From an uncultured Eubacteriales bacterium (GTDB lineage: Bacteria; Bacillota; Clostridia; Oscillospirales; Acutalibacteraceae): a DNA stretch of 49,714 bases. The stretch is taken from the NCBI GenBank assembly GCA_900320995.1, contig ONUI01000001.1, forward strand, positions 1 to 49,714. Reading direction: 5' to 3'. How positions within the stretch are numbered: position 1 is the first letter of the stretch; every line of letters starts with the position of its first letter. The notes below the pieces were generated by a model. It saw only the letters and a program-made list of their open reading frames with translations. It searched no databases and was not told where the DNA came from. This document shows positions 1 to 49,714 of this stretch, one piece after another. The position numbers and the translations under genes were made by a program.

Positions 1-24
1 TTTCAATACAGGAGGAAGAATTCT

Positions 25-1227
25 ATGAAAATATTAGTCATCAACGCCGGCAGCTCCAGCTTGAAGTATCAGCTGATCGATATGGATACCGAGCAGATGA
101 TCGCGAAAGGTAACTGCGAACGTATCGGTCAGGAGGGCTCCTTCATCGGTCATAAGACCGCCGACGGCCGTTCCTTCACCAAAGAGATCCCCATGCCCGA
201 TCACGCTAAGGCGTTTATCGCGGTCAGCGACGCGCTGCTTTCCGAAGAATACGGCGTTATCAAGAACCTTGACGAGGTCGCGGCGATCGGTCACCGTATC
301 GTCCAGGGCGGCGCTCTGTTCAGCGATCCCGAGCTGGTCACCGAAGAGGTCATCAAGGGCATCGAGAGTCTGATCCCGCTCGCGCCGCTCCATAACGCCG
401 GTCATGTACAGGCGATCCGCGGCTGTCAGCAGGTATTCGGCGACAAGATCCCGATGGTCGTCGTATTCGATACCGCGTTCCATTCCACCATGCCCGAAAA
501 GGCATATATGTACGCTGTTCCTTATGAGTATTATGAGAAGTACGCTGTCCGCCGTTACGGCGCTCACGGCACCTCTCACCGCTTTGTATCCGGCGCGATG
601 GCGGATCTGATGGGCAAGGACATAAAGGATCTCAAGCTCATCACCTGCCATATCGGCAACGGTTCTTCTATCACCGCTGTTCAGAACGGTAAGGTTATCG
701 ACACTTCTATGGGTCTGACGCCGCTCGACGGTATCTTGATGGGTACCCGCTCCGGCTGTCTCGATCCCTCCGTCGTCACCTTTATCGCTGAGAAAGAGGG
801 CTTCACTCCGCAGGAGATGAACACCCTGCTCAATAAGAAATCCGGTCTTTTGGGTATCTCCGGCATTTCCAGCGACGACCGCGATGTGACCAAGGCTGAG
901 GAAGAGGGCAATCACCGTGCCGCGCTGGTACATCAGATGCTGTATTATCAGATCGCGAAGTACATCGGTCAGTATTGGGTCGCTATGGGCGGCTGTGACG
1001 GTATCGTGTTCACCGCGGGCTTAGGCGAGAATCAGCCTGCTCTGCGTGAAGGCGTCGTCGATTACCTTGCGTTTGCCGGTGTGAAGCTGAACAAGGAAGT
1101 CAACGCAAAGACCCGCGATACCGCATTCATCTCTGCCGAAGATTCCTCTATTCCTGTTGCTGTTATCGCAACCAACGAGGAACTGGCGATCGCGCGCGAC
1201 ACCAAGTCGATCGTAGAAAAGCTGTAA
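25..1227 (+). CDS. ackA: acetate kinase
   Basis: MKILVINAGSSSLKYQL start, GHRIVQGG, APLHN, RRYGAHGTSH, TNEEL motifs; GGAGG RBS. Confidence 0.97.
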   Translation: MKILVINAGSSSLKYQLIDMDTEQMIAKGNCERIGQEGSFIGHKTADGRSFTKEIPMPDHAKAFIAVSDALLSEEYGVIKNLDEVAAIGHRIVQGGALFSDPELVTEEVIKGIESLIPLAPLHNAGHVQAIRGCQQVFGDKIPMVVVFDTAFHSTMPEKAYMYAVPYEYYEKYAVRRYGAHGTSHRFVSGAMADLMGKDIKDLKLITCHIGNGSSITAVQNGKVIDTSMGLTPLDGILMGTRSGCLDPSVVTFIAEKEGFTPQEMNTLLNKKSGLLGISGISSDDRDVTKAEEEGNHRAALVHQMLYYQIAKYIGQYWVAMGGCDGIVFTAGLGENQPALREGVVDYLAFAGVKLNKEVNAKTRDTAFISAEDSSIPVAVIATNEELAIARDTKSIVEKL

Positions 1228-1228
1228 T

Positions 1229-1284
1229 AGCCTCCCTTTTCTGAGGGAGCTGTCTGTAGACGCTTGCGTCTTGCGGACTGAGGG
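1229..1284 (+). repeat. palindromic element family C (GCCTCCCTTT..AGGGAGCTGTC...GACTGAGGG)
   Basis: matches copies at 3375/3482, 6701, 17847, 23618, 30307, 30857. Confidence 0.8.
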
Positions 1285-1312
1285 TCGCCGACCTTCGTAA
1301 TAAAGAATGAAT

Positions 1313-1348
1313 CCGTCCTTGACTGTTTTAGTTGAGGACGGTTTTTTT
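1313..1348 (+). terminator. intrinsic terminator of ackA
   Basis: CCGTCCTTGAC/GTTGAGGACGG stem followed by T7. Confidence 0.85.
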
Positions 1349-1552
1349 CTGCGCGAACAAGTGTCAACAAATGTTAACAAAAAAAGCAATTGGTTTTTTT
1401 GTAAAGCAAAATAAGCTAAGAGAAAGAAAAGATAAAGAATAAAGAAAAGACAATGATAATGAAATGAAATGAGAAAGCTAAAAAGAATACAAAACCGTTT
1501 GATTCCTTAACAAATCAACATGTTTTCCACATAGTTATCAACATATATAAAT

Positions 1553-1736
1553 TGTCATTGCGAGGACTTTAGTCCGTGGCAATCTCAACCGAGTGAAGGT
1601 TGTCAGACTATAATAATCCCAAGCAAAAACAGGACGATCATTGTCGTCCTGTACTCAGTTCATATCATTACATTATTTGTTATTGCGAGGGTTAATAGAC
1701 CTGTGGCAATCTCAACCTTATTAGTCATTGCGAGGG
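1553..1736 (+). repeat. palindromic element family A (TGTCATTGCGAG...GTGGCAATCTCAACC): copies 1553-1592, 1678-1717, partial 1724-1736
   Basis: conserved ends with a variable internal hairpin; many copies across the window. Confidence 0.85.
1625..1652 (-). terminator. intrinsic terminator of mod/moa operon
   Basis: ACAGGACGA stem; T-tract on minus strand. Confidence 0.7.
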
Positions 1737-1740
1737 ATCG

Positions 1741-2304
1741 CTATATGGGGTCCCCCACAACTCCCCGAGTTGTGGGGAGAGGAGGAACCGCCACGCGGTG
1801 CGAAGGCTTGCCGTTAGGTGAGCCTGCACAAGCTCGGCGAGTGACGACGAGCATATCCAAACCGTGTCCGAGGTGGGGGAGGATGAAGCCCAGATTTTCC
1901 GTCGCGCCTTTGGGTGAGCCGGGCAGGTTGATGATCAGGCTCGTTTCTCGAATCCCCGCAACGCCTCTCGACAGCATCCCTCTCGGTGTGATTTCCATGC
2001 TTTTTTGCCGCATATATTCGGCGATACCCGGCGCTTCACGCTCAATGACCTCTTTGGTCGCCTCGGGGGTGATATCGCGCGGCGCAAAGCCTGTGCCGCC
2101 GGTGGTGATGATCAGATGAACGCCCTTGTCACAGCGGTCGATCAGGGCGCTTTTGATCTTATTTTTCTCGTCGGGAATGATAATGCGATCAAGCACCTGA
2201 TAACCCTGCTCTTTGAGCAGTTCCGCGATCATGGGACCGCTTTTGTCCTCGTAGATTCCGTTTGCGGCTCTGTCGCTGATCGTGATAACGGTTGCTGTAT
2301 ACAT
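1741..2304 (-). CDS. mogA: MogA/MoaB-family molybdopterin adenylyltransferase; C-terminus supplied by a repeat element
   Basis: TISDR, EDKSGP, TTGGTGFAPRDITPEAT, NLPGSP motifs. Confidence 0.9.
   Translation of the reverse strand: MYTATVITISDRAANGIYEDKSGPMIAELLKEQGYQVLDRIIIPDEKNKIKSALIDRCDKGVHLIITTGGTGFAPRDITPEATKEVIEREAPGIAEYMRQKSMEITPRGMLSRGVAGIRETSLIINLPGSPKGATENLGFILPHLGHGLDMLVVTRRACAGSPNGKPSHRVAVPPLPTTRGVVGDPI
1746..1851 (+). repeat. palindromic element family D (TGGGGTCCCC-hairpin-GGGGAGAGGAGGA...GACGACGAG)
   Basis: second copy at 47475-47578 with covarying stem. Confidence 0.75.
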
Positions 2305-2340
2305 GATTCATTCTCCTTGTTGCCTTCCCCTTGAGGGCGT

Positions 2341-3357
2341 CTATTTCCCGAACGGACAGTGAGGATAGGTACAAATGTCACATCCAAGGCATAATCCGCC
2401 TTCGCCGTAGCTGACGAAATCAGCCTTGCTCTGCTTCACATCTGCAATGATACGGGGCAGAACCAGATCAAATACGGTCGTTTTGGCGTACATCACACAG
2501 CCGGGCAAGCCCATGATCGGTGTGCCGTCCTCAAAATAGCCCAAGAGGAACATTGCGCCGGGGAGTACCGGTGCGCCGTAGGTGACGATATCCGCGCCGC
2601 TTGCCTTGATCGCGCCGGGCGTGCGGTCATCAGGGTCGACACTCATGCCGCCTGTGCAAAGGATCATATCCGCCTTGCCTTTGACGGCGTTGATCGCCTT
2701 CACGATCGCATCCGTGCCGTCGTCTACGGTCAGATGCTCGGTGACGATGACGTCAAACGCGCGTAGCTTTTTGATCAATACGGGCGTGAACTTGTCCTCG
2801 ATCCTGCCGTGGAACACCTCGCTGCCTGTCGTGATGACGGCGGCGGTCTTGCGCGTATAGGGCAGGACGCTCATGATGGGGCTATTTCCGACGATCAACT
2901 TGGCGCGGTCGAGCTTCTCTTTCTCGATGACAAGCGGGATGACGCGTGTACCCGCGAGCTTATCGCCCTTGCGGACAGCGGTAAATCCCTTTCTGGTGGC
3001 GATCATTAATTCTTTTATAGAATTAACAGCGTTCAAGCACTCTCTGTCAAGGGTAAAGAGTCCGTCGATCTCGGAGGATAGCTCGATCTTGCCCTCTTTG
3101 ACCTCACCGCGGCTGATATTGTCGCCCTTGCAGAGCTGACACAGGATCTCCGCCGCGTCATTCTCATGCAGCTTGTATTCGTCCATCTCAAAGATATAGA
3201 GGTTTTCTTTGCCCATGCTCAGCAGGACGGGGATATCCTCTTCGGTGACGACATGCCCCTTGCGAAAGCGCGCGCCCTTGTATTTGCCGGGGATGATCTG
3301 CGTCATATCGTGGCACAGAACCTGCCCGACAGCTTCGGTTGTTTTGATGAGTTTCAT
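2341..3357 (-). CDS. MoeA-like molybdopterin-binding protein
   Basis: TTGSEV, TGGMSVDPDD, PVLPG, GLPGCV, C-terminal CxxCxxCxxPxC; start set at MKLIK with AGGAG RBS. Confidence 0.85.
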   Translation of the reverse strand: MKLIKTTEAVGQVLCHDMTQIIPGKYKGARFRKGHVVTEEDIPVLLSMGKENLYIFEMDEYKLHENDAAEILCQLCKGDNISRGEVKEGKIELSSEIDGLFTLDRECLNAVNSIKELMIATRKGFTAVRKGDKLAGTRVIPLVIEKEKLDRAKLIVGNSPIMSVLPYTRKTAAVITTGSEVFHGRIEDKFTPVLIKKLRAFDVIVTEHLTVDDGTDAIVKAINAVKGKADMILCTGGMSVDPDDRTPGAIKASGADIVTYGAPVLPGAMFLLGYFEDGTPIMGLPGCVMYAKTTVFDLVLPRIIADVKQSKADFVSYGEGGLCLGCDICTYPHCPFGK

Positions 3358-3374
3358 GGTATTATCTCCTAAAA

Positions 3375-3512
3375 GGCTCCCTTTGGTATGAGGAGTTATC
3401 CAAATCTTTGATTTGGTACATAACTCCCATGCAACAGCGCTCCAAGAGCAGATTTTCTGCGATTGGTATAGCGCCACTGCTAAGGGAGCTGACAACGAAA
3501 GTTGACTGAGGG
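3375..3512. repeat. family C element with about 95 nt of extra hairpins inserted in its loop
   Basis: GGCTCCCTT (3375) ... AAGGGAGCTGAC..GACTGAGGG (3482-3512) enclosing two stems. Confidence 0.65.
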
Positions 3513-3542
3513 ATTGTATACTTGTTTGAGCGAATGCGAGTA

Positions 3543-3992
3543 TCAGATAATAATATGATCACCCGATTTGATAGTACCGCCCTTGCGGACGATAGCAAAG
3601 ATGCCCTCGGTGGGCATGACGCATTTGCCGGTGAGCTTCTTGATCTCGCAGTCATTGTGACATTCTTTGCCGATCTGGGTGACTTCTAATTCCGCTTCAC
3701 CGATCGTCAATATCGTACCGATCGGCAGGCCTTTCAGCTCGATCCCCTTGGTGAGGATGTTTTCTGCAAAATCGCCGGGATTCAGCTCGATGCCGAGCGC
3801 GCGCATTTTATCGACGCTTTCTTCGGCGAGCAAACTGACCTGTCGGTGTCGGTATGATAAGGGCGTATCGGCGTTTACCGCGTGAGCGTCACCGATGATC
3901 CCGCAGTTTTCCAGTAGAGTGATCGAGGGGACAGGATGCTTGCGAATTCCCTTCTTTTCACTGATACAGGTCGCCGTGACGATCCCTTTCAT
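3543..3992 (-). CDS. MOSC domain protein (sulfur carrier)
   Basis: GIIGDAHA, HRQVSLL, PGDFAEN, TQIGKECH...C..P.EGIF. Confidence 0.9.
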   Translation of the reverse strand: MKGIVTATCISEKKGIRKHPVPSITLLENCGIIGDAHAVNADTPLSYRHRQVSLLAEESVDKMRALGIELNPGDFAENILTKGIELKGLPIGTILTIGEAELEVTQIGKECHNDCEIKKLTGKCVMPTEGIFAIVRKGGTIKSGDHIII

Positions 3993-4453
3993 CGTTCATA
4001 CACCCCGCTTTTTCCGCCGCTTTTGTAGCTTAGACGAATGTTTTGTATCTCGATATCCCGCTGTACCGCCTTGCACATATCGTAAATAGTCAGCGCGGCG
4101 GTGCTGACAGCGGACAACGCCTCCATCTCAACGCCTGTATTGCCCTTGCATTTGACGGCGGCATGGATATGGATCTCCGTTTCGGTCAATTCAAAGGTGA
4201 TATTCACGCCGGTGAGCATCAGCGGATGGCACATCGGGATGTTATCGGAGGTTTTCTTTGCCGCCATGACGCCCGCGACCTGCGCGACCGCGAGAACGTC
4301 GCCCTTTTTGATACCGCCGCTTTTGATCAGTGCCATCGTATCAGGGTTGACGGCGACGGTACCCTCGGCGATCGCCTCGCGAAAGGTGCTGTCTTTTTCG
4401 GTCACGTCCACCATTTTGGCGCGACCCTGTTCATTGATGTGAGAGAATTCCAT
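3989..4453 (-). CDS. moaC: cyclic pyranopterin monophosphate synthase
   Basis: MVDV, KKGDVL, IPMCHP, TGVEMEAL, YDMCKA, KSGGKSG. Confidence 0.97.
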   Translation of the reverse strand: MEFSHINEQGRAKMVDVTEKDSTFREAIAEGTVAVNPDTMALIKSGGIKKGDVLAVAQVAGVMAAKKTSDNIPMCHPLMLTGVNITFELTETEIHIHAAVKCKGNTGVEMEALSAVSTAALTIYDMCKAVQRDIEIQNIRLSYKSGGKSGVYER

Positions 4454-4454
4454 C

Positions 4455-5405
4455 TTATCCTCCGATCTCGTTCATATAGCGTGCGGTGGAATCTCCTGTC
4501 AAGCCGAATCGGTGACTTTCGGGCTTTTGCAGGATACCGTTTTTGATCGCCTCTGTCAGCGCTTCACCCTGTAAGCCTCTCAGGTCGATTTCCTGATCCG
4601 AGTGCAGGCATGGTTTCAGCCTGCCGTCCGCCGTGACGCGGATCTTGTTGCATGAGGGGCAAAAGCTGTTCGACATCGGACAGATCAGCCCGATGGTGCC
4701 CTTGTGATCGGGCAGGTGATAGACCCGCGCGACGCCGTTGATCTTGAGCAGCTCGGCGTTGTGCAAATAACCCTCTATCGCCGCGGTCGTCATAAACCGA
4801 CTGCTGTCCCAGTTCTTTGCGACGCCCAACGGCATCAGCTCAATGAAGCGCACATGGATGGCGTGATCCTTGGTGAGGTTGATAAAATCATACAACTCCT
4901 TGTCGTTGATGCCTTTGAGCAGTACGGTGTTGATCTTGATATTGTCAAAGCCCGCTTTTTGCGCCGCTTTGATACCGCAGAGCACATCTTTCGGATCGCC
5001 GCCGCGGGTGATACGGCTGAATGTTTCGGGATGCATGCTGTCGAGGCTGATATTCAAGCGGTCAACGCCCGCGTCCTTCAACTCACTCGCCATCGTCGAT
5101 AAGAAAGAACCGTTGGTTGTGATACCCAGCTCGATTCCGCTGTCGATCGCTTTGATGTTGCGGCACAGAGAAATGATCCCTTTCCTGACGAGCGGTTCAC
5201 CGCCCGTTAAGCGAACCTTGCTGATACCCAGCCGGTGTGATGAGCGGACGATCTCGGTCATCTCTTCGATGCTGAGCATATCCGCGTGACTTTTCTTGCA
5301 TACGCCCTCTTCCGGCATACAGTAGATACAGCGGTAGTTGCACAGATCGGTGACGGATAGCCGCAGATATTGGATTGTTCTTCCAAAGCTGTCTTGTATG
5401 ATCAT
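4455..5405 (-). CDS. moaA: GTP 3',8-cyclase (radical SAM)
   Basis: YLRLSVTDLCNYRCIYCMP, FCxxCN..R, C-terminal IGG. Confidence 0.97.
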   Translation of the reverse strand: MIIQDSFGRTIQYLRLSVTDLCNYRCIYCMPEEGVCKKSHADMLSIEEMTEIVRSSHRLGISKVRLTGGEPLVRKGIISLCRNIKAIDSGIELGITTNGSFLSTMASELKDAGVDRLNISLDSMHPETFSRITRGGDPKDVLCGIKAAQKAGFDNIKINTVLLKGINDKELYDFINLTKDHAIHVRFIELMPLGVAKNWDSSRFMTTAAIEGYLHNAELLKINGVARVYHLPDHKGTIGLICPMSNSFCPSCNKIRVTADGRLKPCLHSDQEIDLRGLQGEALTEAIKNGILQKPESHRFGLTGDSTARYMNEIGG

Positions 5406-6097
5406 TTCAGATCCTCATATTGTTTCTTTATCTTTTGATAGTAGATCCCGGAATCGATTGTTACCTGTGTGACGCCGTCCGTGATGGGAGAGACTTCGGC
5501 GCATAGCTGCCGCACCTCATCGATATCGTGCGATACCATGATCGTTTCTCCGCCGAAATCCCCGATGATATCACGAATATAGGGGATCAGCTGATATTTG
5601 AGCAGGGTGTCGAGTGAGGAGAACGGTTCGTCCAGCAGCAGTACCTCGGGTGACGAGGCGAAGATCCGCGCTAAGGCGACACGCTGTTTTTCACCGCCCG
5701 AAAGGCTGTCGGGGCGGCGGTTCTCCAGTCCGCTGAGCCGGAATCGTTCGATCAGCTCATGCAGCCTTTGTTCACGCTTTGCTTTCGGCAGCTTTCGCAT
5801 ACCCGCCGCGATATTGCCGCTGACGGTCATGTTCGGGAACAAGGCGTATTCCTGAAACAGATAGCCGACCCTGCGCTTCTGCGGCGGCAGATCGATGCGC
5901 TTTTCACTGTCGAATAAGATCCTATTGTTTAATCGTATCACACCTTTATCGGGCTTTTCAATACCGGAGATACATTTGAGTGTTATGCTTTTACCCGCGC
6001 CGGACGCGCCGAATAGGGCGAGAGTATTGTGATCGCATCGGAATCTCGCTTTCAGCGTAAAGCGGTCAAGGCGCTTTTCGATATCCACATACAGCAT
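5402..6097 (-). CDS. modC: molybdate ABC transporter ATPase (no TOBE domain apparent)
   Basis: GASGAGKS, LSGGEKQR, LLLDEP; start at 6097 overlaps modB stop (TAATG). Confidence 0.88.
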   Translation of the reverse strand: MLYVDIEKRLDRFTLKARFRCDHNTLALFGASGAGKSITLKCISGIEKPDKGVIRLNNRILFDSEKRIDLPPQKRRVGYLFQEYALFPNMTVSGNIAAGMRKLPKAKREQRLHELIERFRLSGLENRRPDSLSGGEKQRVALARIFASSPEVLLLDEPFSSLDTLLKYQLIPYIRDIIGDFGGETIMVSHDIDEVRQLCAEVSPITDGVTQVTIDSGIYYQKIKKQYEDLK

Positions 6098-6661
6098 TAC
6101 GAGCGCCTCCTTTGCGGCTTTTCGAGCAGATTGATGACCAACAGGACGACGGCAGAGATGGCGATGTTGATCAGCACCCATTTGATCGCCAGTTCATCGT
6201 TGCCGGTGCGCCAGAGCTGATAGACGGCGGTGGACACGGTGGCGGTCTTGCCGGGCGTGTAGCCCGCGATCATGGAGGTCGCGCCGTCCGAGCGTCCTGC
6301 CCGCGTCGGCTAAGTTTTCATCGAATCGCTCAAACGCGCCGCGTGCCGTGCGGTACATCAGCGGGAATACGATGACGGATACGGCGAAGATCGCCGACCA
6401 CCACTGCATGGTCAGTCGGATATCCCAGTTTTCCAAAAAGAATTCTCCGACAGGTCGCTTGGGACCCAACACGAGCAGTAACAGATAACCCACCACCGTC
6501 GGCGGCAAAACCAGCGGCAGTGTGAAGATGACGTCCAGTATTCCTTTTAATACGCGCGGCAGCTTGGCGATATAATACGCCGCCGCGATCCCGAGCAAAA
6601 AGACGATGATCGCCGCGATCGCCGCGATTCTGAGGGAATTGTATAGGGGATATAAGTCCAT
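6097..6661 (-). pseudogene. modB: molybdate ABC permease with internal deletion and frameshift
   Basis: N-part LPLVLPPTVVGY...AGRTLG, then frame change near 6286 to GATSMIAGYTPGKTAT...LEKPQRRRS*; 565 nt is not a multiple of 3. Confidence 0.85.
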
Positions 6662-6681
6662 GTTGACTCCTAAACCATGTT

Positions 6682-6858
6682 AGTTATTGCAAGGCAGAAA
6701 GCCTCCCTTTCCTAAGGGAGGTGGTGCGAAGCACCGGAGGGTTGTCATATGCCAGTAATCATTACATGACGCTTTTGACGTTGCAGCAATCTCAATCGAT
6801 ATTCAATGTCATTGCGAGGGTGAACACGCGTGTTTAATCCCGTGGCAATCTCAACCGA
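6682..6858 (+). repeat. mosaic of partial A, family C (6701-6744), degenerate A, and full A (6807-6858)
   Basis: direct motif matches; fills the modA-modB intergenic region. Confidence 0.8.
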
Positions 6859-6859
6859 T

Positions 6860-7693
6860 TTACTTGGAGAGCGGCGTAAAGCCGACGCCTTCAAATACCT
6901 TGGACGCTTCCTCCGTCTGCAAGTAGGTAAGAAAGGCTTTTGCCTCCTGTGCGTGAGCGGTCTTGCTCAGTACGGCGGCGGGGTAGATGACCTGTCCGCA
7001 CATTTCCTCGGTGGCGATATCGGCGACCTTGAGCTTGGCAGAGTACGCGTCGGTCTGATAGATGATACCGCAGTCAACGGTGCCCTCGCTGATCTGAGTG
7101 GTGACCTCCTTGACGTTGGAGCCGTAGGTGAGAACACCTTTTTCCTTCAAAGCGCTCTCGTCCAACCCGTAATAGGTGAAGATCTTCTGCGTGTACTGTC
7201 CGACGGGCACATCCTCGTTGCCGATCGTCATCAGGATATCGCCCGCTTCAAGGTGAGATTTCATATCAGCGTAGCTTTGGATGCCGGATTTGGAATTCTC
7301 GGCGACACAGAGCGCGACCTTGTTTTCGAGAAGATCAAGGCGGGTATCCTTGTCGATGTAGCCGCCTTCCTCCAGTCCGTTCATTTGCTTTTGCGCCGCG
7401 GAGATGAAGAGATCGCAGACAGCGCCTTCCTCGATCTGGGTTTTCAGCGTGCCGGAGGAATCGAAGTTATAGGTGATCTCAATTTCGGGATGTGAAGTCT
7501 GATAAGTCTTTTTAAGACTTTCGAGCGTTTCGGTCATGCTTGCCGCGGCAAATACGACGATCTCGATCTTGTCGGCGGATCTTTCGTCTGCGGTAGCGAC
7601 TGTCGTTTCATTCGTGCTTTGTTGTTGATTACACGCGCAAAGAATGGCGGTAAGCATCAATGCGGATAATACCAGCGCAAAGAACTTTTTCAT
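6860..7693 (-). CDS. modA: molybdate ABC substrate-binding lipoprotein
   Basis: lipobox ILCAC, FAAASM, SSGTL, DLFISA, VPVGQY, IYPAA. Confidence 0.93.
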   Translation of the reverse strand: MKKFFALVLSALMLTAILCACNQQQSTNETTVATADERSADKIEIVVFAAASMTETLESLKKTYQTSHPEIEITYNFDSSGTLKTQIEEGAVCDLFISAAQKQMNGLEEGGYIDKDTRLDLLENKVALCVAENSKSGIQSYADMKSHLEAGDILMTIGNEDVPVGQYTQKIFTYYGLDESALKEKGVLTYGSNVKEVTTQISEGTVDCGIIYQTDAYSAKLKVADIATEEMCGQVIYPAAVLSKTAHAQEAKAFLTYLQTEEASKVFEGVGFTPLSK

Positions 7694-7745
7694 GATAGAT
7701 CGACCTTTCATTTTCTATTACATATATAATAGCATTAACTGATGG

Positions 7746-7774
7746 TTGACACAATCAAGACCGTACCGTATAAT
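7746..7774 (+). promoter_or_regulatory. sigmaA promoter of IclR gene
   Basis: perfect TTGACA-17 nt-TATAAT. Confidence 0.85.
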
Positions 7775-7783
7775 AGAATTATC

Positions 7784-7800
7784 ATTCAGTAATACGGAAT
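7784..7800. promoter_or_regulatory. candidate IclR operator
   Basis: 17-bp palindrome ATTCAGTAATACGGAAT (one mismatched pair) just downstream of the -10. Confidence 0.5.
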
Positions 7801-7811
7801 ACGGTGATAGA

Positions 7812-8585
7812 ATGATGGATGAAAAAGGAAAAGTAAAAAGCCTGTCAAAGGCGATCGATCTGTTGGATATTTTATGTACGGCACGGCGCGGATTGAGCCT
7901 GAGCGAATTATCCGAACGCTCCGGTTATCCTAAAAGTACCACTCACGCGCTCGCTTCCACTCTGCGTGACAGGGGATTACTGCGTCAACTCCAAAACGGC
8001 GATTACGCTTTGGGGTTGCGGCTGTTCGAGTACGGCTCGGCGGTGTCGAGGGGCTTTGACATCAGCGAACTGTCGCGACCGTACTTGGAGAGCCTGAGCT
8101 CCCTGACCGGCGCGAACTCCGTCATCAGTCTGCTCGACGGCGAAAGTGCGGTATCCTTTGATTACGCCGTCAGTTCCTCCGGTGTGCAGATCCTGCCCGA
8201 GATCGGCGTCAGACTGCCGCTCCACTGTACTTCGCAGGGCAAGCTGATGCTGGCGTATCTGCCGCAAAGCAGGGTATTGTCGTTGTTTCGTCGTCAGCCG
8301 ATGCGCCAATACACACGGCATACGATCACCGATATAGAAGCATTGAAAACGCAGTTGTCTGATATTTGTCAAAAGGGTTATGCCGTAGAGGACGGCGAAT
8401 ATAAGGTGGGCTTGCGGTCGGTCTCAGCGCCTGTATTCGACGCGAACGGCGAGTTAAAATACGCGTTGACCACGATCGGTTTCTTTCGCCGCGTCAGCGC
8501 CGATGATTTTGTCAACGCCGTCAAGGTGACCGTCGATCAGGCGAAGATGCTGTCTAACGCATTGGGTTATTCTAATAGAAACTGA
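7812..8585 (+). CDS. IclR-family transcriptional regulator
   Basis: VKSLSKAIDLL HTH, PLHCTSQGK, GYAVEDGE, SVSAPVFD. Confidence 0.93.
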   Translation: MMDEKGKVKSLSKAIDLLDILCTARRGLSLSELSERSGYPKSTTHALASTLRDRGLLRQLQNGDYALGLRLFEYGSAVSRGFDISELSRPYLESLSSLTGANSVISLLDGESAVSFDYAVSSSGVQILPEIGVRLPLHCTSQGKLMLAYLPQSRVLSLFRRQPMRQYTRHTITDIEALKTQLSDICQKGYAVEDGEYKVGLRSVSAPVFDANGELKYALTTIGFFRRVSADDFVNAVKVTVDQAKMLSNALGYSNRN

Positions 8586-8596
8586 TCATGATATGT

Positions 8597-8631
8597 AAAA
8601 AGCTGCTTCCCTTTTGGAGGCAGCTTCTTTT
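8597..8631. terminator. bidirectional terminator
   Basis: AAGCTGCTTCC/GGAGGCAGCTT stem with A and T tracts between convergent genes. Confidence 0.75.
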
Positions 8632-8646
8632 GCTTATATGAGATGA

Positions 8647-8874
8647 TTATGTGGTGCTCGGCTTGAAGTCGCGGTCGCCTGCCTCGGTGGTATCTCTGAA
8701 CAACAGCGAGATACACCATAAAGCCGCCAAAGCAACGACGACATAGACGATACGGGCGATGATGCCCGACTGTCCGCCGAAGAGAAACGCGACTAAATCG
8801 AATTGGAACAAGCCCACGGCGCCCCAGTTGATACCGCCGACGATCAGCAGCGATAACGCAATTTTATCCAGCAT
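8647..8874 (-). CDS. DUF378/YuzA-like small membrane protein
   Basis: LLIVGGINWG..G.FQFDLV..LFG signature; GGAGG RBS. Confidence 0.88.
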   Translation of the reverse strand: MLDKIALSLLIVGGINWGAVGLFQFDLVAFLFGGQSGIIARIVYVVVALAALWCISLLFRDTTEAGDRDFKPSTT

Positions 8875-8933
8875 CGGTAAACCTCCTTACAGTAAAACTG
8901 TAATGCTATTGTTTGCCGAAATCACGCGGATAT

Positions 8934-9314
8934 TCATATGACCTTGGTAAAGTAAAGAATTAACACGACGGCGGCGATCAGGATCAGCGCGCCCGCGATG
9001 ATACGCGAGAGAAAGATCGCTTTTTTTAATTTGAATTTATGGATCATGATCTCGGGAGGGAAGGGGAGAAAGAGATACATCACGCCCAGTATGAGCATCG
9101 AGACTGAAGCGCCGATCGCGCCGATCCCTCTGGTAAAGGCGTATAAGAAGATACAAATGCCGATGGCAAGTACAAAAATACCGTTGATAACGGAAAAAGG
9201 TTTTTGATATTTTTCGCGCATTTCATAGAATTTATTCGAAGCGTTCTGACATTCATCCGAACAAAACATCTCATGATATGAGATCTCTTTCGCGCAATAT
9301 TCGCATTTTTTCAT
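8934..9314 (-). CDS. Zn-ribbon plus 3 TM hypothetical membrane protein (DUF2116-like)
   Basis: CEYC..FCSDEC N-terminus followed by hydrophobic helices. Confidence 0.7.
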   Translation of the reverse strand: MKKCEYCAKEISYHEMFCSDECQNASNKFYEMREKYQKPFSVINGIFVLAIGICIFLYAFTRGIGAIGASVSMLILGVMYLFLPFPPEIMIHKFKLKKAIFLSRIIAGALILIAAVVLILYFTKVI

Positions 9315-9583
9315 ATTTTATCACCATGTGTATTCTAATACTAAATTCAAATAAAAAGCAGACAATCTTAACGGTCTGATTTCCGTAATACTTCGTTGTC
9401 GTCCTTGGTAGGCGCCAGCCTACCGGCGTCCTTCGCCTTGTCTTACGAAAATCATCCTCGTTAATCTTAGTCCACTTTTTAATTGAAATTAGTATAACAC
9501 GAATCATAAATGTTTGCAATGTTAAGTTTTCAATATTGGCAATTTTGTTCAAATATTACTCTAATATTTGTAGAAAAAGATAA

Positions 9584-9612
9584 TTGAAGATTGATGACAG
9601 ATTTGTTATACT
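9584..9612 (+). promoter_or_regulatory. sigmaA promoter of amylase
   Basis: TTGAAG-17 nt-TATACT with extended TG. Confidence 0.6.
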
Positions 9613-9678
9613 AACTATGAGGAATACTCAGTATAGGATAACTATGTCCGGTTATCCGCAAATTTTAGGAGGAATAAT

Positions 9679-12600
9679 ATGAAAATGAGACGATTAGTTA
9701 GCTTGCTGCTGGCAGTCTTACTCGTTATGTCCTGCGTTTCCGTCGGCATTGTTGCTACCTCGGCAGCTGCTGTCGACACAGCGGATACGGCAGCGAACAT
9801 CGATGTAGCTGCTGCAGGCTCCGCATATGAGGATATGCAGAGTAAGACAACCGTCGAAAACAACTACGGTCTTTCCAAGACCGTCAACGACGGTACCATT
9901 CTGCAGGCGTGGACTTGGTCCTTCAAGAACATTGAAGCAAACCTCGAGACCATTGCGGAGCAGGGCTTTACTACCATTCAGGTATCTCCCCCCAATGAGA
10001 TCAAGAAGGGTACCAAAGGCGCTAAGTTCCTGCAGAACGACGGCCAGAACGGTTGGTGGATGTTCTATCAGCCCGCAGGCTTCCAGCTGAACAACAGCAC
10101 CGATAACGCGCTGGGCACCAAGGCTGAGTTCATTTCTCTGTGCGACAAAGCACACGAAATGGGCTTGAAGATCATTGTTGACGCGGTTATCAACCATATG
10201 GGTACTAAGGAAGGCGACGATAACAACACCTCGACCGATCCGATGTCCCATGTCACCCCCAAGGCTCAGAGCTTTGAGCCGGAGATATACAACAACAAGC
10301 TGTTCCATTCTCCTTGGGAACAGATGAAGTACATCGAGAGCGGCAGCGATACCGCGACCTCTACCTATGACCTTACCCGTAGATGCACCTCCGGTCTGCC
10401 CGACTTAAAGACAGAGGACAGCCGCGTACAGAAGGCGATCTATGATTACATGGAAGAGCTCGTACAGGCAGGCGCTGACGGCTTCCGTTTTGACGCGGCA
10501 AAGCATATCGAGACTCCCGATGATATTTCTCAGTACAGATCCGATTTCTGGACAAACACCTTAAAGAAGGTTCAGAATGCTCATACCGATAAGGAAATCT
10601 ACGCTTACGGTGAGATCCTGAACTCCTGCGGTATCGGCCGTCCCTACAGCATGTACACCAAGCTGATGGATGTTACCGATTCCAAGGGCTACTGGCAGAT
10701 CAACAACGCTGTTAAGAGCGGCGGCGCTATCGGCGAGTGGAACAACGCTACTCCCGGTTATCCCAGCTCTAACTTCACCGCGTCCAACGCGATGCTGTGG
10801 GATGAATCCCATGATACTTATGTTGACAAGTCCACTACCGACCTGAACACCACTCAGCGCGGTAAGATCTGGGCTCTGGTCGCGGGCCGTGCGGGTATCT
10901 CTTCCGTATACCTTGCTCGTCCTTCCGATAACACCAATACCAACGATCTGTACAACATCTCTATCGGTGAAGCGCGCAAGACCTCTTGGTCCAACGCTAC
11001 CACCAAGGCGATCAACCAGTTCCATAACTACTTCATCGGTCAGTCCGAGTATTGCACCAGCAACTACAGCAATACCGCTTACATTGAGAGAGGTAACTCC
11101 GGCGCGATGATCGTCAACCTCGGCGGCACCACCGCGAAGAACGTTACTCTGACCAACCACAGACTGACTCCGGGCAGCTATAAGGACGCTATCACCGGCG
11201 CTACCTTCACAGTTACCAGCTCCCAGATCAAGGGTGCGGTCGGCTCTACCGGTGTTGCGGTAATCTATGAGAACAATGAGGCTCCCAAGCCCACTGATCC
11301 TCCCAAGCCTACCGATCCGCCCGAGACCTACATCCTCGGCGACGTTGACGGCAACAAGACTGTTGATTCCATCGACGTTTCCATGATCATGCGTTCCAGC
11401 ATCAACACACAGACTCTGACCGATAAGCAGAGCCGCGCGGGTGATGTTGACGGCGACGGCTTCGTTACCGTTATCGACGCTACGCTGATCCAGCGTTATC
11501 TCGCGAATAAACCCGTCAAATATGACATTGGTAAGGAAATAACTGTACAGCCCGTACAACCCACGATTCCTCCTATTATTATCCCGACCACCGGTCCCGA
11601 TGATCCGACTGAGCCCGATCCCGATCAGGGCGGCACGATCATCTTCTCCAACAACAAGGGCTTCAGCTCTGTTAACATTTACTATTGGTCTGACGGTAAT
11701 GAGCCCATAGAGTGGCCCGGCGTTCCGATGACCTCTATCGGCATGAACGAGTACGGTGAAGAGAGATTCACCTTCGATCTGCCCGCAGGCATGACCAATT
11801 ACATCATCAACGACGGTACTCAGCAGACTGTTGACATTCCGTTCAACGGCTCTACCGGCGTTTACATGACCGATCAGGATGCTGAGGGTCATTACAATGT
11901 TGAATTCTACGATATCGACCCGAATCCCGGTCCCGGTCCCGGACCTGATCCCGATCCCGATGTTCAGGGCTCCTTCCTGCTGACCGACAACTTCGGCTGG
12001 GGCAGCGCCTATGTCTATGCTTGGGACGATGACGGCAATGAGCTCTACGGCGCATGGCCGGGTTCCGCTCAGGCTGAGACTACTCAGAATGAGTACGGCG
12101 AGACTCAGTTCAGATGCTATATCCCCAAGGGTGCTACCGGCGTTATCCTGAGCAACGGTAACGGCGAGCAGACCGAGGACATCAAGGACTTCTCCTATGA
12201 CGGTTACTGGATGGACGGCTCCAAGAATGACCAGGGTCATTACAAGGTCATCGGTTGGAACTCCGACGGTTCCGGCGGTTCTGTAGAGCCCACACCCGAT
12301 TATCCTGTCAAATCTACCTTCCTGCTGACCGACAACTTCGGTTGGGGTCAGGCATATGTCTATGCTTGGGATGCAGATGATAATAAGATCTACGGCGAAT
12401 GGCCGGGCTCCGCTATGGCAGAGACCACTCAGAACGAGTACGGCGAGACTCAGTTCAAGTGCAATGTTCCCGAGGGCGCTGTCGGCGTGATCCTGAGCAA
12501 CGGTAACGGTGCTCAGACCGAGGACATCACTGACTTTACCTATGACGGTTACTGGATGAACGGTTCCAAGAACGATCAGGGTCACTACCTCGTAACAGGT

Positions 12601-15051
12601 TGGAGAGCTGACGGTTCCGGTTCCGACGAACCCACTCCCACGCCCACTCCTACTCCCGATCCCTCCAACAGAACCATCATCTTCTCTAACAACAAGCGCA
12701 TGGGTTCTGTTAACATCTATTATTGGTCTGATTCCAGCGAGCCTGTAGAGTGGCCCGGCGTTCCGATGACCTCTATCGGTATGAACGAATACGGTGAAGA
12801 GAGATTCACCTTCGAGCTGCCCGAGGGCATGACCAACTATATCATCACCGACGGTACTACCAAGACCGTTGACATTCCGTTTACCGGCGCGACCGGCGTT
12901 TACATGACCGATCTCAACGGTGAAGGCGCATATGAAGTTGACTTCTATGATATCGGCGGCGGTTCCGGTCCGATCGATCCTCCTACACCCGTAGGTGATG
13001 ACGGTATCTATCTCGTTGGTACCTTCAGCAACTGGGAGACCTCTGCTCAGTATAAGATGAGCGAGAACTCCGCGAACCCCGGCGAGTACATGATCTCTAC
13101 CACCCTTTCCGAGGGCGACGGCGTCAAGGTCGTTAAGGTAGAGAACGGTAATAGCACATGGTATCCCGACGGCATGGATAACGAGTACACTGTTGACGCG
13201 GCTCACGCAGGCAATGTCACCGTTTACTTCAATGCAAGCGGCAATGCTGAGTGGAGCGCGTTCGGCGGCTACATGTACATCGATAACGGCGGTTATACTC
13301 CCGATCCTCAGCAGCCCACTCAGGGCGGCGGTACGGTTAACCCCGACGTTACCGACAGAACCATCATCTTCTCTAACAACAAGGGCTTCAGCACCGTCAA
13401 CATCTATTACTGGTCTGATGAAAGCGAGCCCGTAGATTGGCCCGGCGTTCCGATGACCTCTATCGGTATGAACGAGTACGGTGAAGAGAGATTCACCTTC
13501 GAGATGCCCGCGGGCATGACCAACTACATCATCAACGACGGTGAACAGCAGACTGTTGACATTCCGTTCACCGGCGCTACCGGCGTATACATGACCGAAA
13601 AGGACGGCACCGGCAACTATGAGGTAGCCTTCTATGATATCGGCGGCGGTCAGATCATTCCGACTCCCGATCCGACTTCCGGTCCCATTGATCCGACTCC
13701 TGTCGGAGATGACGGCGTCTATCTCGTAGGCACCTTCAGCGGCTGGGAAACCGATGCTCAGTATAAGATGAGCGAGAATCCCGGCGCACCCGGCGAGTAC
13801 ATGCTCTCTACCACTCTCAGCGAGGGTGACGGCGTTAAGGTCGTTAAGGTAGAAAACGGCGTCCAGACATGGTATCCGGACGGCACCGATAATGAGTACG
13901 TCGTTGACGCGGCTCACGCAGGCAGCGTAACCGTATACTTCAACGCGGCAGGTAATGCTGAGTGGAGTGCGTTCGGCGGCTACATGTACATCGATAACGG
14001 CTCGACTCCTACTCCCGATCCCGATCCCACAACCGCTCCTGTTGATCCGACTCCTGTCGGTGATGACGGCGTCTATCTCGTAGGCACCTTCAGCAGCTGG
14101 GAAACCTCCGCTCAGTATAAGATGAGCGAGAACTCTGCCGCTCCCGGTGAGTATATGCTCTCTACCACTCTCAGCGAGGGTGACGGCGTTAAGGTCGTTA
14201 AGGTAGAAAACGGAGTTGCGACTTGGTATCCGGACGGTACCGATAACGAGTACGTTGTTGACGCGGCTCACGCAGGTAATGTCACCGTATACTTCAACGC
14301 GGCAGGCAATGCTGAGTGGAGCGCGTTCGGCGGCTACATGTACATCGATAACGGTTCGACTCCTGTTGATCCGACTCAGCCTGTTACTCCCGATCCCGAG
14401 CCTTCCGACAGAACCATCATCTTCTCCAATAATAAGGGCTTCAGCACCGTTAACATTTATTATTGGTCTGATTCCAGCGAGCCTGTAGAGTGGCCCGGCG
14501 TTCCGATGACTTACTACGATACCAACGAAATGGGCGAACAGAGGTATTCATTCGAGATGCCCGCCGGCATGACCAACTACATCATCAACGACGGTACACA
14601 GCAGACCGTTGACATTCCGTTCACCGGCGCTACAGGCGTTTACATGACAGATAAGAATACTTCGGGTAATTATATGGTTGATTTCTATGACATCAGCAAC
14701 ATAGAACCCAACCCCAATCCTAATCCTAATCCCGATCCGACTCCGAGCGACAAGGATGTTACCTTCGAGCCCGGCGAAGCGAGTGCTTCTGATCCCGCAT
14801 GGTTCGCTTGGGTTTGGAACGATAATTCCGAAGGCACCTGGATCAAGGGTACTGCTTCCGGCTCCAACGTTGTTTTCTCCGGTGCGGCTGATTACGGCAA
14901 CATTCTTGTCGTAAGAATGAAAACCGGCTCTGAATCCGCTGATTGGGATACCTGTTGGAACCAATCCGAGGATATGAAGATGCAGTCAGGAAAAACTCTT
15001 TGCTTCAAAGCATGGGGCAGCGGTAAAGTGTTTAGCGTTGAATGGAAATAA
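9679..15051 (+). CDS. secreted multimodular GH13 alpha-amylase with dockerin and repeated starch-binding-type modules
   Basis: signal peptide; DAVINH, GFRFDAAKH, YGE, ESHD catalytic regions; duplicated GDVDG dockerin; CBM26-like YYW..WPG repeats with Pro/Thr linkers. Confidence 0.93.
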   Translation: MKMRRLVSLLLAVLLVMSCVSVGIVATSAAAVDTADTAANIDVAAAGSAYEDMQSKTTVENNYGLSKTVNDGTILQAWTWSFKNIEANLETIAEQGFTTIQVSPPNEIKKGTKGAKFLQNDGQNGWWMFYQPAGFQLNNSTDNALGTKAEFISLCDKAHEMGLKIIVDAVINHMGTKEGDDNNTSTDPMSHVTPKAQSFEPEIYNNKLFHSPWEQMKYIESGSDTATSTYDLTRRCTSGLPDLKTEDSRVQKAIYDYMEELVQAGADGFRFDAAKHIETPDDISQYRSDFWTNTLKKVQNAHTDKEIYAYGEILNSCGIGRPYSMYTKLMDVTDSKGYWQINNAVKSGGAIGEWNNATPGYPSSNFTASNAMLWDESHDTYVDKSTTDLNTTQRGKIWALVAGRAGISSVYLARPSDNTNTNDLYNISIGEARKTSWSNATTKAINQFHNYFIGQSEYCTSNYSNTAYIERGNSGAMIVNLGGTTAKNVTLTNHRLTPGSYKDAITGATFTVTSSQIKGAVGSTGVAVIYENNEAPKPTDPPKPTDPPETYILGDVDGNKTVDSIDVSMIMRSSINTQTLTDKQSRAGDVDGDGFVTVIDATLIQRYLANKPVKYDIGKEITVQPVQPTIPPIIIPTTGPDDPTEPDPDQGGTIIFSNNKGFSSVNIYYWSDGNEPIEWPGVPMTSIGMNEYGEERFTFDLPAGMTNYIINDGTQQTVDIPFNGSTGVYMTDQDAEGHYNVEFYDIDPNPGPGPGPDPDPDVQGSFLLTDNFGWGSAYVYAWDDDGNELYGAWPGSAQAETTQNEYGETQFRCYIPKGATGVILSNGNGEQTEDIKDFSYDGYWMDGSKNDQGHYKVIGWNSDGSGGSVEPTPDYPVKSTFLLTDNFGWGQAYVYAWDADDNKIYGEWPGSAMAETTQNEYGETQFKCNVPEGAVGVILSNGNGAQTEDITDFTYDGYWMNGSKNDQGHYLVTGWRADGSGSDEPTPTPTPTPDPSNRTIIFSNNKRMGSVNIYYWSDSSEPVEWPGVPMTSIGMNEYGEERFTFELPEGMTNYIITDGTTKTVDIPFTGATGVYMTDLNGEGAYEVDFYDIGGGSGPIDPPTPVGDDGIYLVGTFSNWETSAQYKMSENSANPGEYMISTTLSEGDGVKVVKVENGNSTWYPDGMDNEYTVDAAHAGNVTVYFNASGNAEWSAFGGYMYIDNGGYTPDPQQPTQGGGTVNPDVTDRTIIFSNNKGFSTVNIYYWSDESEPVDWPGVPMTSIGMNEYGEERFTFEMPAGMTNYIINDGEQQTVDIPFTGATGVYMTEKDGTGNYEVAFYDIGGGQIIPTPDPTSGPIDPTPVGDDGVYLVGTFSGWETDAQYKMSENPGAPGEYMLSTTLSEGDGVKVVKVENGVQTWYPDGTDNEYVVDAAHAGSVTVYFNAAGNAEWSAFGGYMYIDNGSTPTPDPDPTTAPVDPTPVGDDGVYLVGTFSSWETSAQYKMSENSAAPGEYMLSTTLSEGDGVKVVKVENGVATWYPDGTDNEYVVDAAHAGNVTVYFNAAGNAEWSAFGGYMYIDNGSTPVDPTQPVTPDPEPSDRTIIFSNNKGFSTVNIYYWSDSSEPVEWPGVPMTYYDTNEMGEQRYSFEMPAGMTNYIINDGTQQTVDIPFTGATGVYMTDKNTSGNYMVDFYDISNIEPNPNPNPNPDPTPSDKDVTFEPGEASASDPAWFAWVWNDNSEGTWIKGTASGSNVVFSGAADYGNILVVRMKTGSESADWDTCWNQSEDMKMQSGKTLCFKAWGSGKVFSVEWK

Positions 15052-15093
15052 TCCATCCTCTCAGCGAAAGCTGTAAATGATCCTACTTAAAAT

Positions 15094-15126
15094 ACGGGAG
15101 CAGGCTTCGGTCTGCTCCCGTTTTAT
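15094..15126 (+). terminator. intrinsic terminator of amylase
   Basis: ACGGGAGCAGGC-TTCG-GTCTGCTCCCGT then TTT. Confidence 0.9.
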
Positions 15127-15139
15127 GTTTGATGATATG

Positions 15140-15176
15140 GTCATTGCGAAGCCCGCAAGGGCTGTGGCATTTTAAC
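15140..15176 (+). repeat. degenerate family A element
   Basis: GTCATTGCGAAGCCCGCAAGGGCTGTGGCA. Confidence 0.65.
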
Positions 15177-15194
15177 GATAGATTGGAGGCTGTT

Positions 15195-15797
15195 ATGCAC
15201 ATTCCGTCATCCGATACCATTGATATTGAAGTCCTGACCTTTGCGGACGCGATGGTCAGCACCAATGATAATTATGATAAAAAACGCTGGCTGTATGTGC
15301 CCGATTTTTACAGCGAATACCGTTATATCCTCGGCACGAGAGGGGAGAGGCCGCTGATCTGCATCGGCATCAATCCATCGACCGCCGCACCGGATGATCT
15401 GGATAACACGCTCAAATCCGTCGAGCGGATCGCGTTGGCAAACGGCTTTGACAGCTTCATCATGTTCAACGTCTACGCCCAACGCGCCACGAATCCCGAC
15501 GATATGGAACGAGAGTGCAACACGCTGCTCCATGAGGAGAACATGAAAGCGTTCGATTATATCTTAGGCTTGAGTGAAAGTCCCGCTGTCTGGGCGGCAT
15601 GGGGGAATATCATCGAAAAACGCCCCTATTTGCCCGATTGCGTGCGTTCGATGATCGCGCTCGGTACCGAACATCACGCAAAATGGTACTCCGCCGGAAA
15701 GATCTCAAAAAAAGGTCATCCGCATCATCCGCTCTATCTGAAAAAGGACACCCCTCTTGATCCCTTCGATATCGAAAAATATATCGAATCATTGTGA
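15195..15797 (+). CDS. DUF1643 domain protein
   Basis: YRY.L, IGINPSTA, D.T, NVYA.RAT.P, AAWG, GHPHHPLY; GGAGG RBS before MHIP. Confidence 0.85.
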   Translation: MHIPSSDTIDIEVLTFADAMVSTNDNYDKKRWLYVPDFYSEYRYILGTRGERPLICIGINPSTAAPDDLDNTLKSVERIALANGFDSFIMFNVYAQRATNPDDMERECNTLLHEENMKAFDYILGLSESPAVWAAWGNIIEKRPYLPDCVRSMIALGTEHHAKWYSAGKISKKGHPHHPLYLKKDTPLDPFDIEKYIESL

Positions 15798-15884
15798 TTA
15801 TTCAGCAATGATCTGTTCTTTCCTGTATCCTCGTCAGAGGGACTGAAAAGGATGCTGCGCTATTTTATCAAAGCAAATGGAATT

Positions 15885-15926
15885 TGTCATTGCGTGGCTC
15901 GCAAGAGCCGTGGCAATCTCAACCGA
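15885..15926 (+). repeat. family A element
   Basis: TGTCATTGCGTGGCTCGCAAGAGCCGTGGCAATCTCAACCGA. Confidence 0.85.
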
Positions 15927-15957
15927 AAAAAGACCCGCCATGATCGGCGGGCCTTTC
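15926..15957. terminator. bidirectional terminator
   Basis: AAAGACCCGCC/GGCGGGCCTTT between convergent genes. Confidence 0.7.
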
Positions 15958-15986
15958 TCATCATTATAACCTTTTTTATAAGAACC

Positions 15987-16418
15987 TTACAGCTTTGCCA
16001 TATCCTCTTCGGTGACAAGGCTGATACCGTGCTCGGTCAGGATCTTCTCGGCGGTGTCGTTATCCTCAACGCGGAGTACCACATACGCGAACTTCTTGGA
16101 AACGGTGATGAAAGCGTACATATACTCGATGTTGATGTTGTTGTCCGCCAAGATCTTGACGACCTTCGCCAGAGCGCCGGGCTCATCCTGTACGGCTACG
16201 CCGACGACCTCGGTGATGGAAACGAACGCGTTCGCGTCGTCGAGCGCTTGCTTTGCCTTGGCGATATCTGTGACGATCAGGCGAAAGATACCGAAGTCAT
16301 TGGTATCCGCAACGCTCATAGCGCGGATGTCAACGCCCGCCTTGGCGATCGCGTCGGTGACGGTGACGAGTGTGCCTTCACGGTTTTCTACAAAGATGGA
16401 TAACTGTTTAATTGCCAT
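15987..16418 (-). CDS. double ACT domain protein
   Basis: IKQLSIFVENREG, DFGIFRL, PGAL, NIEYMYAF. Confidence 0.9.
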   Translation of the reverse strand: MAIKQLSIFVENREGTLVTVTDAIAKAGVDIRAMSVADTNDFGIFRLIVTDIAKAKQALDDANAFVSITEVVGVAVQDEPGALAKVVKILADNNINIEYMYAFITVSKKFAYVVLRVEDNDTAEKILTEHGISLVTEEDMAKL

Positions 16419-16484
16419 AATGTTACTCCTTATGATTGATGGTGGGGAGAGAATGTCCTCCCGCTGAATTAGGATGTACGGTGA

Positions 16485-17804
16485 TTATGTATGGATACCG
16501 ATTTTCTTACGGTTATCGATGACCCTGACAGCCTTGCCCTCGCTGCGCGCAATCGACTTCGGCGCGACCAGACGGATGACGGGATTGATGCCGAGCATCT
16601 CTTTCATCGCACTCTGGATCTTTTTCTCCTTCTTGGTGATGACCTGCGGCTTATCGGAGAAATCCTCGGGAAGCATTTCTACACGGATCTCGAAGGTGTC
16701 GGTATTATTTACACGGTCGATCAGGATCTGGTAGTTCGGCGCGTAGCCCTTGTTCAGGAGAACTGCCTCGATCTGGCTGGGGAAGACGTTGACGCCGCGG
16801 ATGATCATCATGTCATCGGAACGTCCCATCGGCTTGTGCATACGGATAAAGGTTCTGCCGCAGGAGCATTTCTCGCGGGTGAGAACGGTGATGTCGCGGG
16901 TGCGGTAACGGATCAGCGGGAACGCCTCTTTGTCGAGCGAGGTGAATACCAATTCACCCTTACTGCCCTCGGGAAGCACCTCACCGGTGTCGGGATCGAT
17001 GATCTCGGCATAGAAGTGATCCTCGTTGATGTGCATACCGTTCTGCTCACAGCATTCAAAAGCCACGCCGGGGCCGCTGGACTCAGTCAGACCGTAGATG
17101 TCATACGCCTTGATACCGAGGCTGTTCTCGATGTCGTGACGCATTTCTTCTGTCCACGGCTCCGCGCCGAAGATACCTGCCTTGAGGCTGTTGTAGCCGG
17201 GCTTGTAGCCCTGTTCCTTCAGCGTCTCGCCGATATAAGCAGCATAGGAGGGCGTACAGCAGAGGATGCTGGCGTTGAGATCCATCATGAACTGGATCTG
17301 ACGATTGGTGTTGCCGCTCGACATGGGCAGGGTCAGACAGCCAACCTTATGTGAGCCGCCGTGCAGACCCGCGCCGCCGGTGAACAGTCCGTAACCGTAG
17401 GCGACCTGTACGACGTCGCCTTTGTCGCCGCCTGCCGCGACGATCGCTCGCGCACAGCAGTCTTCCCACATATCGACGTCATTCTGGGTGTAGAACGCGA
17501 CAACGCGCTTGCCGGTGGTACCGGAGGTGGAGTGGATACGTACACAGTTTTTGAGGTCGGTCGCGAGCATTCCGTAGGGATATGCTTCTCGCAGATCGTT
17601 TTTGCTCAGGAACGGCAGCTTGCTGATATCCTCCAGACAGGTGATATCCTCAGGCTTGACGCCCTTTTCATCCATCAGCTTGCGGTAATACTCAACGTGT
17701 TCATACACATAGCGCACCTGACGGATGAGCTTGTACTCCTGCAGCTTTTTGATCTCGTTGACCGGCATGGTCTCAGCTTCGGGCTGATAGAATCTTTTCT
17801 GCAT
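16485..17804 (-). CDS. paaK: phenylacetate-CoA ligase family protein (copy 1)
   Basis: RIHSTSGTTG, YGYGLFTGG, YGLTE, RYRTRD, GRSDDM, GVNVFPSQIE. Confidence 0.9.
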   Translation of the reverse strand: MQKRFYQPEAETMPVNEIKKLQEYKLIRQVRYVYEHVEYYRKLMDEKGVKPEDITCLEDISKLPFLSKNDLREAYPYGMLATDLKNCVRIHSTSGTTGKRVVAFYTQNDVDMWEDCCARAIVAAGGDKGDVVQVAYGYGLFTGGAGLHGGSHKVGCLTLPMSSGNTNRQIQFMMDLNASILCCTPSYAAYIGETLKEQGYKPGYNSLKAGIFGAEPWTEEMRHDIENSLGIKAYDIYGLTESSGPGVAFECCEQNGMHINEDHFYAEIIDPDTGEVLPEGSKGELVFTSLDKEAFPLIRYRTRDITVLTREKCSCGRTFIRMHKPMGRSDDMMIIRGVNVFPSQIEAVLLNKGYAPNYQILIDRVNNTDTFEIRVEMLPEDFSDKPQVITKKEKKIQSAMKEMLGINPVIRLVAPKSIARSEGKAVRVIDNRKKIGIHT

Positions 17805-17846
17805 GGGGCTTCATCCTTTCTTTTGTTTTTTTCACGATACCTTACA

Positions 17847-17889
17847 GCCTCCCTTTCCCAAGGGAGGTGCCCGAAAGGGCGGAGGGTTG
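17847..17889 (+). repeat. family C element
   Basis: GCCTCCCTTTCCCAAGGGAGGTGCCCGAAAGGGCGGAGGGTTG. Confidence 0.8.
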
Positions 17890-17965
17890 ATAGGATCAGT
17901 GAAGTCGATCAGTGAGCATATGATCAAATCAACCTTTTATTATTACGTCATTATCGGGGAACCGA

Positions 17966-18535
17966 TCAGCAGTTATATCCCAAATCAAACGCTATTTTGT
18001 TGATCTCAACAAACTGCGGCTTGACGCATTTTTCGATGGCGGTCAGCCATTTTTCTTTGGGCATATCGAAGTATTTGGCAAGTCTGCCCATCAGTACGAT
18101 ATTGCACGCTTTGGAGGAGCCTGCCTCATTCGCCAGCGCCAGCGCGTCGATATCATCTACATGGATACCCTTCGCCTTCATCTCATCGATAATGTCCTCG
18201 GGATAGGTTGCCGCGCCGATGATGACCGGCATGGGATCGATCTGCTGGGTGTTGACGATGATGGTACCGTCCTTTTTGAGGTTTTCCACATAGCGAGCCG
18301 CCTCGATCTTCTCGAAGGACACGATGAAATCCGCTTCACCGTTTTCGATCACGGGGGAGTAGACCTTTTCGCCGAAGCGGACATAGGTGACGACGGAACC
18401 GCCGCGCTGGCTCATTCCGTGCACTTCGGATACTTTTACGTCGTAGCCTTCATCGACCAGCAGTCTGCCGAGCAGCTTGGAAGCGAGCAGAGAACCCTGT
18501 CCGCCGACGCCGACGATCATAATATTCTTAGTCAT
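17966..18535 (-). CDS. iorB: indolepyruvate:ferredoxin oxidoreductase beta subunit
   Basis: GVGGQG, SEVHGMSQRGGSV; start at MTKNIMIV. Confidence 0.93.
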   Translation of the reverse strand: MTKNIMIVGVGGQGSLLASKLLGRLLVDEGYDVKVSEVHGMSQRGGSVVTYVRFGEKVYSPVIENGEADFIVSFEKIEAARYVENLKKDGTIIVNTQQIDPMPVIIGAATYPEDIIDEMKAKGIHVDDIDALALANEAGSSKACNIVLMGRLAKYFDMPKEKWLTAIEKCVKPQFVEINKIAFDLGYNC

Positions 18536-20276
18536 TAGAGGGCACCTCGCTTTCAAACGCGTCAAAGGGGCAGAGCTGAGCGCAAACGCCGCATCCGACG
18601 CAAAGGGTGGTATCAACAACGGCGTGACCGTCACGGAAGGAGATGGACGGACAGCCGAACTTCATACATTTCTTACAGCCGCGGCACTTTTCGGGATCGA
18701 CATAGAGCGGCTTTTTGGGTTTGACGTACTTTAAGAGAACGCAGGGACGGCGCGAGATGATGACGGAGGGTTCGTTTTTGGCGAGCTCTTCTTTGAGGAC
18801 CGTCTCACATTCCTCAAGGTTATACGGATCGACCACGCGCACGGAGTTGATGCCGATGCTGTGGCACAGATTCTCGAGGTTGACCTTGCCGGCGGGATCA
18901 CCCTTGATGGAGTAGCCGGTGGTCGGATTCTGCTGATGACCCGTCATACCGGTGATGGAGTTGTCGAGGATGATGACGGTGGAATTGCTCTGGTTATACG
19001 CGATATTGATCAGACCGGTGACGCCGGAGTGCATGAAGGTGGAGTCGCCGATGACACAGACGGTGTTGTTCTCCGTCTGATCGCCGCCTGCTTTGTTATA
19101 GCCGTGCAGACCGGATACCGACGCGCCCATGCACAGTGTCATATCCAATGCGTTCAAGGGCGGCGCCGCGCCGAGGGTGTAGCAGCCGATATCGCCGAGT
19201 ACGGTGATCTTGTTCTTCGCGAGAACATAGTACATACCTCTGTGGGGACAGCCGGAGCACATCATCGGAGGACGTACCGGGATCTCGGTGTCGAGGTTGA
19301 ATACGGTTTTATCCGCCATCTCAAACGCCTGCTCGATGCTCTTCTGGCTGAATTCGCCGAGGATCGAGAACTTGTCCTTGCCGATGACCTCCACGCCGAT
19401 GTTCTTGCAATGGGTCTCGACGATCGGATCGAGCTCCTCAATGACATAGACCTTGCCGACCTTTGCGGCAAAATCCCGGATCAGCCTGACGGGCAGGGGA
19501 TTGATCATGCCGAGCTTGAGGACAGGAACGGAATCGCCGAACGCTTCTTTGACATACTGGTAAGAGGTAGAGGAGGTGATGATGCCGAAATCGTGATTCC
19601 CGTCGCCCTCTTCCACGCGGTTGAGGGGAGAGGTCTCGGCGTATTCGATCAGCTTCTCGGTGCGTTGTTCGACAAACGGATGACGCTTGAGCGCGTTGCC
19701 GGGGGTCATGATGTATTTCTGCGGATTCTTGGTATAATCCTTGGTGATCTCGGTGCGCTCGCCCAGCTCGACGATGCTCTGGGAATGTGCCACACGGGTG
19801 CACATCTTGAGGAATACCGGGGTGTCGAACTGCTCGGAGATCTCATAAGCGAGCTTGGCGTAATCCAGCGCCTCCTGAGAATCGGAGGGTTCGAGCATCG
19901 GGATCTTTGCCGCGATGGCGTAATGGCGTGAATCCTGCTCGTTCTGAGAGCTGTGCATACCGGGATCATCCGCGACGCAGATGACGATACCCGCGTTGAC
20001 GCCGGTGTAGCTCATGGTGAACAGCGGATCGGCGGCGACATTCAAGCCGACGTGCTTCATACAGCAGGCGGAACGCTTGCCGCGCAGCGCGGAGCCGAAA
20101 GCTGCCTCCATCGCTACCTTCTCATTGGGCGCCCACTCGCAGTAGACGTCGTCGTATTTCGCGAAAAATTCAGTGATCTCAGTGCTGGGTGTGCCGGGAT
20201 AACTGGAGATCACGGCGCATCCGCCTTCGTATAAGCCGCGCGCGACCGCGGCGTTACCGATCAATAAGTCTTTCAT
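18528..20276 (-). CDS. iorA: indolepyruvate:ferredoxin oxidoreductase alpha subunit
   Basis: YPGTPSTE, KHVGLNVAAD, CSGCPHR, GDIGCY, GDSTF TPP motif, C-terminal 2x[4Fe-4S]. Confidence 0.95.
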   Translation of the reverse strand: MKDLLIGNAAVARGLYEGGCAVISSYPGTPSTEITEFFAKYDDVYCEWAPNEKVAMEAAFGSALRGKRSACCMKHVGLNVAADPLFTMSYTGVNAGIVICVADDPGMHSSQNEQDSRHYAIAAKIPMLEPSDSQEALDYAKLAYEISEQFDTPVFLKMCTRVAHSQSIVELGERTEITKDYTKNPQKYIMTPGNALKRHPFVEQRTEKLIEYAETSPLNRVEEGDGNHDFGIITSSTSYQYVKEAFGDSVPVLKLGMINPLPVRLIRDFAAKVGKVYVIEELDPIVETHCKNIGVEVIGKDKFSILGEFSQKSIEQAFEMADKTVFNLDTEIPVRPPMMCSGCPHRGMYYVLAKNKITVLGDIGCYTLGAAPPLNALDMTLCMGASVSGLHGYNKAGGDQTENNTVCVIGDSTFMHSGVTGLINIAYNQSNSTVIILDNSITGMTGHQQNPTTGYSIKGDPAGKVNLENLCHSIGINSVRVVDPYNLEECETVLKEELAKNEPSVIISRRPCVLLKYVKPKKPLYVDPEKCRGCKKCMKFGCPSISFRDGHAVVDTTLCVGCGVCAQLCPFDAFESEVPSND

Positions 20277-20319
20277 ATTTGTTTCACCTTATTCTTTTGA
20301 CACTATTCAGAGATATATT

Positions 20320-20457
20320 GTAGGGCGGGGGCTTGCTCCCGCCGATACTTCTCAGCTAGCGGTTATTTTGTTGCGGAGCATCATTAAAGATGGATTTGCT
20401 TCGCATTCCATTCCATCGGTTGATCAGCGTTTCGGCGGGAGCGAGCCCCCGCCCTAC
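20320..20457. repeat. GTAG-type REP inverted pair (REPIN-like)
   Basis: GTAGGGCGGGGGCTTGCTCCCGCCGA (20320-20345) and its near-perfect reverse complement (20432-20457). Confidence 0.85.
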
Positions 20458-20468
20458 GATGAGTATTA

Positions 20469-21770
20469 TCACTCGTTCCTCAGGTCAACGATCCTCTTCG
20501 CCTTACCCTGGAATCTCTCAAGCGTCTTGGGAGCTACCAGCGTGACCTTGGTTCTCAGACCTAAGATCGACTGTAATTTAGCCTCGATGCGCTTTTTGAG
20601 TCCGTCGAGCATCTTATAATTATCGAGCAGAGACTCGTTGATGACCTCGACCTTGATCTCCAAGCTGTCACGGTAATTCTGGCGGGTGATGTACAGCATG
20701 TAGTGCGGCGCGATATCGGGGATGTTGATCAGGATGTTCTCGATCTGGGTCGGGAACACGTTGACGCCCTTGATGATCAGCATATCGTCGGTTCTGCCCA
20801 TGGTCTTTGCCATTCTGCAATGGGTTCTGCCGCAGGAGCAGGGCTGATAATCGAGCTTGGTGATATCCTTGGTGCGGTATCTGAGCACCGGCATACCCTT
20901 GCGGGTCAAGGTAGTGACGACCAGCTCGCCGACTTCGCCCTCGCTGAGACGCTTGCCGGTATCGGTGTCGATGATCTCGGGCAGGAAGTGATCCTCCGCA
21001 AAGTGCATACCGTCGCGCGCTTCACAGTCACCGGAAACGCCGGGGCCGCCGAGCTCGGTCATGCCGTAGTTGTCGGATACACGAATGTTGAAGTTGTTCT
21101 CGATCTGCTCGCGCATGGATACGGTGCAGGGCTCTGAGCCTAAGATGCCCAGACGCAGGCTGTAATCCGAAAGCGGATAGCCGGCTTCCTTCATCGCCTC
21201 GGAGAGATACAGCGCGTAGGACGGTGTGGCTACGATACCGGTCACGCCCCAGTCACGCAGCATCATCAACTGCTTCTGCGTATTGCCCGAAGAAGCGGGG
21301 ATGACGGTCGCGCCGAGCTTTTCCATGCCGTAGTGCAGACCCAAAGCGCCGGTGAACAGTCCGTAACCGAAGCTGATCTGGATGATATCATCGGGAGTGA
21401 CGCCGCCCGCACAAGCGACACGCGCGACACAATCCGACCAGATGTCGAGATCCTCTTTGGTATAAACGCCGGTGGTGGGCTTACCGGTCGTACCCGAAGA
21501 AGCGTGGATACGCACGATGTCCTTCATGTCGGAGGCTACCAGACCGAAGGGATAGTTATCTCTGAAATCGTCCTTGGTGGTGAAGGGGATGTATTCGATA
21601 TCGGAGAGTTGCTTGATCTTAGCGCCGTCGAGCACGCCGCAGTCGGTCAGACGCTGATGATACAGCGGTACGTTGTCATAGCAGTACTTGACGACCCATT
21701 TCAGGCGCTCGAGCTGAATCGCTTCGATTTCTTTTCTCGGTAGAGTTTCAATGTCTTTCTGAAAAATCAT
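20469..21770 (-). CDS. paaK: phenylacetate-CoA ligase family protein (copy 2)
   Basis: RIHASSGTTGKP, FGYGLFTGA, YGMTE, RYRTKD, GVNVFPTQIE; start at MIFQK. Confidence 0.9.
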   Translation of the reverse strand: MIFQKDIETLPRKEIEAIQLERLKWVVKYCYDNVPLYHQRLTDCGVLDGAKIKQLSDIEYIPFTTKDDFRDNYPFGLVASDMKDIVRIHASSGTTGKPTTGVYTKEDLDIWSDCVARVACAGGVTPDDIIQISFGYGLFTGALGLHYGMEKLGATVIPASSGNTQKQLMMLRDWGVTGIVATPSYALYLSEAMKEAGYPLSDYSLRLGILGSEPCTVSMREQIENNFNIRVSDNYGMTELGGPGVSGDCEARDGMHFAEDHFLPEIIDTDTGKRLSEGEVGELVVTTLTRKGMPVLRYRTKDITKLDYQPCSCGRTHCRMAKTMGRTDDMLIIKGVNVFPTQIENILINIPDIAPHYMLYITRQNYRDSLEIKVEVINESLLDNYKMLDGLKKRIEAKLQSILGLRTKVTLVAPKTLERFQGKAKRIVDLRNE

Positions 21771-21832
21771 TTTGTCAAATCCTCTTTTCGATTTTGTACG
21801 CGCAGGATCCCTAACGGCGTACATACACATTT

Positions 21833-21861
21833 ATTATAGCGCAAAAGAAGTCTAAAGGCAA
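21833..21861 (-). promoter_or_regulatory. sigmaA promoter for paaK-iorAB
   Basis: TTGCCT-17 nt-TATAAT on minus strand. Confidence 0.65.
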
Positions 21862-21882
21862 TAGTTCTTCAGACTTCTTTTT
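21843..21882 (-). terminator. probable terminator after symporter (overlaps the downstream promoter)
   Basis: AAAAGAAGTCT...AGACTTCTTTT inverted repeat. Confidence 0.55.
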
Positions 21883-21952
21883 GTCATATTGCTGATTATA
21901 TTGTTATAAAACGTAACCGTTGGTTACTATCGTAACGAAACCAATGATAAAT

Positions 21953-21994
21953 TGTCATTACGAGGAGCGGATGCGACGTAGTAATCTCAACCGA
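21953..21994 (+). repeat. family A element with compensatory stem change
   Basis: ATTAC/GTAAT replaces ATTGC/GCAAT; abuts symporter stop. Confidence 0.85.
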
Positions 21995-23572
21995 TCAAGT
22001 TTCGTCGATACTGTGCTTGGAAGATACCGTATGCGTCTTGTTGTAGCAGGAGAAGATCTGCTCTACTCTCTCCACATCCTTTGACGGCGCGATCGCCGCG
22101 ATGATCGGCGTGATGATGATACCGATGATCATTGCCGCCATACCCGCGTTGATGGGGGACTGGAAGTAGGTGAGGACAGGGCTTGCGAACTTCACGCCTG
22201 CCATATTGCAGATAAAGGACGCGAGGGAGATGCCGACGCCGAGGACAAAGTTGATCCATACGGCGACCTTCGGTACACGCTTCATATACAGACCGTACAT
22301 GAACGGCGCGAGGAACGCGCCGGCAAGCGCGCCCCAGGATACACCCATCATCTGTGAGATGAACATGACGGGGGATTTTGCCTGGATGATGGCAATGATC
22401 GCGGAGATCGCGATGAAGAATACGATAAAGATACGCATGATACCAACCTTTTTCTTCTCGCCGAGCTCTTTCTTTTTGAAGAAGATCGGCTCGATGAAGT
22501 CGATGGTCAGAACCGAGCTGGAGGTCAGTACCAAGCTCGACAGCGTGCTCATGGACGCGGAAAGCACGAGGATGACCACGATACCGATCAGGATGGGGGA
22601 CAGGTTCTCGAGCATAGTGGGAACAACGGAGTCGAAGCCGCCTACAGGCTTGCCGTCAGGACCCGCTTCACCGAACAGTCTGCCGAAGCCGCCGAGGAAG
22701 TAGCAGCCGCCCGCGACGATGATCGCGAACACGGTCGATACGATCGTACCGGTGCTGATGCTCTTCTCAGACTTGATGGCGTAGAACTTCTGCACCATCT
22801 GGGGCAGACCCCATGTGCCTAAGGACGTCAGTATGACAACGCCGATCAATCCGAAGATATCCGGTCCCAAGAACGAGCTGAAAGCGCCCTTCATCTCGGT
22901 ACCCTCCGCCTGGATCTGAGAGAGCATGGTGATGGTGGAGCCTAAGCCGCCGTTGATGCGAAGTACCGCCCAGATAACGGCGACGATGCCGAAGATCATG
23001 ATGATGCCTTGGATAAAGTCGTTGATCGCGGTCGCCATGTAGCCGCCGACAACGACATAGATGCCGGTCAGTACCGCCATCGCGATAACGCAGTATTCAT
23101 AGGGGATGCCGAACGCCATCTTGAACAGTCGGGAAAGACCGTTGTACAGCGACGCGGTATAGGGGATCAGGAAGATGAAGATGATGACAGCCGCGGCGAT
23201 CTTCAGCGCCTTGGAATCATACCGCTTCATAAAGAAGTCGGGCATGGTGGCGGTGTCGAGGTGCTGGGTCATGACGCGGGTGCGTCTGCCGAGCACGTTC
23301 CACGCAAGCAGTGAGCCGATGAAGGCGTTGCCCAGACCGATCCATGTGGAAGCCATACCGAATTTCCATCCGAACTGACCCGCGTAGCCGACAAAGATAA
23401 CTGCCGAGAAATACGAGGTACCGAACGCGAAAGCGGTCAGCCAAGGTCCGACGGAGCGGTTGCCCAGTACAAAGCCGTTGACGTCTGTGCTTTGCTTTCT
23501 GCAGTAGATGCCTACGCCGATCATTACGGCGAAGAAAATGACTAAGAAAGCGATTTTGATAAACATATCCAT
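21995..23572 (-). CDS. sodium:solute symporter (SSS) family
   Basis: F.LGNRSVGPW, TSYFSA..F.GYAG, GLPQM..KFY, SASMST; many TM helices. Confidence 0.92.
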   Translation of the reverse strand: MDMFIKIAFLVIFFAVMIGVGIYCRKQSTDVNGFVLGNRSVGPWLTAFAFGTSYFSAVIFVGYAGQFGWKFGMASTWIGLGNAFIGSLLAWNVLGRRTRVMTQHLDTATMPDFFMKRYDSKALKIAAAVIIFIFLIPYTASLYNGLSRLFKMAFGIPYEYCVIAMAVLTGIYVVVGGYMATAINDFIQGIIMIFGIVAVIWAVLRINGGLGSTITMLSQIQAEGTEMKGAFSSFLGPDIFGLIGVVILTSLGTWGLPQMVQKFYAIKSEKSISTGTIVSTVFAIIVAGGCYFLGGFGRLFGEAGPDGKPVGGFDSVVPTMLENLSPILIGIVVILVLSASMSTLSSLVLTSSSVLTIDFIEPIFFKKKELGEKKKVGIMRIFIVFFIAISAIIAIIQAKSPVMFISQMMGVSWGALAGAFLAPFMYGLYMKRVPKVAVWINFVLGVGISLASFICNMAGVKFASPVLTYFQSPINAGMAAMIIGIIITPIIAAIAPSKDVERVEQIFSCYNKTHTVSSKHSIDET

Positions 23573-23617
23573 ATTCTTATACTCCTTATCCCCGTATGGG
23601 GTTGATGTACATTTTCG

Positions 23618-23674
23618 GGCTCACTTTGGTAAAGGGAGCTGTCGAGGCGATAAAGCCGAGACTGAGGGATTGTA
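23618..23674 (+). repeat. family C element
   Basis: GGCTCACTTTGGTAAAGGGAGCTGTC...GACTGAGGGATTG. Confidence 0.8.
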
Positions 23675-23700
23675 TGATCGGAGCGAAGCGACCAACATGA

Positions 23701-24534
23701 CTAATGAGATGATAACAATCTCTCAGCGTTCATACCGAGGATCATTTCCTTCTCGGTATCGGATAAGCCGTCAAGCGCCTTGAATCGCTCGACCGTGGCT
23801 TTCTGATCGTTCCACGGGCTGTCGGTCGCGAAGAGCATCTTATCCGCGCCGTGGTTCCTGATCACGCGCGCGATATCCTCGTCGGTCGCGGTGCTGTGAT
23901 GCCACAGATCGCGGAAAGAACAGCTGATATCGATGTAGCAGTCGCGTCCGACCAGGTATCGTTCCACATCATCCAGCTGATAATTGCCGCCTAAATGCGC
24001 AAAGATCATGTTAGGCTTACTGTCGGGAACAAGCGCCTCGATCCGGTCGAGCACCAACGCGCCTTTCTTCGGCGGACAGTGGATGATCTCGTATTCGGGA
24101 TCCTTGCCCGAGTGGGTCATGACCAGCAAGCCAAGTCGTCTTGCCTCGGCGATGATACGGATGTAGCGCTCGTCGTCGATGAAGGTCTCGGTATAGTCGG
24201 GATGGAGCTTGATGCCTTTAAAGCCTTTATCTTTCAGGTATCGCAGTTTTTCTTCGATATCCTCATCATCGGGGTGGATGCCTCCGAAGGAGATGAGGTT
24301 GTCGTAGGTATCGTTGATGTGTTTGGCAAAGTTTGTGATCGTGTCGAACTGTCCCGGTCGGGTGTTGACCGGCAGGATCACGCTTTTATCGATTCCCGCT
24401 TTCTGCATACTGTCGAGGATCCCGCTGATCGTTCCGTCGGTATAGGGGACGACATAGGGCGGGTCCTGCAGTGCCGTTAAGGTGCGTTTTGCGATTTTAT
24501 CGGGAAATACATGGGTGTGAAAATCTATGATCAT
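23701..24534 (-). CDS. amidohydrolase_2-family metal-dependent hydrolase
   Basis: IIDFHTH, GIKLHP, AHLGG, LFATDSPW. Confidence 0.9.
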   Translation of the reverse strand: MIIDFHTHVFPDKIAKRTLTALQDPPYVVPYTDGTISGILDSMQKAGIDKSVILPVNTRPGQFDTITNFAKHINDTYDNLISFGGIHPDDEDIEEKLRYLKDKGFKGIKLHPDYTETFIDDERYIRIIAEARRLGLLVMTHSGKDPEYEIIHCPPKKGALVLDRIEALVPDSKPNMIFAHLGGNYQLDDVERYLVGRDCYIDISCSFRDLWHHSTATDEDIARVIRNHGADKMLFATDSPWNDQKATVERFKALDGLSDTEKEMILGMNAERLLSSH

Positions 24535-24543
24535 CGTTTCATC

Positions 24544-24757
24544 TATCGTAAAGGCATGATTTGAATATCATCCTGTGGTAATCTCTTTTGATCGTCATTG
24601 CGAAGGCATGACATATTGTCTTGCCTGTGGCGATCTCTTATCCTTTTGATCGTCATTGCGAAGGCATGACATATTGTCTTGCCTGTGGTGATCTCTTATC
24701 CTTTTGATCGTCATTGCGAAGGCATGACATATTGTCTTGCCTGTGGCAATCTCAACC
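24544..24757 (+). repeat. tandem array of family A elements, 58-bp period (3 copies plus 1 degenerate)
   Basis: CGTCATTGCGAAGGCATGACATATTGTCTTGCCTGTGG at 24593, 24651, 24709. Confidence 0.92.
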
Positions 24758-24779
24758 TTATCAAAAATGCAACGGATTC

Positions 24780-24808
24780 ATTTTAACACTTCAACGTTTT
24801 AAAGTCAA
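24780..24808 (-). promoter_or_regulatory. sigmaA promoter for amidohydrolase-symporter
   Basis: TTGACT-17 nt-TAAAAT with extended TG on minus strand. Confidence 0.65.
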
Positions 24809-24900
24809 GAAAATTTAATGATTTAAAGCGATAATTTTTAAATTACTTTATTTGTCATTCGTTATGAGAAAAATAATGGAATAATCTTACAGAATAGCTG

Positions 24901-24928
24901 TTGAATTTTTATCGATTTGTGTTATGAT
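24901..24928 (+). promoter_or_regulatory. probable ldh promoter
   Basis: TTGAAT-16 nt-TATGAT with extended TG. Confidence 0.5.
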
Positions 24929-24992
24929 AATAACGTAAAGTAAAAATGCGGAATACATGTGTGTTCTGTATAGATATGAAGGAGAATGTCAT

Positions 24993-25955
24993 ATGGCTGT
25001 TAACGCAAGAAAAGTTGCCATTATCGGTTGTGGCTTTGTCGGTTCATCAACAGCGTTCGCGTTGATGCAGAGCGGTCTGTTCTCAGAGATCGTGATGCTG
25101 GATGCCGACCGAAAGAAAGCGGAGGGTGAAGCGCTGGATATCTCTCACGGCGTGCCTTTCTCACAGCCTTGCGAGATATACGCGGGCGATTATGACGATA
25201 TCGCCGACAGCGCGATCATCATCGTCACCGCCGGTGCGGCACAGAAGCCCGGTGAGACCCGCCTTGACCTGATCAAGAAGAACGTCGGTATTTTCAAGTC
25301 GATCATCCCCGAGATCGCCAAGCGCAATTTCAAGGGGATCCTGCTGATCGTCGCGAATCCCGTTGATGTGCTGACCTATGCCGCCAAACAGCTTTCGGGC
25401 TTGCCCGACAGTCATGTGTTCGGTTCGGGCACGGTACTGGATTCCGCTCGTCTGCGCTTCAATCTCAGCGAGCACTTGGGCGTCGATCCGCGTTCCATCC
25501 ACGCGTTCATCATCGGCGAGCACGGCGATAGTGAATTTGCCGCTTGGAGCAGTGCCAATGTCTCCGGCGTTGAGATCAGCCGCTTCTGCGAGATGCGCGG
25601 CTTCTATCATGACCATGATCAAGCAAAGGCGAATATCTCCGAGGAGGTCAAGAACGCCGCTTACGATATCATCAGCAAGAAACGCGCGACCTACTATGGT
25701 ATCGCAATGTCCGCCAAGCGTATTTGCGAGGCGATCATCCGTGATGAAAAGAGCATTTTGCCCGTATCATCCATCCAGCACGGCAGATTTGGGCTGACTG
25801 ACGTTGCGCTGTCCATCCCCGTGATCGTCGGCAAGGATGGCATCGAGAACGAGATCCCCTTCGCGCTGAATGACGATGAGCTGAAAAAGCTGCGTGATTC
25901 CGCCGAGACCCTCAAGAACACCATTAAGTCCTGCGACCTCAGTCTTGACGATTGA
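24993..25955 (+). CDS. ldh: L-lactate dehydrogenase
   Basis: IIGCGFVG, AGAAQKPGETRL, NPVD, GTVLDSAR, GEHGDS. Confidence 0.95.
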   Translation: MAVNARKVAIIGCGFVGSSTAFALMQSGLFSEIVMLDADRKKAEGEALDISHGVPFSQPCEIYAGDYDDIADSAIIIVTAGAAQKPGETRLDLIKKNVGIFKSIIPEIAKRNFKGILLIVANPVDVLTYAAKQLSGLPDSHVFGSGTVLDSARLRFNLSEHLGVDPRSIHAFIIGEHGDSEFAAWSSANVSGVEISRFCEMRGFYHDHDQAKANISEEVKNAAYDIISKKRATYYGIAMSAKRICEAIIRDEKSILPVSSIQHGRFGLTDVALSIPVIVGKDGIENEIPFALNDDELKKLRDSAETLKNTIKSCDLSLDD

Positions 25956-25973
25956 TCGCTGATGGTATAAAAT
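25945..25973 (+). promoter_or_regulatory. probable promoter for HIT operon
   Basis: TTGACG-17 nt-TAAAAT overlapping the ldh end. Confidence 0.5.
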
Positions 25974-26025
25974 AATGATGAATTGATGCGGAGCTTGTCA
26001 AATCCGCTATGAATAGGAGGCAATT

Positions 26026-26367
26026 ATGTCTGATTGTATTTTTTGTAAGATCGCCGCGGGTGAGATCCCGTCGAACAAAGTGTATGAAGATGATAAGATC
26101 ATCGCCATCCATGACCTGAATCCGATGGCGCCGGTACATGTGCTCTTTATCCCCAAGGAGCATTACTGCTGCGCGAACGCGATCAATGAAGAGAACTGCG
26201 ATATCGTCGGTCATATCTTCTCGAAGATCCCCAAGGTCGCGAAGGAGCTGGGACTTGAGAACGGATATCGTATCGTCAACAACTGCGGTGAGGACGGCGG
26301 ACAGACCGTCATGCACATCCATTTCCATCTGTTGGGCGGCAAAAAGCTCAAGGTCGATATGGCGTGA
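26026..26367 (+). CDS. histidine triad (HinT-like) protein
   Basis: CIFCKI, HIHFHLLGG. Confidence 0.95.
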   Translation: MSDCIFCKIAAGEIPSNKVYEDDKIIAIHDLNPMAPVHVLFIPKEHYCCANAINEENCDIVGHIFSKIPKVAKELGLENGYRIVNNCGEDGGQTVMHIHFHLLGGKKLKVDMA

Positions 26368-26400
26368 TCGAATCGGATCAAGAGTTAGAAGGGGTACATT

Positions 26401-26940
26401 ATGGCTAAAACTTATCAAATGACCATCGCGGGCTGCAAGCGTGATTTGCCGCTGTGCGAGGTCGACGAGCATCTGGATATCGCCGCTTTCATTATGTTCG
26501 GCGATGTTGAAATCACCGAAAAATCCGCCGCTGAGCTGCTCAAGCTCTCTCCCGAGCATGATGTGTGCATTTCCGCGGAGGCGAAGGGAATCCCGCTTTG
26601 CTATGAAATGGCGCGTCAGGGCTGCGGTAAGTACATCATCGCGCGTAAGGGCGTGAAGGTGTATATGCCCGATCCCATCAGCGTACATGTTCAGTCGATC
26701 ACCACATTGAGCCGCCAGACGCTGTATTTGGGCAGCGATGACGCGGAGCACCTGAGAGGCAAGCGCGTCCTGATCGTGGACGATGTGATCTCCACCGGCG
26801 AGAGCTTGAAGGCGCTGGAAGCTCTGGTCAATAAAGCAGGCGGAAATATCGTCGGCAAGGTGGCTGTATTGGCGGAGGGTGACGCCGCGGATCGCGACGA
26901 TATTATCTTCCTCGAGAAGCTCCCGGTATTTCCGAAATAA
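26401..26940 (+). CDS. adenine/purine phosphoribosyltransferase-like protein
   Basis: AEAKGIP, VLIVDDVISTGES PRPP-binding motif. Confidence 0.88.
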   Translation: MAKTYQMTIAGCKRDLPLCEVDEHLDIAAFIMFGDVEITEKSAAELLKLSPEHDVCISAEAKGIPLCYEMARQGCGKYIIARKGVKVYMPDPISVHVQSITTLSRQTLYLGSDDAEHLRGKRVLIVDDVISTGESLKALEALVNKAGGNIVGKVAVLAEGDAADRDDIIFLEKLPVFPK

Positions 26941-26977
26941 GTATGACAGAATGATCCGAAAAGGATAAGAGGTAGAC

Positions 26978-29230
26978 ATGAAACGGTTGTTGGCACAGAT
27001 AGGCATTACCTACTTTTCTGTGCTGGCAGCCGCTTTTTATTTGCCTGATACCGCGGTAGTTGTGATCGGCGGTATTGCCGCGGTCCTGACGATCTTGTTC
27101 TTTGTGATACGAAAAACCCGCAGGACGATCTATATTCCCTTGATGGCGCTGACTGTCGTGATCGCCTGTGCGGTACATATCGGATACGGACTGTTGGCGG
27201 TACAGCCTGTGGTCGAAACTTACGGTGATGAAACACATACCGTGAAAGCGGTGCTGACCGAGGAGCCTTATCAGTCGTATTCCAAGCATTATTACCGTCT
27301 GAAAGCGCAGGAGATCGATGGGGAAAAGGCGGGGTTCAAGCTGTTGCTCAAAACACCGACCGACATCGAAGCGGAACCGGATGACATCCTGACTTTTACT
27401 TCCGAGTTGAAGGTGATGGATAATCAGTATTACCGCGCCAAAGGCTATTATCTGGTGTCGGACGATTACAGGATCGAAGTAGAAACGGAAACGCCCGATA
27501 CACATTCGCTCTACTATCATGCGATACATCTGCGGCGATTCATGAGAAAATCACTGGACACACTCCTGCCGTCCGATTGCGCCGCGCTGTGCAGAGCGGT
27601 GTTGATCGGTGATAAGTACGCGCTGAGCCTCGATACCAGAGATCATTTCCGCTACGCAGGCGCGTCATATTTTATCGTGGTATCGGGTATGCACTTCGCG
27701 GTGGTCATCATGCTGCTCTTCCGTTTGATGAAACGCCTCAACCGCTGGGTGAGATTTGCGCTGATCATGGCGTTTATCGTATTGTACGCTGCGGTGACAG
27801 GCTTTCAGTCCTCCGTACTGCGTGCCGGGATCATGATGGTGTTCACCGTGTTCGGCATGACGATACGACGGCAGCCGTATCCATTGAATCATTTAGGATT
27901 AGCCGGCATCATCATGCCGTTCATCGTATCACCTTACGGCGCGGGCGACGTCGGTCTGATCCTCTCGTTTTACGCGACGATGGGTATCTTGCTGTGGGCA
28001 AGACCGCTATTGCCGAAGCTGTGTCTGAAAACAAAGACCGGTTATATCCCGTTCTTTCATATCAGCGAGAAGCTGCACTATTATAAAGAGCGAAAAGTTG
28101 AAGGGCTTCCGCTGAAAGATAAATCCAAAGAACCGTTTTCGTTCCGCATCCTGTTGATGAAGCTGTGGAACAGCGCGGCGGCTTTGCTCTCTGTCAGCCT
28201 TGCCGCCAATATCATGGTGTTCCCGATATCGGTATTCATCTTCCACGAATTCTCTTTGGTCACATTGCTGTCCGCGCTTTTGCTGTATGCGGAGATCTAT
28301 TTGATCCTCGTTTTATCATTGGCGGTATGTATCCTGTATCCGCTGGGGTTTTTACGCTATGTCGCCATATTGCTCGCCTATCCCTTGATGTGGTTGTGTA
28401 AGCTGGTGTTGTGGCTGGTGGACGGGATCGCGTCCTTGCCGTTTGCGCATTTTCGTGTCGGGCAGGCGTTTATTTACGCGTGGCTGGCGGTCACCGTGAT
28501 CTTGGGGATCGTCGTCATCCTGTACCGCAATCATTATCGCTATCTGAAATACGCGGTACTGTGTTCGCTGATCATACTGCTCGGCGGCGGTTTGACCCAG
28601 CAAGTGTTGCAGATGAACACTTTTTCGCTCGAGGTCTATTCCTGCGACAACGGGCTGTGCGCGGGAATCAATAAGGGCGGCAAGCTGTATCTTTTACAGA
28701 TGGACGCGAACTCAAAACAGCTGTATGCATTATGGGATCAGCTTTCCTCCCGATACGGATCCGCGGAGGTCGCACTATGCTGTAACGAGAACGAAATCAG
28801 GCATTTTCAGCTGTATCGTGATGATGAATTTGCAATTTCCGCACTTTTGCTGTATGATAAGGAGCAGAAATATCAAAACGAAGCAAACATCGTCCCGTTT
28901 GACAAGGACTGTACCTATGTCGTGGATGATGACGTCGTGATCCGACTGTCTGTTGTCAACTACACCGCCGTGCCGTATATTACGGCAGGTGAGCGGAGGA
29001 TATTGATCATCCCGGCGGGGTGTGAGATCGATAACATCCCGAAGGAGCTGCGCACAGCGGATGTGATCCTTCTGTCCCAAGCGCAGCAGGGATATGACCA
29101 ACTGCGGTGCGAGGACATGATCATCAGCGATAACAGCGATCTGTCGATGCTTTCCGCAAACGCGCTCATGGACAGTTATCATCATGCGTTTTTTACCGAT
29201 CATGGCGATGTGCATTATCGGTTGAGGTAG
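26978..29230 (+). CDS. comEC: ComEC/Rec2 competence membrane protein
   Basis: VVSGMH, SVLRA, GLILSF; position upstream of holA. Confidence 0.85.
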   Translation: MKRLLAQIGITYFSVLAAAFYLPDTAVVVIGGIAAVLTILFFVIRKTRRTIYIPLMALTVVIACAVHIGYGLLAVQPVVETYGDETHTVKAVLTEEPYQSYSKHYYRLKAQEIDGEKAGFKLLLKTPTDIEAEPDDILTFTSELKVMDNQYYRAKGYYLVSDDYRIEVETETPDTHSLYYHAIHLRRFMRKSLDTLLPSDCAALCRAVLIGDKYALSLDTRDHFRYAGASYFIVVSGMHFAVVIMLLFRLMKRLNRWVRFALIMAFIVLYAAVTGFQSSVLRAGIMMVFTVFGMTIRRQPYPLNHLGLAGIIMPFIVSPYGAGDVGLILSFYATMGILLWARPLLPKLCLKTKTGYIPFFHISEKLHYYKERKVEGLPLKDKSKEPFSFRILLMKLWNSAAALLSVSLAANIMVFPISVFIFHEFSLVTLLSALLLYAEIYLILVLSLAVCILYPLGFLRYVAILLAYPLMWLCKLVLWLVDGIASLPFAHFRVGQAFIYAWLAVTVILGIVVILYRNHYRYLKYAVLCSLIILLGGGLTQQVLQMNTFSLEVYSCDNGLCAGINKGGKLYLLQMDANSKQLYALWDQLSSRYGSAEVALCCNENEIRHFQLYRDDEFAISALLLYDKEQKYQNEANIVPFDKDCTYVVDDDVVIRLSVVNYTAVPYITAGERRILIIPAGCEIDNIPKELRTADVILLSQAQQGYDQLRCEDMIISDNSDLSMLSANALMDSYHHAFFTDHGDVHYRLR

Positions 29231-29233
29231 ATT

Positions 29234-30280
29234 ATGGTTACAGAAAGTCAACTGAAAAAACAACTGAACAGCGGACAGATCAGCAATCTGTATCTTTGCT
29301 TCGGTGAAGAAAAGATGCTCGTCAAGCGCTGCGCTCAGTTGATCGAAAACAAAATATCCGGCGGCGATCTCAACGAATTCAACTATCACGTGTTCGACAG
29401 TGACGCGGATCTCAGCGATATCTCCGTCTGTGCCGATATGATCCCCTTTATGAGCGAGTGGAACATCCTGCGCGTCAACGATATGGATATCGATAAGCTC
29501 ACAAAGGGCGACTTTGACGCGCTGATGAAGATCATCAAGAACGCGTCGGGTCAGACGGTCATCATCATCGCCATGCCGACGTTGGAGGTCACCGCGAAAT
29601 CGGCGAAAAAGCAGTTCAAGCAGGTGATCAACCATATCGATAAAAACGGCGTTTGTATCGAGCTCGGTCATCGAACGGGTTTGATGCTCGAGCGTGACCT
29701 GTGTAAATGGGCAAAGGCGGGCGGATGCTCCATGAGCGAGCTGACCGCTCATGCGCTTATCCAATACGCAGGCGAGGATCTGAACCGCCTGAATGCAGAG
29801 ATGAAGAAGCTGACGGCATACGCCGACGGCGATGAGATCACACCCGAGATGATCGAGCTGTTGGTGTCAAAAACCGCCGAGGCGAGTGTATATGATCTGT
29901 TCGGGCTGATCGTCGAGGGCAAGACCGACAAGGCGCTGTCCGCCATCGATGCGCTGTTTTATCAGCAGGTCAGCGGCGTCTATATCGCTACGGTGCTGTC
30001 GGGCGCGTATCTCGACGCTTACCGCGCGCGGATCGGCAGTGAAGCCGGCAAGCCCAATGCCGTTGTAGCGGAGGATTTCGGCTATAACAGACGCGCGTGG
30101 GTGCTGGATAAGCTCGGCAGACAGATCCGCCGTGTCACCACCGCTTCTCTCAGGCGCAGTATCGACGAGCTGCTCGCCATGCAGACGCGCATGGTGACCG
30201 AAACGGTCGACGAGCGCACAGAGATCGAACGACTGGTATGCAATCTGATACTGATCGCGGGGGATCGCTCCGATGAGTGA
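29234..30280 (+). CDS. holA: DNA polymerase III delta subunit
   Basis: LYLCFGEE, EMKKL..Y, VYDL; comEC-holA synteny. Confidence 0.88.
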   Translation: MVTESQLKKQLNSGQISNLYLCFGEEKMLVKRCAQLIENKISGGDLNEFNYHVFDSDADLSDISVCADMIPFMSEWNILRVNDMDIDKLTKGDFDALMKIIKNASGQTVIIIAMPTLEVTAKSAKKQFKQVINHIDKNGVCIELGHRTGLMLERDLCKWAKAGGCSMSELTAHALIQYAGEDLNRLNAEMKKLTAYADGDEITPEMIELLVSKTAEASVYDLFGLIVEGKTDKALSAIDALFYQQVSGVYIATVLSGAYLDAYRARIGSEAGKPNAVVAEDFGYNRRAWVLDKLGRQIRRVTTASLRRSIDELLAMQTRMVTETVDERTEIERLVCNLILIAGDRSDE

Positions 30281-31094
30281 TAACAGAATACCTAACGATA
30301 TACAAAGGCTCCCTTTCCTAAGGGAGCTGTCTGCGGAGCAGACTGAGGGTTCTATACCGTCTGATCAAAAAATCAAAATAAAAGAAACCGTGATCGTTGA
30401 AGGGCGTTATGATCGGATCAAACTCAGTGAGCTGATCGCAAGCCCAATGATCGAGACAGGTGGTTTTCGGGTGTTCAAGGATAAGGAAAAACAGGAGCTG
30501 ATCCGTGCCGTCGCCAAACACAGAGGGATCCTTGTGATGACCGATGTGGATTCCGCGGGCTTTGTGATCCGCAACTTTCTGCGCGGTATTGTGCCGCAGG
30601 GGCAGATCCTGCACGCCTATATCCCGACGATCAAAGGAAAAGAAAAGCGCAAGCCCGAGGCGTCCAAGGAGGGTATCCTCGGCGTGGAGGGCATCGACCG
30701 TGACGCGCTGATTGCATCCATCCGCAACAGCGGCGCGCACATCCTGAATTGTCATTGCGAGGAGCCGACGGGTACGTCCGCGGCGCGGCAATCTCAACCG
30801 CAAAATTGTCATTGCGAGGAGCATACTGCGACGTGGCAATCTCAACCGATTATCGAGCCTCCCTTTCCTAAGGGAGGTGGCGCGGAGCGCCGGAGGGTTG
30901 ATACATCATCCGAAATCACAAAAATGGATTTCTTCGACTACGGGCTTTCCGGCTGCGCGAATGCCGCGCAAAACAGGGAAGAGGTGCTCGCTTCATTGGG
31001 TCTGCCGAAATACCTTTCCTCAAACGCCATGCTCGCCGCGATGAATTGTCTGTTCACCAAAGAAGAATTTGAACAGTATCTTTCACAACTATAA
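30273..31094 (+). CDS. rnmV: TOPRIM/DUF4093 RNase M5-like protein carrying in-frame palindromic inserts
   Basis: IVEGRYD, TDVDSAG, LGVEG, C-terminal IT..D...GL.G..R...LG; repeats at 30307-30350 and 30750-30900. Confidence 0.8.
   Translation: MSDNRIPNDIQRLPFLRELSAEQTEGSIPSDQKIKIKETVIVEGRYDRIKLSELIASPMIETGGFRVFKDKEKQELIRAVAKHRGILVMTDVDSAGFVIRNFLRGIVPQGQILHAYIPTIKGKEKRKPEASKEGILGVEGIDRDALIASIRNSGAHILNCHCEEPTGTSAARQSQPQNCHCEEHTATWQSQPIIEPPFPKGGGAERRRVDTSSEITKMDFFDYGLSGCANAAQNREEVLASLGLPKYLSSNAMLAAMNCLFTKEEFEQYLSQL
30307..30350 (+). repeat. family C element inside 5' end of RNase M5-like CDS
   Basis: GGCTCCCTTTCCTAAGGGAGCTGTCTGCGGAGCAGACTGAGGGT. Confidence 0.85.
30750..30900 (+). repeat. A+A+C mosaic inside RNase M5-like CDS
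   Basis: A at 30750-30800 and 30807-30849, C at 30857-30900; reading frame stays open. Confidence 0.9.
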
Positions 31095-31096
31095 AA

Positions 31097-31186
31097 TGTC
31101 ATTGCGAGGAGAAGTATTTGACGCGGCAATCTCAACCGCAAAATTGTCATTGCGAGGAGCGTTCTGCGACGTGGCAATCTCAACCG
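31097..31186 (+). repeat. family A doublet
   Basis: two copies joined by the same CAACCGCAAAATTGTC linker as the intragenic doublet. Confidence 0.9.
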
Positions 31187-31189
31187 AAT

Positions 31190-31220
31190 AAAAAAAGGCT
31201 GTTCACACGAACAGCCTTTC
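31190..31220. terminator. bidirectional terminator
   Basis: AAAGGCTGTTC-ACAC-GAACAGCCTTT. Confidence 0.8.
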
Positions 31221-31241
31221 ATTTTGCTTATTTACAGTTCC

Positions 31242-31976
31242 TTATTCCGCGTCTTCCCAGTTATGCCAGACATTCTGGATATCGTCGTTATCCTCGAACA
31301 TATCCAGCATTTTCTGCATCTGAACCTGAGTATCGGGATCGTCGATCTTGGTGTAGGTGGAGGGAACCTGCTCGATCTCGGCGGACGCGAATTCATAGCC
31401 CTGTGCCTGCAGATCGTCACGTACCGCGCCGAAATCCTCGGGCTCGGTATAGATGGTGAAGATGTCCTCATCCGCTTCAAAATCAGCGGCGCCCGCTTCC
31501 AGAGCGGCTTCCATCACGGTGTCCTCATCCTTTTCGAGATCCTCGCGCTCGATGATCAGTACGCCCTTCTTGGCGAACATGAAGCCGACGCAGCCGGGGG
31601 TACCCATGTTGCCGCCGAACTTGTCAAAATAATGTCTGACTTCACCCGCGGTACGATTGCGGTTGTCGGTCAGCGCTTCTACGATAACGGCAACGCCGCA
31701 GGGACCGTAGCCCTCGTAGGTGACAGCCTCATAATCGGCAGCCTCGCCGCCCTGAGCCTTCTTGATGATACGCTCGATATTATCGTTCGGTACATTCGCC
31801 GCCTTCGCCTTAGCGATACAATCTCTGAGCTTGGAGTTGACGTTCGGGTCGGCACTGCCGCCGTCGCGGATCGCTACCATCAACTCTCTGCCGATCTTGG
31901 TGAATACCTTTGCGCGGGCAGCGTCGTTCTTACCCTTTTTCTGCTTGATCGTGCTCCATTTATTATGTCCTGACAT
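31242..31976 (-). CDS. yebC: YebC/PmpR family protein
   Basis: [29 protein letters not shown]. Confidence 0.96.
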
Positions 31977-32128
31977 TGTTTATCATTCCTTTTCAGTGTT
32001 TTAACTGTATTAATATACCACAATTCTCAGGAATTGAAAATAATAGTTACAATTTTGTAATAAACTCCTTGTAGTTTGATGAGGATAATGGTAAGATAAG
32101 TGTGTATGTAAGAAAAGGGGGAATGATG

Positions 32129-33007
32129 ATGGTAATGTCGATGACCGGTTTCGGCAGAGCGGAAGTATCTGTCGGGAACCGTGATATTATCGTTGAGATG
32201 AAAAGCGTCAACCACCGCTTTTTTGAGTTCTCATGCAGAACCAGCAGGGGTTACAGCTTTTTGGAAGATAAACTCAAGAAGTATGTCGGCGAACGTGTCA
32301 GCCGTGGTAAGGTGGATATGTATGTATCCGTGACCGATAATGATGATTCGTCCGTCGAGGTAGAATTGAATAAACCGCTCGCGTCGGGTTATATCGACGC
32401 GATGAAGACGATGGCGGATGAATACGGGATCACGAACGATATCTCCGTATCCGCACTGTCCCGATTCAATGACATTTTCCAGATCACCAGACCGCCCGCG
32501 GATGAAGACGCGGTATTTGCCGACGTCAAGGTCGCGGTCGACGCGGCGCTGGAGCGATTCCTTTCCATGCGTCAGGCGGAGGGCGAAAAGCTCAGGGAAG
32601 ATATCCTCAATCGTGCCGGTACGATCATCGACATCGTCGGTGAGATCGAGGCGCGTTCTCCTCAGACCGTGCAGGAGTATCGCGACAGACTGTACGCAAA
32701 GCTCAGTGAGGTCTTGCAGAGCACCAATATTGACGACCAGCGCATTCTGACCGAGGCGGCGATCTTTGCCGATAAGGTCGCGGTGGATGAAGAGACCGTC
32801 CGTCTGCGCTCTCATTTTGACCAGATGAAGCAATTCCTCAACTCCGGTGAACCGGTCGGCAGAAAGCTTGACTTCATCGTGCAGGAGATGAACCGTGAGG
32901 CGAACACCATCGGCTCCAAGGTGAATGACTCCGTTTTAGCGCACAAGGTAGTCGACATCAAGGGTGAGATCGAGAAGATCCGCGAACAGGTTCAGAATAT
33001 CGAATAA
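32129..33007 (+). CDS. yicC: YicC/YloC family endoribonuclease
   Basis: SMTGFG, KSVNHRF, GRKLDF..QEMNREANTIGSK, REQVQNIE. Confidence 0.95.
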   Translation: MVMSMTGFGRAEVSVGNRDIIVEMKSVNHRFFEFSCRTSRGYSFLEDKLKKYVGERVSRGKVDMYVSVTDNDDSSVEVELNKPLASGYIDAMKTMADEYGITNDISVSALSRFNDIFQITRPPADEDAVFADVKVAVDAALERFLSMRQAEGEKLREDILNRAGTIIDIVGEIEARSPQTVQEYRDRLYAKLSEVLQSTNIDDQRILTEAAIFADKVAVDEETVRLRSHFDQMKQFLNSGEPVGRKLDFIVQEMNREANTIGSKVNDSVLAHKVVDIKGEIEKIREQVQNIE

Positions 33008-33018
33008 GGATTGAGAAA

Positions 33019-33264
33019 ATGAGATTTGTGAATATCGGCTTCGGCAACGTGGTGAATATCAGCAAGATCGTGTCTGTCGTCAGCCCCGAATCCGCGCCCA
33101 TCAAGCGTATCGTGCAGATGAGCAAGGCGGCTTCCACATTGATCGACGCGACCTTCGGCAGAAAGTGCAAGGCTGTCATCATCACTGACAGTGAGTATAT
33201 CGTTCTGTCGGCGCTGACCACCGAGACGATCGCCGCGAGAATGGAGGATCCGAATGGAGAATAA
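33019..33264 (+). CDS. remA: RemA/DUF370 regulator
   Basis: NIGFGN, ESAPIKR, LIDATFGR, ITDS. Confidence 0.92.
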   Translation: MRFVNIGFGNVVNISKIVSVVSPESAPIKRIVQMSKAASTLIDATFGRKCKAVIITDSEYIVLSALTTETIAARMEDPNGE

Positions 33265-33826
33265 GGGACTGTTGATCGTTTATACCGGCGCTTCGGGCGT
33301 CGGCAAAGGTACGATTATGAAAATGCTGCTCAAGAGGAACCCCAACCTACGCCTGTCGGTTTCCGCGACAACGCGTAAGCCGCGTGAGGGTGAGCAGGAC
33401 GGCAGAGAATATTACTTCGTCAGCCATGAGCGCTTTGACGAGATGATCGCCGAAAACGGCTTTTTGGAGCATGCCGAGTATGTCGGCAACAAATACGGTA
33501 CGCCGAAGGAACCGGTGTTCCGTATGCTGGACGAGGGCTTGGATGTGATCCTCGAGATCGAGGTCAAGGGCTTTTTGCAGGTCAAAGAGGCTTGCCCCGA
33601 TTGTTTGACGATCTTCATTGCGCCGCCGTCGTTCAAAGAATTGCAGTTAAGATTGCAGGGCAGAGGGACAGAGTCCGAAGAAGTCATCGCCGAGCGTCTC
33701 AGGATTGCGCAGGAAGAAATGCAGCATCAGCATTTGTTCGACTATGTGGTCGTCAATGACGATCTTGACAGAGCGGTGGATGAGGTGCTGTCCATCATCG
33801 CCGACGAAAAAAAGAATCAAGTATAA
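33254..33826 (+). CDS. gmk: guanylate kinase
   Basis: GASGVGKGT, SATTRKPREGE.DG..YYF. Confidence 0.97.
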   Translation: MENKGLLIVYTGASGVGKGTIMKMLLKRNPNLRLSVSATTRKPREGEQDGREYYFVSHERFDEMIAENGFLEHAEYVGNKYGTPKEPVFRMLDEGLDVILEIEVKGFLQVKEACPDCLTIFIAPPSFKELQLRLQGRGTESEEVIAERLRIAQEEMQHQHLFDYVVVNDDLDRAVDEVLSIIADEKKNQV

Positions 33827-33857
33827 ACAACTACGGGAATGCCCGTATCATTAACAT

Positions 33858-33904
33858 CGGTTGAGATTGTCACGGGATGACGTATGTCGATCCCTCGCAT
33901 GACA
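33858..33904 (-). repeat. family A element (reverse orientation)
   Basis: CGGTTGAGATTGTCAC...CCTCGCATGACA. Confidence 0.8.
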
Positions 33905-33926
33905 ACCGGAATAAAGGAGTATCATT

Positions 33927-34130
33927 ATGAAAAGAGCATCTTTAGATGATATGTTGAGCGGCAAGGAGAGCCGTTACGCACTGGTGATCGGCGTTGCGAA
34001 GCGCGCCAGAGAGATCGCCGACGGATTCAAGGAGGAGGGCATCATCACCGATGAAAAACCCGTTCTTCTCGCGATCGAAGATTTCAAGAACCACAAATAC
34101 AATATCCTTGAAGAGGATGACGAGGACTGA
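33927..34130 (+). CDS. rpoZ: RNA polymerase omega subunit
   Basis: SRYALVIGVAKRAREI, KPV..A. Confidence 0.92.
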   Translation: MKRASLDDMLSGKESRYALVIGVAKRAREIADGFKEEGIITDEKPVLLAIEDFKNHKYNILEEDDED

Positions 34131-36565
34131 TGACCGCTAAGATCGCTTATGTCGCGGTAGAAAACGCGCTGCTGCATTTTGATAACGCGTTCAGCTACCG
34201 GATCCCCGAGGGGATGCCCGTGCAGGCAGGATGCCGTGTGGCGGTACCCTTCGGCAGAGGCGACAGTAAGCGTCAGGGGATCGTTCTCGGACTCGGTGAA
34301 GAGAGTGCCGACGATCTGAAAACGGTATCCGAGCTGTTGGATGACGAGCCTGTTTTGAATGATGAAATGCTCAAAATGTGCGGCTTCATCAAAAGCCATT
34401 GCTTCTGCACCTACTACGATGCGGTCAAAGCGATGCTGCCGGCAGGTATCAACTACCGTTTGTCGCTCGAGTATTCCGTCAGAGCCGATCTGGGCGATCG
34501 TTTTTATGATCTTTCCGATGAATACCGCAGGATCGTTACCATTATTCGTTCAAAGAATAATAAAGTCGAGAAGCACCGATTGCTGCAGGAGCTTGGTTAT
34601 GCGGATTCCTCCGTGTTGGATCGGATGGAAGCAGAGGGAATACTCTTCAAGAACGACGCGGCACTGCGCCGTATCGGTGACAAAACGATCAAGATGATTC
34701 GTTTGAGCGATGACGCCGAGACCCTTTTTCAGGGTATGAAGCTCAGCGCAAAGCAGGAGAGCGTTATCGATCTGCTGTCCACTGTCGGCTCCGCATCCGT
34801 CAAAGAGGTATGCTACTATACCGGTGTGACGACATCCGTGCCCGATACGCTGGTGCGCAAGAATATCGCCGTCTATTATGATGACGAGGTGTTCCGCGTG
34901 CCGAGATCCGCTGAATCCGACAGGCGTGAGATCACCTTGACACAGGAACAGCAGAGCGCGTTTGATGAACTGAGCACTCTGTATCGCTCGGACAAGCCCG
35001 AGGTATCGCTGCTGTACGGCATCACAGGTTCGGGAAAAACATCTGTCTTTTTCAAGCTGATCGAACAGGCGTCGAGCGACGGAAAGGACGTCATCGTGAT
35101 GGTGCCCGAGATCGCGCTCACGCCGCAGATGATCGCGATGTTCCGCGCGCATTTCGGTGATAAGGTCGCGGTATTCCACAGCGCGTTGTCACTGGGTGAG
35201 CGGTTGGACGAGTATAAGCGCGTCAGCCGCGGGATCGCCAAGATCGCCGTCGGCACACGTTCCGCGATATTCGCGCCGTTTCAAAATCTCGGCTTGATCA
35301 TCATGGACGAGGAACAGGAGCATACTTATAAATCCGAGTCAAAGCCCCGATTCAATACAAAAGAACTGGCTAAATTCCGCTGTTCTTATCATAAAGCGCT
35401 GTTATTGTTCTCGTCCGCGACCCCGAGCGTAGAGACCTACTACTACGCCAACGAGGGCAGATATCATAAGCACGTGCTGACCAAGCGTTACGGCACGGCG
35501 ACCCTGCCCGACGTTGTGATCGCGGATATGAATGAGGAGATCGAAGTCGGCAACACAGGTGTGTTCTCTAATATTCTTTTGCAGAATATTGAGGAGAATC
35601 TCGACAACGGCAAGCAGAGTATTCTGCTGTTGAACCGCCGCGGGTACAATTCCTATGTTACCTGCAATTCCTGCCGTGAACCGCTGACCTGTCCGAACTG
35701 CTCGATCTCATTGACCTATCACAGCGCCAACAACCGCATGATGTGTCACTACTGCGGTTACTCTGTGCCGTACAGGACGGAGTGTCCCACCTGCCACAGC
35801 CACAGTCTGCGCCTCAGAGGTACCGGCACCCAGCGTGCCGAGGTCGAGATCGCACAGATCTTTCCGCAAGCGCGGATCCTCAGGATGGATACCGACACCA
35901 CCATGACGCGTTCTTCTCATGAGAAGAAGCTGACCGCCTTCGCGAACGGCGAGTATGATATCCTCGTCGGAACACAGATGGTCGCGAAAGGATTGGATTT
36001 TCCGAACGTCACCTTGGTCGGTGTGCTGAATGCCGATCATATGCTGTATCTCGATGACTACCGCAGTTATGAGAACACCTTTTCTCTCTTGACGCAGGTC
36101 GTCGGTCGATCCGGCAGGGGAAAGGATAAGGGCAGAGCCATCATCCAGACCTACACGCCCGAGAATCCGATCATCGCTTTAGCGGCAAGGCAGGATTATG
36201 ACGCGTTTTATAACGCGGAGATCGGCATCAGAAAAGCGATGCTGTATCCGCCGTTCGCAAGCATTTGCATGGTCGGTTTTGTCGGCGAGAACGCGAAGCA
36301 GACCGAAGGCGCCGCCTTTGCGTTCACCAAGCAGATGACACGATTATTGCAGACAGAATTCACCGATATCCCGCTCAGGGTCCTCGGACCATCACAGGCG
36401 GCGGTATTCAAGGTGAGTAATAAATACAGATTCAAGCTGATACTCAAATGCCGTAACGACAGCCGTTTTCGCGAGATGCTCGCGCGCATGCTCGTGCTGT
36501 TTTTATCCAATCGCGAGTTCGGCAGTGTAACGGTCTATGCGGATATGGATCCGCTGAGCTTATAA
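34130..36565 (+). CDS. priA: primosomal protein N'
   Basis: GITGSGKT, VPEIALTPQ, DEEQE, LLNRRGY, Cys-rich region, GTQMVAKGLDF. Confidence 0.97.
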   Translation: MTAKIAYVAVENALLHFDNAFSYRIPEGMPVQAGCRVAVPFGRGDSKRQGIVLGLGEESADDLKTVSELLDDEPVLNDEMLKMCGFIKSHCFCTYYDAVKAMLPAGINYRLSLEYSVRADLGDRFYDLSDEYRRIVTIIRSKNNKVEKHRLLQELGYADSSVLDRMEAEGILFKNDAALRRIGDKTIKMIRLSDDAETLFQGMKLSAKQESVIDLLSTVGSASVKEVCYYTGVTTSVPDTLVRKNIAVYYDDEVFRVPRSAESDRREITLTQEQQSAFDELSTLYRSDKPEVSLLYGITGSGKTSVFFKLIEQASSDGKDVIVMVPEIALTPQMIAMFRAHFGDKVAVFHSALSLGERLDEYKRVSRGIAKIAVGTRSAIFAPFQNLGLIIMDEEQEHTYKSESKPRFNTKELAKFRCSYHKALLLFSSATPSVETYYYANEGRYHKHVLTKRYGTATLPDVVIADMNEEIEVGNTGVFSNILLQNIEENLDNGKQSILLLNRRGYNSYVTCNSCREPLTCPNCSISLTYHSANNRMMCHYCGYSVPYRTECPTCHSHSLRLRGTGTQRAEVEIAQIFPQARILRMDTDTTMTRSSHEKKLTAFANGEYDILVGTQMVAKGLDFPNVTLVGVLNADHMLYLDDYRSYENTFSLLTQVVGRSGRGKDKGRAIIQTYTPENPIIALAARQDYDAFYNAEIGIRKAMLYPPFASICMVGFVGENAKQTEGAAFAFTKQMTRLLQTEFTDIPLRVLGPSQAAVFKVSNKYRFKLILKCRNDSRFREMLARMLVLFLSNREFGSVTVYADMDPLSL

Positions 36566-36568
36566 ATA

Positions 36569-36645
36569 GGTTGAGATTGCCACAGTTCCTACGGAACTTC
36601 GCAATGACTATAATACGATGTAGGGGAGGGGCTTGCTCCTCCCGA
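36569..36645. repeat. reverse family A element (36569-36608) plus single GTAG-type REP (36620-36645)
   Basis: GGTTGAGATTGCCAC...TTCGCAATGAC; GTAGGGGAGGGGCTTGCTCCTCCCGA. Confidence 0.82.
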
Positions 36646-36671
36646 TAGATCCAATCACAGGAGTGATCAAT

Positions 36672-37157
36672 ATGGCACTGCGTAATATCGTAAAAGAGGG
36701 CGACCCGATTCTGACCAAGAAGTGCCGCCCGGTAGAAAAATTCAATCAAAGGATATGGGATCTGCTCGATGATATGGTCGAGACCCTTGCTGATTCCGGC
36801 GGCGTAGGTCTTGCCGCGCCTCAGGTCGGTGTGATGCGCCGTATCTGTGTGATCGACGTCGGTGAAGGTCCGATCGAGTTCATCAATCCCGAGATCATTG
36901 AATCCGAGGGTGAGCAGGAGGTACAGGAAGGCTGTCTGAGCTGCCCCGGCGAATTCGGCATCATCAAGCGTCCCGCCCATGTCAAAGCGCGTTTTCAGGA
37001 CAGAAACGGCGATTTCGTTGAGCTGGAGGGCGATGATCTGCTGGCACAGGCGATGTGCCACGAGTTCGATCACCTCGACGGCATCATCTTCAAATCGAAG
37101 GTGGAGCGGATGCTGACCGAAGAAGAACTGCGTGAAATGAGAGAAGAGGAAGAATGA
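36672..37157 (+). CDS. def: peptide deformylase
   Basis: GVGLAAPQ, EGCLS, HEFDH. Confidence 0.97.
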   Translation: MALRNIVKEGDPILTKKCRPVEKFNQRIWDLLDDMVETLADSGGVGLAAPQVGVMRRICVIDVGEGPIEFINPEIIESEGEQEVQEGCLSCPGEFGIIKRPAHVKARFQDRNGDFVELEGDDLLAQAMCHEFDHLDGIIFKSKVERMLTEEELREMREEEE

Positions 37158-38074
37158 AGATCATATTCATGGGTACGCCCGATTTCGCCGTACCCTGTTT
37201 GGAAAGCCTGATCAACGCGGGACATGAGATCGCGGCGGTGTTCACCCAGCCCGATAAGCCCCGCGGCAGAAAAATGGTGATGACACCTCCCGAGGTGAAG
37301 GTATGCGCGCTCGAGCACGGCTTGACGGTCTGTCAGCCGAAGACCCTGCGTGACGGTGAGGCGTTTGATATCATCCAAAAGATCAACCCCGAGTGTATCG
37401 TGGTCGCGGCATACGGCAAGATCCTGCCCAAGGAGATCCTCGATCTGCCAAAGTACGGCTGTATCAACGTACACGGTTCATTGCTCCCGAAATACCGCGG
37501 CTCGGCGCCGATCCAGTGGTCTGTCATCAACGGCGATACGGAAACCGGCGTGACCATTATGCAGATGGCACAGGGCGTCGATACCGGCGATATGCTGTAT
37601 CAAAAGGCGATCCCGATCAACATCGACGATACCGCCGAGAGTATGTTCAACAAGCTCTCTGATTTAGGCGGCGAGATGATCGCGGAAGCGCTCGATATGC
37701 TCGAAAAAGGTGAGTTGACCGCCGAAAAGCAGGATGAAGCGCTCGCGACACACGCGCCGATGCTCGACAAGTCGATCTCTGAGATCGATTGGCATCAACC
37801 GGCACTCGAGGTGCATAATCTTGTCAGAGGTCTGTACAGCTGGCCGATCGCGCAGACGTCACTGCACGGCAAAAAGCTCAAGATCTACCGTACTTCTTTA
37901 GGGAAAGGAAACGGTGAAGCGGGTTCGGTGATCGCGACCGATCCGCTCACGATCGCTTGCTCCGACGGCGCTGTCGTGATCGAAGAATTACAGCTTGAGG
38001 GCAAAAAGCGCATGGACGCGAAAACATTTTTGATCGGTCATCCGCTCAGCAACAAGGATAAGCTGGGAGAATAA
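37154..38074 (+). CDS. fmt: methionyl-tRNA formyltransferase
   Basis: FMGTPDFA, NVHGSLLPKYRGSAPI. Confidence 0.97.
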   Translation: MKIIFMGTPDFAVPCLESLINAGHEIAAVFTQPDKPRGRKMVMTPPEVKVCALEHGLTVCQPKTLRDGEAFDIIQKINPECIVVAAYGKILPKEILDLPKYGCINVHGSLLPKYRGSAPIQWSVINGDTETGVTIMQMAQGVDTGDMLYQKAIPINIDDTAESMFNKLSDLGGEMIAEALDMLEKGELTAEKQDEALATHAPMLDKSISEIDWHQPALEVHNLVRGLYSWPIAQTSLHGKKLKIYRTSLGKGNGEAGSVIATDPLTIACSDGAVVIEELQLEGKKRMDAKTFLIGHPLSNKDKLGE

Positions 38075-38093
38075 ACAAAAAGGAGAAAGAACG

Positions 38094-38786
38094 ATGGTAT
38101 TTTATAATTTGAACTATCTGATATATATGCTGCCGTGCTTCATTTTGTCGCTGATCTGCAACATCGCGGTCAAATCGAGCTTCAGCAAGTATTCGCAGAT
38201 TGCAAATTCCAGACGCCTCACCGGCGCTCAGGCGGCTCAGCAGGTGTTGTCGGCGCACGGTGTGACCGGTGTTCGTATCGAACCGGTACAGGGCAATCTG
38301 ACGGATCATTTTGATCCGCGCACGAATGTGATCCGTCTCTCCGAATCCGTCTATAACGCCGCTACCGTATCGGCGGTGGGCGTAGCCTGTCATGAAGCGG
38401 GACACGCGGTTCAGCACGCCGAGGGTTATCTGCCCAACAAGATCCGTTCGGCGATCGTCCCGATGGCAAACTTCGGCTCCCGATTGAGCTGGCTCTTTTT
38501 GGTCGTCGGATTACTGCTGCCCGCGAAATACGACTTTGTACTGATTATCGGTATCGTGCTGTTCTCCTTATCGGTACTGTTCACACTGATCACACTGCCG
38601 GTCGAGTTCAACGCGTCAAATCGCGCGCTGAAAACGATCAAAGAAACCAACATGCTCAACCCTGATGAATACAGCGGCGCGAAAAAGGTATTGAGCGCCG
38701 CGGCAATGACCTATGTTGCCGCCGCCGCGACGTCGATCGCACAGCTCCTGCGCCTGCTGATGATCGCGAACAACCGCAGAAGATAA
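38094..38786 (+). CDS. YugP-like membrane zinc metallopeptidase
   Basis: LTDHFDP, HEAGHA, TLPVEFNAS.RA, AAAMTYVA. Confidence 0.9.
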   Translation: MVFYNLNYLIYMLPCFILSLICNIAVKSSFSKYSQIANSRRLTGAQAAQQVLSAHGVTGVRIEPVQGNLTDHFDPRTNVIRLSESVYNAATVSAVGVACHEAGHAVQHAEGYLPNKIRSAIVPMANFGSRLSWLFLVVGLLLPAKYDFVLIIGIVLFSLSVLFTLITLPVEFNASNRALKTIKETNMLNPDEYSGAKKVLSAAAMTYVAAAATSIAQLLRLLMIANNRRR

Positions 38787-38818
38787 AACTACTATCATAT
38801 ATTGCAGAGGAAATAATC

Positions 38819-40153
38819 ATGGCTAATGTCAGATCCATCGCGCATAACGTGCTGTACCGCGTGCTCTATGAGGACGCGTATTCTGCCATTGCCATCAATA
38901 ACGCCGTTCATAAAGAAAACCTCAGCGGCGTTGATGTTTCCTTCTTATCGGCGCTGGTATACGGCGTGTTGGAACGCAAGCTGACGCTGGAGTATATCAT
39001 CCGTCAGTATTCGTCCATCCGTATCAAAAAGATCGAAAAGGGTACGCTGATCGTCCTGTATCTCGGCATGTATCAGCTGATTTATATGGATAAGGTGCCC
39101 GACAGTGCCGCTGTCAACGAGAGCGTTAAGCTCTGCAAACAGCTCAGGCTGTATAAAAGCTCCGGCTTCGTCAACGCGATCCTGCGCAATTTTGTGCGCA
39201 CGGATAAAACGTATCGCTTGCCGGATCAGCAAAACATCGTCAAATATTTCAGCGTGGTCTATTCCTGTCCCGAAAGCATGGTGACGGAGCTGATCGCGAC
39301 GTACGGACAGGATTTGACGGAGAAAGCGCTGCGGGTGATCCTCGGCAGACCGCCGATCACCGTCCGCGTCAATACGCTGAAAACTGATAAATCCACATTG
39401 AAAAGAGAACTGGAAAAGCAAGGCGTGACAGTAGATGATATTTCTTTTTTAGAAAATTCATTGAATCTCAGCGCCGCGGGAAGCATTGACCAGCTCCCGC
39501 CATACAGAGAAGGTCACTTCTTCGTAGAGGACGCGGCGTCACAGTTATGTGCCGAGATCCTCGACGCTCAGCCCGACGAAACGATCGCGGACGTCTGCGC
39601 CGCTCCGGGCGGCAAATCGTTCTACTCCGCGATCCGCATGGAGAACAGGGGAGTGATCTACTCCTATGATATCCATGAGCATAAGACAAAGCTGATGGAG
39701 GACAATGCCCGTCGACTGGGTGTTTCGATCATTCAAACAGCCCTCAGAGACGCGGCGTCAGCCCGGGAACTGCCCGCTTGCGACAGGATCCTGTGCGATG
39801 TTCCGTGCTCCGGATGGGGTATCCTTCGTCGAAAGCCCGAAATTCGTTACAAAACAGACACAAATATTGACAACTTGACAAAGTTGCAATACAGTATATT
39901 GTGTATGAGTATAAAGGATCTACCCTCAGATTGTGTTTTGGTCTATTCGACCTGCACGCTCCGCAAAAAGGAGAACCATGACATCATCAGTCGTTTTCTG
40001 GAGGAGCACCCCGAGTTTGTCGGCGAGCCGATCAAGCTGCCCGATGGGATCGATCACATCATTGAGGAAGAGCCGTATTGCCTGACCCTCTTGCCCGGCG
40101 TTTATGGTACGGACGGATTCTTTATCGCAAAGCTCAGGAGGAGACCGACATGA
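38819..40153 (+). CDS. rsmB: 16S rRNA m5C967 methyltransferase
   Basis: NusB-like N-domain, DVCAAPGGKS, DVPCSG, YSTCT, DGFFIA. Confidence 0.94.
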   Translation: MANVRSIAHNVLYRVLYEDAYSAIAINNAVHKENLSGVDVSFLSALVYGVLERKLTLEYIIRQYSSIRIKKIEKGTLIVLYLGMYQLIYMDKVPDSAAVNESVKLCKQLRLYKSSGFVNAILRNFVRTDKTYRLPDQQNIVKYFSVVYSCPESMVTELIATYGQDLTEKALRVILGRPPITVRVNTLKTDKSTLKRELEKQGVTVDDISFLENSLNLSAAGSIDQLPPYREGHFFVEDAASQLCAEILDAQPDETIADVCAAPGGKSFYSAIRMENRGVIYSYDIHEHKTKLMEDNARRLGVSIIQTALRDAASARELPACDRILCDVPCSGWGILRRKPEIRYKTDTNIDNLTKLQYSILCMSIKDLPSDCVLVYSTCTLRKKENHDIISRFLEEHPEFVGEPIKLPDGIDHIIEEEPYCLTLLPGVYGTDGFFIAKLRRRPT

Positions 40154-41181
40154 CGGATATCAAGTCGATGAATCTCTCTGAGATGACAGCATACCTTGTG
40201 GAGAACGGCTTTGAAAAGTTCCGTTCCAAGCAGGTGCTCAATTGGATCAAACAGGATGTCACATCCTTTGATGATATGAAGAATACTCCGCAAAAGCTGC
40301 GGGACTTTCTGAAAGATGACGCGTATCTTGCCTGCGCCGAGATCGTTCGCGTTCAGCGCTCGAGGCTCGATGACACCGTCAAATACCTGTTCCGTCTTTA
40401 TGACGGCGAGTATGTCGAGGGCGTGTTGATGCACTATCACCACGGCAGGACGATGTGTATCTCCTCGCAGGTCGGCTGTAAGATGGGCTGTACCTTTTGT
40501 GCGACCGGCAAAAGCGGCTTTTCCCGCTCGCTGACCGCGTCCGAGATGATCGCCCAGATCCGCAGTGCCGAGATCGACTGCGGCGAACGCGTTTCCAATG
40601 TCGTTTTGATGGGGATGGGCGAGCCGTTCGACAACTTCGACAACGTCATCCGATTTTTGAAGCTGGTATCCTCTGAGAATTCGCTCCATATCGGTATGCG
40701 GCACATCACGGTGTCTACCTGCGGGATCGTTCCGCGAATGAAGGAGTTCGCGGATCTGGAGCTGCAATGCGGCTTGTCCGTATCGCTCCACGCGCCGAAT
40801 GATACCATGCGTTCGCGCACGATGCCCGTCAACCGCCGATATTCCATCGCCGAGGTGATGGAAGCGTCGCGCTATTATGTCGAAAAGACCAATCGGAGGA
40901 TCACCTTTGAATACGCGCTGATCGACGGCGAGAATGACTCCGACGAAACAGCGAGAGAGCTCGCGAAATTACTCAAAGGCTTGCTCTGTCACGTCAACCT
41001 GATTCCCGTCAACAATGTGACGGGCGCGGGTTACAAAAAAAGCTCACTGCAAAGGCAACAGACCTTTGTTGATATATTGTCCGGCTATGGCGTCAACGCC
41101 ACGGTGCGCCGAACCCTCGGCTCCGACATCGACGCTTCTTGCGGACAACTGAAAAGAAACTTTACGAAAGGGGATGTATGA
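40150..41181 (+). CDS. rlmN: dual-specificity RNA methyltransferase
   Basis: CISSQVGCKMGCTFC, MGMGEP, SLHAP, DIDASCGQL. Confidence 0.95.
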   Translation: MTDIKSMNLSEMTAYLVENGFEKFRSKQVLNWIKQDVTSFDDMKNTPQKLRDFLKDDAYLACAEIVRVQRSRLDDTVKYLFRLYDGEYVEGVLMHYHHGRTMCISSQVGCKMGCTFCATGKSGFSRSLTASEMIAQIRSAEIDCGERVSNVVLMGMGEPFDNFDNVIRFLKLVSSENSLHIGMRHITVSTCGIVPRMKEFADLELQCGLSVSLHAPNDTMRSRTMPVNRRYSIAEVMEASRYYVEKTNRRITFEYALIDGENDSDETARELAKLLKGLLCHVNLIPVNNVTGAGYKKSSLQRQQTFVDILSGYGVNATVRRTLGSDIDASCGQLKRNFTKGDV

Positions 41182-41182
41182 C

Positions 41183-41908
41183 ATGGAAGTTTTCTCTAAA
41201 ACCGATATCGGACTGGTCCGCACGGAAAATCAGGACAGCTCCGCGTATTCCGTCATCTCCTCAGACTGCGCATGGGCAGTTGTATGCGATGGTATGGGCG
41301 GCGCTAACGGAGGCAAAACGGCTTCTTCTGCCGCTGTCAATTACATTTCTGAATTTATCAATCGCGAATTCAAGGAAGATATGGATGACGATGCATTGTA
41401 TGAGATGCTGGTATCCGCTGTTGACGGCGCCAATCTTTGCGTCTATAAGATGTCGATGGAAGACTACGATCTTGCCGGAATGGGCACGACCTGCGATCTG
41501 GTTTTTGTTCGCGGAGAGGTCGCCCATGTCGTTCATGTCGGCGACAGCCGTACTTACTCGATTCGCGACGGTAAAATACTGCAGATCACAGAGGATCATT
41601 CTCTGGTGCAGGAGATGGTTCGCCGCGGTGAGCTGACTCCCGATCAGGCGATGCACCATCCCAACAAGAACCTGATCACTAGAGCGCTCGGTATCTCCCA
41701 TGAAGTCCATATCGATTATATCGAGGCGGAGTTCAGTAAAGGCGACGTCCTGCTGATCTGCTCCGACGGTTTGTCCAACTATGTCAGCAAGGCTGATATG
41801 GTGCGCACCGTCACGGAACAAAAAGGCGAATTACTCATTGATACATTGGTAGAGATTGCGAAACGCCACGGCGGTCATGATAATATCACCGTCACGGTAG
41901 TATACTGA
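41183..41908 (+). CDS. PP2C-type Ser/Thr phosphatase (Stp1/PrpC)
   Basis: R.ENQD, CDGMGG, HVGDSR, CSDGL, GGHDNIT. Confidence 0.95.
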   Translation: MEVFSKTDIGLVRTENQDSSAYSVISSDCAWAVVCDGMGGANGGKTASSAAVNYISEFINREFKEDMDDDALYEMLVSAVDGANLCVYKMSMEDYDLAGMGTTCDLVFVRGEVAHVVHVGDSRTYSIRDGKILQITEDHSLVQEMVRRGELTPDQAMHHPNKNLITRALGISHEVHIDYIEAEFSKGDVLLICSDGLSNYVSKADMVRTVTEQKGELLIDTLVEIAKRHGGHDNITVTVVY

Positions 41909-41925
41909 GGATTGGAGTGAGTCAC

Positions 41926-43971
41926 ATGGATAAATATACCGGTAAGAAGCTCGACGGCAGATATGAGATCCGCGAGTTGATCGGCGTAGGCGGTATGGCA
42001 AATGTATATCACTGCTATGATACGATCGACGCACGTGAAGTTGCGATCAAGATATTAAAAGATGAATTTTTGGACAACGAGGATTTTATCCGCCGATTTA
42101 AGAATGAGAGCAAAGCGATCGCCGTATTGAATCATCCGAACATCGTCCGCGTCTATGACGTCAGCTTCGGCGATATGATTCAATACATCGTTATGGAATA
42201 TATTGACGGCATCACGCTCAAGGAATATATCGATATGCAGAAGGTGCTCGACTGGAAAGAGACCGTGCACCTTACCACCCAGATCTTAAAGGCGCTGCAG
42301 CACGCGCATGAGAACGGCATCGTTCACCGTGATATCAAGCCGCATAACATCATGCTGCTGCAGGACGGCACCATCAAGGTCACGGACTTCGGTATTGCGC
42401 GTTTTTCATCGAACGCGACCCGCACCATGACCGAACAGGCGATCGGTTCCGTCCATTACATCGCTCCCGAGCAGGCGAGAGGTGAAAAGACCGACGGCAA
42501 GACCGATATCTATTCCGTCGGCGTGATGATGTATGAAATGCTCACCGGCACACTGCCCTTTGACGGCGATTCCGCCGTGACTGTTGCGTTGATGCAGCTG
42601 CAGGCAAAGGCGAAGCGTCCGCGTGAGATCAACCCCGATATCCCCGAGGGTCTGGAAGAGATCACCATGAAGGCGATGCAGAAGGATCCGGAGGATCGCT
42701 ATCATTCCGCTGTCGAAATGCTCAGCGATATTGAGCGCTTCCGCCTCAATCCGAGCATTCTGTTCCATTATACTTATCATACCGATCCCGTTCTCCCGGA
42801 GGATGTCCCTGAGGAGGATCCCAAAAAGGATTACGAAGATCCCGAAGCGGACGCGGAGGAAGTCTACTACGATGAGGATGTTCCCGTTCGCAGCCCCGTA
42901 CTCTCCGCAATCAAGGGTATCATCCTGGCGGCAGTCATCGCGCTGGTCGTTTTCGGCGGCGTCGCGGCTTATCAGGGTTATATTTCCGCTCAGCCGAAGG
43001 AGGTTGAGGTTCCCGATTTTACCAATATGTCGCTGAGTGAAGCGAACGCTAAAAATAACGGTAAATTCAACTTCAGCTATATCAGCCGTTACAGCGACGA
43101 TATCCCCGTTGACACTATTATCGAGCAAAGTCCTGCCGGCGGTTCCAAGAAGATGAAGGAGGGCTCGACCATCGAGCTGGTCGTCAACTCCGCGGATACC
43201 TACGTAGCCGTTCCGTATATCAACGGCGCTCTCGGCACGGAACAGATTCAGGCGACTATCGAAAAAGCCAACCTTGTACCTAAGATCCTGTATGTTGAAA
43301 GTGAACAGACTGCTCAGAAGATCGACGGCGTATATCCGCCTACCGGTACACAGGTGAAGATCGGCTCTCCGGTATATGTTTATGTATCGAAGGGCGTTAC
43401 TAAGCAGAAGTTCGTGATGCCCGATATCAAAGGCTATTCTGCCGAAAAGGCGGTCGCCGCGTTGAAAGAGGCAGGCTTCACCAACTACAGTGTAGAATAC
43501 GATGACAGGATCGAAGCCGAAAAGGATGAGGTCGTCAGACAGAATCCGATGCAGGGCAGTGAGGTCGTTTCCGACTACGAGATCACCGTCATCTGTTCGA
43601 AGGGAACGCAGAAAGAAAAGAAGGTCAACATTGAAGTTGATCTGCCTTCTGAGGTCACCACAAGCGTCAACATGAAGGTACTGGTTGACGGCGCGGTCGA
43701 CAGTGAAAATTCAAAGGATGTTGTGCCTTCGTACAGCCCCAAATATAAGATCACGGTCAAGGTCAAGGATGACGCTACCATTGTCGTGCTTTTGGATGAT
43801 CAGCAGTACCGTGAGTATAAGGTCGATTACGCCAACAATTCCGTTTCCTTGGTAAATTCTTATCCGTATACTCCGAAAGAGACTGAGGCTCCCGCTACAC
43901 AGGCTCCCGCTGAGGAAGTTGAAGAAACACCGTCCAATCAAGAGAATCAGAGCGAATTAACGACAGGATGA
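41926..43971 (+). CDS. PASTA-domain Ser/Thr kinase (Stk1/PrkC/PknB)
   Basis: GVGGMA, VAIK, HRDIKPHN, DFG, APE; TM; about 3 PASTA repeats. Confidence 0.95.
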   Translation: MDKYTGKKLDGRYEIRELIGVGGMANVYHCYDTIDAREVAIKILKDEFLDNEDFIRRFKNESKAIAVLNHPNIVRVYDVSFGDMIQYIVMEYIDGITLKEYIDMQKVLDWKETVHLTTQILKALQHAHENGIVHRDIKPHNIMLLQDGTIKVTDFGIARFSSNATRTMTEQAIGSVHYIAPEQARGEKTDGKTDIYSVGVMMYEMLTGTLPFDGDSAVTVALMQLQAKAKRPREINPDIPEGLEEITMKAMQKDPEDRYHSAVEMLSDIERFRLNPSILFHYTYHTDPVLPEDVPEEDPKKDYEDPEADAEEVYYDEDVPVRSPVLSAIKGIILAAVIALVVFGGVAAYQGYISAQPKEVEVPDFTNMSLSEANAKNNGKFNFSYISRYSDDIPVDTIIEQSPAGGSKKMKEGSTIELVVNSADTYVAVPYINGALGTEQIQATIEKANLVPKILYVESEQTAQKIDGVYPPTGTQVKIGSPVYVYVSKGVTKQKFVMPDIKGYSAEKAVAALKEAGFTNYSVEYDDRIEAEKDEVVRQNPMQGSEVVSDYEITVICSKGTQKEKKVNIEVDLPSEVTTSVNMKVLVDGAVDSENSKDVVPSYSPKYKITVKVKDDATIVVLLDDQQYREYKVDYANNSVSLVNSYPYTPKETEAPATQAPAEEVEETPSNQENQSELTTG

Positions 43972-44864
43972 GTATGAATCGGAAAACAGGTATTATTATG
44001 AAAATCACAGGCGGCTTCTATTATGTAGAAGCCGCCGAAAGTGTTTATGAGTGTAAGGCGCGCGGTGTGTTTCGCAAAAGGGGGATGTCACCATTGGTGG
44101 GCGACATCGTTGATATCACGGTGCCCGATGACGGCTATTGCTCCATCGATAAGATCCATGAGCGGCGTAATTCTCTGGTGCGTCCCGCATTGGCGAATCT
44201 GGATAATCTGATGATCATCAGCTCTGTCAAAGAACCGGATGTCAATCTGTATTTGATCGACAAAATGACCGCCGCGGCTGTCAATAAAGAGATCACTCCG
44301 ATCGTTGTTTTCTCTAAAAGCGACTTGGCGCAGACAGACGATCTGGTCGAGATCTATCGCAAGGTCAACATTCCCGCGTTCTCCTTTTCTTCGGTCGATA
44401 ACCAAGGACTGGACGAGATCAAAGCGGTGCTCAAGGACAAGGTGACCGCTTTCTGCGGGAATTCCGGAGTAGGGAAGAGCACACTGCTTAACGCGCTGTT
44501 TCCCGAGCTGTCGCTCCAAACCGGTGAGATCAGTGATAAGCTCGGTCGCGGCAGGCATACGACCCGCACGGTGGAACTGTTCAAAAAGCACGGCGGTTAT
44601 ATCGCCGATACTCCCGGCTTTTCTACCGTGGATATCGAACGATTTGAGCTGATCCGCAAGGATGAACTGAAGTTCGCGTTTCCCGAATTCGATGAATACT
44701 TCGGTACCTGTCAGTTCAATTCCTGCAATCATGTGTGTGAAAAGGGATGTCGGGTGCTCAAAGCCGTCGAAGAGGGGATCATCCCTCAATCTCGCCATGA
44801 CAGTTACGTGAGGATGTATAACGAGGTCAAGGATATCAAGGAATGGCAGATCAATAATAAATAA
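43968..44864 (+). CDS. rsgA: ribosome small subunit-dependent GTPase A
   Basis: GNSGVGKS, RGRHTTR, DTPG, CQF..C.H..E.GC. Confidence 0.96.
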   Translation: MSMNRKTGIIMKITGGFYYVEAAESVYECKARGVFRKRGMSPLVGDIVDITVPDDGYCSIDKIHERRNSLVRPALANLDNLMIISSVKEPDVNLYLIDKMTAAAVNKEITPIVVFSKSDLAQTDDLVEIYRKVNIPAFSFSSVDNQGLDEIKAVLKDKVTAFCGNSGVGKSTLLNALFPELSLQTGEISDKLGRGRHTTRTVELFKKHGGYIADTPGFSTVDIERFELIRKDELKFAFPEFDEYFGTCQFNSCNHVCEKGCRVLKAVEEGIIPQSRHDSYVRMYNEVKDIKEWQINNK

Positions 44865-44872
44865 CAAGAATT

Positions 44873-44897
44873 GGGGCAGTTCGCGGTGAACTGCCCC
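44873..44897. terminator. terminator-like hairpin between convergent genes
   Basis: GGGGCAGTTC/GAACTGCCCC stem; weak T-tracts. Confidence 0.6.
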
Positions 44898-44919
44898 GTA
44901 TTGATTCTATGATATGATA

Positions 44920-47049
44920 TTAGTTCTTTACGATCTCAACATAGAAGCATTCTGAATACCAAGGGTTGTAGCGGTTGATCCTGTACTTCGATGTATCGTA
45001 GCTGAATACATTGGCTGTGTTATTGTATGCGTTTTTTGTAGTGATCCTGACGACGTCAAGCTTGTTGTCGCTTGTATTGCTCGTGATACCGATACGAGAC
45101 GAGGGGTCTATATTATCAAAGATGCGGAAGATACATTTGGATGTTGTGTTCTCGCCGAGGAACGCGTTGGATGCCGTACCGTTGGTGAGTTTGTTGTTGA
45201 TGATGGTCATCTTTCCGCTGATAATGGGATCGCAGGCGGATGTGTCGCCTTTTTGCGCGTATAGACCCGCACCGTTATTGACTGCCGTATTGTCTGTTAT
45301 CTCAACATTTTCCAAAGTAAGGTAGTTCATGGAGTCACACCAGATCGCGCCGCCGTCGCAGCCGGCGCTGTTCCGGTTCAGCTTTGTGTTCGTTACGGTG
45401 AGCGGTACACACATTCCGCCGCCCCTGTAACCGAAGCAGATACCGCCGCCGTTGGAGGTAGCCTTGTTATCGATGATCGTGCAGTTGTTGACCTCGGTGG
45501 TATAATCGCCGAAGATCGCGCCGCCCTTCGCTGCGCTGTTGGATTTGATCGTGCAGTTGTTGATCTTCATCACGCAATCCGTATAGATCGCGCCGCCGTT
45601 TTGTCCGGAGTTGTTCTCAAATACAGAGTTGTTGACCGTGACTCTCGAATCTTTGTTAAACAAAGCGGTGTTTTTGTTGTCGCGGAAGGTAGAATTATCG
45701 ATGGTTCCGTCGGCGTTCATCTCTGTGACGATCGCACTTTTTGCGTTGTTGAGGAAGTCTGAGTTTTTGATTTTCAGATCGACATGATCGGCTCTCAGAC
45801 CGGCGTCGGTCGAATCCTTCACGGTGATGTTATCGAGATTAAGCTTTCCGCCGCTGACGAGCAATCCGCTGATCGCGCCGCGATTTCCTGTGGAATCGAT
45901 CACGCTTAAGGTGGCGTTGTCGGATTTGATATCAAATTTTTGACGTTCGGAATGAATGATCGAATGACCGTTCAGATCGAGGGTTACGGTTTTATCTTTG
46001 ACATACAGCGCTCCGCCGCTGAAGGTGGTACCGTCTTTGTAATAGTAGGTATCCGCGGAGAGGTTATTGCTCTTCCAGTCCTGCATCAGCTTCATGGTAC
46101 CGCCGTTCTTGGAGACAGTTGCCCATGCGTCGCCGAAGGAGAACATATTCTTTGTTTTACCGCCCACGGTCACCTGCGCTACTGTCAGGTTATCGATCGT
46201 CTTCTTGGTGGTTTCATATGACTTGGCGACCGCGGTCGCTTTCTTTGTATACAGCTCCATATTCGCCTTGATCGATGACTGTAAGCTGTCCCTGGTCTCC
46301 TTGGTGATCGAACCGTTGTTATAGTCGTAATCAGCCAGAGAATAGGACGCCATACAGCCGGACATCAGGTTGGTGTAATACAATGCGTACTGCTCAAGTG
46401 TCATATCGTTGAATGCCTGTGCGTCTTTTTTGACCAGATCGGCGTCATTGTTGTTTCCTTCACTTGTTTTGGAAAATTCGAGATACTGATCAAATGAGGG
46501 CATACCCTTTAAGCCTGACTGACCGTCGATGATCAGGTTGCTAAGATCCTTGAAGTCCTTGGTGAAGTCGGAGTTTCCGTTGGTAGCGTTCACGATATTG
46601 ATGTAATCCTGCGCGCAAACTGTATCTTCTTTGAATAACGCGATCTGCGTCATCGCTTCTTCGTTGTAGCCCTTTACGCTTGTCAAAATATCGGAAAAAC
46701 GCTGCAGCTTGTTGATGTTCGACAGTTCCTTGATCTGACTGGACTGTTCGTTATAATGAGAATCTATCTTTTCATTCAGCTCATTGATGAGGTTGACGAT
46801 ATCCTGTGTTGACGGCTCCTTTTCTTTTGTCGCGTCAGCATAGAACGTCTTAAACGCGCCAAACAGTCCGTTGGCTATGATGCCCGCGACAGGATTTGAT
46901 TTGCCGACTAATGAGACCAGAGCGGATGCTCCGCTGAAGAAACCGTCGCTTACCGGCGAGGCAGAAGCGGTGATCGCCATAGTGGAGCCTACCGAGATCA
47001 TTATGATACATGCCAAAATTGTTGCTATAATACGATGGGTTGATTTCAT
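44920..47049 (-). CDS. secreted protein: helical N-domain plus right-handed parallel beta-helix (GGAI repeats)
   Basis: signal peptide ending ASA; repeated N.A..GGAI/GGGI motifs; GGAG RBS before MKSTH. Confidence 0.75.
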   Translation of the reverse strand: MKSTHRIIATILACIIMISVGSTMAITASASPVSDGFFSGASALVSLVGKSNPVAGIIANGLFGAFKTFYADATKEKEPSTQDIVNLINELNEKIDSHYNEQSSQIKELSNINKLQRFSDILTSVKGYNEEAMTQIALFKEDTVCAQDYINIVNATNGNSDFTKDFKDLSNLIIDGQSGLKGMPSFDQYLEFSKTSEGNNNDADLVKKDAQAFNDMTLEQYALYYTNLMSGCMASYSLADYDYNNGSITKETRDSLQSSIKANMELYTKKATAVAKSYETTKKTIDNLTVAQVTVGGKTKNMFSFGDAWATVSKNGGTMKLMQDWKSNNLSADTYYYKDGTTFSGGALYVKDKTVTLDLNGHSIIHSERQKFDIKSDNATLSVIDSTGNRGAISGLLVSGGKLNLDNITVKDSTDAGLRADHVDLKIKNSDFLNNAKSAIVTEMNADGTIDNSTFRDNKNTALFNKDSRVTVNNSVFENNSGQNGGAIYTDCVMKINNCTIKSNSAAKGGAIFGDYTTEVNNCTIIDNKATSNGGGICFGYRGGGMCVPLTVTNTKLNRNSAGCDGGAIWCDSMNYLTLENVEITDNTAVNNGAGLYAQKGDTSACDPIISGKMTIINNKLTNGTASNAFLGENTTSKCIFRIFDNIDPSSRIGITSNTSDNKLDVVRITTKNAYNNTANVFSYDTSKYRINRYNPWYSECFYVEIVKN

Positions 47050-47182
47050 AGTTTCATCTCCTTGTTGATTGATTATGGGGTGCAATCTTTATGTTGCAAT
47101 TACAGCATAACAAACAGACCGTGACAACACATAGACAAAAATGTGAGATTTTTGAAAGTTTTTTGTTTTTATAAAATTATAC

Positions 47183-47211
47183 TTGCAAAACCCATAAAAG
47201 TATGATAATAT
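47183..47211 (+). promoter_or_regulatory. probable tRNA promoter
   Basis: TTGCAA-17 nt-TAATAT with extended TG. Confidence 0.5.
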
Positions 47212-47222
47212 AATACTGCTTT

Positions 47223-47280
<58 letters not shown>

Positions 47281-47298
<18 letters not shown>

Positions 47299-47752
47299 TC
47301 TCCACCATATTAATAATAAAAGGGTACATCGACAGATGTGCCCTTTTATTGTTATCTGTAGAAAGTGGAGGCGGACGGGATCGAAGGCGAGAGTGCGAAG
47401 ATGTAAGCGTTAGCGCACATCGCACGCAAAAACGCCATAGCATGGCGTTTTTATCGAGAGAGTAGATAAGACTTTGGGGTCCCCGGCACGCCCCGCGTGT
47501 TGGGGAGAGGAGGAGCCACGGAGCGAACAAGCCGTATCACACTTGATACGGCGACTAAGCGAAGTGCGCGACGACGAGGTGACGCTCCGAAGGCGGGGTT
47601 GAGTGTAACCTACAAAAATAACTCCCGTCCGTCTCCACCATATTAATAAATTAAGGAGTCCCGATATGGGGCTCCTTAATTTATTACCGACATAAAGTGG
47701 AGACGGCGGGATCGAAGGCAAGAGTGCGAAGATGTAAGCGTCAGTGTACATC
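47281..47752. repeat. duplicated tRNA-3'-end / hairpin / antisense-tRNA-end / conserved-tail units
   Basis: sense copies 47281-47298 and 47623-47640; antisense copies 47365-47385 and 47697-47716; tails 47386-47421 and 47717-47752. Confidence 0.85.
47475..47578 (+). repeat. family D element
   Basis: homologous to 1746-1851. Confidence 0.75.
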
Positions 47753-47836
47753 CTACACCATATTACTTACTCAAATCGGAGCTCTTTAATATATTATGAA
47801 TTTACAAAAATGTAATCTCATTTTTCTTTTACAGCC

Positions 47837-47866
47837 TTGATATTGGTATATTCTGTATGCTATAAT
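47837..47866 (+). promoter_or_regulatory. probable sigmaA promoter of pseudokinase gene
   Basis: TTGATA-18 nt-TATAAT with extended TG. Confidence 0.55.
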
Positions 47867-47966
47867 AATTTAGTACATTGAGTAAGTATGACTTTTATTC
47901 ATTAAGAATTGATAACAGAAACCAGAATACTGCTGAGATGATCTCAGTGATCAGGGGGAATGGACC

Positions 47967-49592
47967 ATGCCTTTATGTATGGGGTGTTTAAATGAAATAC
48001 CCGCTGCCGATTCGGTATGTAAAGTATGCGGCTTTGATAATTCCGAAAAACAGACCGCTCCGTTTTTACCGTTCGGTACCGTATTAAACTATAAATATGT
48101 AGTCGCGAGAAATCTGGAGACGAACGGTGAGAGTACCCGTTACCTCGGTTATGATAATAAGACCGGTAAGGTGCTCGCGATCCGTGAGTTTCTCCCGATG
48201 GGTTTATTTGACCGCGGCGACGATGAGACAAAGCTTTTTGTCACCCCGCAGGATAAAGATAGCTTTTCTCTGGCGATGGATGACTTCAAGAGCTATTATG
48301 AAACGCTCAACACGCTGACGGATAAGACCGCGATGATCAACATCGATGATATCTTCACCGAGAACAACACTGTTTATGTGGTCGAAGAAAACGATGATCT
48401 TCTGCCGTTTACCGAGTATGTCGAGCACAACGGCGGTCATCTCGAGTGGGACGCGGCTCGTCCGCTCTTTATGCCGATCATCACATTGATCGAAAATATC
48501 CACAAGCTGGGTATCGGTCATTACGCGATCTCGCCCGCTAATTTATATGTTACCTCCGGCGGTAAGCTCAAGCTCGGCGGCTTCTCTACCGAAAATGAGC
48601 GTAAACGCGGTACGATGCTGAAATCTCAGCTGTACAGCGGATGTGCCGCGCCGGAACAGTATATGGATAACCAAAAGCTGGACATCCCGACCGATATTTA
48701 CGGTCTGACTGCCACGCTGTTTTACGCGCTGACCGGTAAGCTGCCCGCCAACGCCAAAGAACGTGAGAAGGATCCCAGGCTTTTGATCAGTACCAACACT
48801 GTCAAGCGTCTGCCGCCTCATGTTGTGACCGCGCTCGCGAACGGCTTACAGATGAAGAGTGACGCGCGTATCGCTGATTTTGATGAACTCAGAGCCCAGC
48901 TCTCTGTTTCTTCCACCGTTCAGGCGATCCAGGATGAGATCTCCCGTACCGCCAGCATGACGCCGATCAAGCGAGAGGATGAGGAACGGCGTTCCCGTGT
49001 GAATCCCACGGTCGTCGGCTTGATCGCGACTTTGGTTTCACTGTTGCTCTTTGCGGCGATCGGTCTGTTCTGGCTCCCGACCAATCCGCTGATGGGTCTG
49101 TTCACTAACGGTTCTACCGTTCCGGCTACCTTGGCGGCTCCCACTGAAGACTGGACGGGTCCCGTGATGGAGGATTATACCGGCAAGACCTTGGATGACG
49201 TCAAGGCTTCTTTCCAAGGGACGATCAAGGTCGACGCCGACGGCGCGTACAGCGACCATATCGAAAAAGGAAAGATCATTTCACAGGAGCCTGCCGCAGG
49301 TTCTCCGGTCTACAGCGCCGGCAGCGACGCGGTCATCTATGTGCTGATTAGTAAAGGTCCCGAGCTCGTCGCGCTGCCCGATGTCGTTGATAAGTCTTAT
49401 ACTGCCGCGGCAGAGGATCTGACTCGTCTTGGCTTTATCGCGTTACAGGAAGTGGAATACAGCGACACGGTTGCCGAGGGAAAGGTTATCGGTATCGACG
49501 GGCACAGTGCCGGCGATAAGATCGAATCCGGCTCCGAGGTCACGCTGAAGGTTTCGTTAGGTAAGCAAAAGACAAGTTCATCTTCAAATTAA
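47967..49592 (+). CDS. Zn-ribbon / kinase-fold / TM / 2xPASTA protein, probable pseudokinase
   Basis: CMGC..CKVC; APEQY and TDIYGL retained, but the Gly loop, VAIK Lys, HRD and DFG are altered; PASTA-like C-terminus. Confidence 0.85.
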   Translation: MPLCMGCLNEIPAADSVCKVCGFDNSEKQTAPFLPFGTVLNYKYVVARNLETNGESTRYLGYDNKTGKVLAIREFLPMGLFDRGDDETKLFVTPQDKDSFSLAMDDFKSYYETLNTLTDKTAMINIDDIFTENNTVYVVEENDDLLPFTEYVEHNGGHLEWDAARPLFMPIITLIENIHKLGIGHYAISPANLYVTSGGKLKLGGFSTENERKRGTMLKSQLYSGCAAPEQYMDNQKLDIPTDIYGLTATLFYALTGKLPANAKEREKDPRLLISTNTVKRLPPHVVTALANGLQMKSDARIADFDELRAQLSVSSTVQAIQDEISRTASMTPIKREDEERRSRVNPTVVGLIATLVSLLLFAAIGLFWLPTNPLMGLFTNGSTVPATLAAPTEDWTGPVMEDYTGKTLDDVKASFQGTIKVDADGAYSDHIEKGKIISQEPAAGSPVYSAGSDAVIYVLISKGPELVALPDVVDKSYTAAAEDLTRLGFIALQEVEYSDTVAEGKVIGIDGHSAGDKIESGSEVTLKVSLGKQKTSSSSN

Positions 49593-49594
49593 AA

Positions 49595-49618
49595 TCCCTT
49601 TATCCTAGGATGAAGGGA
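49595..49618. terminator. hairpin after pseudokinase
   Basis: TCCCTTTATCCT/AGGATGAAGGGA inverted repeat. Confidence 0.5.
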
Positions 49619-49714
49619 GTCGAACTCAATTGCCGATAATGAGTCATTTTCAGTCTTTATCGGCTTATCGTCGATCGCAACCCGTCAGGGTTACTCCTCC
49701 TCTGCACCGAGAAA

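Follow-up and report, generated by a model that had tools for sequence, protein, structure and literature searches.

In-frame hairpin repeats in the linker and N terminus of an RNase M5-like protein of ruminant-gut Ruminococcus, and small enzymes that may spread them

Among the CGTC- and GTAG-tagged REPs of bacteria, some copies lie in frame inside housekeeping genes, double inserts occur, and a neutral location in linkers has been proposed (Di Nocera 2013, PMC3733652). In the portion of that paper available to us, recurrence of a REP at the same site is described only for recB of two Xanthomonas species, CGTC REPs are said to have no dedicated enzyme, and the Rickettsia palindromic elements RPE-4 and RPE-6 are counted as CGTC REPs (PMC3733652). 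In-frame REPs are therefore already known, and the basic phenomenon is not new. The NTS associated with Ssn nucleases are rarely found within genes (2%), and the words "intragenic" and "in-frame" are absent from the available text of their description (PMC11893778). BoxC/TMECO motifs have been linked to local genetic variability in the available part of Holder 2015 (PMC4666352). No description of the repeats reported here, in Ruminococcus or in rnmV, came up in a literature search in which the sources were available in part. An earlier note on this DNA had offered Rickettsia palindromic elements as precedent, which holds insofar as RPE-4 and RPE-6 are CGTC REPs, but CGTC/GTAG REPs, Ssn-related motifs and BoxC are closer counterparts.

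Repeats in and beside an rnmV-like gene

The window, that is, the whole stretch of 49,714 nt analyzed here, is contig C124 of a 2.24-Mb assembly (hereafter G000; 87% complete, 7.4% contamination). A sheep gut metagenome contains DNA near-identical to it, close relatives in the databases are Ruminococcus sp. or uncultured Clostridia, and the clade in which the insertions described below recur is ruminant-gut Ruminococcus. Features of the locus are collected in Table 1. Several other parts of the window are also repetitive or duplicated: direct repeats of ~300-350 nt, 75-90% alike and separated by Pro/Thr-rich short repeats, occupy 11283-14733, whose product resembles a surface or scaffold protein of several modules, and two regions 3972 nt apart and ~75% alike (16767-17413 and 20739-21385) are probably paralogous genes. 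A comEC-like competence gene (26978-29230) lies upstream of holA-rnmV and would be relevant if transformation carries cassettes.

Table 1. Features of the rnmV-like locus, and genes of the same genome that carry in-frame repeats
Feature	Position	Strand	Remarks
holA (DNA polymerase III delta)	29234..30280	+	upstream; stop overlaps rnmV-like start
rnmV-like ORF (RNase M5: Toprim + DUF4093)	30273..31094	+	273 aa, open; start overlaps holA stop
N-terminal extension	30273..30380	+	36 aa vs 6-7 in un-inserted orthologues; pLDDT 50-59
Family C (BoxC/triplex-like double hairpin), N-terminal	30307..30351	+	in frame as RLPFLRELSAEQTEG
Toprim domain	30375..30743	+	invariant E43, D91, D93; without inserts
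Inter-domain linker	30744..30914	+	57 aa vs 10-13 in repeat-poor relatives
Family A copy 1 (HGTC-tagged, Ssn-associated type)	30750..30799	+	
Family A copy 2	30807..30847	+	starts 57 nt after copy 1 start
Family C linker copy	30857..30899	+	in frame as PPFPKGGGAERRRV
DUF4093 C-terminal domain	30915..31091	+	profile match and predicted structure
Intergenic family A doublet	31097..31185	+	units start at 31097 and 31145; shares junction and loop type with intragenic doublet
yebC/TACO1 gene	31242..31976	-	downstream, convergent
In-frame repeat genes of G000			C250 pyrG, C233 ksgA, C70 aroC, C154 metH, C49 CoA activase, C62 ABC

RNase M5 (RnmV) cleaves pre-5S rRNA on the 50S subunit. The rnmV-like protein of G000 matches PF13331 (DUF4093) at aa 209-269 in a Pfam profile search (59.2 bits) and TIGR00334 at aa 35-154, there with a score of 55.9 bits that is below the cut-off of 110.65. 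A profile search also returned the RNase M5 structure 6tpq (E 1e-15), and the best Foldseek matches of the predicted model are 6z2b, 6tg6 and 6tpq, all RNase M5 structures. With these the protein has in common the Toprim fold, the VEG and DxD acidic residues and a C-terminal DUF4093; it differs in a linker that is 47 aa longer, in a 30-aa N-terminal extension and in its score under the TIGR00334 cut-off. The insert site corresponds to the NTD-CTD junction of the solved RNase M5, just after the crystallized Toprim fragment. In the AlphaFold model, pLDDT exceeds 90 over most of both domains and is 37-51 in the linker blocks, and the inserts are predicted to be disordered.

Two repeat families are found in the gene. 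Family A consists of an unpaired HGTC tag, a stem-loop and an unpaired tail and has many intergenic copies, as do CGTC-tagged REPs; its hairpin is imperfect and, with z from -0.09 to -0.73, folds weakly. In family C a double hairpin is evident (z -3.6 and -3.8), with a three-block Y-R-R layout, CCTCCCT / AGGGAGG / GGAGGG. Strict patterns recovered 256 family A, 120 family C and 110 GTAG copies from the G000 genome and none from any of three dinucleotide shuffles of it, so the repeats are not a product of chance (a loose A pattern, with 30-39 matches in the shuffles, was replaced by the strict one). Crude gene calls leave 192 of the 256 family A copies outside genes. Within the window, the intergenic stretch 24585-24758 holds three 58-nt family-A units head-to-tail, 90-100% alike.

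The earlier note had described two family A elements 57 nt apart and one family C element read through without a stop between Toprim and DUF4093, and this is what the open reading frame contains. Its figure of about 15 aa added near the N terminus is right for the C element itself, but the total gain is ~29-30 aa (36 vs 6-7 residues before KETVIVEG); likewise, the doublet that it called near-identical after the stop agrees with the intragenic one in its second unit and junction (96% over 69 nt) but not in the first units, which have different loops. The doublet junction, CTCAACCGCAAAAT, occurs at two sites in the 2.24-Mb assembly, 30793 and 31131, and nowhere else. In G000 the second A unit also has a loop type restricted to the rnmV locus, suggesting that sequence was copied or converted locally between gene and 3' region. 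The downstream doublet is likely a local copy or conversion partner of the intragenic doublet.

Recurrence across orthologues and in other genes

All 29 complete close rnmV genes are open; the linker is short in 11 (10-11 aa; 10 aa in G077) and longer in 18 (15-57 aa), counts from which G156 was left out as its contig ends inside the gene. A, C or GTAG repeats can be recognized in 13 of the 18 longer linkers. They form an A-A-C or A-C arrangement in G000, G089 and G019, a longer C subtype in G209, G049, G063 and G165, a GTAG repeat in G137, G053, G177 and G066, and composites in which C is nested inside A in G065 and G170. By arithmetic, the 38-aa linker of G019 equals 10 + 14 + 14, and the 57 aa of G000 add a 19-aa unit, a net gain of 47 aa. 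More distant genes have linkers of 10-13 aa in 21 of 24 cases, the other three being unparsed. The shorter proteins that the earlier note had expected are thus found (linkers of 10-13 aa, N termini of 6-7 aa), and its proposal that mobile palindromes have inserted, with the frame kept, into a gene for rRNA maturation in a Firmicute stands, the repeats being absent from most orthologues.

In a wider set of 120 database sequences, biased towards the query, 114 linkers could be parsed; forward repeat peptides are present in 77 of these, in 32 types at 65% identity, and none of the 114 contains a reverse-orientation repeat peptide. As read from these alignments, the Toprim-DUF4093 linker is a hot spot across the clade, used by three families and ~32 cassette types. 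The 5' end of rnmV is a second hot spot: an insert is in frame there in G000, G019, G049, G063, G065 and G066, while in G089, G209, G137 and G053 a C element disrupts the original start, which was coupled to holA, and brings in with its tail a new ATG 89-90 nt downstream, beside the core. Of 222 genomes in the genus, 29 contain the exact A pattern, mostly members of one subclade. Tandem A spacing in the G000 genome is divisible by 3 in only 16 of 42 cases, indicating that the open frame is selected rather than built in.

In-frame repeats are also present in pyrG, ksgA and aroC (30 genomes compared) and in metH, a CoA-activase gene and an ABC ATPase gene (5 genomes each). There are 42 mid-ORF repeat matches in G000, and 18 long ORFs were scanned, with Pfam domains in 11 and none in 7; orthologues were compared for the six genes above. 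Others with repeats are mutL, ftsK, a radical SAM gene and an HATPase ORF, in some of which the repeat is perhaps upstream of the true start. Repeats were seen in the G000 ORFs C108 (mutL) and C57 (ftsK) as well, and G000 contains three pyrG matches. The picture of several in-frame insertions is thereby retained, but "two families in one gene" is too narrow, with three families across the clade, cassettes that are replaced and reassorted, and other housekeeping genes affected too.

The same spot can receive unlike repeats in these genes also. Three different inserts (two A phases, one C) lie at the same few codons of pyrG, two different inserts at one spot of aroC, and the metH linker carries A in G000 and C in three other genomes. 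At the pyrG and aroC insert sites the repeats have taken the place of a few host codons, and no clear target duplication was seen. Recognizable inserts at one locus share an orientation, which is forward in rnmV, pyrG and aroC and reverse in metH, so that reverse peptides are tolerated elsewhere. Genome-wide in G000, repeat clusters at least 2 kb apart have the same orientation in 55 cases to 28 (p=0.004), and in 27 to 13 across families; this modest bias fits strand-linked insertion, which is inseparable from gene direction here.

Small enzyme genes between inverted repeats, and apparent cassette exchange

In G000, two of the three GIY-YIG matches sit between inverted family A copies (C108:4697-5112, with the gene at 4788-5075, and C104:1639-2083, with the gene at 1730-2014), and all three DUF559 matches between inverted C-type hairpins, each of its own subtype (C134:4145-4613, with the gene at 4239-4559, C265:502-819, C238:8808-9249; the upstream copy at C265 was read by eye from the flank). 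Across the genus, a GIY-YIG gene of 95-96 aa has inverted A copies on both sides at 13 of 23 loci and on one side at four, as read by eye from the flanking sequence; the remaining six are without A and mostly have other TGTCAT hairpins. These loci lie at different genomic sites and adjoin what we take, from the N termini, to be the starts of mutS-, mutL- and purB-like genes. One GIY-YIG gene is 100% identical in G000, G156 and G209, though their housekeeping genes differ. The 95-96-aa protein occurs in 14 of 29 A-positive vs 5 of 193 A-negative genomes, among which kin are not independent, and the query found no match in 15 of the 29 A-positive genomes, including G089 and G019, all in a set of incomplete MAGs. 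An NCBIfam search with it gave no informative match. The two ~95-aa GIY-YIG genes of G000 are candidate new Ssn nucleases.

C-type hairpins lie beside DUF559 genes on at least one side at 24 of 30 loci and on both sides at 10 of 30, compared with 4 of 656 control windows, using a flank pattern that was relaxed after a first, stricter scan (both sides 3/30, either side 8/30), with the control added. For the GTAG repeats the counterpart is a Y1 HUH transposase protein of the RAYT type: in G089 (C60) its reading frame contains two inverted GTAG repeats, and in G137 it is flanked by them, both proteins scoring under the Pfam cut-off. The RAYT homologue of G000 is partial only (C137:7178-7502), the PF01797 profile finds nothing in G000, and strong PF01797 matches in G019 and G065 are without GTAG flanks. 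Each of the three families flanks its own small enzyme gene, whose product likely spreads the repeat: an Ssn-like GIY-YIG protein for A, DUF559 for C and RAYT for GTAG.

We consider it probable that the inserts are gene-less hairpin repeats in frame in the predicted-disordered linker and the N terminus of a conserved RNase M5-like protein, likely neutral passengers and likely spread by the flanking nucleases. This reading builds on what is directly observed, namely the identity of the repeats, the kept frame, the conserved domains, the position of repeats at the flanks of nuclease genes, the repeated use of one site, the nesting of one repeat in another, and the local doublet with the 3' region. 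The nucleases would act on single-stranded hairpins, insertions out of frame or elsewhere in the gene would be purged, and a linker once seeded may keep changing as more repeats insert, local stretches are duplicated or converted, and alleles pass between species.

The repeats could instead be tolerated passengers for whose spread host recombination, slippage and gene conversion suffice, with the nuclease genes as hitchhikers or, like Neisseria SsnA, as restrictors of incoming DNA. The doublet common to the gene and its 3' region is consistent with this, as are the missing target duplications and the many repeat-rich genomes without a GIY-YIG match, and the available part of its description demonstrates ssDNA cleavage by SsnA, not transposition (PMC11893778). 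However, inverted copies of each family border the family's own enzyme gene at several unrelated sites, and the first landings in pyrG and aroC need an insertion step since these genes lack homology to the repeat. We judge spread by recombination alone to be unlikely.

The gene tree does not predict linker type: G019 has A-C in common with G000 and G089 yet groups with G137 and G053, and G209 and G049 share a C cassette. Trees built on parts of single genes are short and resolve poorly. Between G000/G089 and G019 the A-C cassette is ~96% identical and its flanks 88% and 79%, and G000-type sites reach only ~25 nt into DUF4093. N-terminal and linker cassettes occur among homologues in reassorted combinations, some of which may be assembly chimeras. 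Between G000/G089/G209 and the other four genomes, identity of the DUF4093 half is 73-80%, compared with 85-93% for five other genes or gene parts, and for one of 28 non-independent pairs the divergence of DUF4093 between the two subgroups is 45/168 vs 42/363 differences (p=2.5e-5). Together, these observations make recombination likely. The ksgA insert common to G137 and G000 is 85-87% identical, like its flanks, which fits an old insertion followed by loss rather than transfer. The pyrG DNA of the otherwise distant G019 and G205 is 99-100% identical, reflecting either very recent transfer or bin contamination, and a gene exchanged or mis-binned as a whole is uninformative on its insert.

A bolder idea, tentative and in our view rather doubtful, is that the linker is a self-renewing cassette slot, in which three nuclease-repeat systems nest and cleavage of the repeats drives short-tract, homing-like exchange of cassettes between species, with DUF559 as the missing BoxC-type mobilizer. 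Its hints are the A-C cassette being more alike than its flanks, the reassorted cassette combinations, and the unusual divergence of the DUF4093 half, on both sides of which repeats lie.

Fate of the inserts and comparison with known systems

An improbable alternative is that the gene is decaying or is translated without its inserts, the open frame being incidental. RNase M5 is dispensable in Bacillus subtilis, and damaged alleles exist: one 97-aa protein that begins in the linker, on a 56-kb contig, looks like a split allele (P0122), another contains a compensated frameshift (P0040), and five are truncated (P0102, P0123-P0126), a picture that contig ends could also give. The 5' insert need not be translated in the four genomes with a new ATG beside the core. 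Against decay, dN/dS among eight insert-bearing genomes is 0.03-0.11 for Toprim (28 pairs) and 0.05-0.17 for DUF4093 (25 of the 28 pairs computable), values (~0.03-0.17) at which, by codon comparison, both domains are under purifying selection. E43, D91 and D93 are unchanged across 53 sequences, all 29 close genes are open, and DUF4093 is present in 116 of 120 homologues matched by a Toprim-only query. G000 itself has no in-frame ATG, GTG or TTG between the N-terminal C element and V40. From sequence the protein looks alive.

Domestication of the inserts into a new Cys/His module that binds metal or RNA is very improbable, even though several species retain the A-C cassette, which between G000 and G019 is better conserved than its flanks. 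At least 32 unrelated cassettes occupy the site, many of them without Cys/His, the segment is predicted to be disordered, and the cassette pN/pS of ~0.3-0.7, on very few changes, is above that of the core. The His-Cys pair is encoded by the DNA tag GTCATTGCG, and the first Cys of the insert varies (C, G, R, S or D context). The Cys/His content, as read from the repeats, follows from the DNA consensus, and nothing points to a new function; the weight that the earlier note had given to it is not borne out, most orthologues having other inserts or none.

That mis-assembly copied the downstream doublet into the gene merits practically no credence: the junction is confined to the gene and the downstream doublet, and the rnmV locus is not covered end to end by any one contig, but contigs from a study other than that of the best holder carry the inserts (two X2 contigs, over 30306-30884 and 30855-31733, show 2 differences and 17 differences plus 1 gap, respectively), and these, together with the recurrence of the layout in G089, P0002 and P0003, refute it. 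The sister species G089 has the identical A-A-C linker layout with a GTAG repeat after the stop instead of the A doublet, and P0002 and P0003 share the 57-aa linker layout. Two further contigs, considered as RNA evidence, match 30793-30925 with 4 differences (X16) and only the Toprim part (X17); they were set aside, since such contigs show neither strand nor transcription.

Taken together, this locus is an unusually dense natural record of selfish repeats adding sequence to a conserved enzyme, with dozens of independent in-frame cassettes and empty alleles for comparison. Three repeat families are tied to three small enzymes in one Firmicute clade, and the DUF559-hairpin pair, which a limited search did not find in print, and the A-type system are candidate new sequence-specific ssDNA nucleases that bear on the spread of CGTC and BoxC repeats. 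The rnmV inserts work like RPE/REP insertion; apparently new are the three-nuclease picture, the cassettes seemingly shuffled between species, the mixture of three families, and the density of the repeats.

Family C shares with the BoxC/PIT/TMECO triplex motif a pyrimidine block, a short loop, a complementary purine block and a third purine block (Holder 2015, PMC4666352). Its second loop, however, is a hairpin of 14-30 nt, not 3 nt, and whereas the available text describes TMECO as always intergenic in E. coli MG1655 and without a link to mobile elements, family C occurs in frame and flanks DUF559 genes (PMC4666352). The A-type system is reminiscent of Ssn with its NTS/SRM, in that a single-domain GIY-YIG gene of ~95 aa lies between inverted HGTC-tagged hairpins and hundreds of copies are gene-less, but the degenerate SRM pattern, as given in the available part of the publication, matches none of 319 loosely defined family A copies (Chenal 2025, PMC11893778). 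With CGTC/GTAG REPs the repeats have in common an HGTC or GTAG tag, a short stem-loop, an unpaired tail, a mostly intergenic location and clusters of 43-82 aa; in contrast to these, for which the available text names no Firmicutes, a single site here has taken up ~32 cassette types from three families (PMC3733652).
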